In this document: one piece after another, positions 1 through 64,000 of the stretch | Position numbering within the stretch: position 1 is the stretch's first letter | Layout: the number at the start of each line of letters is the position of its first letter | Source: Narcine bancroftii | Lineage: Eukaryota | Length of the DNA: 64,000 bases | Assembly: GCF_036971445.1 (NCBI RefSeq) | Contig: NC_091471.1 | Location: 202,430,001-202,494,000 of the forward strand | Direction of reading: 5' to 3' | Program-made: the position numbers and the translations under genes | Notes under the pieces: model-generated | What the model was told of the DNA's origin: nothing | What the model saw: the letters and a program-made list of their open reading frames with translations, nothing else | Databases searched by the model: none

Positions 1-14
1 GATTGCAGTGGAAT

Positions 15-855
15 ATAAAAGGGCTGGAAAAACTCAGCAGGTTATGTAAGGAACTAAATGGTAAGCAACGATTTGGGCCTGAGCCCTTCATCAAGGTATG
101 GGCAAATAGCAGGCAGCAACACTTCACTTGTGAATCTACAGTCTACTGCATCCAGTGCTCCCAATGTGGCCTCGTTTATATTGGAGAGATTGGACACAGA
201 CTGGGAGACCATTTCTTTGATCACCTTCACTCTGTCTGCTGCAGTAACAGGAATCTTCCAATGGCCAACCATTTTAATTCCACGCACCATTCCCACACTG
301 ATATGCCTATCCATAGCTTCATGCATTGCCAAACCAAGGATACTCGCAAATTGGAGGAATATTTCTAATTCATAGATTTAGATTGTGGGTACTCTCCAAC
401 TTGCCAGCATTAATATTGACCTCCAGCTCCCGTTAAAACCCTATTCCTCAAAGTTTTTCTCTTTCTCTAACCATTTGTCTCATTTCCTTCAGCTCCCCAC
501 ACATTCCTTTCCCTCTCCACGGACAGCTACAACCCCATCACTTCTTAGATTTTTTTTCTACTACCCACCCACCTATATCCACCTATGAGCTCTTTCCTGT
601 TAGCCTGTGCTCCTCCCCCTGCCTCTTACTTCTTCCTCTCCTCCCCTAACCCCTCACCCTGCCTGTCTTTTTCCCATTCCTTGACGAAGGGCTCAGGCCT
701 GAAATATTGTTCTACTTCTTCCTCTCCTCTCCTAACCCCTCACCCTGCCTGTCTTTTTCCCATTCCTTGACGAAGGGCTCAGGCCTGAAATATTCTTCCT
801 TTTACTTCCTATTGATGTTGGGTGACCTGCTGAGTTTCTCAGGCACTTTTATATT
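15..855 (+). mobile_element. Penelope-like element fragment: GIY-YIG endonuclease C-terminus plus terminal repeat, with an inverted terminal-repeat copy at the 5' end
   Basis: ORF 3..368 has HFTCES-VYCIQCSQCG-VYIGE-RLGDHF-H-ANHFNS, typical of the Penelope GIY-YIG/CCHH domain. Terminal motif ttgacgaagggctcaggcctgaaa at 681 and 767, with a near reverse complement at 66-95. Confidence 0.85.
627..794 (+). repeat. 86-bp-period tandem duplication within the Penelope terminal repeat
   Basis: 627-708 and 713-794 are near-identical (tacttcttcctctcct...gaaatatt). Confidence 0.9.
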
Positions 856-1607
856 CCCCAACAGTGCTCTCATGCTTTCTTTGCATTATAACTCTGTACT
901 TTGTAAGCTGGGCTCTATGGAATATTAAGAATAACTTGTTAGATTCTTTTCAGAAAATCCTTTCTCACTGTGTTCAATATTATGAGACAAGTTTGCAAAT
1001 CTCCATCAATTTTTGTAGACAACCTCGCAAATAAATGCAAACTGCAAATAGAATTATAAAGTTGTCTGCATCATGAGACATACACAAGATTAAGGAGGAA
1101 ATAAACAAGGACAAGTTTCCAATACAGGGAAAGTTCTCGAATGGGACTTGACGCCTCATACACATTCATTTCACAAATGGTTTGAATTGAATGCACTCTC
1201 TAGATATGGAGTAATTCTCACGTCAGGTTATTAACCATACCAAGGAACTTGGATTACCTCTAAAGGGGGTGGAACCAGAATCATCTTTGAATCTATATAT
1301 TAATATCCAGATAAAGATTATCTACATCTGTCAGTAAATTTAAGCATAAGGAACTGAATGGGTTGAGGTAGTGATTTGGTTCCATTCAGTGGTTTAAGTA
1401 AATTTATTGATTATACTGTATAGAGTAAATGTGCATCTGCCTAACATGAGGCATTTGAAATAAATCTGCCACATTACACCCACTAAAACTGCAATATTTC
1501 CATCTCCTTGATGAAGGGGAATAGAAAAGTGCTATATTTATTGCTGTGAATTACTTAAGAGTGTCACATATGATGTCATTGCTATCAGGAATGTTACACT
1601 TAAATTT

Positions 1608-1775
1608 CATTTAGACATCTAGTCAAGTAACAGGCCCTTCTGGCCCATGAGCCCATGCTGCCAAAATACACTCAATTAACCTACAACCCCATACATTTTG
1701 AAGGGTGGGAGGAAATTGAAGCACCCAGAAGCAAACCCAAACCACGGGGAGAATGTATAAACTTCTTACAGACAA
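1608..1775 (-). mobile_element. tRNA-derived SINE (V-SINE/HE1-like), 5'-truncated
   Basis: Reverse complement matches the body and tail of the copies at 10484 and 56008 (gtttgtacgttctcccc...ggtttcctcccac...gtaggttaattg...tgtctaaa). Confidence 0.75.
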
Positions 1776-2099
1776 AACATATGCTGACTGTTCCACTGAG
1801 AGAGAGAGCATTGTTGTATCAGTTCAGATATCAAATTAAATCTCAAACCGTACACAACTCAACCATTTACAATCCTAAGCCTGAGGACTATTATTTTTTT
1901 CCATATCTGACCAAGAAGCATGAGCAGAAATGTGGAATAAAAGACATCCTTTGATCATTAACAAAAGATAAACCAAATAATATTAAGCAAGATACCCTGA
2001 CCTGATTAAAGTATTAAAACAAGTGGGCAATACAAAATAAACTTTTATTTACAACAACACAATCAGACCAAAGTTTTATCCAGAGTATGTGACATTAAA

Positions 2100-2370
2100 G
2101 AATCTTATAATACTGAAGAAAGCCATTTGGCCCATAGGGCCTGTACCAATCATTTGAGAAAGCCATACAATTAGTGGTATTCTTTTTCAATCGCCTTCCG
2201 GATATTTACTTTTCAAAGAGTTATCTAATTTCCTTTGAAGGATACTATTGAATCTGTTTCTACCATCCTTTCAGGCAATGTATTCCAGATCATAACAACT
2301 CGTTGTGTAAAAAACACTCTCTTCATCTGGTTCTTTTGCCAATTTTAGATCACTGGTTATGGTCCAACTT
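2100..2370 (-). mobile_element. Degenerate CR1-type LINE 3' end
   Basis: Resembles the CR1 3' ends elsewhere in the window (tctaccatcctttcaggcaatgtattccagatcataacaactcg...aaaaa). Confidence 0.5.
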
Positions 2371-4330
2371 ACAATAAACTGCATATGTCTTTTCCAGCTT
2401 CTACTCAGTAGACCACCCAGACTGAGTCTGAATATGAGTTTTAATCTTTATTTTGAGACTTCTGACCATAAGAAAAGAGAACACTATCCCTTCAATTTCT
2501 TCCACATTTAATGACTTGCAGCCAGCAACTCAGGAAAATTTACCTGATCCTTTTAGAGTTTCAACAGTGTTTTCAAAAGAAAGACTTATTCCGATAAAAG
2601 GAGGTAAGGATATTTATAGAAATAACAAAGTAACAGATAACCATTCTTTCTGGCCACTCATTCACAAAATTGCTTTGTTTTTGCATAAATGAGACCAGTA
2701 TTAGTTTGTCAGTGACATTTTATACAAAAAGAAGTTCATTCTAATTGAGAGCATACCACTTCAGACTAACTTTCTTTGAGTGGTCAGAATTACAAAATGC
2801 AAGGCTATTTGTTGGAGGAAGAATGCGCAACAATGCTAATCCAGGGGAATCGTGAGCAAGTGCCCTCTTTCAGTTTTAGCTGCAAACAGGGTGGTCATTC
2901 CTCAGTACCCTCTAGAAGGAAGAGGTACGGAGATTAGCTTGTTAAAAAGACCCTTAAGCAGGTGCATTGGCAATCAATGAATCATGCCTTTAAAATGAGT
3001 GCTGGCAATCCTGTGGAAATGTTTTAGTTGTTCCAGTTAGAAAAAGAACTGTGTCCCACAAAACAAATGCACTCTTAGTTCACCAGTCATCCAGCTGAAT
3101 AAGTGAGTTTGCATTAAGGCCAAGCCAAGATTTTCAGCAAAAGCCCATTTCCCCATTGAACCAAGCCGAGATCGACTGAAAAACTATGTGAAGGCAGCCT
3201 CCTTTGGAATTCCATTTCACTTGCATCCCTAAGAGAAATGCTCAGCTTGTAGAGAGTAGGTTGGAGGATTATTCTGTGTCTGTTAAATTCCTGGCCTCTC
3301 AACAAAATTGGACTTGACATGTACTATTTCAACCTTGTTTTAAAAGATTATATCCTCAAAGCAAGCAAAGAACATTGAACCAGGGGATTACTTCAGCCAG
3401 AAGCATCAGACCCTATTGAGAGATAACCTGGGAAATCATTGGACTTTCCCCCAATGCGAAGAACACGATAAAGTAACTCTAGTATCCGTACTCACATTGC
3501 AACTTTGCATCTGTTATTTAGAGCTGGTTGGTCAGGAACTTTTCACTAGCAGAAAAAAAAACATCAGAATTTTCATTTCCATTTCATACCTCACAGAGAA
3601 TATCCTTTTGTTATCTGTGCCTGCTTTGATGAAGCAAATTAATCTAGATCAATCTTGTCCTATCCCTTGTTTCACATTTGATCCCATGCAATCCTAATGA
3701 TTTAGCTTTCATGGCACTTAACAGGTGGCTTCCACGACAGACCTTCTACAAGAAGGAAAGGGCAATGAACAGTCAATCCTGATCACTAACCAGTTCTGTC
3801 CTGGTGGGTTTTGCAATTGAAATTGATATAAACACAGTCAACATTTATTTCTCTCCTCTAATTGTCATTGAGAAGCTGGTGGTGATCCTCCAACTTGAAT
3901 TTTAGCAGGTGAAGTTATTTCCACACAAAGATTTGGCAAGGAATTCTAGGACTTAGGTCAAGATGGTGAAGGGCCAGTGATATATTTCTTAGATGGTGTG
4001 TGACCCACAGTGAAACTTCATGTAGTTTACACACATTTGCTGTCCTTGTCCTTCTTAGTGTGTGGTGGAAGTGCTGTCAAAGAAACCCAGGTGTATAAAT
4101 GTAGTGTATTTTGTAGATGATACACGAGGGGTGGAGGGTATTAAAAAAGCTCATTACTGCCAAAGGCATATTTCACAATTTTTAAAAGTATCAGATTACT
4201 ATAGATATATAAAAATAATTTTGATGATTTAAATAACTAAAATAATAAGAATAATTAAGTTAAAAATACTCCAAACTGTTATAAATTAATTAAAAATATT
4301 AACAAAGGTAAAAAAAAATACAAAAACTAA

Positions 4331-5025
4331 ATCAGATTCAGATTTCAAATTTATTGTCAGAGTACATACATGACATCGCATACAATCCTGAGATTCCTTT
4401 TCCCTGAGGGCATGGCAGAATTATCATTAATTGGTAGTGCAGAACAGTAAATTATACACAGTAAACATGTAAACAATCAAAAGAACTGTGAACAGAAAAC
4501 AAATGTAAACAAACTGCAATACAGAGAGAACAAAAAGAAAATCAATAAAGTGGAAAAATAAGAGTCCTTAAATGAGTCTCTGATTGAGTTTGTTGTTGAG
4601 GAGTCTGATGGTAGAGGGGTAGCAGCTATTCCTGAACCTGGTGGTGCGAGTCTTGTGACATCTATACCACTTTCCTGATGACAGCAGTGAGAGCAGAGTG
4701 TGTGCTGTGTGGTGTGGGACCTTGATGATTGTTGCTGCTCTCCGACGGCAGCATTCTCCGTAGATGTACTCAGTAGTGGGGAGGGTTTTACCTGTGATGT
4801 CCTGGGCTGTGTTCACTGCCTTCTGGAGGGCTTTATGCTCAGGGGTATTGGTCTTCCCATGCCAGACTGTGATGCAGCCGGTCAGCACACTTTCCACTAC
4901 AACTTGTAGAAATTTGCCAGGGTTTCTGATGTCATACCAAACCTCCGCAAACTCCTGAGGAAGTAGAGGCACTGACATGCTTTCTTCACAATGTCATTGG
5001 TGTGCTTGGTCCAGGAAAGATCTGA
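4331..5025 (-). mobile_element. Rex1/Babar-clade LINE, 3' fragment
   Basis: ORF 4568..4978 reads VESVLTGCITVW.G...KALQK.V.TAQ.ITG..LP...IIK.PHH.AH.L.SLL.SGK.YR...RTTRFRNS.YP.TIRLLN, the Rex-Babar ORF2 C-terminus. (tctgaa)-like microsatellite tail at ~4332-4347. Confidence 0.85.
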
Positions 5026-7315
5026 ATTTTCCTGAAATTATCCAGCAAAGATTAAGCTCCCCCATACCCCCTCCCCCACCCCCAGTATACTTGTAAATCA
5101 GATCTTGCAGGGGAATCTGTTGTTGAATTTTGACACCAAATATAGTGGGTGCAAAACTGAAGGGTCAGATATGGTGCAATCCAGAGTCACCACTTAATTT
5201 TGTGGTGATTCTAGCTGTAAGTTGGGAAGGCAAATGTGAACTCTAAATTCCACTCCATTGTGTGCAAACACAGAAGTCCTGAAGTCTGGAAGGTGGAAGG
5301 TGAACAATTCCTGACAGAACTGCAATCTATAATTTTTCTGAGATATCAAGATATTGATGCCTCGATACAGGTTAAAATAGACAATGTTGGGATTAGTCAT
5401 CAGATCTACAAGTACGGTATCTTTGAAAGATAAGAAGGATTAATCTTTCACATTGATCATGACTTGATTTCACAGAAATTCTGTGGTTTTTCAATTGCTG
5501 GTTAAATCCACTGCTGAATGTTTTCCCCCACAGACATAGCTTATGCGTGATTCTAATTACAATCCATATGTGAAAATGCAAGCACAATTTCCTGCAGCAA
5601 TTGAGCATTAACAAATCTTTAAATGTTGCAAGTATGGAAAGTCCCTGCAAAGCTGGAAGACAAGAATTATTTGGGCTGGTGGTGCCTTTCCAGAACGTAC
5701 CAAATAATTCTTCTCACTTTTCAACCACAATTCCACCCTGGCAAAACACTGGGGGAAATCCAATCTCTCATGCTTTGTTTGCATTTTGAAAAAGAGAAGA
5801 ATTAATAAAACCCAAGAGCTGTAATGTATTAAAAGTCACTATTAATGCTGCAAGAGCTGTAATTTACAAAATCAGACTGACAAATCCCTTAAAGCAGGAC
5901 TGCTGTTTTGGGGTTTGAATGAAATGAATATCCTTCTTTTCATATTTCATGGGAAATATAATTGAAACTTAAGAGTCAGTGCAAGTAAGGTTGAGATTGC
6001 TAAGTCCCAGCAAAGTCTGAGCAACCTTTATCTTTGAAGGTGTTTCAAGCCCAGGGACATGAGCTGAGAGAGCTACTTTCATGGGAAACATATGACATCA
6101 AAGGGAAACTTTGTTGCATTTAGAATTTTTAGTAAATTTGGTGCCAATTATTCCTGGGAGGACACATTGAAGGTAAGATTATAATAAATATCTAACTTGA
6201 GGCAGTTACTTCTATTATAGAGAATTAGCATTTTTGGGTTTTTTTTTTCCCCCTTTGATATTCCTTTCTATTCTTTATTTTCAGGACTTGGACACAGGTT
6301 AACATAAGATATTGGCTCTATTTTATATCCTCAGCATGTATGCTTGTTCGAAAAGAACAAGGCTGTGACCTCTGCAAATGTCTACAAGAAATTATATGAA
6401 TGCATTTAAGCAGTTTCTCCAGACTTTCTTTGAAGTTGCTTCAGAAGATTCATCCTATTTTTCTTTTTTTCAATGGTCTACATTTGTTATAAGATTTTGC
6501 TTCTTAAACTTTTTTTGCTGATTTGTTAAATTAAGTTATGGTAATTTGTTAAAATAAACAATAATTTAAATACAGTTTGATGAAATTTTGAATTCTAAGA
6601 ATTAAGTCATGTTTGCTTTCGAACTCTTAATCTGGAGATGTAACTAATTTTGGAATCGTGTGTGAAGATGGTTTTTTTTGCTGTTTAGATCTTCATGCAA
6701 AGTTTATCGTCCTGTATTCTGAAAGTCTTAGCAATTAATAAGTAATGATTCCACAATGCAGATTGATTTGGAGACCTGTCTTTTGGAATGAACATTTTAC
6801 CAGAAAGGAAAATATTTTCATGACAAAATAAAATCTAATAATCTCTACATAGCAAAATATAATTCATACAACATCATTTCTATTCATGAAAATCTATGTA
6901 AAACAGAACATGACTGATGCCAGGTTGGTAACTGAAGTGAGAGGTGGGCTATTTTTAGAGTTCAAAGAGGAACTAATAATGAAGTGATAAAGCTAAAGAG
7001 AAATTGGGGAAAAAACACCAACAAAACAAAAAAATAATTAAAAACACTCCAAAAGCTTGCCAACAAAAAAAAATGCTACAAAGGGAGAGTTGTGGCCAAT
7101 CAAAGATCAAATAGTAAAATTACTTACAGTGGCAGAGGGTGTGAGTGAGGTTTGAAATGCATATTTTATATTTTTCTTTGCCAGGAAGAAGATGCTGCTG
7201 GAGTTTCAATAAAAGAAATATGCAGTAAAATTTAAGAGAGCTAATGATTGATCAATAGAAAGTACCAAAAATATTAGCTGCACTTAAAATAGCTGAAGTA
7301 ACCAGGCCTGGCAGT

Positions 7316-7969
7316 AGATGATTCCAGCCATTTAAACCCATGCCGCCCAAATAAAACCCCAAATTAACCTACAACCCCGTACATTTTGAAGGATGAGTGG
7401 AAACAAGAGCACCTGGGGAAAATCCATGCAGACATTGAGAAAACATACAAACTTCTTATAGACAGCACTGGATTCAAACTCGGGTACAAGCATTATAATA
7501 TTATAACAGCGCTGGATTCAAACTCGGGTACAAGTGTTATAATATTATCACAGCGCTGGATTCAAACTCAGGTACAAGCGTTATAATATTATCACAGCAC
7601 TGGATTCAAACTTGGGTACAAGCATTATAATATTATCACAGCGCTGGATTCAAACTCGGGTACAAGTGTTATAATATTATCACAGCGCTGGATTCAAACT
7701 CGGGTACAAGCATTATAATATTATCACAGCGCTGGATTCAAACTCGGGTACAAGCTTTATAATATTATAACAGCGCTGGATTCAAACTCGGGTACAAGTG
7801 TTATAATATTATCACAGCGCTGGATTCAAACTCGGGTACAAGCGTTATAATATTATCACAGCGCTGGATTCAAACTCAGGTACAAATGTTATAATATTAT
7901 CACAGCGCTGGATTCAAACTCAGGCACAAGCGTTATAATATTGTCACACTAACAGCAATGCTAAGCATG
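7316..7969 (-). mobile_element. tRNA-derived SINE whose head is expanded into a minisatellite
   Basis: SINE body 7316-7462 and A-box-side head cactaacagcaatgctaagcatg at ~7947-7969 flank the array. Confidence 0.8.
7463..7946. repeat. Minisatellite, 11 x 44 bp (cagcgctggattcaaactcgggtacaagcgttataatattatca)
   Basis: Units start at 7463, 7507, 7551, 7595, 7639, 7683, 7727, 7771, 7815, 7859 and 7903, with only a few substitutions each and no spacers. Confidence 0.97.
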
Positions 7970-9761
7970 AATCATATGTAGCTAAGGAAAGTAAGGGAGG
8001 AAATCGTAGCATCTACTGCTATAGTCTTCCAAACTTCTACGGATCAGTGGGTGCCTCCTGAGACTTGGAAAATTGAAAATGTTACTTCTTGTACCAAAAA
8101 TGGTGCAGAGGTAAGTTCAGTAGCAGATCAGTCAGCTTCAACCCAATGATGGGAAAGGACTAGGTGCAATAAGCAGGAACAAAATTATGCGTCTCTTGTT
8201 CCCGTGTTGTTTGATTAGAGATAACAAGCATAAATTTGTTCAAAGCTAATCCTGTCCAACTCACTTGAGAGCCCGATTTGATGAAGTAACGGAGGGGCTC
8301 AATGAGAGAAATGTAGTTGGTTTGCATGAATTTCCAAAAGGCTTTTGAGAAAATGCCACTGAGGATTTTGTTTTGTTATAAAGATTTAATGACACGCTGC
8401 AGCAAAGGGGATTGTTACAGCATGAGTTTTCTTCAGCAAATGGTTATATTCAATCCTGTTGAGATGAAATAAACAGCACAGCACAATTACATTTCATGGC
8501 AACTATATAGCTGCAAACAGAAACTAATGCAAAATTAAAGATGTGAAGTTATGAAACAGGGTTGAAAAACTTGTCTGAAGGAGCTAAGAATTCTCCTAAT
8601 CTTGTGTTGTACAATTTATAGAATTCACAGGAGAAGCAACATAAGCAAATCTATATCGTCTTCTCCAGCTGGCTGAGGATTTTATTTATCTGTAGGACAT
8701 GACATTTATTGTCACTCTTTAATTAACCCTTGATTTTATTGTCCATTTTGAAGACAAGTCCACATTGGTGGTCTAGACTCAAGGTCACATAAAGGCTACC
8801 AAGGTAGGCAGATTCCTTTACTTGAAGGATATTTGGGGTTTGTACAGTGACCTAATAGCTCATAGCCTTCATTGCATCTTGCTTCTTTTTAAGTTTCAGG
8901 TTTACTTAAATATTGGAATTAAAGTTCCTCATTAGCTGTGAATTTGAACTTGTGTCCTTGAATCTATTCTCTGGACAACTATCCATTAACATAGTCATTT
9001 TACTATTAGACTCCAACTAATATAAGCATTCTAAAGAACCCCACAAAATCCAATCCATATTTTTAAATTCTCAATTGAAATTTAGAATGTTTCTTGCAGT
9101 TTTATTGATTTTATTTTCCCCTCACAAAGCTGGACTGAATAGACGAATATCTTTTTTCACAATAGGAATAAGTATAGTGTGAGTCCAAGCATGTACTTCT
9201 GGGGCCTGGGGTCAAATCCTGCACAGAATAATTGAATGAAGGTTTCTTGTGTTTGGCTGGAAACTGAGAAAGTCTTTGAAAGGACTTTTCGTAGTAGTTT
9301 CAGTCAGTTCCTGATTGGCCCAGATCCATCATGCACAGCTGTTCTCACTTTGGCACTAAATTGGTAATCTCAAGAGGGTTGTGTGGTAGGTAAGGGAAAA
9401 ATGTCACATTGATACAGTTGGGTGTGCTCTTCAGTATGAGTGTTGGAACAGAACAAGAAGGCACTTCAGTTTGCATTGACAAGTGTGGCTTCCCTTAACA
9501 ATGTTCCATTCCCAAGTAATAATTCATTCTTCATCAGCGTAAGAAACACGAAGTAAATGTTGATGTATTTTCAATTAACGGGGAAAATATTTAATTTTCA
9601 CCCAAGGAATGGGAATGATGAGGTGCCATAAAGGGATGGCTCTGTGAGAAGAGGATTCTGTTGAATGGCCTGAAGAAAACTGTTCTTTCAGGCTGCTAAT
9701 TAAGTTAAGAAATAAATTTGTGGTTTAGATTAAATTCTAGATTGAAGTGGCTGGGTATTAG

Positions 9762-10010
9762 ACTGCAGTCACAAGAGATGCTGGAATCTGGAGGAACAAA
9801 CAACCTGTTGGAGGAACTCAGTGGGGAAGCAGCATAAGTTAGATGTGGGGGGGGGGGGGCAGATGGATGGGGAGGGGGAAGGAATTGTCTATGTTTTGGA
9901 TCAAAGCCCTTCATGTTCATTCTGAACATTAACAATTCATACCCCCCTACCCCCCCCTCCCCCCGACATTGCTGCTGTTCAACCCACTGAGTTTCTCCAG
10001 TGGATTGTAA
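9762..10010. mobile_element. Inverted pair of Penelope-type terminal-repeat remnants
   Basis: gaggaactcagtggg (~9811) versus cccactgagtttctcc (~9983); decayed ...aagcccttcat core near 9905. Confidence 0.5.
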
Positions 10011-10483
10011 ATCGGCTGGACTAAAAACAACGGAGAGCTAAGAATTTATCATTTTCTAAATGGGGCATCTGCTTTTTTTCTGCCAATAATGGTTCTGACA
10101 CTGCAAAATTTGAGAGGAGCATCTTGCTTCCTTCTGAGCTCAGTATATGAATTTAATATTTCTCATATCTAAAACTCTATGGGATCACAGGGACTGATCC
10201 AATATTGATTTCAGCATTGCCTGGATGCTCACTTAGTGTTTAATCTGTCAATGTCTCACTTTAGTGTTCAGCATTGGCTTCTTTTGACATTCCAGATAGA
10301 CTTCTTTATGTTGATGGAACAGTGTAGCTTGTTTTATTTTCAGACCTGTCCTTATTGGTTTCCTATTTGCCCCCAGAAATGGCTTTGGTTGTTTTACAAA
10401 AGCTGTTCTGAAGCTGACACAATTTTCCTCTGTCTTTTAGACACTTCCCAAACATGTTGCATTTGAGATTCTCCATAAACCAA

Positions 10484-10714
10484 GGGTGGCACACTTAGCG
10501 TTACAGTGCCAGTGAGCTGGGTTCAAATCCAGCACTGTCCGTAAAGAGTTTGTATCTTCTCCCTGTGTCCGCATGGGTTTTCTCCAGGTGCTCCATTACC
10601 TCCCACGTTCTACATTCTAAGATGTATGTTGTTATTAGGTTAATTAGTCACATTTGTGTATTTGGCGGCATAGGATTGTGGACCTGTGCTGCACTGTGTT
10701 GTATGTCTAAATAA
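10484..10714 (+). mobile_element. tRNA-derived SINE (V-SINE/HE1-like), near full length
   Basis: Partial A box (ggcacacttagc), B box gggttcaaatcc, conserved central domain and LINE-like tail ending tgtctaaataaa. Confidence 0.8.
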
Positions 10715-10814
10715 AACTATTGGCACTTCCTTCAGTTCTTGATGTTCATATTGTTGATTTTACATTGTCCTGGATTTTGTTGTTGGTTTTTATCTTTATC
10801 TTATTATTCAACAG

Positions 10815-11482
10815 ACTGAAAAACCTCACAAAGATAAGCGTATACAGAGCCGTTGTCATACCCACACTCCTGTTCGGCTCCGAATCATGGGTCCTCTACC
10901 GGCACCACCTACGGCTCCTAGAACGCTTCCACCAGTGTTGTCTCCGCTCCATCCTCAACATCCATTGGAGCGCTTACATCCCTAACGTCGAAGTACTCGA
11001 GATGGCAGAGGTCGACAGCATCGAGTCCACGCTGCTGAAGATCCAGCTGCGCTGGATGGGTCACGTCTCCAGAATGGAGGACCATCGCCTTCCCAAGATC
11101 GTGTTATATGGCGAGCTCTCCACTGGCCACCGTGACAGAGGTGCACCAAAGAAAAGGTACAAGGACTGCCTAAAGAAATCTCTTGGTGCCTGCCACATTG
11201 ACCACCGCCAGTGGGCTGATAACGCCTCAAACCGTGCATCTTGGCGCCTCACAGTTTGGCGGGCAGCAACCTCCTTTGAAGAAGACCGCAGAGCCCACCT
11301 CACTGACAAAAGGCAAAGGAGGAAAAACCCAACACCCAACCCCAACCAACCAATTTTCCCCTGCAACCGCTGCAATCGTGTCTGCCTGTCCCGCATCGGA
11401 CTTGTCAGCCACAAACGAGCCTGCAGCTGACGTGGACTTTTTACCCCCTCCATAAATCTTCGTCCGCGAAGCCAAGCCAAAG
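10815..11482 (+). mobile_element. Young 5'-truncated RTE-clade (BovB-like) LINE with 12-bp TSD
   Basis: Open frame TKISVYRAVVIPTLLFGSESW...QLRWMGHVSRMEDHRLPKIVLYGEL...CNRC...IGLVSHKRAC. TSD attattcaacag at 10803-10814 and 11483-11494. CpG-rich. Confidence 0.95.
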
Positions 11483-11714
11483 ATTATTCAACAGGGAGTG
11501 ATTAGGGATAGCTTGTGATATAAGAAATATTAAATTCATATATGAATTCAGAAGGAAGTGAGGGAAACAGTCTTGACTAGTACAGTCAGCGCTATGACAT
11601 TATGGTATCTTTATAGATTTTAGGCAAGTTTTTATTTGAAGGAAACCGTAAAAATGACAAACTAAAAGGAACAAAGATATTAAATAAAATAAGAAATTTG
11701 AATACATAGTTGAA

Positions 11715-12612
11715 ACTAAACAACAAACTGTGTGAGGAACTCAATGGGTGAGATAGTGATTTGGAGGAAAAAAGATAATGAATATTTTGGGTTGAGACAC
11801 AATATAAGGACTGAAAAGGGAAAACAGAATGAAGAGTTGAGGAGGAGAGATGAGTTAGGAAATGGTAGGTGATAGGTGGATCTAGGTAGAAAGGGGTTGA
11901 TGGGTAGTTAGAGCCAGCTGTAGGAGGAAAGGGAGAGGCAGGCAAGTGATAAGTGGAGATGATGATTATGTAACCAAATAAGAAAGGAAGGTGAGGAATG
12001 AAACCAGATAAGGGAGGGAGGAGAGTGCAGATGGAGGCAGGTGGAGAATGGAAAAAAACTAGGTGACAGGGGGTGATCTAGAAAGAAGGGTGCATATCTG
12101 AGAGAACATTGGTGGTTCAGAAGGAGAGAGGAAGAAATGGAAGGAGTGCAAATTACCTGAATTTGGAGAATGCAACATTCATGCCACTGGGTTGTAGATT
12201 ACCCAGGCAGTCACAAGGTGCTTTTCCTCTGATTTATGATTGGCGTTGCCATGACTGAGCACAGACACGTTGGTGTGAGAATGGAGAGGGGAGTTAAAAT
12301 AACTTGCAAACAAAAGCTCCATATGATCATAGAGGTCAAAGCAAAATGGTCACCTAGAGTCTGCTTGGTTATGGTGATGAAGATAAAGCTGCAACGACAG
12401 CACTGAATGAAAGAGAAGAGATGGCTGTGAATATCTGCCTCAACTGGAAGGACTGTTTTGGACCTTGGGTGAGGAAGAAAGTGTAGGGAAAGGTGTGGCA
12501 CTCCAACCTTTGCAAGTGGAAATGCCTGGGATGGACAAAATGGTGAAGTGGGATGAGTAATCCTGAACTGGAGTAGTTCCTGTGGAAAGCAGAAAGGGGT
12601 GTGGAGGAAGGA
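11715..12612 (-). mobile_element. Degenerate Penelope-like element fragment
   Basis: Minus-strand decayed GIY-YIG (IQCCRC...TKQTLGDHFA), purine-rich UTR on plus and a terminal repeat at ~11720-11815. Confidence 0.6.
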
Positions 12613-13455
12613 GAGAGATCTTCCCTTTGCTCCCCTCTCTATCTTTCACAGGGACTGCTCCCTCCAAGACTCCCTTGTCCACTATCCCTTCCCGCTAATT
12701 GTCCCCTTGGCATCTACTCCTGTAACTGCAGTAAGTGCCACACTCGTGGCCACACATCGCCACCATCCAGGATCCTAAACAGTTCTTCCAAATAAAGCAA
12801 CACTTCAATTGTGAATCTGTGGGAGTCATTGACTGCATCCCGTGTTCCCAATGTGGCCTTCTCTACTTTGGAAAGATTAGATGCAGACGGGGAGATCATT
12901 TCACTGAGCACCTTCCCTCTGTCCACAGCAGGGGAGAAGATCTCCCAGTAGCCAACCATTTCAATTCTGTGCCCACCTGCTCCCCGGCATGTCTGTCCAT
13001 GGTCTCAGGGTCTGTCCCACCAAGACCACCTATAAATTGGAGGAGCAACACTTAATAATCCATCTGGGCACTCTCCAACGGCATTGCCTTGAAATCAACC
13101 TCTCTGGTTTCCATTAGGCCACTCCCCTATCTCCCTCTATTCCCTATCCCTCTGTCTCCTATTCTCCAGCTCTCTACCCCCATTCCTTCTCCATTCAGAT
13201 AGCTATCCCCTCCCCATCACTTCTCAGGTCTTTTTTTCTCCCACCCTTATATACTTATGACCTTTTTCCTGTGACCCTGTGGTCCTCCTCCTGCCCCTCC
13301 CTGCCACCATTTTATTCAGGTGCCTGTCTGCTTTCTGCTCATACAATGACAAAGGCTTCAGCCCCAAAACATTGGTTATGTATCTTTATCTTTGCTTCAT
13401 AAAGAATGCTGTGGGACTTGCTGAACTTTTTTAGCATTTTTATGTACACTACAAT
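12613..13455 (+). mobile_element. Penelope-like element fragment (GIY-YIG plus terminal repeat)
   Basis: ORF 12735..13055 reads IQDPKQFFQIKQHFNCESVGVIDCIPCSQCGLLYFG...RRGDHFTEHL..V...DLPVANHFNS. Decayed terminal core at ~13343-13372. Confidence 0.85.
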
Positions 13456-13464
13456 CATGGGTCT

Positions 13465-14513
13465 ATAGATTTTCTTGTTTAGCTGGATTCAGAATTGGCT
13501 TGCCTGTAGAAAGCAGATGGTAGTAGTAGATAGGAAGTATTCTGCATGGAGGTCGGTGACTAATGGAATTCCGCAGGGATCTGTTCTGGGACCCCTGCTC
13601 TTTGTGATTTTTATAAATGAAATGGAGGAAGAAATAGAGGGATGGGTCAGTCAGTTTAAAGATGATATGAAGGTTGGAGATGCTGTGGATAGTGTAGAAA
13701 GTTGTCATATACAACAGGATATAGGCAAGATGAAGAGTTGGGTGGAAAAGTGGCAGATGGAGTTAAATCTGGGTAAGTGTGAAGTGATGCATTTTGGAAG
13801 GGAAAACTTGAAGGCTGAGTACATGATTAATAGCAGAATTTTTAAAACTGTATTAGAAAAGAGGGACCTTGGGCTCCAAATCCATAGATCTCTCAAGGTT
13901 GCTGCTATGGTTAATAAGGTAATTAAGAAGGCTTATGGTATGCTACCCTTCGTTATTCAGGGGATTAAGTTCAAGAGTCATGAGGTAATGTTGCTGCTCT
14001 ATAAAACTCTGGAACATTGTGTTCAGTTCCGGTCGATTCATTACAGGAAGGAAGTGGAAACTGTGGAGAGGATGCACAGGAGATTTACCAGGAAGATGCC
14101 TAGATTGGAGAATTTATCTTATGAGGGATGCTTTTGGGGTTAAAAAGGATGAGAGGGGACTTATTATGTCTACAAGGTTATGAGTGATCAGCCAACACCA
14201 TTCTATTGGGGTGAGAGTAGCAAACACCTTACAAAGTGAGGGGAGGAAAGTCTAGGAGAGATGCTATGGGGATTTCTTTTATATAAAGAGAGTTGTGGGT
14301 GCCTGGAATAGATTAACAAGGATGGTGGTGGAGGCTGGTACAAAAGGGACATTTAAAATCCTCTTGGACTGGCACATGGATGCAGTAACATTAGGGTTAA
14401 GGGTATGAGATAGGGAAGGTTTAGTTTGTTCATTTGGTTAGATTGATCAACATAACATTGAGGGCAGAAGGGTCTATAGCATGCTGTTATTTTCAATTTT
14501 CTATGTTCTAAGT
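13465..14513 (+). mobile_element. CR1 LINE, RT domain to 3' tail
   Basis: ORF 13475..14143 reads WIQNWL..RKQ.V...V.NGIPQGSVLGPLLFVIFIN...F.DD.K...W.EKWQM..N..KC.VMHFG; tail ttctatgttcta. Confidence 0.9.
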
Positions 14514-15526
14514 TGTGATACTACAGATCTATCACCAATGTACATAGTGTATATAGTTACTGTATCTAGACTGTGCTTACAGCGATTGGCTGAGAGCTAA
14601 GCCACACCTATTGTTTGGGCCTTAAAGGGTTGTGTCCCTAGCCAGGTCGGATCATTCCGGACTGGTCGGCCACCTGTGAAGAGCTCCGGTCTTTTGCTAA
14701 TAAAAGCCTTGGTTTGGATCAACAAGTCTTTGGTTCTTTCGACGAGCTCTACAATTTTATTAGCAAAAAGAATTTTGTTTGAAAGGGATGGAGCGTTTAA
14801 CTCGGCCAGAAAAACTTGATATCGACCCACAGTCAGCTACAGCCTTCAAAGCCTTTAACTTCTGGCTGCTGAACTTTGAAAACTTCCTGAGATTCATTCA
14901 GGTAGAGGAGGATAACCAGCGTCTAACAGCATTGCTGTCTATGGTGTCCTTGAGAGTCTACGAGAACATCCAGGATGAGACCACTTACACCGCAGCTATA
15001 AAGGTACTGAAAGGACTGTATGATCAACCGGTGAACAGAGTTCATGCCCGGCTCGTGCTTGCGTCGAGGAAGCAACAGCCCGGTGAGTCCAGCAGGGCAT
15101 ATTTACAAGTATTAAAGGCATTGGGCAAGGACTGTAACTGTGTGGACAAAACTGCTGCCGAGATCACAAACGATCTCGTCCGGGATGCCTATGTGGCTGG
15201 GCTCAGATCGAATGAAGTGAGGCTGCGCTTGCTCGAACAAGGGGTAGAAAAACTAGAGGACGTGGCCCAGATTGCAATCACAATGGAGGATGCAGCCTTA
15301 AAGTCCACCGAGCTCTCTAGGGACTGGACCCCTCGTTCTGATGTGAGTAGAGTGCCCTTCTACCCTACCCCTGACGACCTGTCGGCTGCTGCTACCCTGC
15401 CCCCTGCGAACCCAAAATGTTATTTCTGCGGGAGGGACAAGCACAGCAGGTCCCAGTGCCCAGCAAGAAAAGCCAGGTGCCAGAAGTGCCTTAAAAACGG
15501 ACACTTTGCTGCAGTCTGTAGGTCTA
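14514..15526 (+). mobile_element. Truncated Gypsy LTR retrotransposon: 5' LTR (14514-14753) plus gag, flanked by an 83-bp direct duplication
   Basis: LTR is TG...CA with AATAAA and is homologous to the solo LTR at 33567. Gag follows. 14431-14513 is identical to 15527-15609. Confidence 0.9.
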
Positions 15527-15537
15527 CATTTGGTTAG
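14788..15537 (+). CDS. gag: Gypsy Gag (truncated after two CCHC zinc knuckles)
   Basis: Uninterrupted ORF MERLTRPEKLDIDP...RKQQPGES...LVRDAYVAGL...CYFCGRDKHSRSQC...CQKCLKNGHFAAVC. The last codons come from flanking DNA. Confidence 0.88.
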   Translation: MERLTRPEKLDIDPQSATAFKAFNFWLLNFENFLRFIQVEEDNQRLTALLSMVSLRVYENIQDETTYTAAIKVLKGLYDQPVNRVHARLVLASRKQQPGESSRAYLQVLKALGKDCNCVDKTAAEITNDLVRDAYVAGLRSNEVRLRLLEQGVEKLEDVAQIAITMEDAALKSTELSRDWTPRSDVSRVPFYPTPDDLSAAATLPPANPKCYFCGRDKHSRSQCPARKARCQKCLKNGHFAAVCRSTFG

Positions 15538-15824
15538 ATTGATCAACATAACATTGAGGGCAGAAGGGTCTATAGCATGCTGTTATTTTCAATTTTCTAT
15601 GTTCTAAGTAAAGAGAAAATCTATAAAGAATCTACTACAAACCATATAATGCATATAAACACTCACACAAGTAGTTCAGATGAGTTGCACCAGCCAGGCA
15701 CATTAAAATGAGGTTCCAGCAGTTGAAAAATGCTAATTTTGTTGATGATCCTTCTTCACTAGAGGTAGCAAAAAAAAATAGCACCCATGTGGCCTTTCAA
15801 GCTTACTCAATATCACAAATAATC

Positions 15825-15928
15825 CAAGTAAAAACACAGACGTGCTGGAAGAGCAGAAGGTTACAGAGCGCCCATAGGAGGTAAAAATATATAACTGATA
15901 TTTCAGGCCTGAGCCCTTCTTCAAGGAA
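15825..15928 (-). mobile_element. Solitary Penelope-type terminal repeat with hammerhead-like core
   Basis: Reverse complement reads ccttgaagaagggctcaggcctgaaatatc..., matching the 681 motif. Confidence 0.7.
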
Positions 15929-15929
15929 T

Positions 15930-18900
15930 GCCATCACACCAAGGCGGCAGGAGGAAGATAGCTGGGCGACAGACAGGAGAGGGAAAGTAGATAGACAGGC
16001 AGCACAGGGCAGCCCTGTGGCCATTCCTCTCAGCAATAAGTATATTCTTCTGGATATGGCTGAGGGGAATAACCTATGTGGGCCAGGCTTCAGCCAGACC
16101 AATAGCACCATTGTTGGCTCAAAGCCTCAGAAGAGAAGAATGAAGTCAAGTAGAGCAATAGACAAAGGGGACTCGATAGAGAAACAGAGAGGGAATCGGC
16201 AGCCGAAAAGAGACTCCTGGATAGTGTGTTGGGTCCACGATATCTTTGAGCTGGTGTAGTTTATTCTTAAGGGAGAGGGTGAGCAGCCAGAGTTCATGGT
16301 ACATATTGGTACCAATAACATAGGCAGGAGTGTCATAGAGGTCCTGCAAAGGAAGTTTAAGAAGTTAGGAAAAAGGCTGAAGAGCAGGACCTCCAAGTTG
16401 GTAATCTCTGGACTACTCCCGATGCCACGAGATAGGGAAGGACGGAACAGGAAGATAGTGCAGACAAATGTGTGGCAGAAGAGATGGTGACGGGGGCAGG
16501 ATTTCAAGTTCTTGGATCATTTGAACATTTTCTGGGAAAAGGGTGACCTGTTCAAATGAAATAAGTGGCAGCTGAATTAGAGAGGAACTAATATACTGGA
16601 TATACTGGCAGGAAGGTTTGCTAATGTTGTTGTGGTGGGGGGGTTTAAACTAGATTCGCAGGATGGCGGGAATCAAAGTGAAGAGCCAGAGGAAGAAGCA
16701 GTTGGCACATAAATAGGGAGAGCTGGCAGGGAGATTGTGTGGAAGGACAGACAGAGAAAGCAAAATTGCAGTCTTGGAGAAGAGTTGCAATACAACAGGG
16801 ACACAGAGTCAAAAGTAACAAATAAAAGGCTAATAGCTTTGTATTTATATGCAAGCAGCATAAGAAGTAAAGTGGATGAGGGATTTTAATGGGAAAGTAA
16901 ATTGGAAAAGTCAGGTTGGTACGGGATGTCAGGAGAGAGAGTTTATGGAATGCCTATGGGATGGATTTTTGGACCAGCTTGTTGATGAGCCCACCAGGGG
17001 ATCGGCTGTTTGGGATTGGGTGCTGTGTAACGAACCAGAGGTGATTAGAGAGCTTAAGGTTACGGAACCCTCAGGAGGCAGTGATCAGAATATGACTATG
17101 TTCACCTTGGAATTTCAAAAGGAGAGGCTAGAATCTGATGTGTCAGGATTTCAGTGGAGTTAAGGAAATTACAGTTGCATGAGAGAGGAACAAACCAAAT
17201 TCAATTGGAAAAGCACACAAAAGACAAAGACCACAAATCAGCAATGGCCGCCGTTTCCGCGAGAAATGAGAAAAGTGCAGGACAGGCACAAACCAAAAAG
17301 AAAGAAATATGTGAATGGAAAAACAAGACAATTGTGGCTGATGAAGGAAGTTAAAGCCAAAGTAAAAGCAAAAGCAAAAGAGAGGGCACACAAGGAACCA
17401 AAAATAAATGGGAAGGTCGAGGACTGGGAAATATTAAAAAACTTAGAAAAAAAAAACTAAGCACGAGATTCAAAAGGAAAATATGAAAGGAGGTTAGCAA
17501 GGAATATCTAAGAGGATACTAAAAGCTTTTTCAAATATATAAAGAGTAAAAGAGTGACCAAAGCAGATATAGAACCAATAGAAAATGTCACTGGAGAAAT
17601 TGTAATGGGAGACAATGCAGAGGAACTGAATGAATATTTTGGATCAGTCTTCACTGTACTATAGAAGACATCAGTAGCATATGGGTCTCTCAGGGTGAGT
17701 CATGATCATGAAAGAGAAGGTACTTGGGAAGCTAAATGGTCTAAGGGTAGCTAAGTCTCACAGTCTGGATGGATTGTACCCTCAGGTTCTGAAAGCGGCA
17801 GCTGTAGAGATTGTGTAGGCATTGGTAATGATCTTCCAGGAACCAAAGGATTCTGGCATAGTTCCGATGAACTGAAGGATCATGAATGTCACTGAGCAGT
17901 TTAAGAAAGGAGCGAGGCAGCAGAAAAGAAATTATAGACCTGTTAGCCTGACATCTCTGGTTGGGATGTTGTTCAAGTCAATTGTCATGGATGACATTAT
18001 GGAATACCTGGAGATTCATGAATAGATAGTCCAAAGTCAGCAATGTCAAAGGGATTTTAATTCAGATGTGTGAGATGCTGCACTTAGTTAAGTCAATCAA
18101 GGCAGTATATATATACAATGTAAATGGTACGGCGTATAGGTGCTTAGTTTCCTCAAAGAGGCAACCCTGGCAGACAAGGTGCTGAAGAAGATCCTTAGCG
18201 CATTTGCCATCATTAATCAGGGCTTTCCATCTAGGAGTTGGGACAAAACATGTGATCTTGGCAAGTCCACATTTGGTTTATTAATTTGGAATTTAATTTT
18301 GAGTAACAGCATGGTAGCAAGCCCTTCCAACCCATGATCCTGTGCCACCCAAACACACCCATGTGACTAATTAATCTACTAATCCCATATGCCTTTAGAG
18401 GAACCTGGTGCACATGAAGAAAATCCTTGCAGACATGGGAAAAATGCACAAACACCTTACAGACAGCAGCAGATTCAAACTTGGGTCACTAGCGCTGTTT
18501 AAATCACTATGCTAACCCTGCCGCTCAATTATTGTCTGCAATTCAGTTATTGGAAGGATGTCATTGAGCTAGAAAGAATATAAAATAAATTCACAAGGTT
18601 AGTACCAGGATTGAAGGGTTTGAGTTATAACAAGATACTGGATAGACCAAGATTTTTATTCCTGGAGTATATGAGGCTAAGAATTACCCTAAAAGGGATG
18701 TAAAATCATAAGGGCTATAAATAAAATGAAAGGTGAATATCTCTTCCAAGGGTAGGGAATAGGCCTAAAGTGATAGGGGAAATATTTAAAAGGAACCCAA
18801 GGGGGACCTTCTTCACACAGAGGGTGGTGCATATGTGGAATGAGCTGCCAGAAGAAGTGGACAAGAAAGTACAACAATTAAAAGATATTTGGACAAGAAG

Positions 18901-19012
18901 ATAGAGAGAGGAGCTTTAATAAGATATGAGCCAAATGCAGGCAATGGGCAAGGACAAGTTGGGCTGAGTGACCTGTTTCTGTGCTGCGTAGCTCTATTAC
19001 ATTCTATGTCTC
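15930..19012 (+). mobile_element. Internally deleted CR1 LINE: ORF1 SGNH/GDSL esterase remnant plus ORF2 remnants and 3' tail
   Basis: IPLSNKY..LD, GDSI and VHIGTNNIG...LKSRTSKLVISGLLP (ORF1). DFN...W...F.ECL.DGFLDQ.V.EPTR..A..D.VLCN (endonuclease). Tail ttctatgtctct. Confidence 0.88.
18288..18525 (-). mobile_element. tRNA-derived SINE nested in CR1
   Basis: Reverse-complement SINE with B box (agattcaaacttgggtc) and body. Confidence 0.75.
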
Positions 19013-19134
19013 TATTCACAGGTTGCCAGTTTAAAAATATATTTTATTCCCAGTCTCTAGTAAATAAGTTAAATAGAGTTAAACAAGTTAAACAGGAGTT
19101 CAACAAGAGATAAACAAGTTTAACAGTCATAGCA

Positions 19135-19228
19135 GATACTTGATGAAGGGCCCAAGCCAAATACATTGGTCATCCTTTGCTATGGATGCTGTATGAACTG
19201 CAGAGCTTCTCCACTGCTTTTGTGTTCC
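19135..19228 (+). mobile_element. Solitary Penelope-type terminal repeat
   Basis: cttgatgaagggcccaagccaaatacattgg...gagcttctccactgcttttgtg matches the other termini. Confidence 0.6.
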
Positions 19229-21012
19229 CCGTCTCCAGGTTGGGTTCAGCTGGATTTAAACAGTAAATGGCACTCACCAACCATGTTCTCCATCCATCCA
19301 CACTTACCTGAGCCAGATGCAGCAGGCCAAGCAAGCTGACCTCCCCTACCCTTCATCAATCACTCACTGCCCATCTAGGGAGAGTCCAATCAAGTATAAC
19401 AAGAATCTTAGCAGCAAGTAGTTGATAGGTGGGACCAGATCAGGCTACCCCCCCAACAGCTATTGGCTGGGTCAAAGCTGGAGACGAAGCCATACCCAAT
19501 AAGCATTACTCTGATGTCCAGCGCTCTTCAAATGATTAAGATTTCTGAAAATAACTTTTACAAATAAAAATCATTATTACATGAGTGCATGATATATCCT
19601 GGCCCAACAATCAATTAGCCTGTGCGAGAGTGATGTCGAGTCTGGGTAAATTTGATACTTATTGAATTGGGAGCAGCTGAACATGATGAATTTTACTCCT
19701 CACCCTCTGTTAACCAATTCCCTATTCAAGCCAATGTATGATTCTCAGTCTTATTACATCACCTTAATCAATAAACTTTTACATGGCGTCTTATCAAGTT
19801 CCTTTTGGAAATCAAATCATACTACACCAATATTTTATCTCACTTACAGCTACCATGTTAATTATTTCCTGGTAGATACGTTGAAAATCAATCAACCTCG
19901 ATAAAATTATATGACTCTGCCCGAAGTAACAAGTTATCAATGCTAATTGGCAATGCTTTGGCACCATTCTTTCTGAGAAGCTGTTGGTCCATCGAGCTCT
20001 TTACAGGTGCAAGAGTGTATCCAGAGTAACAGATCCTTTGTCTGGGATTCTAATTTAACACATTCGGCAGAGAATATCTCCCTGATGGGAATCAGACACT
20101 CATTTGTCTTGGTTCTCAGGTAGGCACTGTGGAAAAGCTTTCCATTGATCTGGTGTTTAAATATACATAGTCTCCAGATGCTCTTCATCTGAATCTGGTG
20201 GTAGTGGTGAGAAGTATCTATTCTGTGTCATTTTCTAAGACTTTCCCAAGTGTCCTGTTATCATTTTAATGATAAATAATCCAACACCACCCCTGTTATA
20301 GATGGTAGACTAATTAGCTTGTAGTTTCCTTTTTTTTTCCTGAAATGTTACATTCACCATCCTTCTACATGCTGGGATCTTCCCAGGATCTATGAAAGAA
20401 GGCAACCAGTGCTTTAATGATCTCTCTACTGAATTTGTCATACATTATCCCCAACTATTAGACTGTTATTTTTACTTCTGTGACAGGAAATTGTTTACAT
20501 TTTGCTATTTGTTTTACTGCAATTAATATTTGCTATTTTTGGAATTTTCAATGTCTTGAAATCATTATGCAACACAAAATTCCTGTATTAAATTGTGAAA
20601 AGTGAAAAGACTGATGTCTATGAAACCAAGCCAATATATATTTATATGTCTTTATTAATGTTGTATTTATGAACAAGGATTTTTCAGCCTTAAAATATTA
20701 ATACCAATCTAGAATTATAGCTAATAATGGTAAATATTAATGGTTTATTCATAGTTAAAATTTTCTGTAGATTGTAATAATTTTCAGTTTAAGTTAATTC
20801 ACGTATGTCAATCATTATCTTAAAAAAATATTTGGTTTGAATTAAAGGAGACAAATTAGTAGTCATTTATGTATTTCAGTGGTAAATGAAAACATGCACA
20901 TATTTGGAAAGAATGGGCCACCGACCTCATTTTGCAGATTTAAGATGATTGTGATGGTAAAGTTACTTAACAATCAAACGACTATTTTTTCTTTGTATTC
21001 ACATAACTGTTT

Positions 21013-21454
21013 TGTTCAATAATAATTGAGAGGTTCAAAGAGAATCAAGGCTGGACAGGTATTATGAACAAACTGGACTTTATTTACACACAAGGGAATT
21101 CGCAAAAGGCCACAAACTAATAGACTAATGTGCATGGCACACAGGCACAGTATACAGAGAAACAAGGGTTTAACTTGTTCAGTACCCACCACCCACAGGC
21201 ATGGTACACCAGGAAACAAGTACATACACATAAACCTGGTCTCATTGTAGCCCCTGCTTGAGAGCCAGGACAAGTCCATTGCAGTCAGCACTCTGGAGTT
21301 GCCTGCAGCCTGGATTTTGGGGATGGTTTGAAAACATCAGCAAAGAAAGAGAGAGAAAGACGGAGACTGCGCATACTCTTTCAATGCAAGACCCATCCAC
21401 GTCAGATGCCAGGGCCAGTTTACGCATCAGCCTCACGGATACGCAGATGTAACA
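21013..21454 (-). mobile_element. Probable solo LTR (boundaries uncertain)
   Basis: TGTT...AACA ends, minus-strand AATAAA at ~21079-21084 and local CpG enrichment. No TSD confirmed. Confidence 0.4.
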
Positions 21455-22254
21455 TATGATATGATGTTAGACCTGATATGATATGACCTCTGACTTGGCC
21501 CCAGCCAAAGAGGTCACATAATCCTCCACAATCCACATTAGAATAACCACTAACTTGAGCCCATTACCTTTAATAAGGAGGGATAAACCTTGATCTGACT
21601 TATTCATCTACTCACATAAATACTCTAAATCTGAAGTCTATTGCATTTATGCCTTTTTGGGATTTTCAAAGTTCCAGTGCCCAAATTATTGCATTTTAAA
21701 GGAAGTACTTTGAGTGAAGCAGGAGTTACTCTCTCAAAATCAAATGTAAAAATAGATTGCAGTTTTTGTCTGGGGACATTTTTATAACATATTGGAGTGA
21801 TTAATTTCCAGTTCAAAACAACCCTTCATAATTAAAATGCAAGAAACTGATATAAAATGATAAACTCTGATATTGAATATATTTTATGATAGGAAGTATA
21901 TCATCAAAATTATTGTGGGTATGCTTTCTGTACTTATATCAAATTCCTCAACTTTATTTTAAACATGTTATTATCTTTTGTAGAATAACATATAAAGGGA
22001 TTTGAAAAGAGTTTATATCATAGTATTGCAAATACTGGTTTCTGTATTTTTGCCTTGAGGCCATTTGTTAAATTGAACCTATGGTTCTCTGGTGGTAACT
22101 TTTACGATGATAAACTACTTGGTGATTAAAAAGCAAACTAGTTGCAGATGTAATCAAACTTAGGGTACCTCCATAATCTAATTCAGTTAATGAACCTTCC
22201 CAAACATAACTACACTTTGGAATATTGAGCTATGTTAGAGAAGGCCATGTGCTA

Positions 22255-23033
22255 CAGTAAAATCCCCATTATCCAGAATTCAACCAACTGGAACTCAAAC
22301 AACTGGCAAAAACAATTGTAGAAATAAATAAATAAATAAATTGCAAACAAATAAGACTAGGCGGATGCAGCTCATGGGAGAGCATTGAGATTTTGTTGGA
22401 CACATGCAAGTTTTCCCCCTGAATTAGCAATGCCTCTCAATGTCATTGTCGCCACTCTTGATTTCAGCGTGAGGAAGGTGAACTGAGAGCCTTACAAAGA
22501 CACTTGTGTGGAGGTGAGTCAAGTTATCAGCATGAGGAAGATGTGCCTAGGGCAGAACTGGGACATCTGCGTGGAGGTGAGTCAGGTGGCATTTAGGATC
22601 TGACTGGGACACCAGGATGCCGCTCGCCACTTGGGTGACTCTCTCAAAGTGTCTCCCTATCCCTGCCTAATAAGAATCATTATTTTTTTTATTAGCATTA
22701 GGAATGTTAATAAAGCTATCTCTGCAAACTTGTGGAAGGGAGTTAATTATGATGGTGGTATAGTTAGCGCAACACTGTTATCTGGGTTCAAATTTAAATT
22801 TTGTAAGTTAAGGGAATTACTTGATTCAAGTGAACTTTATATAATTAAAGACTACAAAACTGATTTTTTTTTCAAATTACATTTTGCACTGTCATCTGTC
22901 TTTTATATATCTACACTGTATATTCTTAATGTAGATGTATTAGGCACTGGAAGAGTGTGTCTCAGTCAACCGGAAAATTCACATTACCAGAATCCATGAT
23001 CCCCTTAGGTGCCAGATAATGAGGATTTTACTG
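22255..23033. mobile_element. Non-autonomous Tc1/mariner-pogo(Tigger)-type DNA transposon
   Basis: TIRs cagtaaaatccccattatc / gataatgaggattttactg, flanked by TA on both sides. Confidence 0.8.
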
Positions 23034-25511
23034 TATTTTGATCATGCATCTTTCAATTTATTCCCACATACTTATATGAACTTGGTTTGATTGATCAAAG
23101 CATATCTTGATATTTGAATGCAGTACTAAGGGAAGATTCTGCTGCTAAAGTTGCATCTTTATCTGACTTGTGAAACATGAGATCTTCTTGGCCTGTTTGA
23201 CCAGTTCAAATAATTTGAAGAATTGTAGGTAACTTCATGAAAGAGATAAACTTGATAGATGTGTGGAGGTGGATGCATCCAAAGGAGAGAGATTATTCTT
23301 TCTACTCAAGACAGCATGACCCCCTACTCTATAATAATTTTTTTTCCTGGCATCATCCCACATGGAAGATAGGATCATAGATACTGAGTACAAAGCAAGA
23401 CTTTTGTCAGACCATTCTCCCCTGACTTTAATCATTGCAATGCCAGATAAACAAGAGCTGGTGTATAGATGGTGCACTAATACACTGTTATTGAAAAAAA
23501 ACATAATTTTGTAGCTTTGATAGGGCACACATAGACATATTCTGTGAGGCCAACTGTCCTTCCACTCAGGATAAATTTCTACTTTGGGATTCTATTAAGG
23601 CATACTTAAGAATTCAAATGATTGGGTACACTAAAACAGTTTTAAAAAAAGAATATATGAGGGAGGTAGAAGAATTGGAAAAAGAGATTACATGACCAGA
23701 AAATAATTTCCAAAAATTGGGTTCTCAAGAACAATTTAGGGCTCTGACAAATAAAAAAATAAAATTTAATAGGCATCAGACAAATCGTTTAGAAAAGGCC
23801 ATAATGAGGTCAAATAAAAATATTATGAATTAGGGGAAAGAGCCCATAAAGTGCTCTCCTGGCAGCTGAGGGCAGAACAAGCCTCAAGAACAATCAATAA
23901 GGTGCAACCGGGAATGACAGGATCTCATACAAGCTGAAAGAGATCAATTAGGCATTTCGATGATTTTATGAAAATTTATATAAATCAGAATCAAAAGGGT
24001 AGCCAGATAAAATTAACAAGTTCCTGTCAAAATTAGAATTACCAAATTTAGACCTGGAAGAACAGGAAGGGATAAATGTTCCTTTCACTGAGGAAGAAAT
24101 AGCAAAAGCATTGAGTTTATTACAAGCTAACAAATCTCAGGGGAGGATGGGTTCCAGCCTGAGTTCTACAAGGAATTTTAAAGACTTGTTGTTTCCTCCT
24201 TTTATGGAAGTGATAGACCAGGCAGTTGAAACCTCTACCCTTCCAGAATCCTTTTCACCAGCGATAATTACAGTGATTCCTAAAAAAAACAGGGATCTAT
24301 TGAAACTGTCATCTGATAGACAAATTTCACTATTGAACGCAGACTATAAGATACTTTCCAAAGCCGTGGCAAATAGATTGGCAAAACATTTGCTGAAACT
24401 AATGAATATGGACCAAATGGGCTTTGTGCAAAAGAGGCAAGCCTCAGACAACATCAATAAGCTACTGAATATAATACATCTGGCTCAGTCAAGGGTTGAC
24501 AAAAGTATAGCAGTATCCCTAGATGCAGAGAAAGCATTTGACAGGTTAGAGTGGGACTTTTTATTCAAACTCCTGGAAAAATGGGAACTGAGACCAACTT
24601 TCATAAATTGGATAAGGGCACCATATCAAGCACCCAAGGCTAAAGTTGTGGTCAATGGACAAATTTCTCCAGCTTTCCCAATTTCTATTTTATTTTAACT
24701 ATTGAACCATTGGCTGAGGCTATTTGGTAGGATCCAGACATTAAGGGATTTAGGGTGGGCCAGGAAGAGCACAAAATCAATTTATAAGCAGATGACATGC
24801 TGGTATATCTGACAGACCCAGCAAACTCACTGGTTAAACTGTACTCTATTCTGGAAGATTATAGGGAGGTTTCTGAATATAAGATTAATTGGGATAAAAG
24901 TGAGATTATGCCACTTACTAAAGGGGATTACCAACAGAATAGTTAACTGAAGTGGCCACAAAATGGGATTAAATACCTAAGAGTTAGACTAGACAACAAC
25001 TTGAATAATTTATATGTTGATTACAACCCCCTTGCTTAGAAAGACTGAGGAAGATTTGAATAGTTAATGGCCTCACCTATCACCCTGGTAGGCAGAGTCA
25101 ATTGTGTTAAGATGAACATGTTGACGAGATTGCAATATCTCTTCTGGACTTTGTCTGTGGTATTGCCCCGAGGATTCTTTTAAAACTGACACTCACATAT
25201 TAGAAGATTTCTTTGGAATGGTAAGGTAGCTAGTGTCTCCATGGAGAAATTAACATGGAACTACAGTTTGGGTGGTTTACAATTATCAGACTTTAAAAAA
25301 TACCATTGGACAGCCTAGTCAAGGTATATCACCTTTCTATTTGAGGGGGAGTGTATACCATCTTGGGCACAAATTGGTCTGCACACAGTGGATAGGAGCA
25401 AAAGTGGGACTGTCTCCAAAAACACCCATGACTCCAAATAAGTTAATCACATTGAAAGTAGATAACAAGATCCTGGACACCTTGAGCAGGGGCAACTAAG
25501 GTCATTTGAAC

Positions 25512-25805
25512 TGTGGTGGTACACCACTGGCCTACTGCAAGGGGCAACCTCTGTACCTGCAGAAGAGCATGGGGACAAGACAACACCTGGCCGGCTGTCA
25601 ATCAGCCAACCTGAATAGACCAAGCCCCACCCAGTCAGATGTCAATCACCCTCCGGGATATAAGCCTGAGCCAGCCCTTCGAAGACACTCTCAGAGTTTA
25701 CAGCAGCTCTCCTCACAGCTGGCTTTGTGGAAGTTTATGTCAAATAAAGCCTGCTGTACAATCTTTTAGTTTTGTGTGTTTGATTCGGACCGACAGTGCA
25801 CCACA
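25512..25805 (+). mobile_element. Solo LTR (294 bp) with 5-bp TSD
   Basis: tgtggtg...caccaca termini, TATA-like gatataag, AATAAA; TSD tgaac at 25507-25511 and 25806-25810. Confidence 0.92.
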
Positions 25806-25872
25806 TGAACATCTTAGGAATAAATACAATTTATCAAATAAGACATTGCTTTGCTACCTTCAGATATTTCTT

Positions 25873-28599
25873 TTTTTTATTTTTTTTTAAATTTTTCACA
25901 CTATGAACGATATTAACCAAAATACACACAAACATTTCTCTCTTGAATATACAGTGTCATTTTCTCCCTTTTTCCACCTCCCTTCCCTCCCTCCTTCCCA
26001 CCCCCTCCCTACCCACTAAACGTTCAACATATACAATACAATAAACCCATTAAACAATGTCATCACACAATGAAAATAAACAAGAAAATTGTGTCATCTA
26101 CTTTTATAGACTGGGTCAGTTCATTTCGTCTTCTTCTCATTCTGTCATTTTAGGTGGTGGAGGTCCGTGGTAGGACTTCTCTGTTGTGTTCCATGTACGG
26201 TTCCCAAATTTGTTCGAATACTGTGATGTTATTTCTTAAATTATATGTTATTTTTTTCCAATGGAATACATTTATTCATTTCTATGTACCATTGCTGTAC
26301 TCTCAGGCTCTCTTCTGATTTCCAGGTTGACATTATACATTTTTTTGCTAAGGCTATCATAATAAATATTTTTTGAGCTTCATCCAAATCAAGGCCTAGT
26401 TCTTTACTTCTTATATTACTTAGAAGAAAGATCTCTGGATTTTTTGGTATGTTGCTTTTTGTGATTTTATTTAATACCTGATTTATATCTTCCCAAAACT
26501 TTTCCACTTTCTCACATGCCCAAATTGCATGTACTGTTGTTCCCGTTTCCTTCTTAAAGCAAAAACATCTATCTGATAATGTTGGGTCCCATTTATTTAA
26601 CTTTTTTGGCCTGGTATATAGCCTGTGTAACCAATCATATTGTATCATGTGTAACCTCGTGTTTATTGTATTTCTCATAGTTCTGGAGCATAGCTTTTCC
26701 CATTTTTCATTTTTTATCTTTATGTTTAGATCTTGTTCCCACTTTTGTTTGGGTTTACAGCTTATTTCATCATTCTCTTTCTCTTGCAGCTTGATGTATT
26801 ACAGTAAATCCAAAGACGGGGTAAGATCCACTGACACCAGCATCGTACAGACCAATATCTCTACTTAACTCAGATTATATGATAATAGCTAAACTATTAG
26901 CAAACAGATTGGCTGACTGTGTACCAAAAAAAGTAAAATGAGATCAAACTGGATTTATTAAGAAAAGACGAACAACAGACAATATCTGTAGTTTCATTAA
27001 CTTAATCCATGCAGTACAAGGAAATAAGAAGCCAACAGTGGCCGTTGCTTTAGATGCAGAGAAAGCCTTTGACAAGGTAGAATGGAATTATTTATTCAAA
27101 GTACTACAGAGGTTCAACCTACCAGACAAATATATTAATTGAATTAAAGCATTATATAATGGACCATTGGCGAAGGTGACAATAAATGGATATATATCGA
27201 ACCAATTTAAATTAAGCAGGTCAACTAGGCAGGGATGTCCACTACCTCCCTCACTGTTCGCTTTAGCTATAGAACCTTTGGCAGAACTGATAAGAGCAGA
27301 AAATAAAATAAAAGGGATAAAAATAAAAGAGAAGGAATATAAAATCAGTCTATTTGCAGATGACATCATAGCATACTTAACAGAACCAGAATTATCAATA
27401 AAAGAATTACATAAGAAATTGAAGGAATATGGAGAAGTATCGAGGTACAAGATCAACGCAAATAAAAGTGAAGCGATGCCAATGGATAATGCGGATTTCA
27501 CAAAGTTTAAGAAAGAATCACCATTTAAATGGCAAACACAAGCAATCCGATACGTAGGTATTCGACTAGATAATAATCTAGGCCATCTATACAAATTAAA
27601 TTATCAGCCATTAATGAAGAAATTGCAAGATGACTTAGAACATTGGAAAGATTTACCACTAACACTGATAGGAAGGTTAATTTGCTTTAAAATGAATATC
27701 TTCCCAAGGATACAATACCTATTTCAATTGTTACCATTTCCCTTAACAGAGAAATTCTTCAATGAGCTGAAGAAAATAATAAGGAAATTCTTATGGAAAG
27801 GGGGGAAACTGAGGATAGCGCTAGATAAATTAACAGAATGGTACAAATAAGGGGGCTTACAGCTACCAAACTTTAAGAATTATTATAGAGCATCACAATT
27901 AAGATACCTATCAGACTTTTATCAAGCAAGGGAAAAACCAGATTGGACCAGATTAGAGCTAGATAAAATAGGGAAGAAGGTACCAGAACATATACTTTAT
28001 AAGTGGGATGAAAAGCTGGTGCAACATAGAAGTTCACCAGTACTGCACCATCTGCTCAACATTTGGAAGAAGATTCACGTAGAAAGGAAAAAAACAAATT
28101 ACCAACTACCAAAATTATTATTGACGCAAAATCAATTGATCCCTATCACAATAGATAACCTTTCCTTTAGAGAATGGGAGAGAAAAGGGATCAAAAGAAT
28201 AGAAAATTGTTTTTTTGGAAATAATTTATTATCTTTTGAACAAATTAAGTACAAATATGGTATAACTCACAGTCTTCTTTTTTTCTTTGGCTTGGCTTTG
28301 CGGACGAAGATTTATGGAGGGGGTAAATGTCCACGTCAGCTGCAGGCTCGTTTGTGGCTGACAAGTCCGATGCGGGACAGGCAGACACGGTTGCAGCGGT
28401 TGCAGGGGAAAATTGGATGGTTGGGGTTGGGTGTTGGGTTTTTCCTCCTTTGTCTTTTGTCAGTGAGGTTTGCATACCACCAACTGAAAACCTACTTGAA
28501 GGACAAATTGGGAAGCAGGCTAAGGTTACCAGAAGGAAGCAGCTTTGAATATGTGATTACAGACACAATGATAATTAAAAGATTTATAACAAACATGTA
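25873..28599 (-). mobile_element. Younger L1/Tx1-clade LINE with 5' inversion (3' part minus 25873-26798; inverted RT part plus 26798-28599)
   Basis: Poly-T start; minus ORF 26241..26678 is the C-terminal zinc domain; plus ORF 27167..27850 has TRQGCPL.P.LFALAIEPLA...LFADD. 15-bp TSD cttcagatatttctt at 25858-25872 and 28600-28614. Confidence 0.93.
28273..28468 (-). mobile_element. RTE 3'-end fragment nested in the younger L1
   Basis: Reverse complement of ~11297-11482. No TSD seen. Confidence 0.92.
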
Positions 28600-29709
28600 C
28601 TTCAGATATTTCTTGAGGGACAAATTAAGCCCATTGATGACCTGACTGATGTGCAATGACATGGAGACCCTGATTCAAAAAAGGAAACACAAAAATTCAT
28701 TTTGGCAATGTATTTCCTGCTCCAAATGGAAAGTCAAAAACCAGGCCTCCATAAATTGAGGCAAAAGTGGGAGTTGGATTTAGGAATAACAATTAACGAG
28801 CAGTGCTGGTCAGACCTGTGTCGGATCAGCATGACAGCAATTATAAATACAACATATAGGCTGGTAGAATACTATTCCCTTCACCAGTTATATTTGACGC
28901 CGCAGAAATTGAACAAGGCTACGCTAGAAATTTCAGACCAATGCTTTGGGTGCCACATAACGATGGGAACCTTTATGCATGCGACCTGGACATGCACCAA
29001 GGTGAAGCCTTTTGGGTAGATCTAGGCCAAGACCTGAAAAGGATTATGGGAGAAGAGTTCCCACAGGTTCCTGCTGGGGAAAATGCTGGATGTAAGACTT
29101 ACGATGAAGCTGTCCCAATTTCAAAAACAATTCATAATGATTGCATTGGAAGTGGCCAAGAAGTGCATAGCGGTTACTTGGAAATCCAATTCCATCTAGA
29201 TATTGCACATTGGAACGAGAAAATGCAGAGCTGTGTTCCCCTGGAGAAAATTACCTATAATCTGAGGAACAAAATGTAGTAGATTCCTTAAAATTAGGTG
29301 ACCATATTTAAATTACATTGGAGTACAGGTATAGTGTGGGCCCATGTGCCTCCACCTATCTACCCTTCCATTGGGTGGCACTAAGGAGGTTGTTCCATCC
29401 TACCACATGTGACAGCCCGGGCGCCGGCTGCTGAGATGAGTCAAATCATCAAACATTATTTATTGGTTAATTTCTTTTCCATTTTCTCCTTTGTTCCTGT
29501 TATTCTGGGTGTGATGTGCAAATGTGGATGTCCAAAAGCGTCTTGATGTGTGTCTGCCCTGAAACAGATTAGTATATATAGAAAGAGCCCTGGAGCTAAG
29601 AAGCCTCTTGAAAGGAATAAGGGGCAGGGAAGATTCCCTTACCAATACGTGAGGCATGAGTGTGAGTGTGAAGTGTGCAGGGCTGAGGGGTGGTGGGGGA
29701 GGTGGGAAA

Positions 29710-30713
29710 TGTGATGGAATATTTGGGAATTTTTTGGGAGATAAATTGGTAAAATTAGAGTAGGTTACATACACACACTTTAAAACATCTTATTTGAAAT
29801 ACTGAATAATTCATATTCAGTGACTTTACAGAAACTATGGAGAATGTTGTGCACATTTCATAAGGTGCTAATTGAAATTATGTCATGAAATGAATAGACC
29901 ATTGTCTTGAAGGAGTCAGGGGGTCTGTGTTGAACATTTTTACAAGACTTCTGACCTTTCTGCAAAGTCCTCACTCAAAGGTTACCTAAAACAACAGATG
30001 GGAGCAGAAGATTAACTCCTATTGTTTGCTGGAGAAGGAGGGGGTTTTGCAAGTGAGAGAGAGAGAGAAGGACGAGTGGCTGGGAGATGGAATCTCAGAG
30101 AGAGGGACAGAGAGTCAGCGCTGAAACAAGCAGGAGAAGCTTGTTGGAACTGAAACAGAAGGTCCAGAGTGGCAGATGGCTGGAAGTGCCATCTGTCTGA
30201 TGTTTCTCTTGGAACAGATTTTTTTGAGTAGCCTGAAAGAAAGAGGTTACCATCTGGAGAACGCTGATGGGGCAAGTTTCATCAGCAAGACATTGAGGTG
30301 ACTAATGGTGGTACCTCAGTTGTGGAAATCTTGGAACAACAACTCTCTCTCTGCAAACCCACAGGAACCTTCCTGAGCAGTAAACATTTACCTTTTGAGC
30401 ACCAAAGCCTGGTGAACTTTATACATGTTAAATTCTGTGCACAGTATAAGAACTGCCTGCATCCAGTGAACGTGGAAGAATGAGAAATGAGATTGAACTG
30501 TAAACCAAAGAACTTTTCTTTAATTTACACACACTTAGAATTAGAAGGGGGTTAAGGGGGTTAAGTTGGGTTAGTTAAGTTAATAGTAATAAGTTAAAGT
30601 TTGATCCTGTTTTCATGTTTAAAGATAATTAAAAGCAACTTCTGTTTAAGTAATTATTTGTCTTGGTGAATTTCTGTTGCTGCTGGGTTTTGAGGTCCTT
30701 TGAGGTCGCAACA
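29710..30713 (+). mobile_element. Solo LTR (~1 kb) with 5-bp TSD in the L1 3' UTR
   Basis: TGT...ACA ends, ATTAAA at ~30629; TSD ggaaa at 29705-29709 and 30714-30718. The L1 3' UTR resumes afterwards. Confidence 0.75.
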
Positions 30714-32489
30714 GGAAAAATGACTTGAACTCGGCAGTTGATATTGTACATGTCTATAATGATATTTGTAAATATTTGAATATGGAAACTGGTTTTGAAA
30801 AATTATAAATGAAATATTCAAAAAAAAGGAATTGCAGGTGATTTTCCAATATCAGCTCCATGAGGCAAGAAGAAAGTGATTAAGTGATTCAATTACAGAA
30901 TATTGGATATGTTGAAATATGAGCTAAGTCGAAAATGGTAGCAAAACTCAGCAGGTTAGGCAGCACAGCTGAAAAGATAATATAAATTAATGGCAACTTG
31001 CTGTCCATTCATCTGATTGTTTGATCTTTCGTCAAACTTGTGGCTTGTGAGTGAACAGCTGACAATACACCAGAAAACTATATACAATTCCCAGCGCCAA
31101 ACACCCAGTACTGTAGAAGCAGAATTGTGATCACATTTAAAATTATGAAGTATCTTACAACTCCACGACTCTATTGCATTTGTAGATCTACAAATCGGAG
31201 TGGATATCTTGGCATCAGACAAGACAATAACAGCTGTACTTTAGTAATTAATTATTTTAACATTTTCTGAGCTTGTCACCAATCACTATATTAATGCAAG
31301 TTTATTCTTTCTTTGAGTTTTCTGCTTCTTTACCAATTTGATTTTTAACAGGTGGCAGCCCTTGCCATTTGGAATTTACATTTACTTGTCATCACAATAT
31401 AATAATAAAGAAATTATATTTCCCATTGCCACAGAAAGGTTACTTTTTTTGAGGATTTATATCATAGAAAAGGAAATAAGGAAGGGGGTTCTTACGTTGC
31501 TTTGAGACAATTCAGTTCTGCAGAAGGCAGGTCAAGAAGAGAGTTTGGACAAAAATAGTATATTCTGTTATCAGGATTTTCATGATCTTGTATACATTAT
31601 GTGTTGGATAATTGCACAGAGGAAACTGTTTTGTTTTGGACAGCCTACAGTGATCATCAGCATAATTGTCATTGGAAAATGAGAGCTTTTAATCAAGCAA
31701 TTATCATAATAGATGAGAGAACTGCAACAAAACTCAGCATTCCAATAAATATTTGCATAGTTGAGGCCGGGAAAAAATCCAATGCGTTTTGCTGCTGATA
31801 AAGTTAAGACAATGTCCAGCATGTCTGGAATACTATAGTGGCCATGGGAATACTTACTGTGACATACTGAGAAAAACAAAAAACTCTGATAAAGATAAGA
31901 TATGCAAAGTATAATAAACAAAAAGCCCAATTACATTCTGTAAATTATTTAAACTAACCAAAGCAGTCCTCTAGTTCTTCAAACCATCTCAGACTGAACA
32001 TCACTCCAAAACTGTCTTAGATAAGATAAACTTCTGCTTCATTGTCAATGTAAAAGGATAGTCGAATGCTTTCCACTAATTTGTGATGCTACTGTAATTA
32101 TTCCTTGAAATTCATCAAGCGATGTATTATCTGAGACAACAGAGCAGCATCCTGTTATACAAAACCATTGCTATCTTCTGGATTTCCTGTTTAAGTCAAA
32201 ACAGTGTTCATTTTTATGTTGTTATCAAATAACAATTAATTTCTCCCTCAGCAACTATTTAACTGGCATTTCTTGGTTTATGCTATTGCTGGGATTACTT
32301 GCACAAAGTCATTAAACATCCAGAGTGTGATAAAGATGACTGTTTCTTTCAAACTTTCCTTTTTTTAATATAAAAGTACAGATTCATAAAGTCAGGAATT
32401 ATGCAAAATCACCTAGATTCATTATGTAGCAATAAATTTGAAACACATGGATTTGATGATCATTTTAGACAAAACTTTGATTAAACCAA

Positions 32490-32892
32490 TGTAGTGTTCA
32501 TGTTACGTGGGCGTGGAGAAGAATGACGCTCACACCAAAGCCTTGAAATCAAGACTGGTTTATTGCACTGGCCGTCACGTTTATACGGGCCTCAGGCACT
32601 GATGTCATCAGAGCACCGGCCTGGAATTGGCCAGCATTCGCGCCACAGTTCATTGTCTTCCCGCCGTGTGGGAGGTCATCTGGTACAACAGCCAGTGTCA
32701 TCCCTAGGTTTGCGCAGTTGCTGCGGTCGTCAAACATTTCGTGGGCCAGTCCGTGTCTCTGTGCGCGGGCCGCTACACAATATGCCCCCCCCCCCACAGA
32801 ATTGGCGATCAGACCAGTTCTGTTGACTTGGGTGGTCTGCCCTTGCGTCACATGGGGACGAGTGGAGAACGGCTGGTCGCGGTCCAGATATG
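32490..32892 (-). mobile_element. Gypsy 3' LTR (32490-32777) with polypurine tract and integrase C-terminal remnant
   Basis: tgtagtg...cgctaca termini, minus-strand AATAAA and TATAAA, G-run PPT at ~32785-32796, CpG-rich. Confidence 0.7.
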
Positions 32893-33566
32893 TTACATCA
32901 GAGAGGATGTGTTGGTTCATTCATTTTATCCTACAGACCGCAGCACTTGGTCTAGTTGGTTAGTGCTGGTACTGCCGAGTCTCCCTGAATGCTGAAAATT
33001 AAATTTCCCCATCCACATAACATTTTTGTTCTCTTCAGTGCTTCTTCCAGATAATGTTCAACATGAAGGAGCATTGACTCATCAGCTCAGGGGAGCGGGA
33101 AGTGGTAATCAGGCAGACATTTCCTTTCCTTTGTTTGACCTGTGACTTCAAAGAATCTAGTGACAGTAGAGTGTAACCATGAAGCTGTGTAACCATGCAG
33201 TGGTGAGAGATTCCTCTCTGCAACCTGAGTAATACTATGCTGCTACCTCAGGTGGATCTGTCCTACTGGAGGAACAGGTTGCAACCAGGGACTGTGGTGG
33301 ACCATTTAAGAATCACTAATCTATAATTTGTCTAGAGCCACATGAACCAACCTAGGTAAAAAAGGCAGTTTACCTCCTCTGAAGAGCATTAGTGAATCAG
33401 GTGGGCTTTTACAGATTTTTGAAAGTTTTTGTGGTCATCAATACAAATATTATACTGGACAACAACTTTTTTTCTAAAGGTTTGCTTCCTGAAATAAAAT
33501 TTAGGATTATGATAGACAACTTCAAGCTGAACAAAAAGATAATTTCAGGTTTTCTGTATCGCTCTG

Positions 33567-33795
33567 TGTGATAGTACAGTTTTTATCACCAATGTGTATA
33601 TGTACAGATGGTAGTGTAGGATGACTGTGATTGGCTGAGAGTGTAGCCACACCTACTGGCAGGTCTTAAAGGATTGCTCCTAGCCAGACCAGGTCATTCT
33701 GGACTGGTCGACCTGTTTGTGATACGCTCCAGTCTTTTAGTTAATAAAAGCCTTGGTTTGGATCAACGTCTTTGGTTCTTTTGACCCGCTCTACA
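33567..33795 (+). mobile_element. Solo Gypsy LTR related to the LTR at 14514
   Basis: tgtgata...gctctaca with shared gattggctgagag and aataaaagccttggtttggatcaac; TSD ctctg/ctttg. Confidence 0.9.
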
Positions 33796-34041
33796 CTTTG
33801 GAAGTTGGAGAAACATTAAATCAACTTTTATTGAATTTAGCATGTTTAATTTCATAATGATGCTGACACATAGTGTTAGTTCATCTGACATCAAAATGTT
33901 TTGCAGCTGATTTTAATTTGTACTCAGTATCTGATGCCTTTTGTGTCAGTGACCAACAGTAGTCGGGCAGCATTAATGAATTCCAGTTGCCCTGATACTG
34001 CTTTTCCATGGTCGCAATGTCCTGGTGAAACTTTTCACCAT

Positions 34042-37000
34042 TGATATGCTCTATCAATGATTCCAAAGCCGTAGAATGAGGAGCAATAGGCTTTATTATA
34101 CTTTAGACTTGTAGCTGGCCCGATTTGACTGAGGACAGGGTGAGGGAGGTTGACCTTTATTCCAGGGTCACAAGGGGAGGAGTTACCAGGGAGCGAGTCA
34201 TCAGTGGGGGACAGGCCAACTACCCATTGATAGTCATATATACATATACTTGTATCACCACATTCACCCCCTCTTTTAAACAAAACCCCACCGGGTTAAA
34301 AGTCCCAGAAGGTCAGCCAGTCGAGTGGTGTCCTTTGCCTCAGTGACCAGCGCAGTTCCACTGGTGGTTCAATGGTCGGCTCCATTGCCAGTTGTGCGTC
34401 TTGAGGCTGGGATGGAGGGCTGGCTCCGTAGGAGGTGGGGCTTGGCTATATGTTTGGGCTGTTGTGGTGGTCGGTGCAGCTGGAGCAGGGTGCGGGGGTA
34501 TGGCGTGGTGGGTGGGGGTGGGTCACTGATCTGCACAGAGTCCTTGACAGGGACAGTATGGGTTTAGGTAGGACCTGGGTTGAAGGGGTGGGGACTGTGC
34601 AGGGGTCTCTGCCATGCGCCAAGTCCCGGATGGGGACCATGTCCTCACGGCTGTCCGGGTACACCATGTAGGCATACTGAGGGTTGGTGTGCAGGAGTTG
34701 CATCTCTTCGACCAACAGGTCAGATTTATGACCCCTCATGTTTCCGCAGCAGGAAGGTTCCCGGGGATGAGAGCCAGTGTGGTAGTGTGTTTCCGGTCGC
34801 CAACGTCCTGGGGAAGGAAAACATGCGTTCGTGTGGGGTTGTGTTGGTAGCGGTGCATAATAAAAATCGATGGCATGGAGTGCTCCCGGCAGGATCTCCT
34901 GCCAATGGGAAACTACCAGGCCTTTGGATTTAAGAGACAGGAAGACAGCTTTCAAACTGTAGCGTTTTCTCTCTCTACCTGGCCATTCCCCCAGGAGTTG
35001 TAACTGGTCGTCCTACTAGTGGCAATGCCTCTAGCCAATTGGTACTGCCACAGTTCGTCACTCATAAAAGGGGTCCCCCGATCACTGTGGAAGTAATTCG
35101 GGTAAATATGCTGTGGAGCACCTTTATGACAGTGGATGAGGTCATGTTGGGACAGGTGATGGCAAAAGGGAACCTGGAGTACTCATCAATGATGTTCAGG
35201 AAGTATACATTCCTTTTGGACAAGGGCAGGGGTCCCTTGAAATCAATGCTGAGTCATTCAAAAGTGCATGTGGCCTTTATGAGGTGCGACCTGTTGGGCC
35301 GGAAGAACTGTGGTTTGCATTCCGCACAGACTGGACAGCGTCTGGTCAATGACCTGACATCCTCAATGGAGAAGGGAAGGTTCGATACTTTCATGAAATG
35401 GAACAATCTCATGACTCCAAAGTGGCAAAGAGTGTCACGGAGGGGCTGGAGGAGGCTGAATTGCATGCTGGCGCAAGTTCTCTGGGTAGGGCATTGGTGG
35501 GGGGGGGGGGGGCGGGGGGGAGATTGTGGGGGGATTGTTGAGCTTTCACAGCCGGTATAGGATATCATAGTTGTAGGTGGAAAGCACGATTCTCTATCTC
35601 AGGATTTTGTCAATTTTGATCTTACCCCACAATTTGGTATTGAACATGAACGCAATGGCTCATTGGTCCATTAGCAGGGTAAATCTCTTCCCAACCAAGT
35701 AATGACGCCAGTGGTGTACCGCCTCAACGATGCCCTGGGCCTCCTTTTCGACAGAGGAGTGCCGCATCTCAGGACCATGAAGGGTGTGGGAAAAGAAAGC
35801 TACTGGTCTGTCTGCCTGGTTGAGAGTATCGGCGAGCATGAAGTCAAAGGCATCGCTTTCCACCTGAAATGGGATGGATTCATCCACAGCATGCATAGTG
35901 GCTTTAGCAATGTATCCTTCAATCTGGGTGAAGGCTTCCAGGGCTTCTGCCGATAAGGGAAAGGTTATGGATCTTACCGGGTGTTAGCCCTTGGGCACTC
36001 CTTGAGCATAATAGTAGGAATCCCAGGAACCTTTTTAGCAGCTTGAGGTTGTGCGGGATCAGGAGTTCCATAAGGGGATGCATAAGGTTGGGGTCAGGGG
36101 CAATGACACCATTTGCCATCGGGGGCAATTACACCATGTGCCACGATGCATCCAAGGAGGGCCAGACAAGTTGTGTTAAAACCACACATGTCCTTGTTGT
36201 AGGTCAGATTGAGGGATTTAGCAGTGTGGAAGAATTTGGCGAGGTTTGCGTTCGTGGTCCTGCTGGTCATGGCCGCAGATGGTGACATTATCTAGAAAGG
36301 GGGATGTGGCTGTCAGTTTGTGTTTGTCACCATCCGATCCACTTTCCTCTTAAACACGGAGTCAGCACTGCTAACTCCGAAGGGTACCCGGAGGAAGTGG
36401 TAGAGCCTGCCATCCTCTTCAAATGCAGTATACTGGCAGTATCCTGGGTGTAGGGGTAGTTGGTGGTATACCAACTTTAGGTCAATGTTAGAGAACACCC
36501 TGTACTGGGCCATCTTGTTGACCATGTTGGCAATCCAAGGAAAGGGATATACATCCAGCTCCCTGAACCACTTGATCGTTTGGCTGTAGTCAATCACTAT
36601 ATGGGGTTTACTTCTGCCTCTGACCACCACGACTTCGGCTCTCCACGGGCTGGAGCTGGGCGCTATGACCCCCTCTGCCAGGAGTCGCTGCACCTCGGAT
36701 TTTATGAATGCCTTGTCCTCAGCACTGCAGCATCTGCTCTTAGTCACTGTAGACTTACAGTCCAGGGTCAGGTTCTCAAACAATGATGGTGGGGGTATGC
36801 AGAGGGTAGAGAGACTGCAGGAGGTGGCTGGCTGTGGGGGGGGGGGGGTCCATGAGTGGGGTTTGTACACAGTGATGAGCAGTGTGGCCCCCCCAAACAC
36901 CATCGTGACATTTCTGAACTGGCTTTGGAAATTCAGCCCCAGAAGGATCGGTGTGCAGATCTGAGGCATTAACAGTAAATAGAAATTGCCATAATGTTTA

Positions 37001-38474
37001 CCACACTCTACAAATGATGCAATACAATAACCGCAGATCTCGGCAGATTTGTCCTTTGTGGCCATTGATATCGTTCCGCTAATTGGTCTGACGGGGAGAG
37101 AGAGTTTGTGAGCAGTGTTCGGGTCGATGAAGCTTTCAGAGCTTCCACTGCCAAACAGGCAGTTAATTTGTTTCCCATTTACCTCAATCTCCATCATCAA
37201 GTGGGTGATCAGGTGAGGGCTGCCCTGATCCAAGATGATGGAGCTAGTACCAAGTCGCCATTGCTGTTGGTGTGGGAGCCGGTTTGGTAAGATGGTGACC
37301 CCCATGTTGACCACGCAGTCTCACCAGGAGAAGTGGATGAAGATGGCAGAAGTGACATCATCCACGATGGCGGAAGTGGAGTTGGGTAAGATGGTAACCC
37401 CTGGGTCACATACGAGTGGAGTCAGGTTCGTAGGCCGACTCCCAGAGGTGCAGGCAGCGCTGCTCGACAGGGGAGGCTTCAACTTACATCCTCTCTTGTA
37501 GTGTCCTTTCTTCCCACATCCCGAGCAAGTGGCTTATCTCGCCTGGCAGCATTGCCAGGGGTTCTTCTGCTGGCCACAGAAGTACCACTTCGGGTGCTCA
37601 GCTGTGGCAGTGGCAGCAGCGGCAGTGGGTCAGGACCCTGTACAGAGGCGGTCTGAAACTCTGTGTCCCAAAATGGCTGCACCTGCGGCCCACACATGGA
37701 GGTCCTGTTGCCGGCAGCGATGGATTCAGTGTGATGGTGGTCTGAATCTTAAGGCTTAGTGAGCTAGAGGGCTCTCTGAAACAGCAACCTGTCTTCCTCA
37801 GTAGTTACTGGCAGATGTAATTGGACCTTACCCTAGCAACGCATGCGTCCCAGATCAGCTCTTCCACATACCGGTCTGCCGATTCTGGGGCTGGGATATT
37901 GCCCCTGTATTCTCACCCAAGACCATGCAAGGCTCAAAAGAAATAGTCCAGAGTCTCACTAGGTTGCTGTTTTCTTGAGGCCAGGAGATACCATGAGTAG
38001 ACTTCATTTACCCATGGTTTATAGAGGTTGCTGAGCTCAGTCATGGCTGTGGAGTAGGTTGTGCTCACAGTAACTTGTGTTTCTTCTCATCAGAGTCCAC
38101 GAGGTCCTCAGAAGTTTCCAGAAATTCTGTGAAGCACTCGATCCACTGCTCGTACAGCTCTGGGGCTCTGGGCGTCTGCAGGTTGAGGTCTAGTCTGTCG
38201 GGTCACAGCAGTTTGTCCATCCCATGTGGAAAAGTTAAAGTATAATAAATTGATAGGCTCTATCAATGATGAAAGTCATAGAGTGAGGAATAATAGGTTT
38301 TATTGCACCTTAGACATAGCTGGCCCAATTCCATGTGTTCGAACAAGAACAGGGAGAGGGAGGTCAACCTTTATTCCAGAGTCACAAGGGGAAGAGTTAC
38401 CAGGGAGCAGGTCACCAGTGGGTGATGGGCCAGCTAACCATTGACAGTCACATATATATACTTGTTTCACCACA
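34042..38474 (-). mobile_element. Full-length but decayed Gypsy LTR retrotransposon (LTRs 38251-38474 and 34042-34262; gag-PR-RT-RH-IN)
   Basis: gag ATG at 38220; PR LFGSGSSESFID; RT IAPSSSPWRA...IDYSQTI...YPFP...IDL...YHQ...VPFG; RH VESDA...RPVAFFS..L...SSVEKEA; IN HH-CC zinc finger. PPT aaaagagggggtgaa; TSD accat/gccat. Multiple stops and frameshifts. Confidence 0.93.
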
Positions 38475-38563
38475 GCCATGTTCATCACTGACTGCACCAA
38501 GATCAGCAGGGAAGAAGTCCAAGTGCGAATGCAGAAAATGAATTTTAAATGACAAGTTGCACT

Positions 38564-38945
38564 TCAAGTCAAGTCACCTTTATTTATCATTCATACCATG
38601 TTTGCACAGTAAAAATGAGAAGGCGTTTCTCGAGGACCATGGAGCATATTTATATAAATATAAGTTAGAATAGAAGTTAAACACAATGAAATATTAAAAT
38701 ATTAAGACATATCCAGTAGAAGTCCATGATATATTATCCACCTATGTTCTAGGAATTCAGGAGCCTGATGGCTTGGGGGAACAAACTGTTGCCCAATCTG
38801 GACATAAGGACCCAAGTGCTAAGGGAGACCAGTTTATGTGAGGGGTGTGTGGGGTCCTTCACAATATTTAGTTCCTCTCGCCTGTATCGAGTGCTGTAGA
38901 TGTCCTTCATGGTAAGAAGAGAGGCCCTAATGGTCTTTTCTTGGT
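38564..38945 (-). mobile_element. Rex-Babar LINE 3' fragment nested in the Chapaev-like element
   Basis: (tcaag)n tail; ggagcctgatggcttgggg...aaactg resembles the 4331 and 52295 copies. Confidence 0.65.
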
Positions 38946-39929
38946 GGGCAATATACTAGTAGACTTAGAATCTGACAGAAAATCACAAAAATAGGTTGTA
39001 TCTAAAGAAAAATGTACGTGATAGAAAAAAAACTTAAGGTAATGTCATGATCAGCAGCCCAAAATCCATAAAAATCACCCAAAAGTGTTCAAGAAGAAAA
39101 ATTTTCATTGACCAGGGTTAGTTGTTAATTTTACAAATTCTAGATTATTAACTAAATTTAAATTTTACAGCAGTCATGTTTCTATGTGAAACACTACACT
39201 GCCCTCCAATAATCTATTGTACATTCTCACAAATGTCCCTGTAGCTGTGATCTCGAGATTTAAACTCAGGTCATTGGATTGCTAGGCCAGGGCCTGTATT
39301 GCTGGTCTTGTATTTTAACCACTACATAACTACCATACCCATGAATGGTATTAAGTAGCATTTTGCATCACTAACAGCTTCACAATTATGAAGATCTGCT
39401 GCATGTTCAGACTCCATCTCATTTAATATGCTTGAAGTATCACAGAGCAGTGTTATCGGGTTTCTATATGCAACTCTATTGCATCAAATTCAATGTAGCA
39501 TTACTCTAGTGATCTAATTACACATTTTCTCAACTGCTGGCATCCAGCCCTGCAGCTGCAATCTTGGCTGCCAGCCTTTTCACTCTTGAAGGGATATACC
39601 ACTACACAAGCAGTGCTCTGTATGCTAAAGGGGTGTGTTGCTAATTAATGAATGGATGTTGCGGTGGTGGGAAGGGTGAAGGATTGCTCACAGAGAGACT
39701 AACAGACCTGGTCAGAATGGAAAAGAATAATATCATGTACTATGTGTAAGGAGACTATATACAACAGCCAGACACTCTTGATGGGAGGATGCCAGGGAGG
39801 TCCATGTAAGAAGTAACACTAGATGAATGCAGACTATGAATGGCTGCATTTTAGGAAAGCCTACCATGCAAATAAATGCTGTGTCTGCTCTCCCTACTCC
39901 TGTGGCTGAAAAACAAAGTCCGTCTATGT

Positions 39930-41325
39930 TCCATTGTTTAGGAAAGGCTCTAGAACAATATGGGAAATTATAGGACTGTGAGTCTGACATCAGTGGTGGG
40001 TAGTAAAAACACGGAGATGCAGGAGGAACGGGTCTTATAGCTGGTCTTGTGGCATCCATTGGAGGTAGAGATAAACAGTAAAGCCCCTGTTATCTGGAAT
40101 TCAATCAAATCACAGAAATTAAATGGGTAAAAAATATTGAAGTTTAAAATCGTCATGTCTCATCATCAGTTCACCAATCCATACAACACGCATCTCAAGC
40201 AACTGGAAAATTCACTTATCTATCAGCAGTTTGACTGTAGTTCTGGCATTTTGGGCCTGAGCCTCAAGGTATAATAGTGGACAAGTTACTGAAAGCTATT
40301 CTAAGGCACCAGATGTTAAAGTATTTGGATAGACAGGGAGTGTCAACATGGCTTTGTGCATGGTAGGTCATGTCTAATAAATCTTATGGAGTTTGAGGTT
40401 ACCAGGAAAGTTGATGAAGGAGAGGCAGTGGATATTGTCTGCATGGATTTTACTAAGGTCTTTGACAAAGACCCACATGGGAGGTTGGTCAGGATTCAGG
40501 ACGAGGTGGCTGATTAGATATTGGCTTTGCAGGAGAATCCAGAGGTTGAAAATTGATGATTATGTCTCTAACTGGATGCCTGTGACCTCTGGTGTGCCTC
40601 AGTGGTCCATTCTGGGTCCATTGTTGATTGTCATCGATATCAACAATCTAAATGATAATGTAGTAAATTGGACACTAAGATTGGGGGCATAATGGACAGC
40701 TTCCATACCTTGCAGTGGGTTGTCAAGAGAGCTTTTAGCACATTGGTCTAAAAAAATTAAAGTATTAAGCATAGGAGTTGGGATGTTATTTTGAAGTTGT
40801 ATAAGGCATGGGTAAGGCCAAATTTGAAGTAATGAATGCAGTTTTGTTTGCGCATTTACAGGAAAGATATCGATAAGATTGAAAGATTTCAGAAAAAAAT
40901 TTAGAAGGATGATGCTGAGACTTGAAGAGCTGAGTTACAGGGAAAGATTGAATGTTTGGAATTCTTCCTTGGAGCACGGGAGAATGAAGAGAAATTTGAT
41001 AGAGGTTTTCGCAATTATGAGCGGAATAGACTTTTTCTACAAAAGTCAGGTGAGACAAGAATGAGAGGACATGGTTTCGGGTGAAGTGCAAAATGTTTAA
41101 GGGAAACATTGGGAGAAATTTCTTCACTCACAGAGTGGTAAGAGTGTATCAAAAGCTGGCAGCAGAAGTGGTTGATGCAGTTTCAAAAACTAAGAAAAAT
41201 TTGGATAGGTGCATGGAGAATGGAGGGCTATGTTCTGGATGCAGGAAAGTGGAATGAGATGGAAAAATACTTCAATGTGGACTGGATGGAATGAAGGGCC
41301 TATTTATGTGCTATAATATTTGATG
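39930..41325 (+). mobile_element. Decayed CR1 LINE RT/3' region
   Basis: NYRTVSLTSVVG; HGFVHGRSCL.NL; VTSGVPQWSILGPLL; FRRMMLRLEELSYRERL. Confidence 0.8.
40004..40272 (-). mobile_element. Penelope-type terminal repeat split by a short pogo/Tigger-like MITE (40076-40237), nested in CR1
   Basis: aaaaacacggagatgcagg... and ttttgggcctgagcctcaagg flank cagtaaagcccctgttatc...tttgactg, which is related to the 22255 element. Confidence 0.6.
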
Positions 41326-41904
41326 ATTTTTCTTTCCTTGAGTATGGAGTTTGGGAGACTTCCCTAATGTGGCAGCAAATGTCAAACTGTGAGATGTAGT
41401 GGAGAGCAGTGGCAACAATCTAAATAATTTAGAGGTTAGCAACCTGAGTGATTATGACAGGTAGTCTGGGCACATATTTAAGGACATCGAAGATCATAGA
41501 TTTCCATGAGGACAAAAAATCTCAAGGTTTAAGGGGAAAGGATAGGAGATGCTGTTTGTTCCATGAGTAGGCAAAGAGTGGGATGGCCAACAATATGGTT
41601 CAAGTTGTAATGGTGCTGGGAATAGTGGATTATGATTTGAAGATATGCATTAATAGTCCCCATTAATGCACACAAGAACCTTTAAACGACTTCCAAATGA
41701 TTTTCAGCCAGTAATGTACAGCTGCTTAAATTAACATCATTCTATGTGAAGGGAACAGGCTACTGGCTGACAGGAGAAATTGACAAAACAATACTTAATC
41801 TTGGAACAGATACATACATAACCAGAATGTCGAAGTTTTTGGATAGAGCAAATAAGGGAGCCTCATATGCATTGGTCAAAATATAAAGAAAATAGGATGA
41901 GGTT

Positions 41905-43164
41905 CCTTCCTTCCTTTGGCTTGGCTTCGCGGACAAAGATTTATGGAGGGGTAATGTCCACGTCAGCTGCAGGCTCGTTTGTGGCTGACAAGTCCGATGC
42001 GGGACAGGCAGATACAATTGCAGCGGTTGCAAGGGAAAATTGGTTGTTTGGGGTTGGGTGTTGGGTTTTTCCTCCTTTGTCTTTTGTCAGTGAGGTGGCT
42101 CTGTGGTCTTCTTCAAAGGAGGTTGCTGCCCGCTGAACTGTGAGGCGCCAAGATGCACGGTTTGAGGCGATATCAGCCCACTGGCGGTGGTCAATGTGGC
42201 AGCCACCAAGAGATTTCTTTAGGCAGTCCTTGTACCTCTTCTTTGGTGCACCTCTGTCTCGGTGGCCAGTGGAGAGCTCGCCATATAACACAATCTTGGG
42301 AAGGCGATGGTCCTCCATTCTGGAGACATGACCTACCCAGCGCAGTTGGATCTTCAGCAGCGTGGATTCGATGCTGTCAGCCTCTGCCATCTCGAGTACT
42401 TCGATGTTGGTGATGAAGTCGCTCCAATGAATGTTGAGGATGGAACGGAGACAACGCTGGTGGAAGCGTTCTAGGAGACGTAGGTGATGCCGGTAGAGGA
42501 CCCATGATTCGGAGCCGAACAGGTGTGTGGTTATGACAATGGCTCTGTATACGCTAATCTTTGTGAGGTTTTTCAGTTGGTTGTTTTTCCAGACTCTTTT
42601 GTGTAGTCTTCCAAAGGCGCTATTTGCCTTGGCGAGTCTGTTGTCTATCTCGTTGTCGATCCTAGCATCCGATGAAATGGTGCAGCAACTGCACGAAAAC
42701 CAACAAGGTCGGGTCAGATATAGCAATGAGCTCTCTGAACCCTTCTCCATTAACAATGGCGTGAAGCAAGGCTGCGTTCTCGCACCAACCTTCTTTGCAA
42801 TCTTCTTCAGCATGATGCTGAAACAAGCCATGAAAAACCTCAACAATGAAGATGCATCCGGTACCGCACGGATGGCAGTCTCTTCAATCTGAGGCGCCTG
42901 GAAGCTCACACCAAGACACAAGAGCAACTCGTCCGTGAACTACTCTTTGCAGACGATGCCGCTTTAGTTGCCCATTCAGAGCCAGCTCTTCAGCGCTTGA
43001 CGTCCTGTTTTGCGGAAACTGCCAAAATGTTTGGCCTGGAAGTCAGCCTGAAGAAAACTGTGGTCCTCCATCAGCCAGCTCCCCACCATGACTACCAGCC
43101 ACCCCCCCCCCCCCCCCACATCTCCATCGGGCACACAAAACTCAAAACGGTCAACCAGTTTACC
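41905..43164 (-). mobile_element. Young RTE-clade LINE with 5' inversion (minus 41905-42686; plus 42686-43164) and 12-bp TSD
   Basis: TSD taggatgaggtt at 41893-41904 and 43165-43176. Plus part has GVKQGCVLAPT and ELLFADDAAL; minus part is the same 3' region as 10815. Confidence 0.95.
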
Positions 43165-45132
43165 TAGGATGAGGTTAATTGGGCTACATCAAAAATCCAA
43201 CCACAATGACAGTGAGAGAGTTGTAAGAAGTCTAAGTTGGTCCAGGCACTGAACCAGACATCAGATACAGCAAAATGCCCTTCTATTTTGCACATTGTGA
43301 TATTATAAAGGGGTCCTGTGTCTCCAACCCCAGGATGAAATTAAGGGAAGCTACAGATTTGGAGTATTTGTGAATCCAGAGAGCTACCTCTGACAATACT
43401 GTTGTAAAAAACCTGGGTTCTGTCCTCAGAAATGTATGGAAGATTGATGTGAACTATCTTGTTTAGATATTCAAGATGCTATGTCACTAGGATTTATAAA
43501 TGTGTAATCCAATGGAACCATTTGTTCACATCCAAAATACCAAGGTAAACTCTGCATTGTGGAGATGGATTGCCTTTGGTACCTAAAAGAATAAATCTTT
43601 GATGTATCTTGATTTTCAGGAGACTTTTCCACTGGGTCTCTCCCGCATGCTTGCTTGTGCTAATAAATGCATATCACTTAACAGCTCCAAACTCTCGGTG
43701 GCTCTTTCAATTACAACACGAGGAGGTCTTTGTGAAAAGGCAGGACCACAGGAAGCACCTCCCCCTCCCTCCTCCCCAGAGAAAGTCAGAATTCTGAAGC
43801 GCTTAGGGTTCACTGAGGTAAATTGCCCCCTGAGATAGTGGATGAAATTATATTAAATAAGAAGGAAGTACGTTAAAAGTTTTTTAAAAAATCAGAATCT
43901 CTCAGTAACCAGTTTGTGGCATTTGATCATTAAATATAAAAGAAAACAACTCAACTCCTTCAGAATGAAACCTGAAAGCTAAATGCTTTCAAAAAGCTTG
44001 TGGTTCACACTTCCTACTCCTATAATCCAGGATGTTGAACACGTTTCCTCCTGCCTTTCAATTATTTATTTACTTCAATTATTTACATTCATTTTGTAGT
44101 ATTTAAATGTTTAACAATCAGAGAGTGGAGAGGGTCAGCTCATGCATCCTCCCACCCATAGAGCAACAGTGGGCAGGTGGTCATTGAATTAGTTCTGGTG
44201 AGTGCTGGCAGCAAGCCACATCACAGCGCCATGACCTTTATGATCACAGCACAGCTCTCACTGATAGTCAACAGTATCCAGGATCCGAAAATAAGTCATG
44301 AGCCACGTCTGAAGTGGATATGGCTTTTCACTCAATGGCCAGTCTGTAACCTGACGATTAAAAGCAGTAGAATAAATAAACCATGACAGCTGAGAATGGG
44401 CACAGAGCTGTATTGTTCACTATCTATGGTTGTAAACAAGCTGGGTGTTGAGTGAGTGGGATTACTTTCTATTCAGAAATGTACCCGTTTGGTAAGGAAG
44501 AGAGGAAGAATTGAACTCTGGAGATGGTTCTCTTTTCTCTCAGAAGGTCATGAATCCTGCTTTCCTCTTTCCACGGGAAAACATGTAGCTTTTCCTTCTA
44601 CCACAAAGAGTTACATTGATTTCTCTGATACTACATTGGGCCTCCAAATGGGGTTAATGCCATTAGCTGCTTATTGGACCAATCCAGACTGCCACACGCC
44701 ATGCTTCCCATGCACTGGCTTCTGGCATCAATTGTGGCTACAACATTAATCAAAGCTCAGTGAAAGCCTCCCTGACGATTTGAATCACCAACACCTGACA
44801 GGTTGATCCTTATTGAATCTCACATTGGAGAAGTACCTGCTGTGTAAAGTCCTCCTCTGGTGCCTTTTCATCTTTTGTCTGTCAGCTATTCCTACTTCTT
44901 CCCTAATCCTCGCTGAAATTCCTAGTATTCCAACATCAAAAGCAGCCCCACTAGACCACCCAGGACCACAATAGAACTGTTGAGAAAGCAGCCAAAAACA
45001 GAGAAGCACAAGCAGAAACTTATTTTCAGATGTTAGAATTAAGTTTTGCAGTCATATGTTAACTAGCCGGCTTAAATGGCAAAGCAGCAATTCACCTGCA
45101 TTTTTCGATTTTGTAAGCCTTCAAGAAGTATT

Positions 45133-45217
45133 CTTTGGCTTGGCTTCGTGGACGAAGATTTATGGAGGGGGTAAAAGTCCACGTCAGCTGCAGGCTCGTT
45201 TGTGGCTGACAACCAAA
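45133..45217 (-). mobile_element. ~85-bp RTE 3' terminal insertion with 11-bp TSD
   Basis: TSD caagaagtatt at 45122-45132 and 45218-45228. Confidence 0.9.
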
Positions 45218-45314
45218 CAAGAAGTATTACATGGTAGGATAAGTGGCTTACTCCTGCTCCAATGTGTATGCAGCAGTGCTTAAGAGTCATTCATTAGATG
45301 AACACCATACCATT

Positions 45315-45897
45315 TCATAGAGTCATTACAACAGCACCAAAACAGGCCCCTTTGGCCCATTGTCTACATTGACCATCAGCCATTTAAATGCTGTAATCCT
45401 ACATTAATCCCATTCTTTTATTCTCCCTGCATTCTCATAATCTTTCCTCAGATTCATTCATGTACGTACACAGGTGGGACAGTTTATAGTGGTCAATGAA
45501 CCAACCAACCAGCATGCAATACACAAATATATTCAGAAACACACCAGTTCATGCAGCGTCCATTGGAAGAAAAGGGCAACCAAAGTTTCAGGGTTGGATC
45601 TTTAATCAGGCATATGACATCAAAGACTTGAAGTCCCCAGGCCCAAATTCTTGGTTACTCTTTACTTCCTTTGGATGTTGTGTGACCTGCTCAGTTTCTC
45701 AGTATATTTGAGCATTGCATTTGACCGCAGAATCTGCAGCCTTTCTTGTTTAACTATTAATCAGCATGTCTTTGTGATGAGGGGGGAAACACGAAGCCCA
45801 AGCAGTCACAGCATTAACATACAAGTGCTGCACAGAGAGCACCCAAAGTGAAGGTTAAACTCCATGAGGCAGTGGCTCTACTAGCTGCACCACTGAG
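45315..45897 (-). mobile_element. tRNA-derived SINE split by an inverted pair of Penelope-type termini (~45515-45755)
   Basis: SINE-like tail, body and head flank an inverted terminal-repeat pair. Confidence 0.5.
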
Positions 45898-46289
45898 TGC
45901 ATCATATTTTAATCAATCATTTAAATAGCTGTGGCATGCACTGGATGCAATGGAGAAGACCAAACCAAAATCCAGATTAAATGAATATGCATGCCTCTTT
46001 GAAAATGTTAGCAAATGAAAATTCAAGAACAAATATTTATCCTGTTTGTTTTATGTTCATGTATCCTAATGTGGGACCTGCAAGATATTTTCTATCTATT
46101 TGAATGCATCTTTTAATTACAACAGATTTGAATGGATTTGATGAAGGGATCTTGGAATTACATTTTCTCAGAAATTTGCCTTCAGTTGGCTTGCACATTT
46201 TGTACCATAGGATAGAAGCTGTGAACAAATGGCATGACTAAAATTCAGAGCCACTGAACTCAATGGAATGTCGGAAAGAGAACCTAAGG

Positions 46290-47395
46290 AAACTACACAT
46301 GCAAATAAATGGGTTAAGAGTGTGGTCAAAAATCTGGCAAATGGAGCTTATAATTTGGGAAGAAAAGAAATTGTCCATTTTGGCAGGACAAGTAAAAGGA
46401 AGCATGTTATGTAAGTGATTGCAGAGCTCTGGCTATCCTGGTGCTTGACTTGCAAAGGGCTAGCACAGTGTTCTTAACCTTTTTCTTTCCACTCACATAT
46501 CACTTTAAGTAACCCCTATGCCATCGGTGCTCTCTGATTAGTAAGGGATTGCTTAAGATGAGTGGAAAGAAAAGGTTGAGAACCATTGGGAAGAGAAATA
46601 TTTTGCTTGAGAAAAATTGTCATTGGTCCATTTCCTTTGGAGTTATGAAACCATGCACATAATGAGTCAATTAGGTATGATTAAATCAGTGGCTTTCAAA
46701 CTTTTTCTTTCCACCCACATACCACCTTAAGCAATCCCTTACTAATCGCAGAGCACCTATGGCATAGGGAATACTTAAAGTGAGTGGAAAGAAAAGGTTG
46801 AGAACCATCGGGGAAGCATTTAGTCACAGAAAGTCGGGAAGATATTGTTTATTGCTCGGGAAATTAAATGCAAATCTAGAGACTTTGGTTATATCACATA
46901 CTAGTGAGACCTTATTGGGATACTTGCGAACAGAATTGATCATTTTATCCAAGAAAAGATGTTAATGTACTGAAAATAGTTCAGAGAGGCCTTGCTAAAT
47001 TAACATGGAGTGGGTAGGTTGTCTTTGGAGGATAAATTGGATGGGGAAGGCATGGAATTTAGAAGAAGATAGGATGATTAATGGTTCTGAAGGAGTAAGA
47101 CAGGATGGGTTTGAAGAGAATGTTTAAGAGAGAATCTGGAACTGGGATCACCATTTAAAAAAGCAAGAGGTGAGTCATTTAACACAGAGATTAAATATTT
47201 TAGACCGTCATGAGCCCTTGGACCTCTTCCTCAAATATGGTGGAAGCAGAAACTTCTAATTATATTTAAGGTATAAGCAGGTAGATCCTAGATAAGAAAG
47301 GAGTAAAAGTTAGCCCAGATAGAAGGGGAATGTGATTCAGAAATTACAATCAGACAGCCATGATCATATTAAATGGCAAAGCAAGCCCAAAAAGA
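46290..47395 (+). mobile_element. Old CR1 LINE 3' region
   Basis: W.KIWQMEL......VHFG-like coding and CR1-type 3' UTR. Confidence 0.6.
46466..46810. mobile_element. Composite hAT-like MITE (two inverted TIR-bounded units)
   Basis: cagtg(g)ttct.aacc TIRs at four positions; imperfect 8-bp TSD ggctagca/gggaagca. Confidence 0.7.
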
Positions 47396-50300
47396 CAAAT
47401 AAGCCAAATTAGTATTCACATGTTTGTATGTTAATAGAACTGAACTTTAGAAGCAGAGTACCACAAGTGGCCACCACATACTCTGCAGTTAACACCAGTA
47501 TCCATGGACAAGTTTCGAAATGGTTTTTGACACTGACAAATTTTACTTCTCACAGCATTTGCCAAGAAAAATGAAAATATGTTTTTGCCACAAGAACCTA
47601 TTACTTACATTATTTTTTATACGTGTCTTATTATTGGATTCTCCAAAAATTGTATAAAACCTAAGAGATGTAGAAGTTGGTGCAAATTTCAGTATAATTT
47701 TAGTTAATGCAACTCCATGAATTTCCACAAATAACCTTGCAGTGATATATGTGGACAGCTGTAAATTCTTCAGTAGCCAACTGTTTTAGCTGAATAACTG
47801 AGAGGACCCAAAGTCATTTTATGCAGATATACCCAACCATTATAATAGTTTGACTGCCCTAAATTAATAATGTATTGAGACACATTTTAATTCCAGGAAG
47901 AGTCAACAGATTCTCTGCAAAAAATCAAATAAGTACAGGACTTACACTAACCTGGCAATGCCCTTGACATGTTTTAATCCCATACTCTAGTTTCTAATTC
48001 ATGAAATACGAAGTGATACTAATCACTATATAAATTACAAAGTTCCATTTTGAATAGAACCATGAACAGGCAACACAAAAATAGAAGACATATTAGTTTT
48101 TAGTTGTACAAGCTGATCAATTGCTGTTTTTTCTTTCTCTCAATGTGGATGTTATTAACTGATCAGGCAGCATGACTTGACAAAATTTGACTGAGTCCAA
48201 ACAAATTATTGTAACCTTATACAGATCATTGGTGAGGCCACAGTTAAAACCTGTGTGCAATTTTGGGCGCCTAGCCTTTAAGGGAACATTATAAACAACA
48301 AACAAAGCTCTGGCAGTAACCTGCCACCACTCTTCAACCCAAGATGTTGCAAATCCCCAGATTTAATGCCACAAGCAGCCTTCCAGTCATGCCTGGTTTC
48401 ATTTGATGTTTGTTCAGTGTAGATCCATTTGCCACCAACATTGCAATTACTCTGGCTTTAATTCATCGTTGTGCCCCCTCTCATTGACATCATTAAGCAT
48501 CTTTACATGCCTCTAGTAAACTTTCCAACTCCCACTCACAATAATGTGCCATCAAAAACACTTTATAATGCATGAAAAATAAACTCCATTCCCATTGCCC
48601 AAATAAACACTTGTGGCCGAGGTAGAAAACTCAATCACAAACTGTTAAATATAGAATTGAGAGGTAGATCTGCAAATCTGAAAATTTCATAAAGTATATA
48701 ATTAACATTCTTCAGTAATGTGAATGACTAAATGCTTTAGTTAGTCAGCCCCCCAAAATATACACTTATGAATAACTTCTATGTTCAACATTCTGCAGTG
48801 AAAATCCAATGGAGGTGTTACAGACTTTGAAAAACATGATGATAATGAACAGCAACATATTCAGGCACATAAGGTAGAAATAGTTTCCTACCTTATCCCA
48901 GCTCCAGAGTTGACTCAGCTTGAATTAGACATTGCAAAAACTACATGTCAAGAGAGGGCCTTGCTGTTAATCTAAAACTCTATCTATTTGTATTATGAGC
49001 AATTTAATCAGAACTTCTAAACCATTTATTCAGTGCTGGAAATGTAAAATTCTCAATCACCAATTCAATGAGGCTGACGTGATCAGATGGAAATTCAACA
49101 TTTCTACCTGCTTGTGTTCACTGTCCCATTCAGCGCTTCAGAATATTTCCTGGAGAGGATAGTGTGTCTCATTCAGGCAGTAAGCGAGAAGTAGGCAAAA
49201 ATCATCGGCACCCCATAAGCATCGACAAGATTGGAAGAAAGATTTATGCTTTACAGAATCTTCCAGTAGCATTGCAAAACAAATAGAAGATAAAGATTTC
49301 TGCTTCCAAATTGACTGACAACCAGTTTCAGATTTGCTACTCATCCATTCAGAGCCCTTATGAAACATTCTAAATTATTCATCACATTTCACACATATCT
49401 ACTTTTTTTGTAATAAAGCTATGTGGAACATGAGAATCCTTGCCATGCTCACGACTTCCAAGGTCACATGTTAAACTATCGTAAGGGCACTCATTGGTAC
49501 CTTTTCCAAATTGGTTTTAAATGCCAATACCAATCATGCTTTCTTAACAATCATTGAATCGGAGATGTAATCCACAACTCACTCGGTAGAAGTTGGAGCA
49601 TGTTATATTGGTTAGTTCTTATTGTTTAAAGGGAACCTTTACTGATGTTAGTCAAACTGACTGCAGGCCATTCAAACTTCTTCCAAAGACTATTCTAACT
49701 AGCGGGGAATGCTTTCTCTAGCATTTACCTGGTTAGATTCCTATGCTGGCAATAAATTATCCCTGGGGGTGTCATTATGGCCATGACAAGTCACTTAGCT
49801 TTGGATGGAGATCTTAAAGCAGGAGCAAAGATGTGCCCATCTGTGAACAGGCATCTCACGTGGAGTCTTTAGAGACATTAAGGTACATTACAGCCATTGA
49901 ACAACACATTTGCAGGATCATGTTCTCCAAGGCTGTCCCTTCTGAGATGTGCGGAATGTTGATTGAAGACAGTTAGTCATATTTATGCCCAGACTCCTGT
50001 CTTTGGAGATTAAAATAAAAACTGACAATATCCATACTACTAGATTTTTCCACACAACCACATAGAATCATACAGCATGGAACAAGCCCTTCAGCCCAAT
50101 TCATTCATGCCAGCCAAAATAGCATTCTGGGCTAGTCCCATTTGCTTGCATTTAGTCCAGATCCATTCGAACCATTCCCATTCATATATCTGTCCAAATG
50201 CCTTTTGAATGTCTTAATTGTATTCAATTGTTTCTCAATTTGCTGCACATCATTGCATCAGGGAGCCCATATAGGTTCAGCACTCATGAATGAACTCTCT

Positions 50301-50859
50301 TGACTGCATTTCAGTAAGATGAAAGTGGCATCTTGGGTGTTGGCATTTGCCAGCTTCAAATGTGTGCAGACTAGCTGTCACAGAACACCAGAAGATTTAC
50401 TTCATGTTGAATGTTCTATTTCTCACAAGCACACATCAATCCTTCACCATGAGGGAGTGAATATTGCTGGACAATTTCAGCCTAAAGGAGGGGTCCTGGA
50501 AGGCAACATTTACCTTCTGTTTCTTTGCAGCTCCACCCAATGTGCTCTCGCCAATGGCAAATAATCAAAGCAAAGATCTGAGAGCCAGCGAATGACAAAT
50601 ATTTGTGGAAAGTATCATTTGCTGCTTGCATCTGTTCGGGTACCACTGAAAGTAGCCACAAGCCATTGTGATGGCTTCATCATCAAGTGTTGTGCAATAT
50701 GCAATCTTATTAAGAGAAATTGGCATATGATGACCAGAGAAGTCCAGGAGACCAGGAAACTCAGGGTCATGAGGTGGAGCCTGGAGGTGAGCAGAGACAC
50801 GAGGACAGGAGAAAGGAGACTTGCCAGAGTCCTTGCTAAGCATCTGGAATGTGCTCCTA

Positions 50860-51030
50860 GCTGAAGTGGTGACTTCAGGATCAATTTTGATATTTAAGAA
50901 AAATTTGGATGGGTATGTGAATGGAAGGGATATGGAGGGCTTTGGTCCATGTGCAGAATAATAGTTTGGCACAGACTAAATGGGCTGAATAGCCTGTTTC
51001 TGTACTATTGTGTTCTATGGTTCTATGCAG
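50860..51030 (+). mobile_element. CR1 3' tail
   Basis: atttaagaaaaatttggatgggtatgtg...gggctgaatagcctgtttctgtac...ttctatggttctatg. Confidence 0.7.
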
Positions 51031-51399
51031 TTTCATCTCCCAGCTGATAAGAAGAAGCTGGCATTGTCTGAATAGGATATAACTGATCCCTTCACAAAGT
51101 GTTGCTGTCCGTAATGAGCCTACAAAATTGGACACCACATCAAAAAATACATTAACACTCTTCATTGGTTATCAACAATATTGCACAGCATTAATTGGAT
51201 AGGGGAATCCAGATGATACAAAATAATCCCTCATATGATGATCTGCAGATTAATGAGAGAGGCCGTAGGACTAATACCATTGTGAGATCAGGAGCTAGCA
51301 TAGATCTGATATACCAAATGACACCTTCTCAACTGTATGGCTCTGTTCCAACACTGGCATTGATCTATCAAGATTGGAAATTACTCAAGTATGGCCTTT

Positions 51400-52280
51400 T
51401 CACAAATATCAGAACAAATCTAAACCAGCTATTTAACATACAATAGGTCTCTCAATCACTGTCCATGTGATAGTAGGTGTCAACAACAGTGCCACCAAGT
51501 GGTTCTACTCACTAATGCTCAGTTTGGGTTTCAAGAATAGATCTCATCGCAACCTCATGCCAAGTATTGAATGACAAACTAAATTCCAGCAGTCAGGTTA
51601 GAGTGATTGTCCTTGATCTGCCAAAATTTGTCCATGTGGTATCAGGAGCTTGAGTGAAATAGATGACAATGGGTATCTAGGGATAAAAATTCTACTATAT
51701 GAGTTCTAGCTTTCATGAATTGTCATGGTTGGTGTATGGCAATCATTCCATGCCCAAGATACCATGGCTGTGCCCTCATCTTCAGTCATCAATGACCTTC
51801 CTTCCGTCATAAAGTTTGAAGTGGGGGTGTTCACTGATGACTGCACATTGTTCAATTACATTATTGACTCCTCAGAAAAATTAAACAGTCTATGCTTGCA
51901 TGAAGTAAGACCTTGACAATATTTTGGTAATAATAGCCAAGTAATATTTACATCATAGAAGTGCCAGATAATTACCATCTATAATAGTAGAGTCTACAGT
52001 TTAGACATTCAGCAGCTCCACCCAACTTGACCTCACTCTCTCCTCCCCCCTTCCCCCAAATCATCAACATCCTGGGAGGTTACCATTGACCAGGAATTCA
52101 TTCCATAAATATCATAGCTACCAGAGCAGGTCATCTGGATATCCTGCAGCAAGTGGCTTTTGACCTGTTCAAACCTTTATATCATCTACAATGCACAAGC
52201 CAGAACTGTGACGAAATACCCTCGACTTGCCTGGATGAGTGCAGCTGTTAAAAGTTTCAAACTGATCACCACCATCAAGG
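51400..52280 (+). mobile_element. Old CR1-group LINE RT remnant
   Basis: Decayed ...QFGF...LD...INDLPSVI..EVGVFTDDCT-type RT motifs. Confidence 0.55.
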
Positions 52281-52294
52281 ACTAGACTGATAGT

Positions 52295-53190
52295 TCAAGT
52301 GCAAGTTTATTATCATCCAATTGCACAAGCACAATCTGATGAAACAGCATCCTTTGGTCCTCAGTGCAAAACATGCAGACACACAACCAGACATAACACA
52401 AATACAGACCAACAATACATGCACAGGACAAATATACATATATAAAAATAAATAAATAAATATTGTTCAGTAAATATTAGAGTCTCAGATGGTTAGTGTG
52501 ATTAGTTCCTTTGGTCATTCAACATTCACACTCTCTGTGGGAAGAAGCCATTCCTCAGCCTGGTGGTGCCGGCTCTGATACTTCTGTATCTCATTTCCGG
52601 TGGGAATAGTTGAAAGATGCTGTCTGAAGGGTCTTCAATGATTTTGTGCCCTCTTCAGACAATGATCCAGGTAGATCATATTGATAGGGGGGAGGGAGAC
52701 CCCCGTGATCCTCCCTACCACTCTGTGAATTGACCTCTGATCCAATTCTTTACAGAAGCCATACCACACTGAGATGCAGCTGGCTAGGACACTCTTGATG
52801 AAGCTCCTGTATAAGATGGCCAGTAGCCTTGTCCACTTTACTCTTCTCACTGTTGCGCCTTGCTGATAAATAAGATGAGTGTCCACAATAGGTCAGTTAT
52901 TCTCTACTCTCTCCACTACTGAGTTATTGATGTGCAGTGGAGAGTGGTCATTCCTGGTCCTCCTGAAGTCCACGATCATCTCCTTTGTCTTGTCCACATT
53001 GAGACTCGGGTTGTTAATCTTGCATTATATCATGAGATTTTCCACCTCTTCTCTGTAGTGCGACTCATTGTTGTGGCTGATGAAGCCGACTGCTGTTGTG
53101 TCATCTGCAAACTTGATGACACTATTGGAACTGGATTTGGCGGTGCAGTCATGGATCAGTGGGGTGAGCAGGTGTCAGTTGAGCCCACAG
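52295..53190 (-). mobile_element. Rex-Babar LINE 3' fragment
   Basis: KFADDTTAVGFIS...DESHYREEV; LYRSFIKSVLASCISVWYG.C; ttcaag tail. Confidence 0.8.
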
Positions 53191-54623
53191 CCCTGTGGTG
53201 CAGGAAACACAGCATCAAAGACACAAGGAGGTGGGAATGATGATGAACAAAGTGTGTCACTCACAACAACATTCTCAAGGATGACAATGTGAGGTATTAG
53301 TTCAGCAGGATATTAGTCATAGGGATTTTTGGGCTGATAATGGAGAACTGAGGCTGTCACCAATCATGGAATCTCATAAGGATGTTCTGGTGTACATTTA
53401 TACTCCCCAAGATGGCTCTGATGAGATGCCTTCAGGGCAAGATGGTTGCAGATGACAGAGTTGGTGCAATGGACCTGCCTGGCCAAACATCCTCCCCTTT
53501 TTTTTTCTTAAAGGTTGTGTGGACCCCATCAATCAGAACCTCCATTCTGGTGACTATGTGCATTTCTTTGCGAGAGCAATAATCTTGTCAAACAATGGTG
53601 GTTGGTGCAGGAGAATAGCTGGTGTGAAGGATAGATGGAGGACATGTGAAGCCTTTCTGCTTTTATATAGTCTTACTCTGATCTAGTCTGAGATCTAGCA
53701 AGTGAATCAACTTAAAGCTCTAAAAGAATATCAGTATTTTACCACAGAGCATCTTGGTGATCTCATTGAGCTAAGAGATTCTATTCATGACTGATTGCTG
53801 TTTCAATGGACATAGATATATCACTTTCCAGCAGTTCTTCAGCAGAGGAAAGTTTAGGCATGTCTAGCTCTTCTGTGTGAGCACTAATTCTGAAAATGAG
53901 TAAAATACCTACAGAAACAAGGATACAGGACACAGGGAATAGCACTCTTCTGCAGGAATAGAGTCATGCCCCACACAATGCCCAGAATTTACATATGACC
54001 ATAAGAATAGTCAAAACTAGGTTTTCTACAAAGCATGTCGAGAGTGTGATAATCTACACACCACTTGCCTGGTTGAACACAAGTCCAATGACCCTCAATG
54101 AGTTCAGCACTTAGTCAGTGGACTAAGCAGCCCACTTAACCAAAGGTGATAGCAATATACACTGTAGTCACTTCCCTACACTGTTTCAAGAGCGACTTCC
54201 AAACATGTATCTCAACCATCAGGCACTAGGGAACATCTTCACCTGCAGTCACCTAGAATAAATAGAAAAAATATTCAAGTTGCACATAATCCTGACTTGA
54301 AATTGTATCACCAATCCTTCATCATCACCAGGTCTAAAACCTGGAAATCCTTCCCCAGCAACACTTCTTGATCAGAAGAAATGCAGCCATTCAAGAAGGT
54401 AGTTCACCGTTACTTTCTCAAAGTTAATAATGGACATGACGTGGTATTGCAGGTAGATTGATGCCAGTGATGTCACTAATGAAGATCACAGCAGCTGGTT
54501 GCAGTAAAATCACTTTCTGCTAGCTTTGTTACTCTTTGTGGTTCTTTAGAAGGTGTTTGAACAGTCTGCAATCAGTTGTGAAGATACTTAGTCCAGTTTC
54601 CCACTATCAATTACATGTCTCTT

Positions 54624-54893
54624 TTTTATTTTTTTTCACACTGTGAACCATATCAATCAAAATACATACAAACATTTCCCTCTTAAATATACACAGTGGC
54701 ATTTTCTCCCCCTTTTCCCCCCTACCTAACCCCCCCCCCTTCCCAACCCCTCCAAACCCATTAAACATTCAACATATACAATAAAACCATTAAACAATGT
54801 CATCACACAATGAAGATGAACAAGAAATTGTGTCATCTACTTTTACACACTGGGTCAGTTCATTTTGTCTTCTTATCATTTTAGGGGGTAACA
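54624..54893 (-). mobile_element. Short 3'-UTR insertion of the younger L1 family with 11-bp TSD
   Basis: Homologous to 25873-26155; TSD acatgtctctt at 54613-54623 and 54894-54904. Confidence 0.9.
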
Positions 54894-56007
54894 ACATGTC
54901 TCTTAAAAGTGCCAAGAATCACGGCAAAATAATAGTGTCCCAGGAGATGATCAGGTGTGCTAACATGGATCTCATTCATAAGACTCCATTACAATCTCAC
55001 CATTGGTGCCATTTCATCCAGAAAAATATATCTCCCACAATTGATCAATTGAATTTTGCATAGTTACTACTTAAATATGGGTGTTACACAATACAATTTC
55101 TAAACTCCTGCACTTAAGCCATGCTATGGTTATTCATTCCTCAATAGACTGAAGTTTCTCTCTGTACCAGATGTAATGAAATTTTAAGTGCATTCTTTAA
55201 ACATGTGTTTATGATTTTGCACAGAAGAAATATCCCCTCCTCCCCTAATGTACATTGTTTTTGAATGCTGACCTTATTGGTTACCCAAGAGTTATTGCAC
55301 TGTCCAATACTCTCAACAGGGAGTGTCACACATGGGGATCATATTGCAGAACACATTGGATGGAAAATCATGACCTGCACAAATCTGATTTCCCAAACAT
55401 TGGATTATACTCCATCCAGAGTGCAACAGATTGTGGAATCATCCTTCATGTTGCATGCAATGGGGAGTTCAGGCGTTTAGAGCTGGGACTTTTATCACAC
55501 ACAATTTACCAACAATAATGATTACTCAATTATCCTGGAATTCATACCTTTTACTGCCAAACACAGAATTATTTATATGGAATATGCATGCCTCTATGTT
55601 AGCTGTACTGATTATTCACACAGAAGAATCTTAAATTTTAAGTTTTGCATTCAATTTCAATTCAACTGTGAGAATATGGGAAACTATTCTGAAATTGTGT
55701 TGGATACAACGTGAGATCCGATGATCAAACTAATGTTGGGATGAAGAGTTTATAGTTCCATTTTAAAGGCTACTCTAAACTGCAGTTGAAACATTGTGAG
55801 AGCTGGTGGAGAGGAGGTAATGACAAAGGGGGTGGTACAAATAGGTTGAGGCAACATTGATACCATCAGATAATGCTGGAAATACTCAACAGGTCAGGCA
55901 GCAGCTGTCAAAGAGAAAAGGTTAATACTTCAGTCAGGAGCACTTCGTCCCATTCGTGATTTCAGATAGCATGTTTCTATAATTTTAATTTATTGATGAT
56001 CCCATCA

Positions 56008-56240
56008 ACATGGTTAGCAAAATACCTTTACAGTGCCAGCAATTGGGACCGGGGTTTGAATCCCACGCTGTCTGTGAGGAGTTTGTACGTTCTCCCTGTA
56101 TCTGCATGGTTTTTCCCCAGGGGCTCCAGTTTCCTCCCACCGTTTTAAACATATTGGGGTGTAGGTTAGTTGGGGTAAATTGGGTTGCATGGAGACTTGG
56201 GCCAAAATGGCCTGTTACTGTACTGTATGTCTAAAATTTT
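56008..56240 (+). mobile_element. tRNA-derived SINE (V-SINE/HE1-like)
   Basis: Head with ggggtttgaatcc B box, central domain and tail gtactgtatgtctaaa. Confidence 0.8.
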
Positions 56241-56809
56241 AATAAGGTAAAATCCCATCAATCCTGCTTTCTGTTATCTTTGCTTCAGAATGCAGCAGTT
56301 TTCTCAAAGTGGAAGAGATGCCTGCACTAATTTTATTTTCCCACCCAGGATTTCCCCTCTTTTTTTCATTTATTTGCAGAAGGCAGAGAAGAATCAACAG
56401 CTGCTGATCTAGGCTCGTATGGCAATACCACAGAAAACCCAAACGTTCCTGGAGATAGACAACAAACAAAGTGTACTGCCAAGATCTTTCCGCAGTACAT
56501 CTGTGGAATGATGAGTCAATTGACCACTGTGTTGCCTGGAGCTGTTTGTGTAGGTGCCACCATGCTCTACATTGTACAGAATCCCTCCATTTGTCACATC
56601 TTCAGAGAACATATAGAGAGATGTGATGGTGTGAAAGCAGTTCCTTTTGCATGACTGGACCCTGAGACTGCTCAAATTTCATTCATCTTTTTGCTGCCTG
56701 GCCTGCTGGGTATTTCCATCATCCTGGCCATCCTCTCTTTTTGCTTCTACCTTCAAGTAAAATATACTGAAGCCTGAAATCTGACAGCACTAAGTTCAAG
56801 AACTACTTT

Positions 56810-56985
56810 TCTAATTACACCCATTTGACCTACAACACCTGGTATTTTTTTTAAATGGTGGTAGGAAACCAGAGCACCCAGAGGAAACCCACGCAGACAA
56901 GGGGAGAATGTAGAAACTCTCCCCTGGTGCCGATCGCTAGCATTGTAATAGCATTGCACTAACTGCTATGCTAACCTTGTCACCC
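56810..56985 (-). mobile_element. tRNA-derived SINE, internally deleted
   Basis: Reverse-complement SINE body and head (gcactaactgctatgctaacc). Confidence 0.7.
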
Positions 56986-57769
56986 AACAGCTAACAGGCT
57001 ATTTATTGAACGCCCAATCCTCAAAAAATTTACTGACCACCAAAGTTCTAGCTGCATGACTGACTCAGCACATTTTTGCCTTACTACCAACTGTGAATAT
57101 TTATTACTGTTTTCTCTTCTTGTCATACTATTTTTAAAAATCTTATATTTCATTAAAGTGTGTTTTCTGTACCCATGAAGCTGTAGAATGTAAAACTTCC
57201 ACTGAATGACAATCAACTTCCTTCAATTCACATTGTGCCAGATTTTACCTTCAAAACAATATATTCTGATTTTATTCTAAGTTGGGAAGCAAACCTTGCT
57301 AACTCTTTTAAGACCCTCTGAAGTTCAACTAACTTGATCAGCATTTGTGTTGTTACCAATCTTTGGTCTGAAATTTGGTAGTTTGATTTTTAAGTCAAAC
57401 AACCCATCCGAGGAGACTTAATTGGTACTAGGAGCCCTGGATAATTGTCTATAAAATGCCCAAGGACTTGCTTCTCTTGCTTCTTCAACATTGAGCACAG
57501 AGCACAATTTCTTACTCCCATTCAACATTTGAAAACTAATCTAAAAATGTATCCACCCCATTGTATGATCATGAGTTAATTTATGGGGGCTGGTGAGTCA
57601 AGTTGCAAGGTTTACGATGGAGTGAGCTAAGTTCTGCAGTCCATACCAAGTGTTTGTAACTCAAGCAGATTTTCCTCTCTGCACTGTTTAGTATTTTTCA
57701 TGTTTTCACCTTCCATGGAGATAAAAAGAATGAGAAATGTTGTGCTGACCAGTATATCCCTTCCTTTAT

Positions 57770-60700
57770 AAAAAGTACTAAACCCTCCCTACCCCATAAC
57801 TGTCTATTTTTCTCTCATCTATATGTCCGTCTAAGAGTCTATTAAATTCCCCCAATGTTTCAGCTTCCACCACCATCCACGGCAAGGCATTTCAGGTACC
57901 CACAACTCTCTGCGTAAAAAAACTTACACCTGATGCCTCTCCAAAACTTCCCTCCCTTCACTTGTACCTATGTCCTCTGGTGTTGGCTGATCCTGCTCTG
58001 GGAAACAGGTGCTGGCTGTTCACCTTATCTAAACCTCTCATAATCTTGTAGACCTCTGTCAAGTCTACTCTCATCCTCCTACGATCCAAAGCGAACAGTC
58101 CCAGTTAACCTTGCCTCTTAAGACTGACTTCCCAATTCAGGCATCATCCTGGCAAATCTCCTCTGCACCCTCTCCATAGCTTGCACATCCTTCCTATAAT
58201 GAGGTGACCAGAACCGAACAAATACTCTAAGAGTGGACTTACCAAAGATTTGTATAGTTGTAACATGACCTCTCTACTCCTGAATTCAATCTCTATTAAT
58301 GAAGCCCAGCATCCCATAGGCATTCTTAACTATCCTATCAACCTGTGAGGCGATCTTAAGGGATGTATGAATTTGGACCTCAAGGTCCCTCAGTTCATCC
58401 ACACTCTTTAGTAACTGACCATTAACCCTGTTCTCAGCCTTCTGGTTTGTCCTTCCAAAATCCATCACCTCACACATCCAGATTGAAATCCATTTGCCAC
58501 TTTTCTGCCCAACTCTGCATCCTGTCTATATCCTCTTGCAACCTTCGACAACATTCAGCTCCATCCATATCTCCTCCAACCTTCGTGTCATCTGAAAATT
58601 TACTGACCTATCTTTCCACCTCTTCATCCAGGTCATTTATAAAAATCACAAAGAACAGGGGTCCCAGAACATATCCCTGCAGGACTCCGCTAGTCACCGT
58701 CCTCCAAGCAGAATACTTTCCTTCCACTACGACTCTCTGCTTTCTTCCTACAAGCCATTTTTTTTATCCATAGTTTTCCACTGATCCCATGACTCTTGAC
58801 TTTCTTGATGAGTTTCTTGTGGGGGACCTTATCAAATACTTTGATAAAATCCATGTAAACCACATCTACCACCCTACGATCATCAATTTTTTTGTTACCT
58901 CTTCAAAAAACTCAATTAGACGTAAGGTAAGACCTTCCCTTTACAAAGCCACACTGACTATCCTTGAGTAGACTGTATTTCTCCAAATGCTCATAGATCC
59001 TATCCTTAAGAATCCTCTCCATTAGTTTACACACCATCAGTCTATAATTCCCAGGATTCTTAAACAAGTGGACTACATTTGCCATTCTTGAATCCTCTGG
59101 CACCTCCCCTGCAGCCAAAGAGGATTCAAAGATCATAGCTATTGCCCCAGCTATCTCTTGTCTCACCTCCCACAGCAGCCTGGGGTATATCGTGTCTTGC
59201 CCCAGGGATTTATCAGTCTTGATCTTTTTAAGAAGATCCTGTGGCAGCCCCTCGAAGCTAGCCACAGTGCTGACCCTGATGGTCCAGACGGCACTATAGA
59301 CCCAGCGATGGTGGCAGACTCTTCAATCAACATGGTGTTATTGAAATTGCCAAGCTTCTGGGCCTGAAGTATGGTTCCAGTAAATCAAGGCACAGTTTGC
59401 CCAGAGAGGGCGGACTCCATGCTGGCTGAGAGGGAAACAGTCTTTGCACTCCATGGGATGTTCATGCCCATCACGCACGACACCACCCAGCACAACAGCA
59501 TGTGGCAGGTAACAGCAGCAAAGACCCAACCACCGGCCAACCAAATGACCAGCCATGAGGACACACCCAGTGAGCAATACTGTCATTATCAGCGGTGAGG
59601 TGCAAAGACCCGTCGTAGTCTCTCCCCCAGCACTTTCCTGGGAAACATTAAAACCAGCCCATTTGGGCATTTACACAGCCAATTGGCCACCCTCCTCCCC
59701 CCCCCCCACCATCCCCCACAAAAGAGGCCAGCCTCCCAAGAATAACAGCATTTTGATCTCCGGTTCTGAGGGAGGGGGGTTCTGTGGAGGCTCCTCGCAG
59801 CCCCCTCGAATGACGATCCAGCAGGCTGCACAAGGCCCACAGTGCTGCCCTCCAATTGGCCACAATTAAATGAGCCTAACTGGCCTATCAAGGAAAGCGG
59901 ATAACAAATGCACCAATCAGTGCTGAGGAGGCTTTGACCATGCCCCTCATCTTGAGAATAAAAGTAGGGCTGTGAGCCCAATAAAGCTCAGTGTAAACTA
60001 CACTCAACTGGGGTTTGTATCATTTTTTCTGGGAACATCATATTTTTTCTGAGCTAAACCTGCATACAGCTATAACCTCTCCTGTGCTATAGGCTCTGCA
60101 GAGCCATAGCTTGTAGCAGTTAGCTACAATGGAACACTTCCGCTTCATTAATCTCCACATTGTCCAGCACATAGGCCTGTTTAATTTTGACCTCACCGTG
60201 ATCAGGGTCCTTTGCTCTTGTGAATACTGACATGAAATATTCAGTTAGGACCTCCACAACCTTCTCTGCCTCCAGGCACATGTTACCTCCTTTATCCTTT
60301 AGCAGTTCCACCTTCATTCTTGTCATACTTCTGTTCTTCACATGCACATAGAATGTCTTAGGGTTCTCCTTTACTTCTACATGCTAAGGCCTTCTCTTGC
60401 CCTCCCCCCACCCCCACCAAGCTCTCCTAAGTCTTTTCTTAAGCTCCTTCCTGGCTACCATATACTTCTCGTGCTTCCTTCTTCCTCTTGTCTTGTTGCA
60501 TGACCTGTTTTGTCAGCCATGATTACCTTTTCCTACCATCTTTTCCTTGTCCTAATAGGACAAACTTATCTTGAACCCTGCACAAGTGGTTCCTAAGCTT
60601 CCTCCACATTACTTCTGTGCTTTCACCCTTAAACACGTTTCCAATTTATTCTCACAACTTCCTGCCTCATCGCTTGATAATTAGCCCTTCCCCAGTTAAG

Positions 60701-61065
60701 CATTTTCCCAGTTTGAATGTTTACATCATTTTCCATAGCTATTCTGAAGCTGAGAGAGTTTTGGTCACTCTCACCAAAATGCTCCCCCACCAAGAGGTCC
60801 ACCACCTGACCAGGTTCATTCCCCAGAAAAGACCCAACCACCAATCAACCAAATGACCAGCCACGAGGACACCCCGGTGAGCAATACTGTATGGCCTCTC
60901 CTCTGGTCGGTCAGCCCACATACTGGGTCAGGAATCCTTCTTGTACACATCTGACAAATTCAGCCCCATCTATTCCTCTTGCAATCAGTAGGTGCCAGTC
61001 AATATTATGGAAGTTGAAATCATCCATAACTACAATCCTGTATTTTCTGCACCATTCCAAAATCT
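57770..61065 (-). mobile_element. CR1 LINE ORF2 (EN to near 3' end), interrupted by a solo LTR
   Basis: VDVVYMDF.K.FDKVPH; G.D.IYPRLLWEVRQEIA...GEVPED.RMANV; MERILKDRIYEHL...QCGFVKGRS; GEHFGESDQNSL.F. Confidence 0.9.
59240..60128 (+). mobile_element. Probable solo LTR (~890 bp)
   Basis: tgtggc...gctaca termini, CCAAT boxes, aataaaag TATA-like and AATAAA. The CR1 is continuous across it (aagaagatcc|aacacttcc); poor 4-bp TSD atcc/atgg. Confidence 0.7.
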
Positions 61066-62750
61066 GTCTACTTATCCTGCTCTTTCATTTTGATTTCTTA
61101 TTAGGCTCACATTAAAAAAAAACCTCCTTAGATTATGCACGTTAAAAGAAGACTATTTTTGATATTTCCCCATCAGTTTTGGTCAATGCAAACCATCTAT
61201 ATGTGGGTATATGTCATTCTACATTTCCGTTCTCCACAGCATAAGCTAAGTAACTTCACATTATTACCTCTTCTTGTTGCCATTCCTCTTTTGTCATCTG
61301 GTCTTCACAGTACAAGTTTATGCTCATTTGGCAATTCTCATCTCTTTCTTTATGGAATTCCTTTAAAAATAATAAAGATTGAGTTGTCATCTTGTGCATT
61401 GCAGAAGAGCATGGCCACATCAATTTTCTGTACACAGATGCCACTGAAGAATACAGCACGTGGAAGGTAATTCTCTAAGATCTGCAGATGTACGTGTGTA
61501 GTTAACAAATGTCTGCTGCTTGAAATGTTCCTGGGCCAGAAATTCTGCTCTTGAACACTTCCCGCAGATGAGACATATCACAGATAACAAAATGTTTTCC
61601 TTTTCAGGTGAATAAGGAGTGTCCATGTTCAAAGAGAGATGTTCCAGAAAATGGGAATAAGGCTGTGTAATGTGTAATCTCTGTACAAGATGAAGGTATA
61701 ATTGATGAGTTGTAATTAAGCCACCCATTCAAGGGCCACTGCTCCTCAAAGCACTAATTGTCCTTTCTATATCCATAGAGTTGATAGCTAAACACAGCTC
61801 TCAAGAGTATCCTGATCTAATCACAATAATGTTCATTTGTTTTTATCATTGCAGTCTCACAGGAGTTATCACCTGTGCAGCTAGCATTGTCATGAAGGGT
61901 GGGGTGGGGGATGGGGGAGTGGAAATGGAGGGAGAAGGAACATCATGTTGTTACTTTTGACCCCAAAGGGCAACTAGATCCTGGCACTTTGAGAATTATT
62001 GTGGCTCCATTATATTTCACGTAGCAAGACATCTGGCTGTCTGGCATTGGAGCAAAAGGACTGAAGAAGTGTGCTAGTTTTTGAGATGGTGAGGACACAG
62101 GCTATTCCTGCTTTGGAGTGTAGCAGCACATTTTGGGTGAGCACCAAACATAGGAAAGGGTGGGGGAATGTAATAGGATTTTATCTTGTTCGCCAAAGAG
62201 TCAGCTTCCCTGTAGCCCAGCAGCTAAAATATAGTAACACTGCAGACTGTTTGAGAATAAATGAGTTGTGTTCAAAATGCCTGGAAGCATGATCTTGACC
62301 ATGAGCAAGTCCATTCCACAAGTTGGGCATTCAAGGACCAATAGCTCTTGAAAATCACATGCAGATTGAGATTCACATAGATAATACAAAATTCCATGTA
62401 AGCTCTGTTTATCACTCCATGATCCTTCAGAAAGCCCACAATATTTGCAAACCCATTCAACTCAGGAAGGAAGCAACATTCCACAGCAGTTCATGTTGGA
62501 GCTCTGCCTAGAGACAGTAGCATATCTCTTCTGCTTGTGAAACATTGCTCTCCAGATGCATTGCTCTGCGGAGAGCTGGCTCCCAGTATAATCTTAAGAG
62601 ATAGGATTTGCACCAACAAGTGCTTTGGCTCTTGTTCATTTGGAGTACCTGATCATATTTACCCTGCCTGCAGACCTCGTCAGCAACTCCAACTAATGCA
62701 GCACATCCAACAGGACATCTGATGAAGCACCCAAATCTAACTTCACCATC

Positions 62751-63373
62751 CATTGGATAATATAAATTACATGGAACAACAAAGATTTCACTTCATGAAC
62801 ACTTATGGGTGTATTTTATGGATTTTAGGCTACTGAACACAAAAATAACCTTAGAATGTTCCTATCACATACCGTTTTTCAGGCATAACCTATTTTTGTG
62901 ATTTCCTGTCATATTCTAAGTCTACATCAAGCACACAAAACTATGAAGTGCTGTATGTCATTCAAAATTAATTTTCTGCATTCACATTTGGACTTGCCTA
63001 CTGATCTTAGTGCAGTCAATGACAAACTTGATGAAAGGTTTCACCAGGACCATGGAAAACCGATATTAGGGCAACTGGAATCTACCAATGCTGGCCGACT
63101 ATTTTTGGACACTGACATGAGAGGTGTCAAATATTGAGTACAAATGAAAATCAGCAGTAAAACATTTTTAGGTCAGTTGAACTAGCGCAATGTGTCAACA
63201 ACATTATGCGATTAAACATATGAAATTCAATAAAAGTTAATTTAATGTTTCTTAAACTTTCTAGGTGATATAACAAATCTGTAATTATCTTTGTGTTCAG
63301 CTTGAAGTTGTCTATTGTGATCCCAAATTTGTTTTCAAGAAACAAATCTTTTGAAAAAAATTGTTGTCCAATG
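62751..63373 (+). mobile_element. Non-autonomous Chapaev3(CMC)-like DNA transposon, uninterrupted copy
   Basis: ORF remnant MKCCMSFKINFLHSHLDLPTDLSAVNDKLDERFHQD; termini cattggataa...ttgtccaatg. Confidence 0.75.
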
Positions 63374-63444
63374 TAATTTCTCAGCTACATTATGCTCAAC
63401 AAAGCAGGATAAAGTCAATTCATTTAATCAATTTATTCTCATTC

Positions 63445-64000
63445 ATAAAGCCATACAACAAAGAAACAACCCCTTAAGCCCACCTTTTCTTTATTATCTG
63501 TCATGTTCCCATCTATATTAATACAATTTACTAGTATCTAGTGACGTAGCCTATGTCCAGGAATTGAAAATGCTCATCCAGATATTTCTTAAATGTTGTG
63601 AAATCACCTGCCATCATTATCATCTCAGGCAGTACATTCCAGTATGTACCCATCCCATGGGTGAAGAAGTTCTTCCTCAGATCTCCCCTAAACCTTCAGC
63701 AAAAATGGAAAATACAATAAAAATGTAGCAGGTCAGGCAGCTTATTTGTAAAGAGAACCAAAGCTTTTGGTTCTGTGAGCTTACACAATAATATCATTCA
63801 CATTAAACCTCCTACCCCTCAAAAAACTATGCACTCTGATCTTAGACTCTTCTACCAAATGGAAATGTTTCATACTATCATGCCTGTCTATGCCCCTCAC
63901 AATGTCCTCCACCTCTCTAAGTAGCCCCCTCAGCCTCCTATGTCCAAAGGAAAACACACCCAACCAATCCAATTTCTCCTCTTAAATGAAGCATTCTATG
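63445..64000 (-). mobile_element. CR1 3' end with a short Penelope-terminus remnant at ~63700-63780
   Basis: RRLRG.L.EV..IVRGIDR.D....F......IR.HS-type CR1 C-terminus and UTR. Confidence 0.65.

Follow-up and report, generated by a model that had tools for sequence, protein, structure and literature searches.

Conserved pairing between leader and LTR in an animal Gypsy retrotransposon lineage suggests self-priming from an internal primer

The leader of a young Gypsy retrotransposon family in the ray Narcine bancroftii is the exact complement of an arm in its own long terminal repeat (LTR). Sequence comparisons show that this pairing is real and lineage-wide. We read it as a variation on the self-priming already known, in which genomic evidence points to an internal primer. 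Self-priming in some form is very likely. It is also probable, though less firmly so, that the primer site pairs with the 14-nt arm of the element's own LTR and that the primer is a cut 5′ piece of its own RNA, about 52 nt long, of which the last 14 are paired; cleavage and priming themselves we infer. The copy from which we started lies in a 64,000-nt stretch of the Narcine bancroftii genome (NC_091471.1, positions 202,430,001-202,494,000, forward strand), here called the window. LTR positions are also given as r, where r1 is window position 14514 and the arm is r179-192.

The window copy retains only the 5′ LTR and gag, is about 98% identical to a longer copy that served as coordinate reference, and breaks off at 15526 within an 83-bp direct repeat (Table 1). 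With one clean LTR end, one broken end and this duplication at its flanks, it looks like a one-ended insertion finished by repair. An initial annotation of this DNA had noted that the LTR end at 14753 is followed by a 1-nt A spacer and by no TGG-type primer-binding site (PBS), that the leader is the exact reverse complement of an LTR segment, that the gag ATG follows 34 nt after the LTR and that a TATA-like sequence lies near ~14622. All of this was confirmed on the sequence (ATG at 14788; TATA-like box CTTAAAGG). A perfect 14-mer complement to the fixed leader position would arise by chance anywhere in the LTR with a probability of about 1.7e-6. Folding energy of the whole region does not stand out (z -1.4 for 14640-14800, z -2.35 for 14688-14772); the case draws its strength from position and covariation. 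The second family said to share this geometry is also present in the window, on the minus strand (34021-38460); its 3′ LTR arm is complementary to its own leader at 14 of 14 positions, and its decayed 5′ LTR arm forms 11 Watson-Crick and two G-U pairs with that leader. The window also contains a solo LTR of a sister family at 33567-33795 (flanks CTCTG/CTTTG) and a 44-bp tandem repeat array at 7374-8036.

Table 1 Features of the studied copy and of the second family, in window positions
Feature	Position	Strand	Basis
5′ LTR, 240 bp, TG...CA	14514..14753	+	full-length copies whose two LTRs share these ends; 5-bp target duplications
TATA-like box CTTAAAGG	14621..14628	+	box conserved in ray family representatives
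Initiator-like TCA+1TTCC; putative transcription start at 14654	14652..14658	+	two independent poly(A)-tailed retrocopies (L450, L443)
Putative self-primer, 52 nt: 38 nt unpaired with primer site, then 14-nt arm	14654..14705	+	start site, arm and predicted cut
Paired arm in R, contains poly(A) signal	14692..14705	+	exact complement of leader
AATAAA, working poly(A) signal	14699..14704	+	18 genomic copies with tails starting just 3′
Predicted cut AAAA/GCCT	14705..14706	+	RCC after arm in 37/42 families; junction peak there
Poly(A) addition sites, after 14717, 14720, 14723 (r204, r207, r210)	14717..14723	+	5, 9 and 2 of 18 tailed copies; other 2 irregular
1-nt spacer (A)	14754	+	sequence
Primer-binding position (leader), complement of arm	14755..14768	+	sequence
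gag fragment, two zinc knuckles, truncated	14788..15526	+	sequence
83-bp target duplication, left copy	14431..14513	+	direct repeat
83-bp target duplication, right copy	15527..15609	+	direct repeat
Second family leader	38236..38249	-	sequence
Second family 3′ LTR arm	34092..34105	-	sequence

The stem was compared across 42 family representatives with 40 distinct arms, hand-picked from metagenome and MAG contigs (most likely eukaryotic DNA) and from the Narcine bancroftii genome; family duplicates, decayed copies and loci without upstream DNA were left out. Over 14 positions, leader and LTR arm formed 565 of 588 Watson-Crick pairs while their letters differed between families, against a mean of 365 and a maximum of 410 when partners were swapped (10,000 permutations). 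Only four pairs were G-U, all four pair types occurred at several positions, and compensatory changes were present. Pairing was found at positions 1-13 in 37 to 42 of the families and at position 15 in 20. The register is likewise fixed, the arm ending in AAA followed by RCC (37/42) and the leader starting one base past the terminal CA. An unselected tally gave at least 11 of 14 pairs in 43/53 metagenome/MAG loci and 87/104 loci of the ray's own genome (shuffled control, 20/1,260). Given this covariation and the unselected tally, the stem is a lineage trait kept in register with the LTR end. As candidates for a U5-IR-like inner stem-loop, folding predicts weak inner helices, and many families show by eye a short CCT...AGG hairpin.

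We next compared the leader with host tRNAs, using an incomplete set of 32 distinct genes of 15 types. No 3′ end in this set matched it by more than 1 nt, in line with the claimed lack of a tRNA PBS, and ARAGORN found no tRNA within the window. The best internal match, found for the studied family only, was to tRNA-Ile(AAT), which is complementary to 9 nt of the leader (positions 3-11). Priming by a half tRNA-Ile has been described (PMC6317226, in the part available), and Bianca copia elements are predicted to use a tRNA half produced by cleavage in the anticodon loop; tRNA-Ile(AAT) might conceivably serve here in that way. We consider this extremely improbable: the match is shorter than the self-match, it starts 3 nt away from the end of the LTR, and sister families do not have it, their leaders having changed in step with their LTR arms. 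The self-priming geometry proposed in the initial annotation is thus upheld, as are its conservation with compensatory changes and the lack of a tRNA match.

The ends of the transcript could be read from retrocopies in the genome. A tails of 18 distinct LTR copies, three of them preceded by a purine tract, begin just downstream of AATAAA, 13-19 nt past this paired hexamer, and AATAAA is therefore the working poly(A) signal. Two R-only tailed copies, L450 (r141) and L443, come from two sister families and are each flanked by a target duplication; both open with an additional G, after which comes one and the same A of TCATTC. Such a G at a 5′ end marks the copying of a cap, and TCA+1TTCC is a sequence that we take to resemble the initiator (Inr) consensus. 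The other 16 tailed copies begin either at the LTR edge or at sites scattered elsewhere, so the capped start at 14654 is supported by 2 of 18, a small number. This start is 31-33 nt from the TATA-like box, and 13 of 14 ray representatives have a box of the form (T/C/A)ATAAAGG or CTTAAA(G/A)G at 68-86 nt upstream of the arm end. Non-ray families had no TATA box at a fixed distance, and a search for A tails in other ray families found none. On the best reading, R runs from 14654 to about 14720 and the arm begins 38 nt past the cap; the initial annotation, which placed the arm about 40 nt inside R, is borne out by the two capped-type retrocopies together with the conserved TATA box. A transcription start at the arm itself was considered and demoted, since TATA distances, fold-back products and tailed retrocopies point upstream.

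A classical Tf1-type arrangement would place the transcript start at or just before the arm, through a second start at CAGTC or trimming by a second cut, and give a cap-end primer of 14-18 nt. In 10 of 14 ray representatives the arm region comes immediately after an AGTC, which is initiator-like, as are the G at arm position 10 (38/42 families) and the A at position 11 (26/42); Tf2 has alternative start sites (PMC5341516, in the part available), and one tailed copy, L457, starts at the CAGTC motif just before the arm. However, L457 lacks the extra G, the two cap-type retrocopies have their start 38 nt before the arm, and the 68-86-nt TATA distance is variable in spacing and exceeds the ~45 nt expected of a Tf1-type start. 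We therefore regard this arrangement as unlikely, and favour the internal primer.

Under the internal-primer model, transcription would start at 14654, going by the two genomic fossils, and the arm, as its covariation shows, pairs with the leader, a partner present only at the RNA 5′ end. By analogy with Tf1, reverse transcriptase (RT)/RNase H would cut between 14705 and 14706, and the new 3′-OH would copy the spacer, U5 and the rest of R. The 13-19 nt between the cut and the poly(A) site could supply the homology for first strand transfer. Plus-strand strong-stop DNA would end in a copy of the primer and could fold back on its own arm, an accident that would yield palindromic and inverted inserts. 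The stem would also hide the AATAAA of the 5′ LTR, a plausible side benefit. Its predicted probability in a 200-nt 5′ transcript is only ~0.6.

Inserts that resemble such fold-back products are frequent. The LTR-leader junction motif has 1,785 matches genome-wide, 271 of which (15%) continue into inverted U3; a sister family gave 219 fold-back junction matches, and the backwards control was 0 in both families. Classes were scored on the first-listed 100 loci of the studied family. U3 is copied to r1 in 69 of these, and both ends lie at r1 in 24, 18 of them with an exact 5-bp duplication. These 18 are palindromes of the 433-bp type (e.g. L242, L243, L247, L261, L266, L267), made up of the LTR, an A, and the inverted arm and U3. 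They need a single strand that ends in primer-site sequence, folds onto its own arm and is extended, and plus-strand strong-stop DNA with a copied arm-type primer would give such a strand. Because a 52-nt RNA primer cannot template U3 to its end, as in the 69 loci, fold-back of DNA is needed.

A second class has junctions between the loop and internal sequence of the element. With two duplicates and six copies of an inversion that recurs at r210 set aside, 37 such junctions were counted, and 8 of them fell at r192/193 (any-window p 0.0015). This peak matches the predicted cut, although it could equally arise if a host nuclease nicked a DNA hairpin at the edge of its loop. A third class comprises partial inverted copies, hand-curated to 17 events by leaving out two repeats of one event, two loci of another subfamily and indel artefacts. 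Fifteen reach no further than 58 nt from the arm end, 12 of them ending at 38-58 nt, which brackets the mapped start (52), with ends blurred by microhomology. Three partial copies run past the start (75 nt, 113 nt and, in L221, ~67-73 nt), and the pattern is weaker in the older sister family. DNA fold-back can, on a folding prediction, explain the partial copies too, if RT pauses at a DNA hairpin of -7.5 kcal/mol that spans 14642-14665 (r129-152). The fold-back fossils thus support the self-priming model and fall short of proof. Two further observations concern these inserts: in L302 and L303, two copies of one event, the arm side of the junction runs into the purine tract and pol, as though the arm of the 3′ LTR had served as primer on the PBS; and the sister family forms tandem arrays (L292-L295, L382) in which an LTR and a partial inverted copy together repeat every 278 bp.

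Given how often fold-back lengthens the complement, the stem complement might itself be a by-product, without any role, of repeated DNA fold-back or template switching. Yet such events destroy the leader, and the intact families, found in rays and in marine metagenomes, have a stem of 13-17 nt at a single position and no second primer site. We hold this origin to be highly improbable.

The initial annotation had also proposed that the stem could suppress premature polyadenylation in the 5′ LTR. Because the signal is usable 45 nt from the cap within the LTR, as the R-only tailed copies indicate, the 5′ LTR needs some repression, and the predicted pairing fits: the first five bases of AATAAA have predicted unpaired probabilities of 0.11-0.38 in the 5′ context and 0.90-1.0 in the 3′ context. 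For the studied family, masking as an added role is about an even call on these predictions. As a lineage-wide function the proposal did not stand. Twenty-nine of the 42 arms carry AATAAA or ATTAAA, but 13, on several separate branches of a within-lineage tree, keep the stem without the hexamer, three of these families exposing it in the loop, and masking is therefore not the conserved reason for the stem. Nor would masking need a strict register to the LTR end or the near-absence of G-U pairs. With no other primer site present, it is very unlikely that the stem is solely an HIV-1-like occlusion hairpin and that something else primes.

These strands can be linked into a single novel reading that we offer tentatively, at somewhat less than even credence: the 14-bp stem would be a switch in an animal Gypsy lineage that is widespread, lies outside the chromoviruses and often has a YxDN RT. 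The stem would hide the 5′ signal; a cut just 3′ of it would free a capped ~52-nt primer, remove the signal from the template and start reverse transcription. Failure, by fold-back of strong-stop DNA, would produce integrase-inserted 433-bp palindromes, an undescribed class, and these palindromes together with LINE-made retrocopies would record the start, cut and poly(A) sites.

The family is young and has recently been very active. Forty scored hits are 99-100% identical, 13 of 14 complete LTR pairs are identical, and 16 of 17 fetched copies have a 5-bp target duplication, with a purine tract before the 3′ LTR; six of the 17 keep a single uninterrupted gag-pol frame of at least 1,400 codons. 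Ty3/Gypsy membership follows from the pol domain order after gag (PR-RT-RH-IN by Pfam), TG...CA LTRs, the polypurine tract and the short target duplication, and the best PDB match of the RT is Ty3 RT (E 1.5e-51). Inspection showed a compact single ORF and a Gag with two zinc knuckles, in which Pfam recognised no family and ESM Atlas gave generic gag-like clusters only; in pol, Pfam had no match to a chromodomain or SH3_Tf2-1 at E 0.01. A filed Narcine bancroftii protein is identical across RT-RNase H, and relatives at ~59-81% occur in other rays, sharks, Trichuris, Actinostola and many metagenome contigs, with none in the viral contig collection. A genome search for chromovirus-type outgroups gave short, decayed matches, and contigs from four RNA runs cover the element, without start or end information.

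Several side observations concern the proteins. YxDN replaces YxDD as the RT motif in 95 of 119 parsed proteins, as YLDN in the studied family (P0002); in the second family of the window the motif lies at about 36300 on the minus strand. In Ty1 the equivalent change, D211N, lowered the polymerase rate 223-fold and abolished transposition, which RNase H suppressors partly rescued (PMC2148107, in the part available); a literature search turned up no paper on natural YLDN elements. Element lengths differ between copies, and an Ala-rich tandem repeat between Gag and protease (P0002, residues ~320-430) appears to vary in copy number. Annotated BRCA1 and collectin-10 isoforms of Narcine bancroftii (P0124, P0125) include the Gag of this family at 96-98% identity and are either LTR-promoter chimeric transcripts or annotation artefacts. 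Eight GTDB bacterial MAG contigs (L127-L134) contain this eukaryotic retrotransposon, probably through host contamination.

To our knowledge, self-priming is proven only for fission-yeast Tf1, with the cap-end 11-mer as primer. The Tf1/sushi group carries a chromodomain at the integrase C-terminus. Like Tf1 and Tf2 of Schizosaccharomyces pombe, Tj1 and the Tf1/sushi group, the present family has no tRNA site and a PBS that complements its own R, and as in that group the 3′ end of the arm faces U5. In Tf1 the first 11 bases pair with the PBS and RNase H cuts the primer free (PMC7175516, PMC4600332, PMC5341516, each in the part available). That primer is thus a fully paired cap end, whereas the arm described here is 14 nt long, lies 38 nt past the mapped start and carries the poly(A) signal; the family further differs in having two zinc knuckles, the RT motif YLDN and no match to a chromodomain or SH3_Tf2-1. 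We did not file it in Tf1/sushi because it lacks both the cap-end primer, on a start mapped from few copies, and the chromodomain.

As far as the available part of PMC6317226 goes, self-priming has been predicted from LTR-PBS complementarity in 12% of plant elements, including Tcn1 (gypsy) and TAR, Houba and Osr-1 (copia). These resemble our family in that self-priming is deduced from complementarity; they belong to other lineages, and that part gives no evidence on start sites, poly(A) overlap or fold-back. The plant predictions, copia included, show that self-priming extends beyond Tf1/sushi and make a further self-priming lineage less surprising. RNA structure is one accepted way of repressing a promoter-proximal AAUAAA, as in HIV-1 (PMC5961354, in the part available), where the polyA hairpin is local and present at both RNA ends and priming is by tRNA. 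In our family, in contrast, the stem partner lies outside the LTR, which makes the stem 5′-specific and places it at the primer position. The names Mag lineage and Cigr-1 clade follow PMC6238403 and PMC3601003, in the parts available; the readable supplementary files of the former held no sequences with the family's motifs. In general features our family resembles the Mag lineage and the Cigr-1 clade, with a compact single ORF, short LTRs and two Gag zinc knuckles. Mag elements are tRNA-primed, whereas the present family is without a tRNA site. The open-access literature, with Repbase and GyDB outside its scope, yielded no account of this lineage's priming or of fold-back inserts, and the fold-back by-product is undescribed in what was searched. 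Some Repbase entries reportedly mention self-priming for fish Gypsy families.

If the model is true, the use of a partly paired internal primer with the poly(A) signal on it would show that self-priming can do without the cap end and can be coupled to 3′-end control. Rays, sharks and marine invertebrates carry the lineage in abundance, and it would be mis-scored by annotation tools that rely on finding a tRNA site. Fold-back inserts are a new source of near-perfect palindromes, with hundreds in the Narcine bancroftii genome, and they show that genome sequence by itself can be searched for reverse-transcription intermediates.

Follow-up and report, generated by a model that had tools for sequence, protein, structure and literature searches.

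The closest described parallels are the LTR retrotransposons Tf1 and Tf2 of S. pombe, Tj1 and the Tf1/sushi group of chromoviruses, which like the elements described here lack a tRNA site. In Tf1/sushi, again as in these elements, the site lies just past the CA at the end of the LTR and is complementary to the element's own LTR, with a core of about 11 nt (PMC7175516, PMC4600332, PMC10085805). In Tf1 the 11 bases at the start of the RNA pair with this site, and cleavage by RNase H falls between bases 11 and 12 (PMC7175516), and two extra “pretzel” duplexes are needed, which makes a three-duplex structure (PMC10085805). Besides Tf1/sushi, self-priming has been listed for Tcn1, a chromovirus, and for the copia elements TAR/Houba/Osr-1, plant lineages in which it has been predicted from complementarity alone (PMC6317226). 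The predictions for Tcn1 and TAR/Houba/Osr-1 imply that the mechanism arose outside Tf1/sushi, but these elements belong to another superfamily or lineage than the present clade and live in other hosts. The available text of PMC6317226 does not name an animal non-chromovirus Gypsy group among them, and a literature search that covered few subscription papers and no Repbase reports gave no report of self-priming in an animal non-chromovirus Gypsy clade.

Leader and LTR in two families of the Narcine bancroftii window

The window (the whole stretch of 64,000 nt of Narcine bancroftii DNA that was analysed) carries on its minus strand an element, hereafter family 2, that is a Ty3/gypsy LTR retrotransposon. 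The domain order PR-RT-RH-IN, the LTRs, the TSD and the polypurine tract are all present (Table 1), Pfam protease and RVT_1 were matched on 36316-37320, and the best PDB matches were Ty3 Gag-Pol (8e-103) and Ty3 RT (1e-79). Its ends were confirmed by joints of the empty site that skip 4438 nt (50 contigs of the public sequencing run X1). The gag ATG, at 38220, is located 30 nt from the LTR and is preceded by an out-of-frame ATG 5 nt before it. The LTRs show 33 differences over 215 aligned bases, and folding of the 116-nt 5' junction does not give the helix (z 0.30), both indicating an old, decayed copy. A shorter stretch, folded from the start of the paired segment, does form the helix with a mean pair probability of 0.61, while z-scores for the folding of whole regions (0.30 and -0.78) were uninformative.

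Table 1. Features of the two Gypsy families in the window
Feature	Position	Strand	Details
Family-1 5' LTR	14514-14753	+	paired segment 14692-14705
Family-1 putative primer-binding site	14755-14768	+	14/14 complementary to own LTR
Family-1 gag fragment	14788-15526	+	same gag type as family 2
Family-1-type solo LTR	33567-33795	+	183 identities, 41 mismatches to family-1 LTR; joints near 33560-33800
Family-2 Gypsy element	34042-38474	-	4433 nt; LTRs, TSD, polypurine tract, broken gag-pol
Family-2 3' LTR	34042-34262	-	221 nt; LTR-LTR alignment
Paired segment, 3' LTR copy	34092-34105	-	14/14 complementary to leader, ends in AATAAA
Family-2 polypurine tract	34263-34277	-	sequence
Broken gag-PR-RT-RH-IN frame	34296-38220	-	three-frame translation, homologs; several stops and frameshifts
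Putative self-complementary primer-binding site (leader), TTTATTATACTTTA	38236-38249	-	sequence, pairing; no TGG
1-nt spacer A, LTR end to putative primer-binding site	38250	-	sequence
Family-2 5' LTR	38251-38474	-	224 nt, TG...CA; LTR-LTR alignment
Candidate self-primer, family-2 5' LTR	38299-38312	-	decayed: 11 WC, 2 G-U, 1 mismatch
5-bp TSD, upstream copy	38475-38479	.	4/5 match to 34037-34041; contig joints

The leader of family 2 follows the LTR end (...ATCA) after a single A and is perfectly complementary to a segment of the 3' LTR, a Watson-Crick (WC) run of 14 that was reached in 0 of 3000 dinucleotide shuffles (maximum 10). With the real 5' LTR the WC run is no longer than 6, a value reached in 200 of the 3000 shuffles, and the best 14 positions allowing G-U were equalled in 21 of 1000; taken alone, the 5' LTR match of this copy is weak. 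The leader of the plus-strand family 1 pairs with its own LTR as completely as family 2 does with its 3' LTR, again in 0 of 3000 shuffles. The LTRs of both families are dissimilar (130 identities, compared to a shuffle mean of 125 and a maximum of 136), and when the leaders are crossed between families the runs are only 3 and 7. All this agrees with the original prediction, down to the LTR end, the spacer, the 13/14 pairing with the 5' LTR that counts two G-U pairs, the distance of gag from the LTR and the absence of the 14-nt run from shuffled controls. One qualification applies. The covariation between two divergent families is real, but the shared gag type makes them two members of one clade and not independent origins. 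On folding, the helix was found in the short family-2 stretch, and in the 22 families described below, but not over the 116-nt junction.

The family-1 fragment (LTR, leader and gag as far as the zinc knuckle) is enclosed in an identical 83-nt direct repeat (14431-14513 and 15527-15609) that takes the place of the 5-bp duplication, which suggests insertion through repair or recombination rather than by integrase. The family-1-type solo LTR and the family-2 element are two insertions 250 nt apart that split an abundant host repeat (33467-34013 and 38515-39110), of which an inverted copy lies at 62777-63360. Family 2 has a second AATAAA (38368-38374 and 34156-34161), which in the 5' LTR lies upstream of the paired copy by 71 nt. 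It may act as a TATA-like box or as another poly(A) signal, and would then place the start further upstream. Elsewhere in the window there is a young repeat family, 93-96% alike (10809-11486, 28283-28469, 41910-42583 and 45129-45212), whose open frames of 160-330 aa had no Pfam family match, and a tandem array with a 44-nt period (7374-8036). Rfam gave a single chance-level hit, under its gathering score, and the table of sequencing-run differences had none inside the paired segments among 40 of its 1994 rows, too few to test them.

Covariation across the clade

An alignment of 18 homologs led to 80 of the 481 metagenome loci that were confirmed, and to 10 loci from bacterial genome bins carrying eukaryotic DNA, many of the loci stemming from a few data sets. 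(The bins G001, G002, G003 and G004 had 93, 130, 10 and 4 Gypsy RNase H matches, so they hold much eukaryotic DNA.) The gag start was present in 49 of the 90 loci, or 51 copies counting the window; L029 and L049 were dropped for having less than 90 nt upstream, and the other 47 loci, which have 90 nt or more, make up the 49 copies used here together with the two families of the window. They fall into 25 families at 75% identity, of which 23 were scored, each by its first identifier and not by its best copy. L020 and L022 were set aside since their contigs begin less than 120 nt upstream, the decayed siblings L009 and L033 were left out, and the register of L024 was shifted 2 nt by hand. L020 and L029 conform once the other contig end is read, and in the short sequence upstream in L022 no clear stem is seen. 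In L024 (190-260) the LTR end and the putative primer site are present twice, 44 nt apart, and the first base of the L049 contig coincides with the 5' edge of its paired segment (positions 1-13), a single case from a library of a type not known.

For the scoring each family was anchored at the CA that maximises pairing, a biased rule, for which two other results serve as unbiased checks. In a blind search for the longest stem, 36 of the 49 copies had a downstream arm beginning at CA+1 (the remaining 13 being decayed, junction variants or short contigs). Where a second-LTR match was available (24 rows), it fixed the LTR end at the CA in 16; of the other eight, four were decayed, two truncated and two spurious. 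WC pairing at leader positions 1-12 is found in 21-23 of the 23 families, and then in 19, 17, 14 and 11 of them at positions 13, 14, 15 and 16, and in 4-8 from 17 on. The helix, fixed at CA+1, measures 10-19 nt (13-17 in most intact copies), and its mean pair probability is 0.77-0.98 in 22 families when folded from the start of the paired segment. The loop between this segment and the leader is of 24-87 nt, the spacer is A in 18 of the 23 families and the ATG is located 14-46 nt from the start of the site. A TGG tRNA site was found in none of the 23 leaders.

Among the 23 families there are two to four pair types at each of positions 5-13. Leaders match their own partner at 12.4 of 13 positions on average and crossed partners at 7.9, with only 2 of 506 crossed pairs reaching 12, and swapped partners matched the own-partner pairing in 0 of 20000 permutations. 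At positions 7-13, which are outside the hexamer that ends the paired segment, the values are 6.6/7 (own) and 3.4/7 (crossed). Compensation can also be followed over short distances: L012, ca. 1% from its siblings, carries a single change that is shared by its two LTRs and mirrored in its leader, and mirrored changes like these were found in L042/L045 (7% divergence) and L001/L003 (17%). In L008 (the same insertion as L070) a change at position 2 of both LTRs is unmirrored in the leader, and a mismatch at position 14 is common to L007, L009 and L033. L040 and L064 have a mismatch at position 1, together with a junction variant CA-G-T and no RCCW after the paired segment; they perhaps form a sub-lineage whose spacer is 2 nt long.

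As controls, 40 regions around other Gypsy RNase H matches from G001-G003 were taken, in which we found 28 repeat pairs ending in CA. In these other Gypsy clades TGG was present within 10 nt in 24 of the 28 pairs, the other four being long repeats and probably not LTRs, and the best leader-LTR stems were of 3-8 nt, like those of a 3' flank control. The RT tree separates the same two classes. On one side of a branch 1.75 long (support 99) there are 24 self-pairing rows and six named homologs, the latter entered by protein alone, with leaders read in other copies, and on the other side 22 TGG rows. This is a quick tree with a long-branch warning and no chromovirus among its rows, and it leaves out L004, L023, L040 and L083 (no RT downstream), W_fam1 (without RT) and 18 of the 40 control regions.

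The weak 5' LTR match of the family-2 copy, and crossed pairs that still agree at more than half of the positions, might suggest chance complementarity of AT-rich sequence. The latter agreement is due to shared bases, and at the level of the clade chance is refuted by the shuffle, swap, flank and other-clade controls, leaving it a negligible probability. The pairing of leader and LTR is confirmed as a real, strongly covarying and clade-wide feature.

The hexamer that ends the paired segment is AATAAA in 10 of the 23 families, ATTAAA in 5 and another one in 8 (GTTAAA, TTAAAA, GATAAA and TGAAGA among them). The HIV-1-type poly(A) hairpin also buries an AAUAAA-like hexamer in a helix near the 5' end, and retroviruses keep a separate tRNA site; in the present clade it is the putative primer site that forms the other side of the helix, and the hexamer varies. 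One could ask if the helix serves mainly to mask the poly(A) signal of the 5' LTR against premature cleavage, priming being left to another RNA. The two canonical hexamers together account for 15 of the 23 families, the segment lies at a distance from the leader that is usual for the signal, and AATAAA is the best-conserved LTR motif of animal Gypsy elements (PMC3601003). However, the helix is kept in the eight families with another hexamer, even where TGAAGA pairs with TCTTCA (L027), and 7 of the 23 families (one of them a decayed copy) lack A(A/T)TAAA between -150 and the end of the LTR. In L002 and L003 the canonical hexamer is not paired by the leader and lies 11 and 32 nt downstream. Masking, moreover, does not require the arm to start at CA+1, and would leave the element without a primer. 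We consider it improbable as the main function, and it may be a side effect. What is constant is the register, in which pairing begins at CA+1, the primer-binding position. Of the original prediction, the view that the structure is selected and not due to chance is upheld by the compensatory changes in 23 families and by the swap and other-clade controls; the framing as a leader/AATAAA pairing holds for the pairing and for the register, but not for AATAAA as an invariant. It put forward no mechanism; the best fit is self-priming.

Probable self-priming and its alternatives

An LTR element requires a primer with a 3' end adjoining the LTR end. Here there is no tRNA-type site and the sole complement found is a segment of the own LTR in primer register, which points to self-priming: we think it likely, from the layout of these sequences and the analogy with Tf1, that the leader is the primer-binding site and that the element primes minus-strand DNA with its own RNA. 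Transcription would start at or just before an initiator-like motif that lies upstream of the paired 3' end by ca. 11-14 nt. The first RNA bases would fold onto the primer-binding site. The cut in the RNA would fall immediately past the terminal AAA, next to a small hairpin beginning with RCCW, and would probably be made by the RNase H of the element, as in Tf1. RT would then extend the new 3' end into U5, and the R downstream of the cut would support strand transfer. By copying the primer into the site again, plus-strand synthesis would keep both in step; primers are known to be copied into cDNA ends (PMC11042837). In many families the hexamer at the primer end probably doubles as the poly(A) signal of the 3' LTR.

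Regarding the start, positions 13-8 resemble the initiator TCAKTY (cited in PMC3601003), putting +1 at position 11, and position 10 is G in 21 of the 23 families. The initiator-like score is at least 5/6 in 12 families with +1 at position 11, compared to 0-3 at 12 other offsets, in a test that was picked after the motif had been seen and in which the other 11 families score below 5/6. TATAWA at about -30 was found in none of the 23 families. Since pairing often extends over 13-19 nt, more than a primer of 11 nt would cover, the start must be variable or situated further up. Regarding the cut, RCCW comes right after the paired segment in 18 of the 23 families, and a hairpin with a stem of at least 4 pairs beginning at RCCW was found in 14, compared to 6.3 in shuffles (0 of 2000 reaching this number). 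A splice-acceptor-like motif upstream of the paired segment was discarded as a candidate (5 of 23 families and 4.6 in shuffles).

The primer might also be the 3' end of the element RNA, i.e., the copy in the 3' LTR, ending at AAA or trimmed back to it and pairing end-to-end or between two RNAs. Because the segment is present in both LTRs sequence cannot separate them, and a site that begins with T3-4 could pair with an A-rich end. In the family-2 copy it is indeed the 3' LTR that matches better, but this is explained by decay (15% LTR divergence). The AAA is encoded in the genome and followed by RCCW, whereas poly(A) cleavage normally takes place 10-30 nt past the hexamer, and the 5' boundary near 11-16 nt, together with the initiator-like motif, suits a capped 5' end; priming from the 3' end is therefore unlikely. 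Finally, a tRNA fragment or small RNA of the host could act as primer, with the self-complementarity serving dimerisation, packaging or start-codon control. Internal tRNA segments do prime some copia elements (PMC10886601, PMC6317226), and the short distance to the ATG, which the helix touches in some families, would suit start-codon control. A fixed host RNA, however, is at odds with a site that varies by family and tracks its own LTR, and we regard this explanation as very improbable. Self-priming by the LTR segment is the reading that we retain.

The clade in comparison with self-priming elements

The homologs are compact single-frame Gypsy polyproteins of ca. 1200 aa with a distinctive RT motif, and at least 1066 protein clusters among 8000 candidates passed 1e-30. 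Those named come from a shark, a ray, a psyllid, whipworms, a sea anemone and a woodlouse. The RT of the window groups with the shark and ray proteins, consistent with a cartilaginous fish as host, and that of L029 is nearly identical to the woodlouse protein. No Chromo family was found on P0004, nor in the precomputed Pfam lists among the 27 and 120 homologs listed, and the viral contigs searched contained no relatives. Cigr-1, a compact element of ca. 4.2 kb with LTRs near 245 bp, a single ORF near 1200 aa and a 5-bp TSD, resembles the present clade in size, LTR length, single ORF and TSD, and perhaps the self-pairing clade is Cigr, to judge from this size and layout. Cigr has been listed in tunicates, molluscs and annelids (PMC6238403, PMC8556966).

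This is probably the known mechanism of Tf1/sushi in a lineage for which no report was found and with a simpler anatomy. In contrast to Tf1/sushi, the integrase has no chromodomain at its C-terminus, the leader is very short and so is the loop, and the paired segment ends in a hexamer resembling a poly(A) signal, followed by RCCW and often by a small hairpin. The two extra duplexes of Tf1 have no support here: they were not found by a simple longest-stem test, from which short duplexes could escape (7335 and 989 of 10000 permutations with swapped partners). In the present clade start and cut are predictions from sequence. We suggest, tentatively, a more specific picture in which a widespread animal Gypsy clade would have evolved self-priming independently of Tf1/sushi, one segment of 11-16 nt acting as initiator, primer and poly(A) signal of the 3' LTR, with the cut right after the hexamer beside the hairpin and a downstream R for strand transfer.

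For animal Gypsy elements, priming by tRNA is regarded as the norm and the chromoviral sushi elements as the exception. If self-priming is true of the clade described here, a large tRNA-independent group would represent a separate origin of the mechanism, with a simpler RNA structure. Such elements would evade control by tRNA fragments and would go unnoticed by annotation software that searches for tRNA sites, and their sequences would offer an exact and testable prediction of where the transcript starts and where it is cut.
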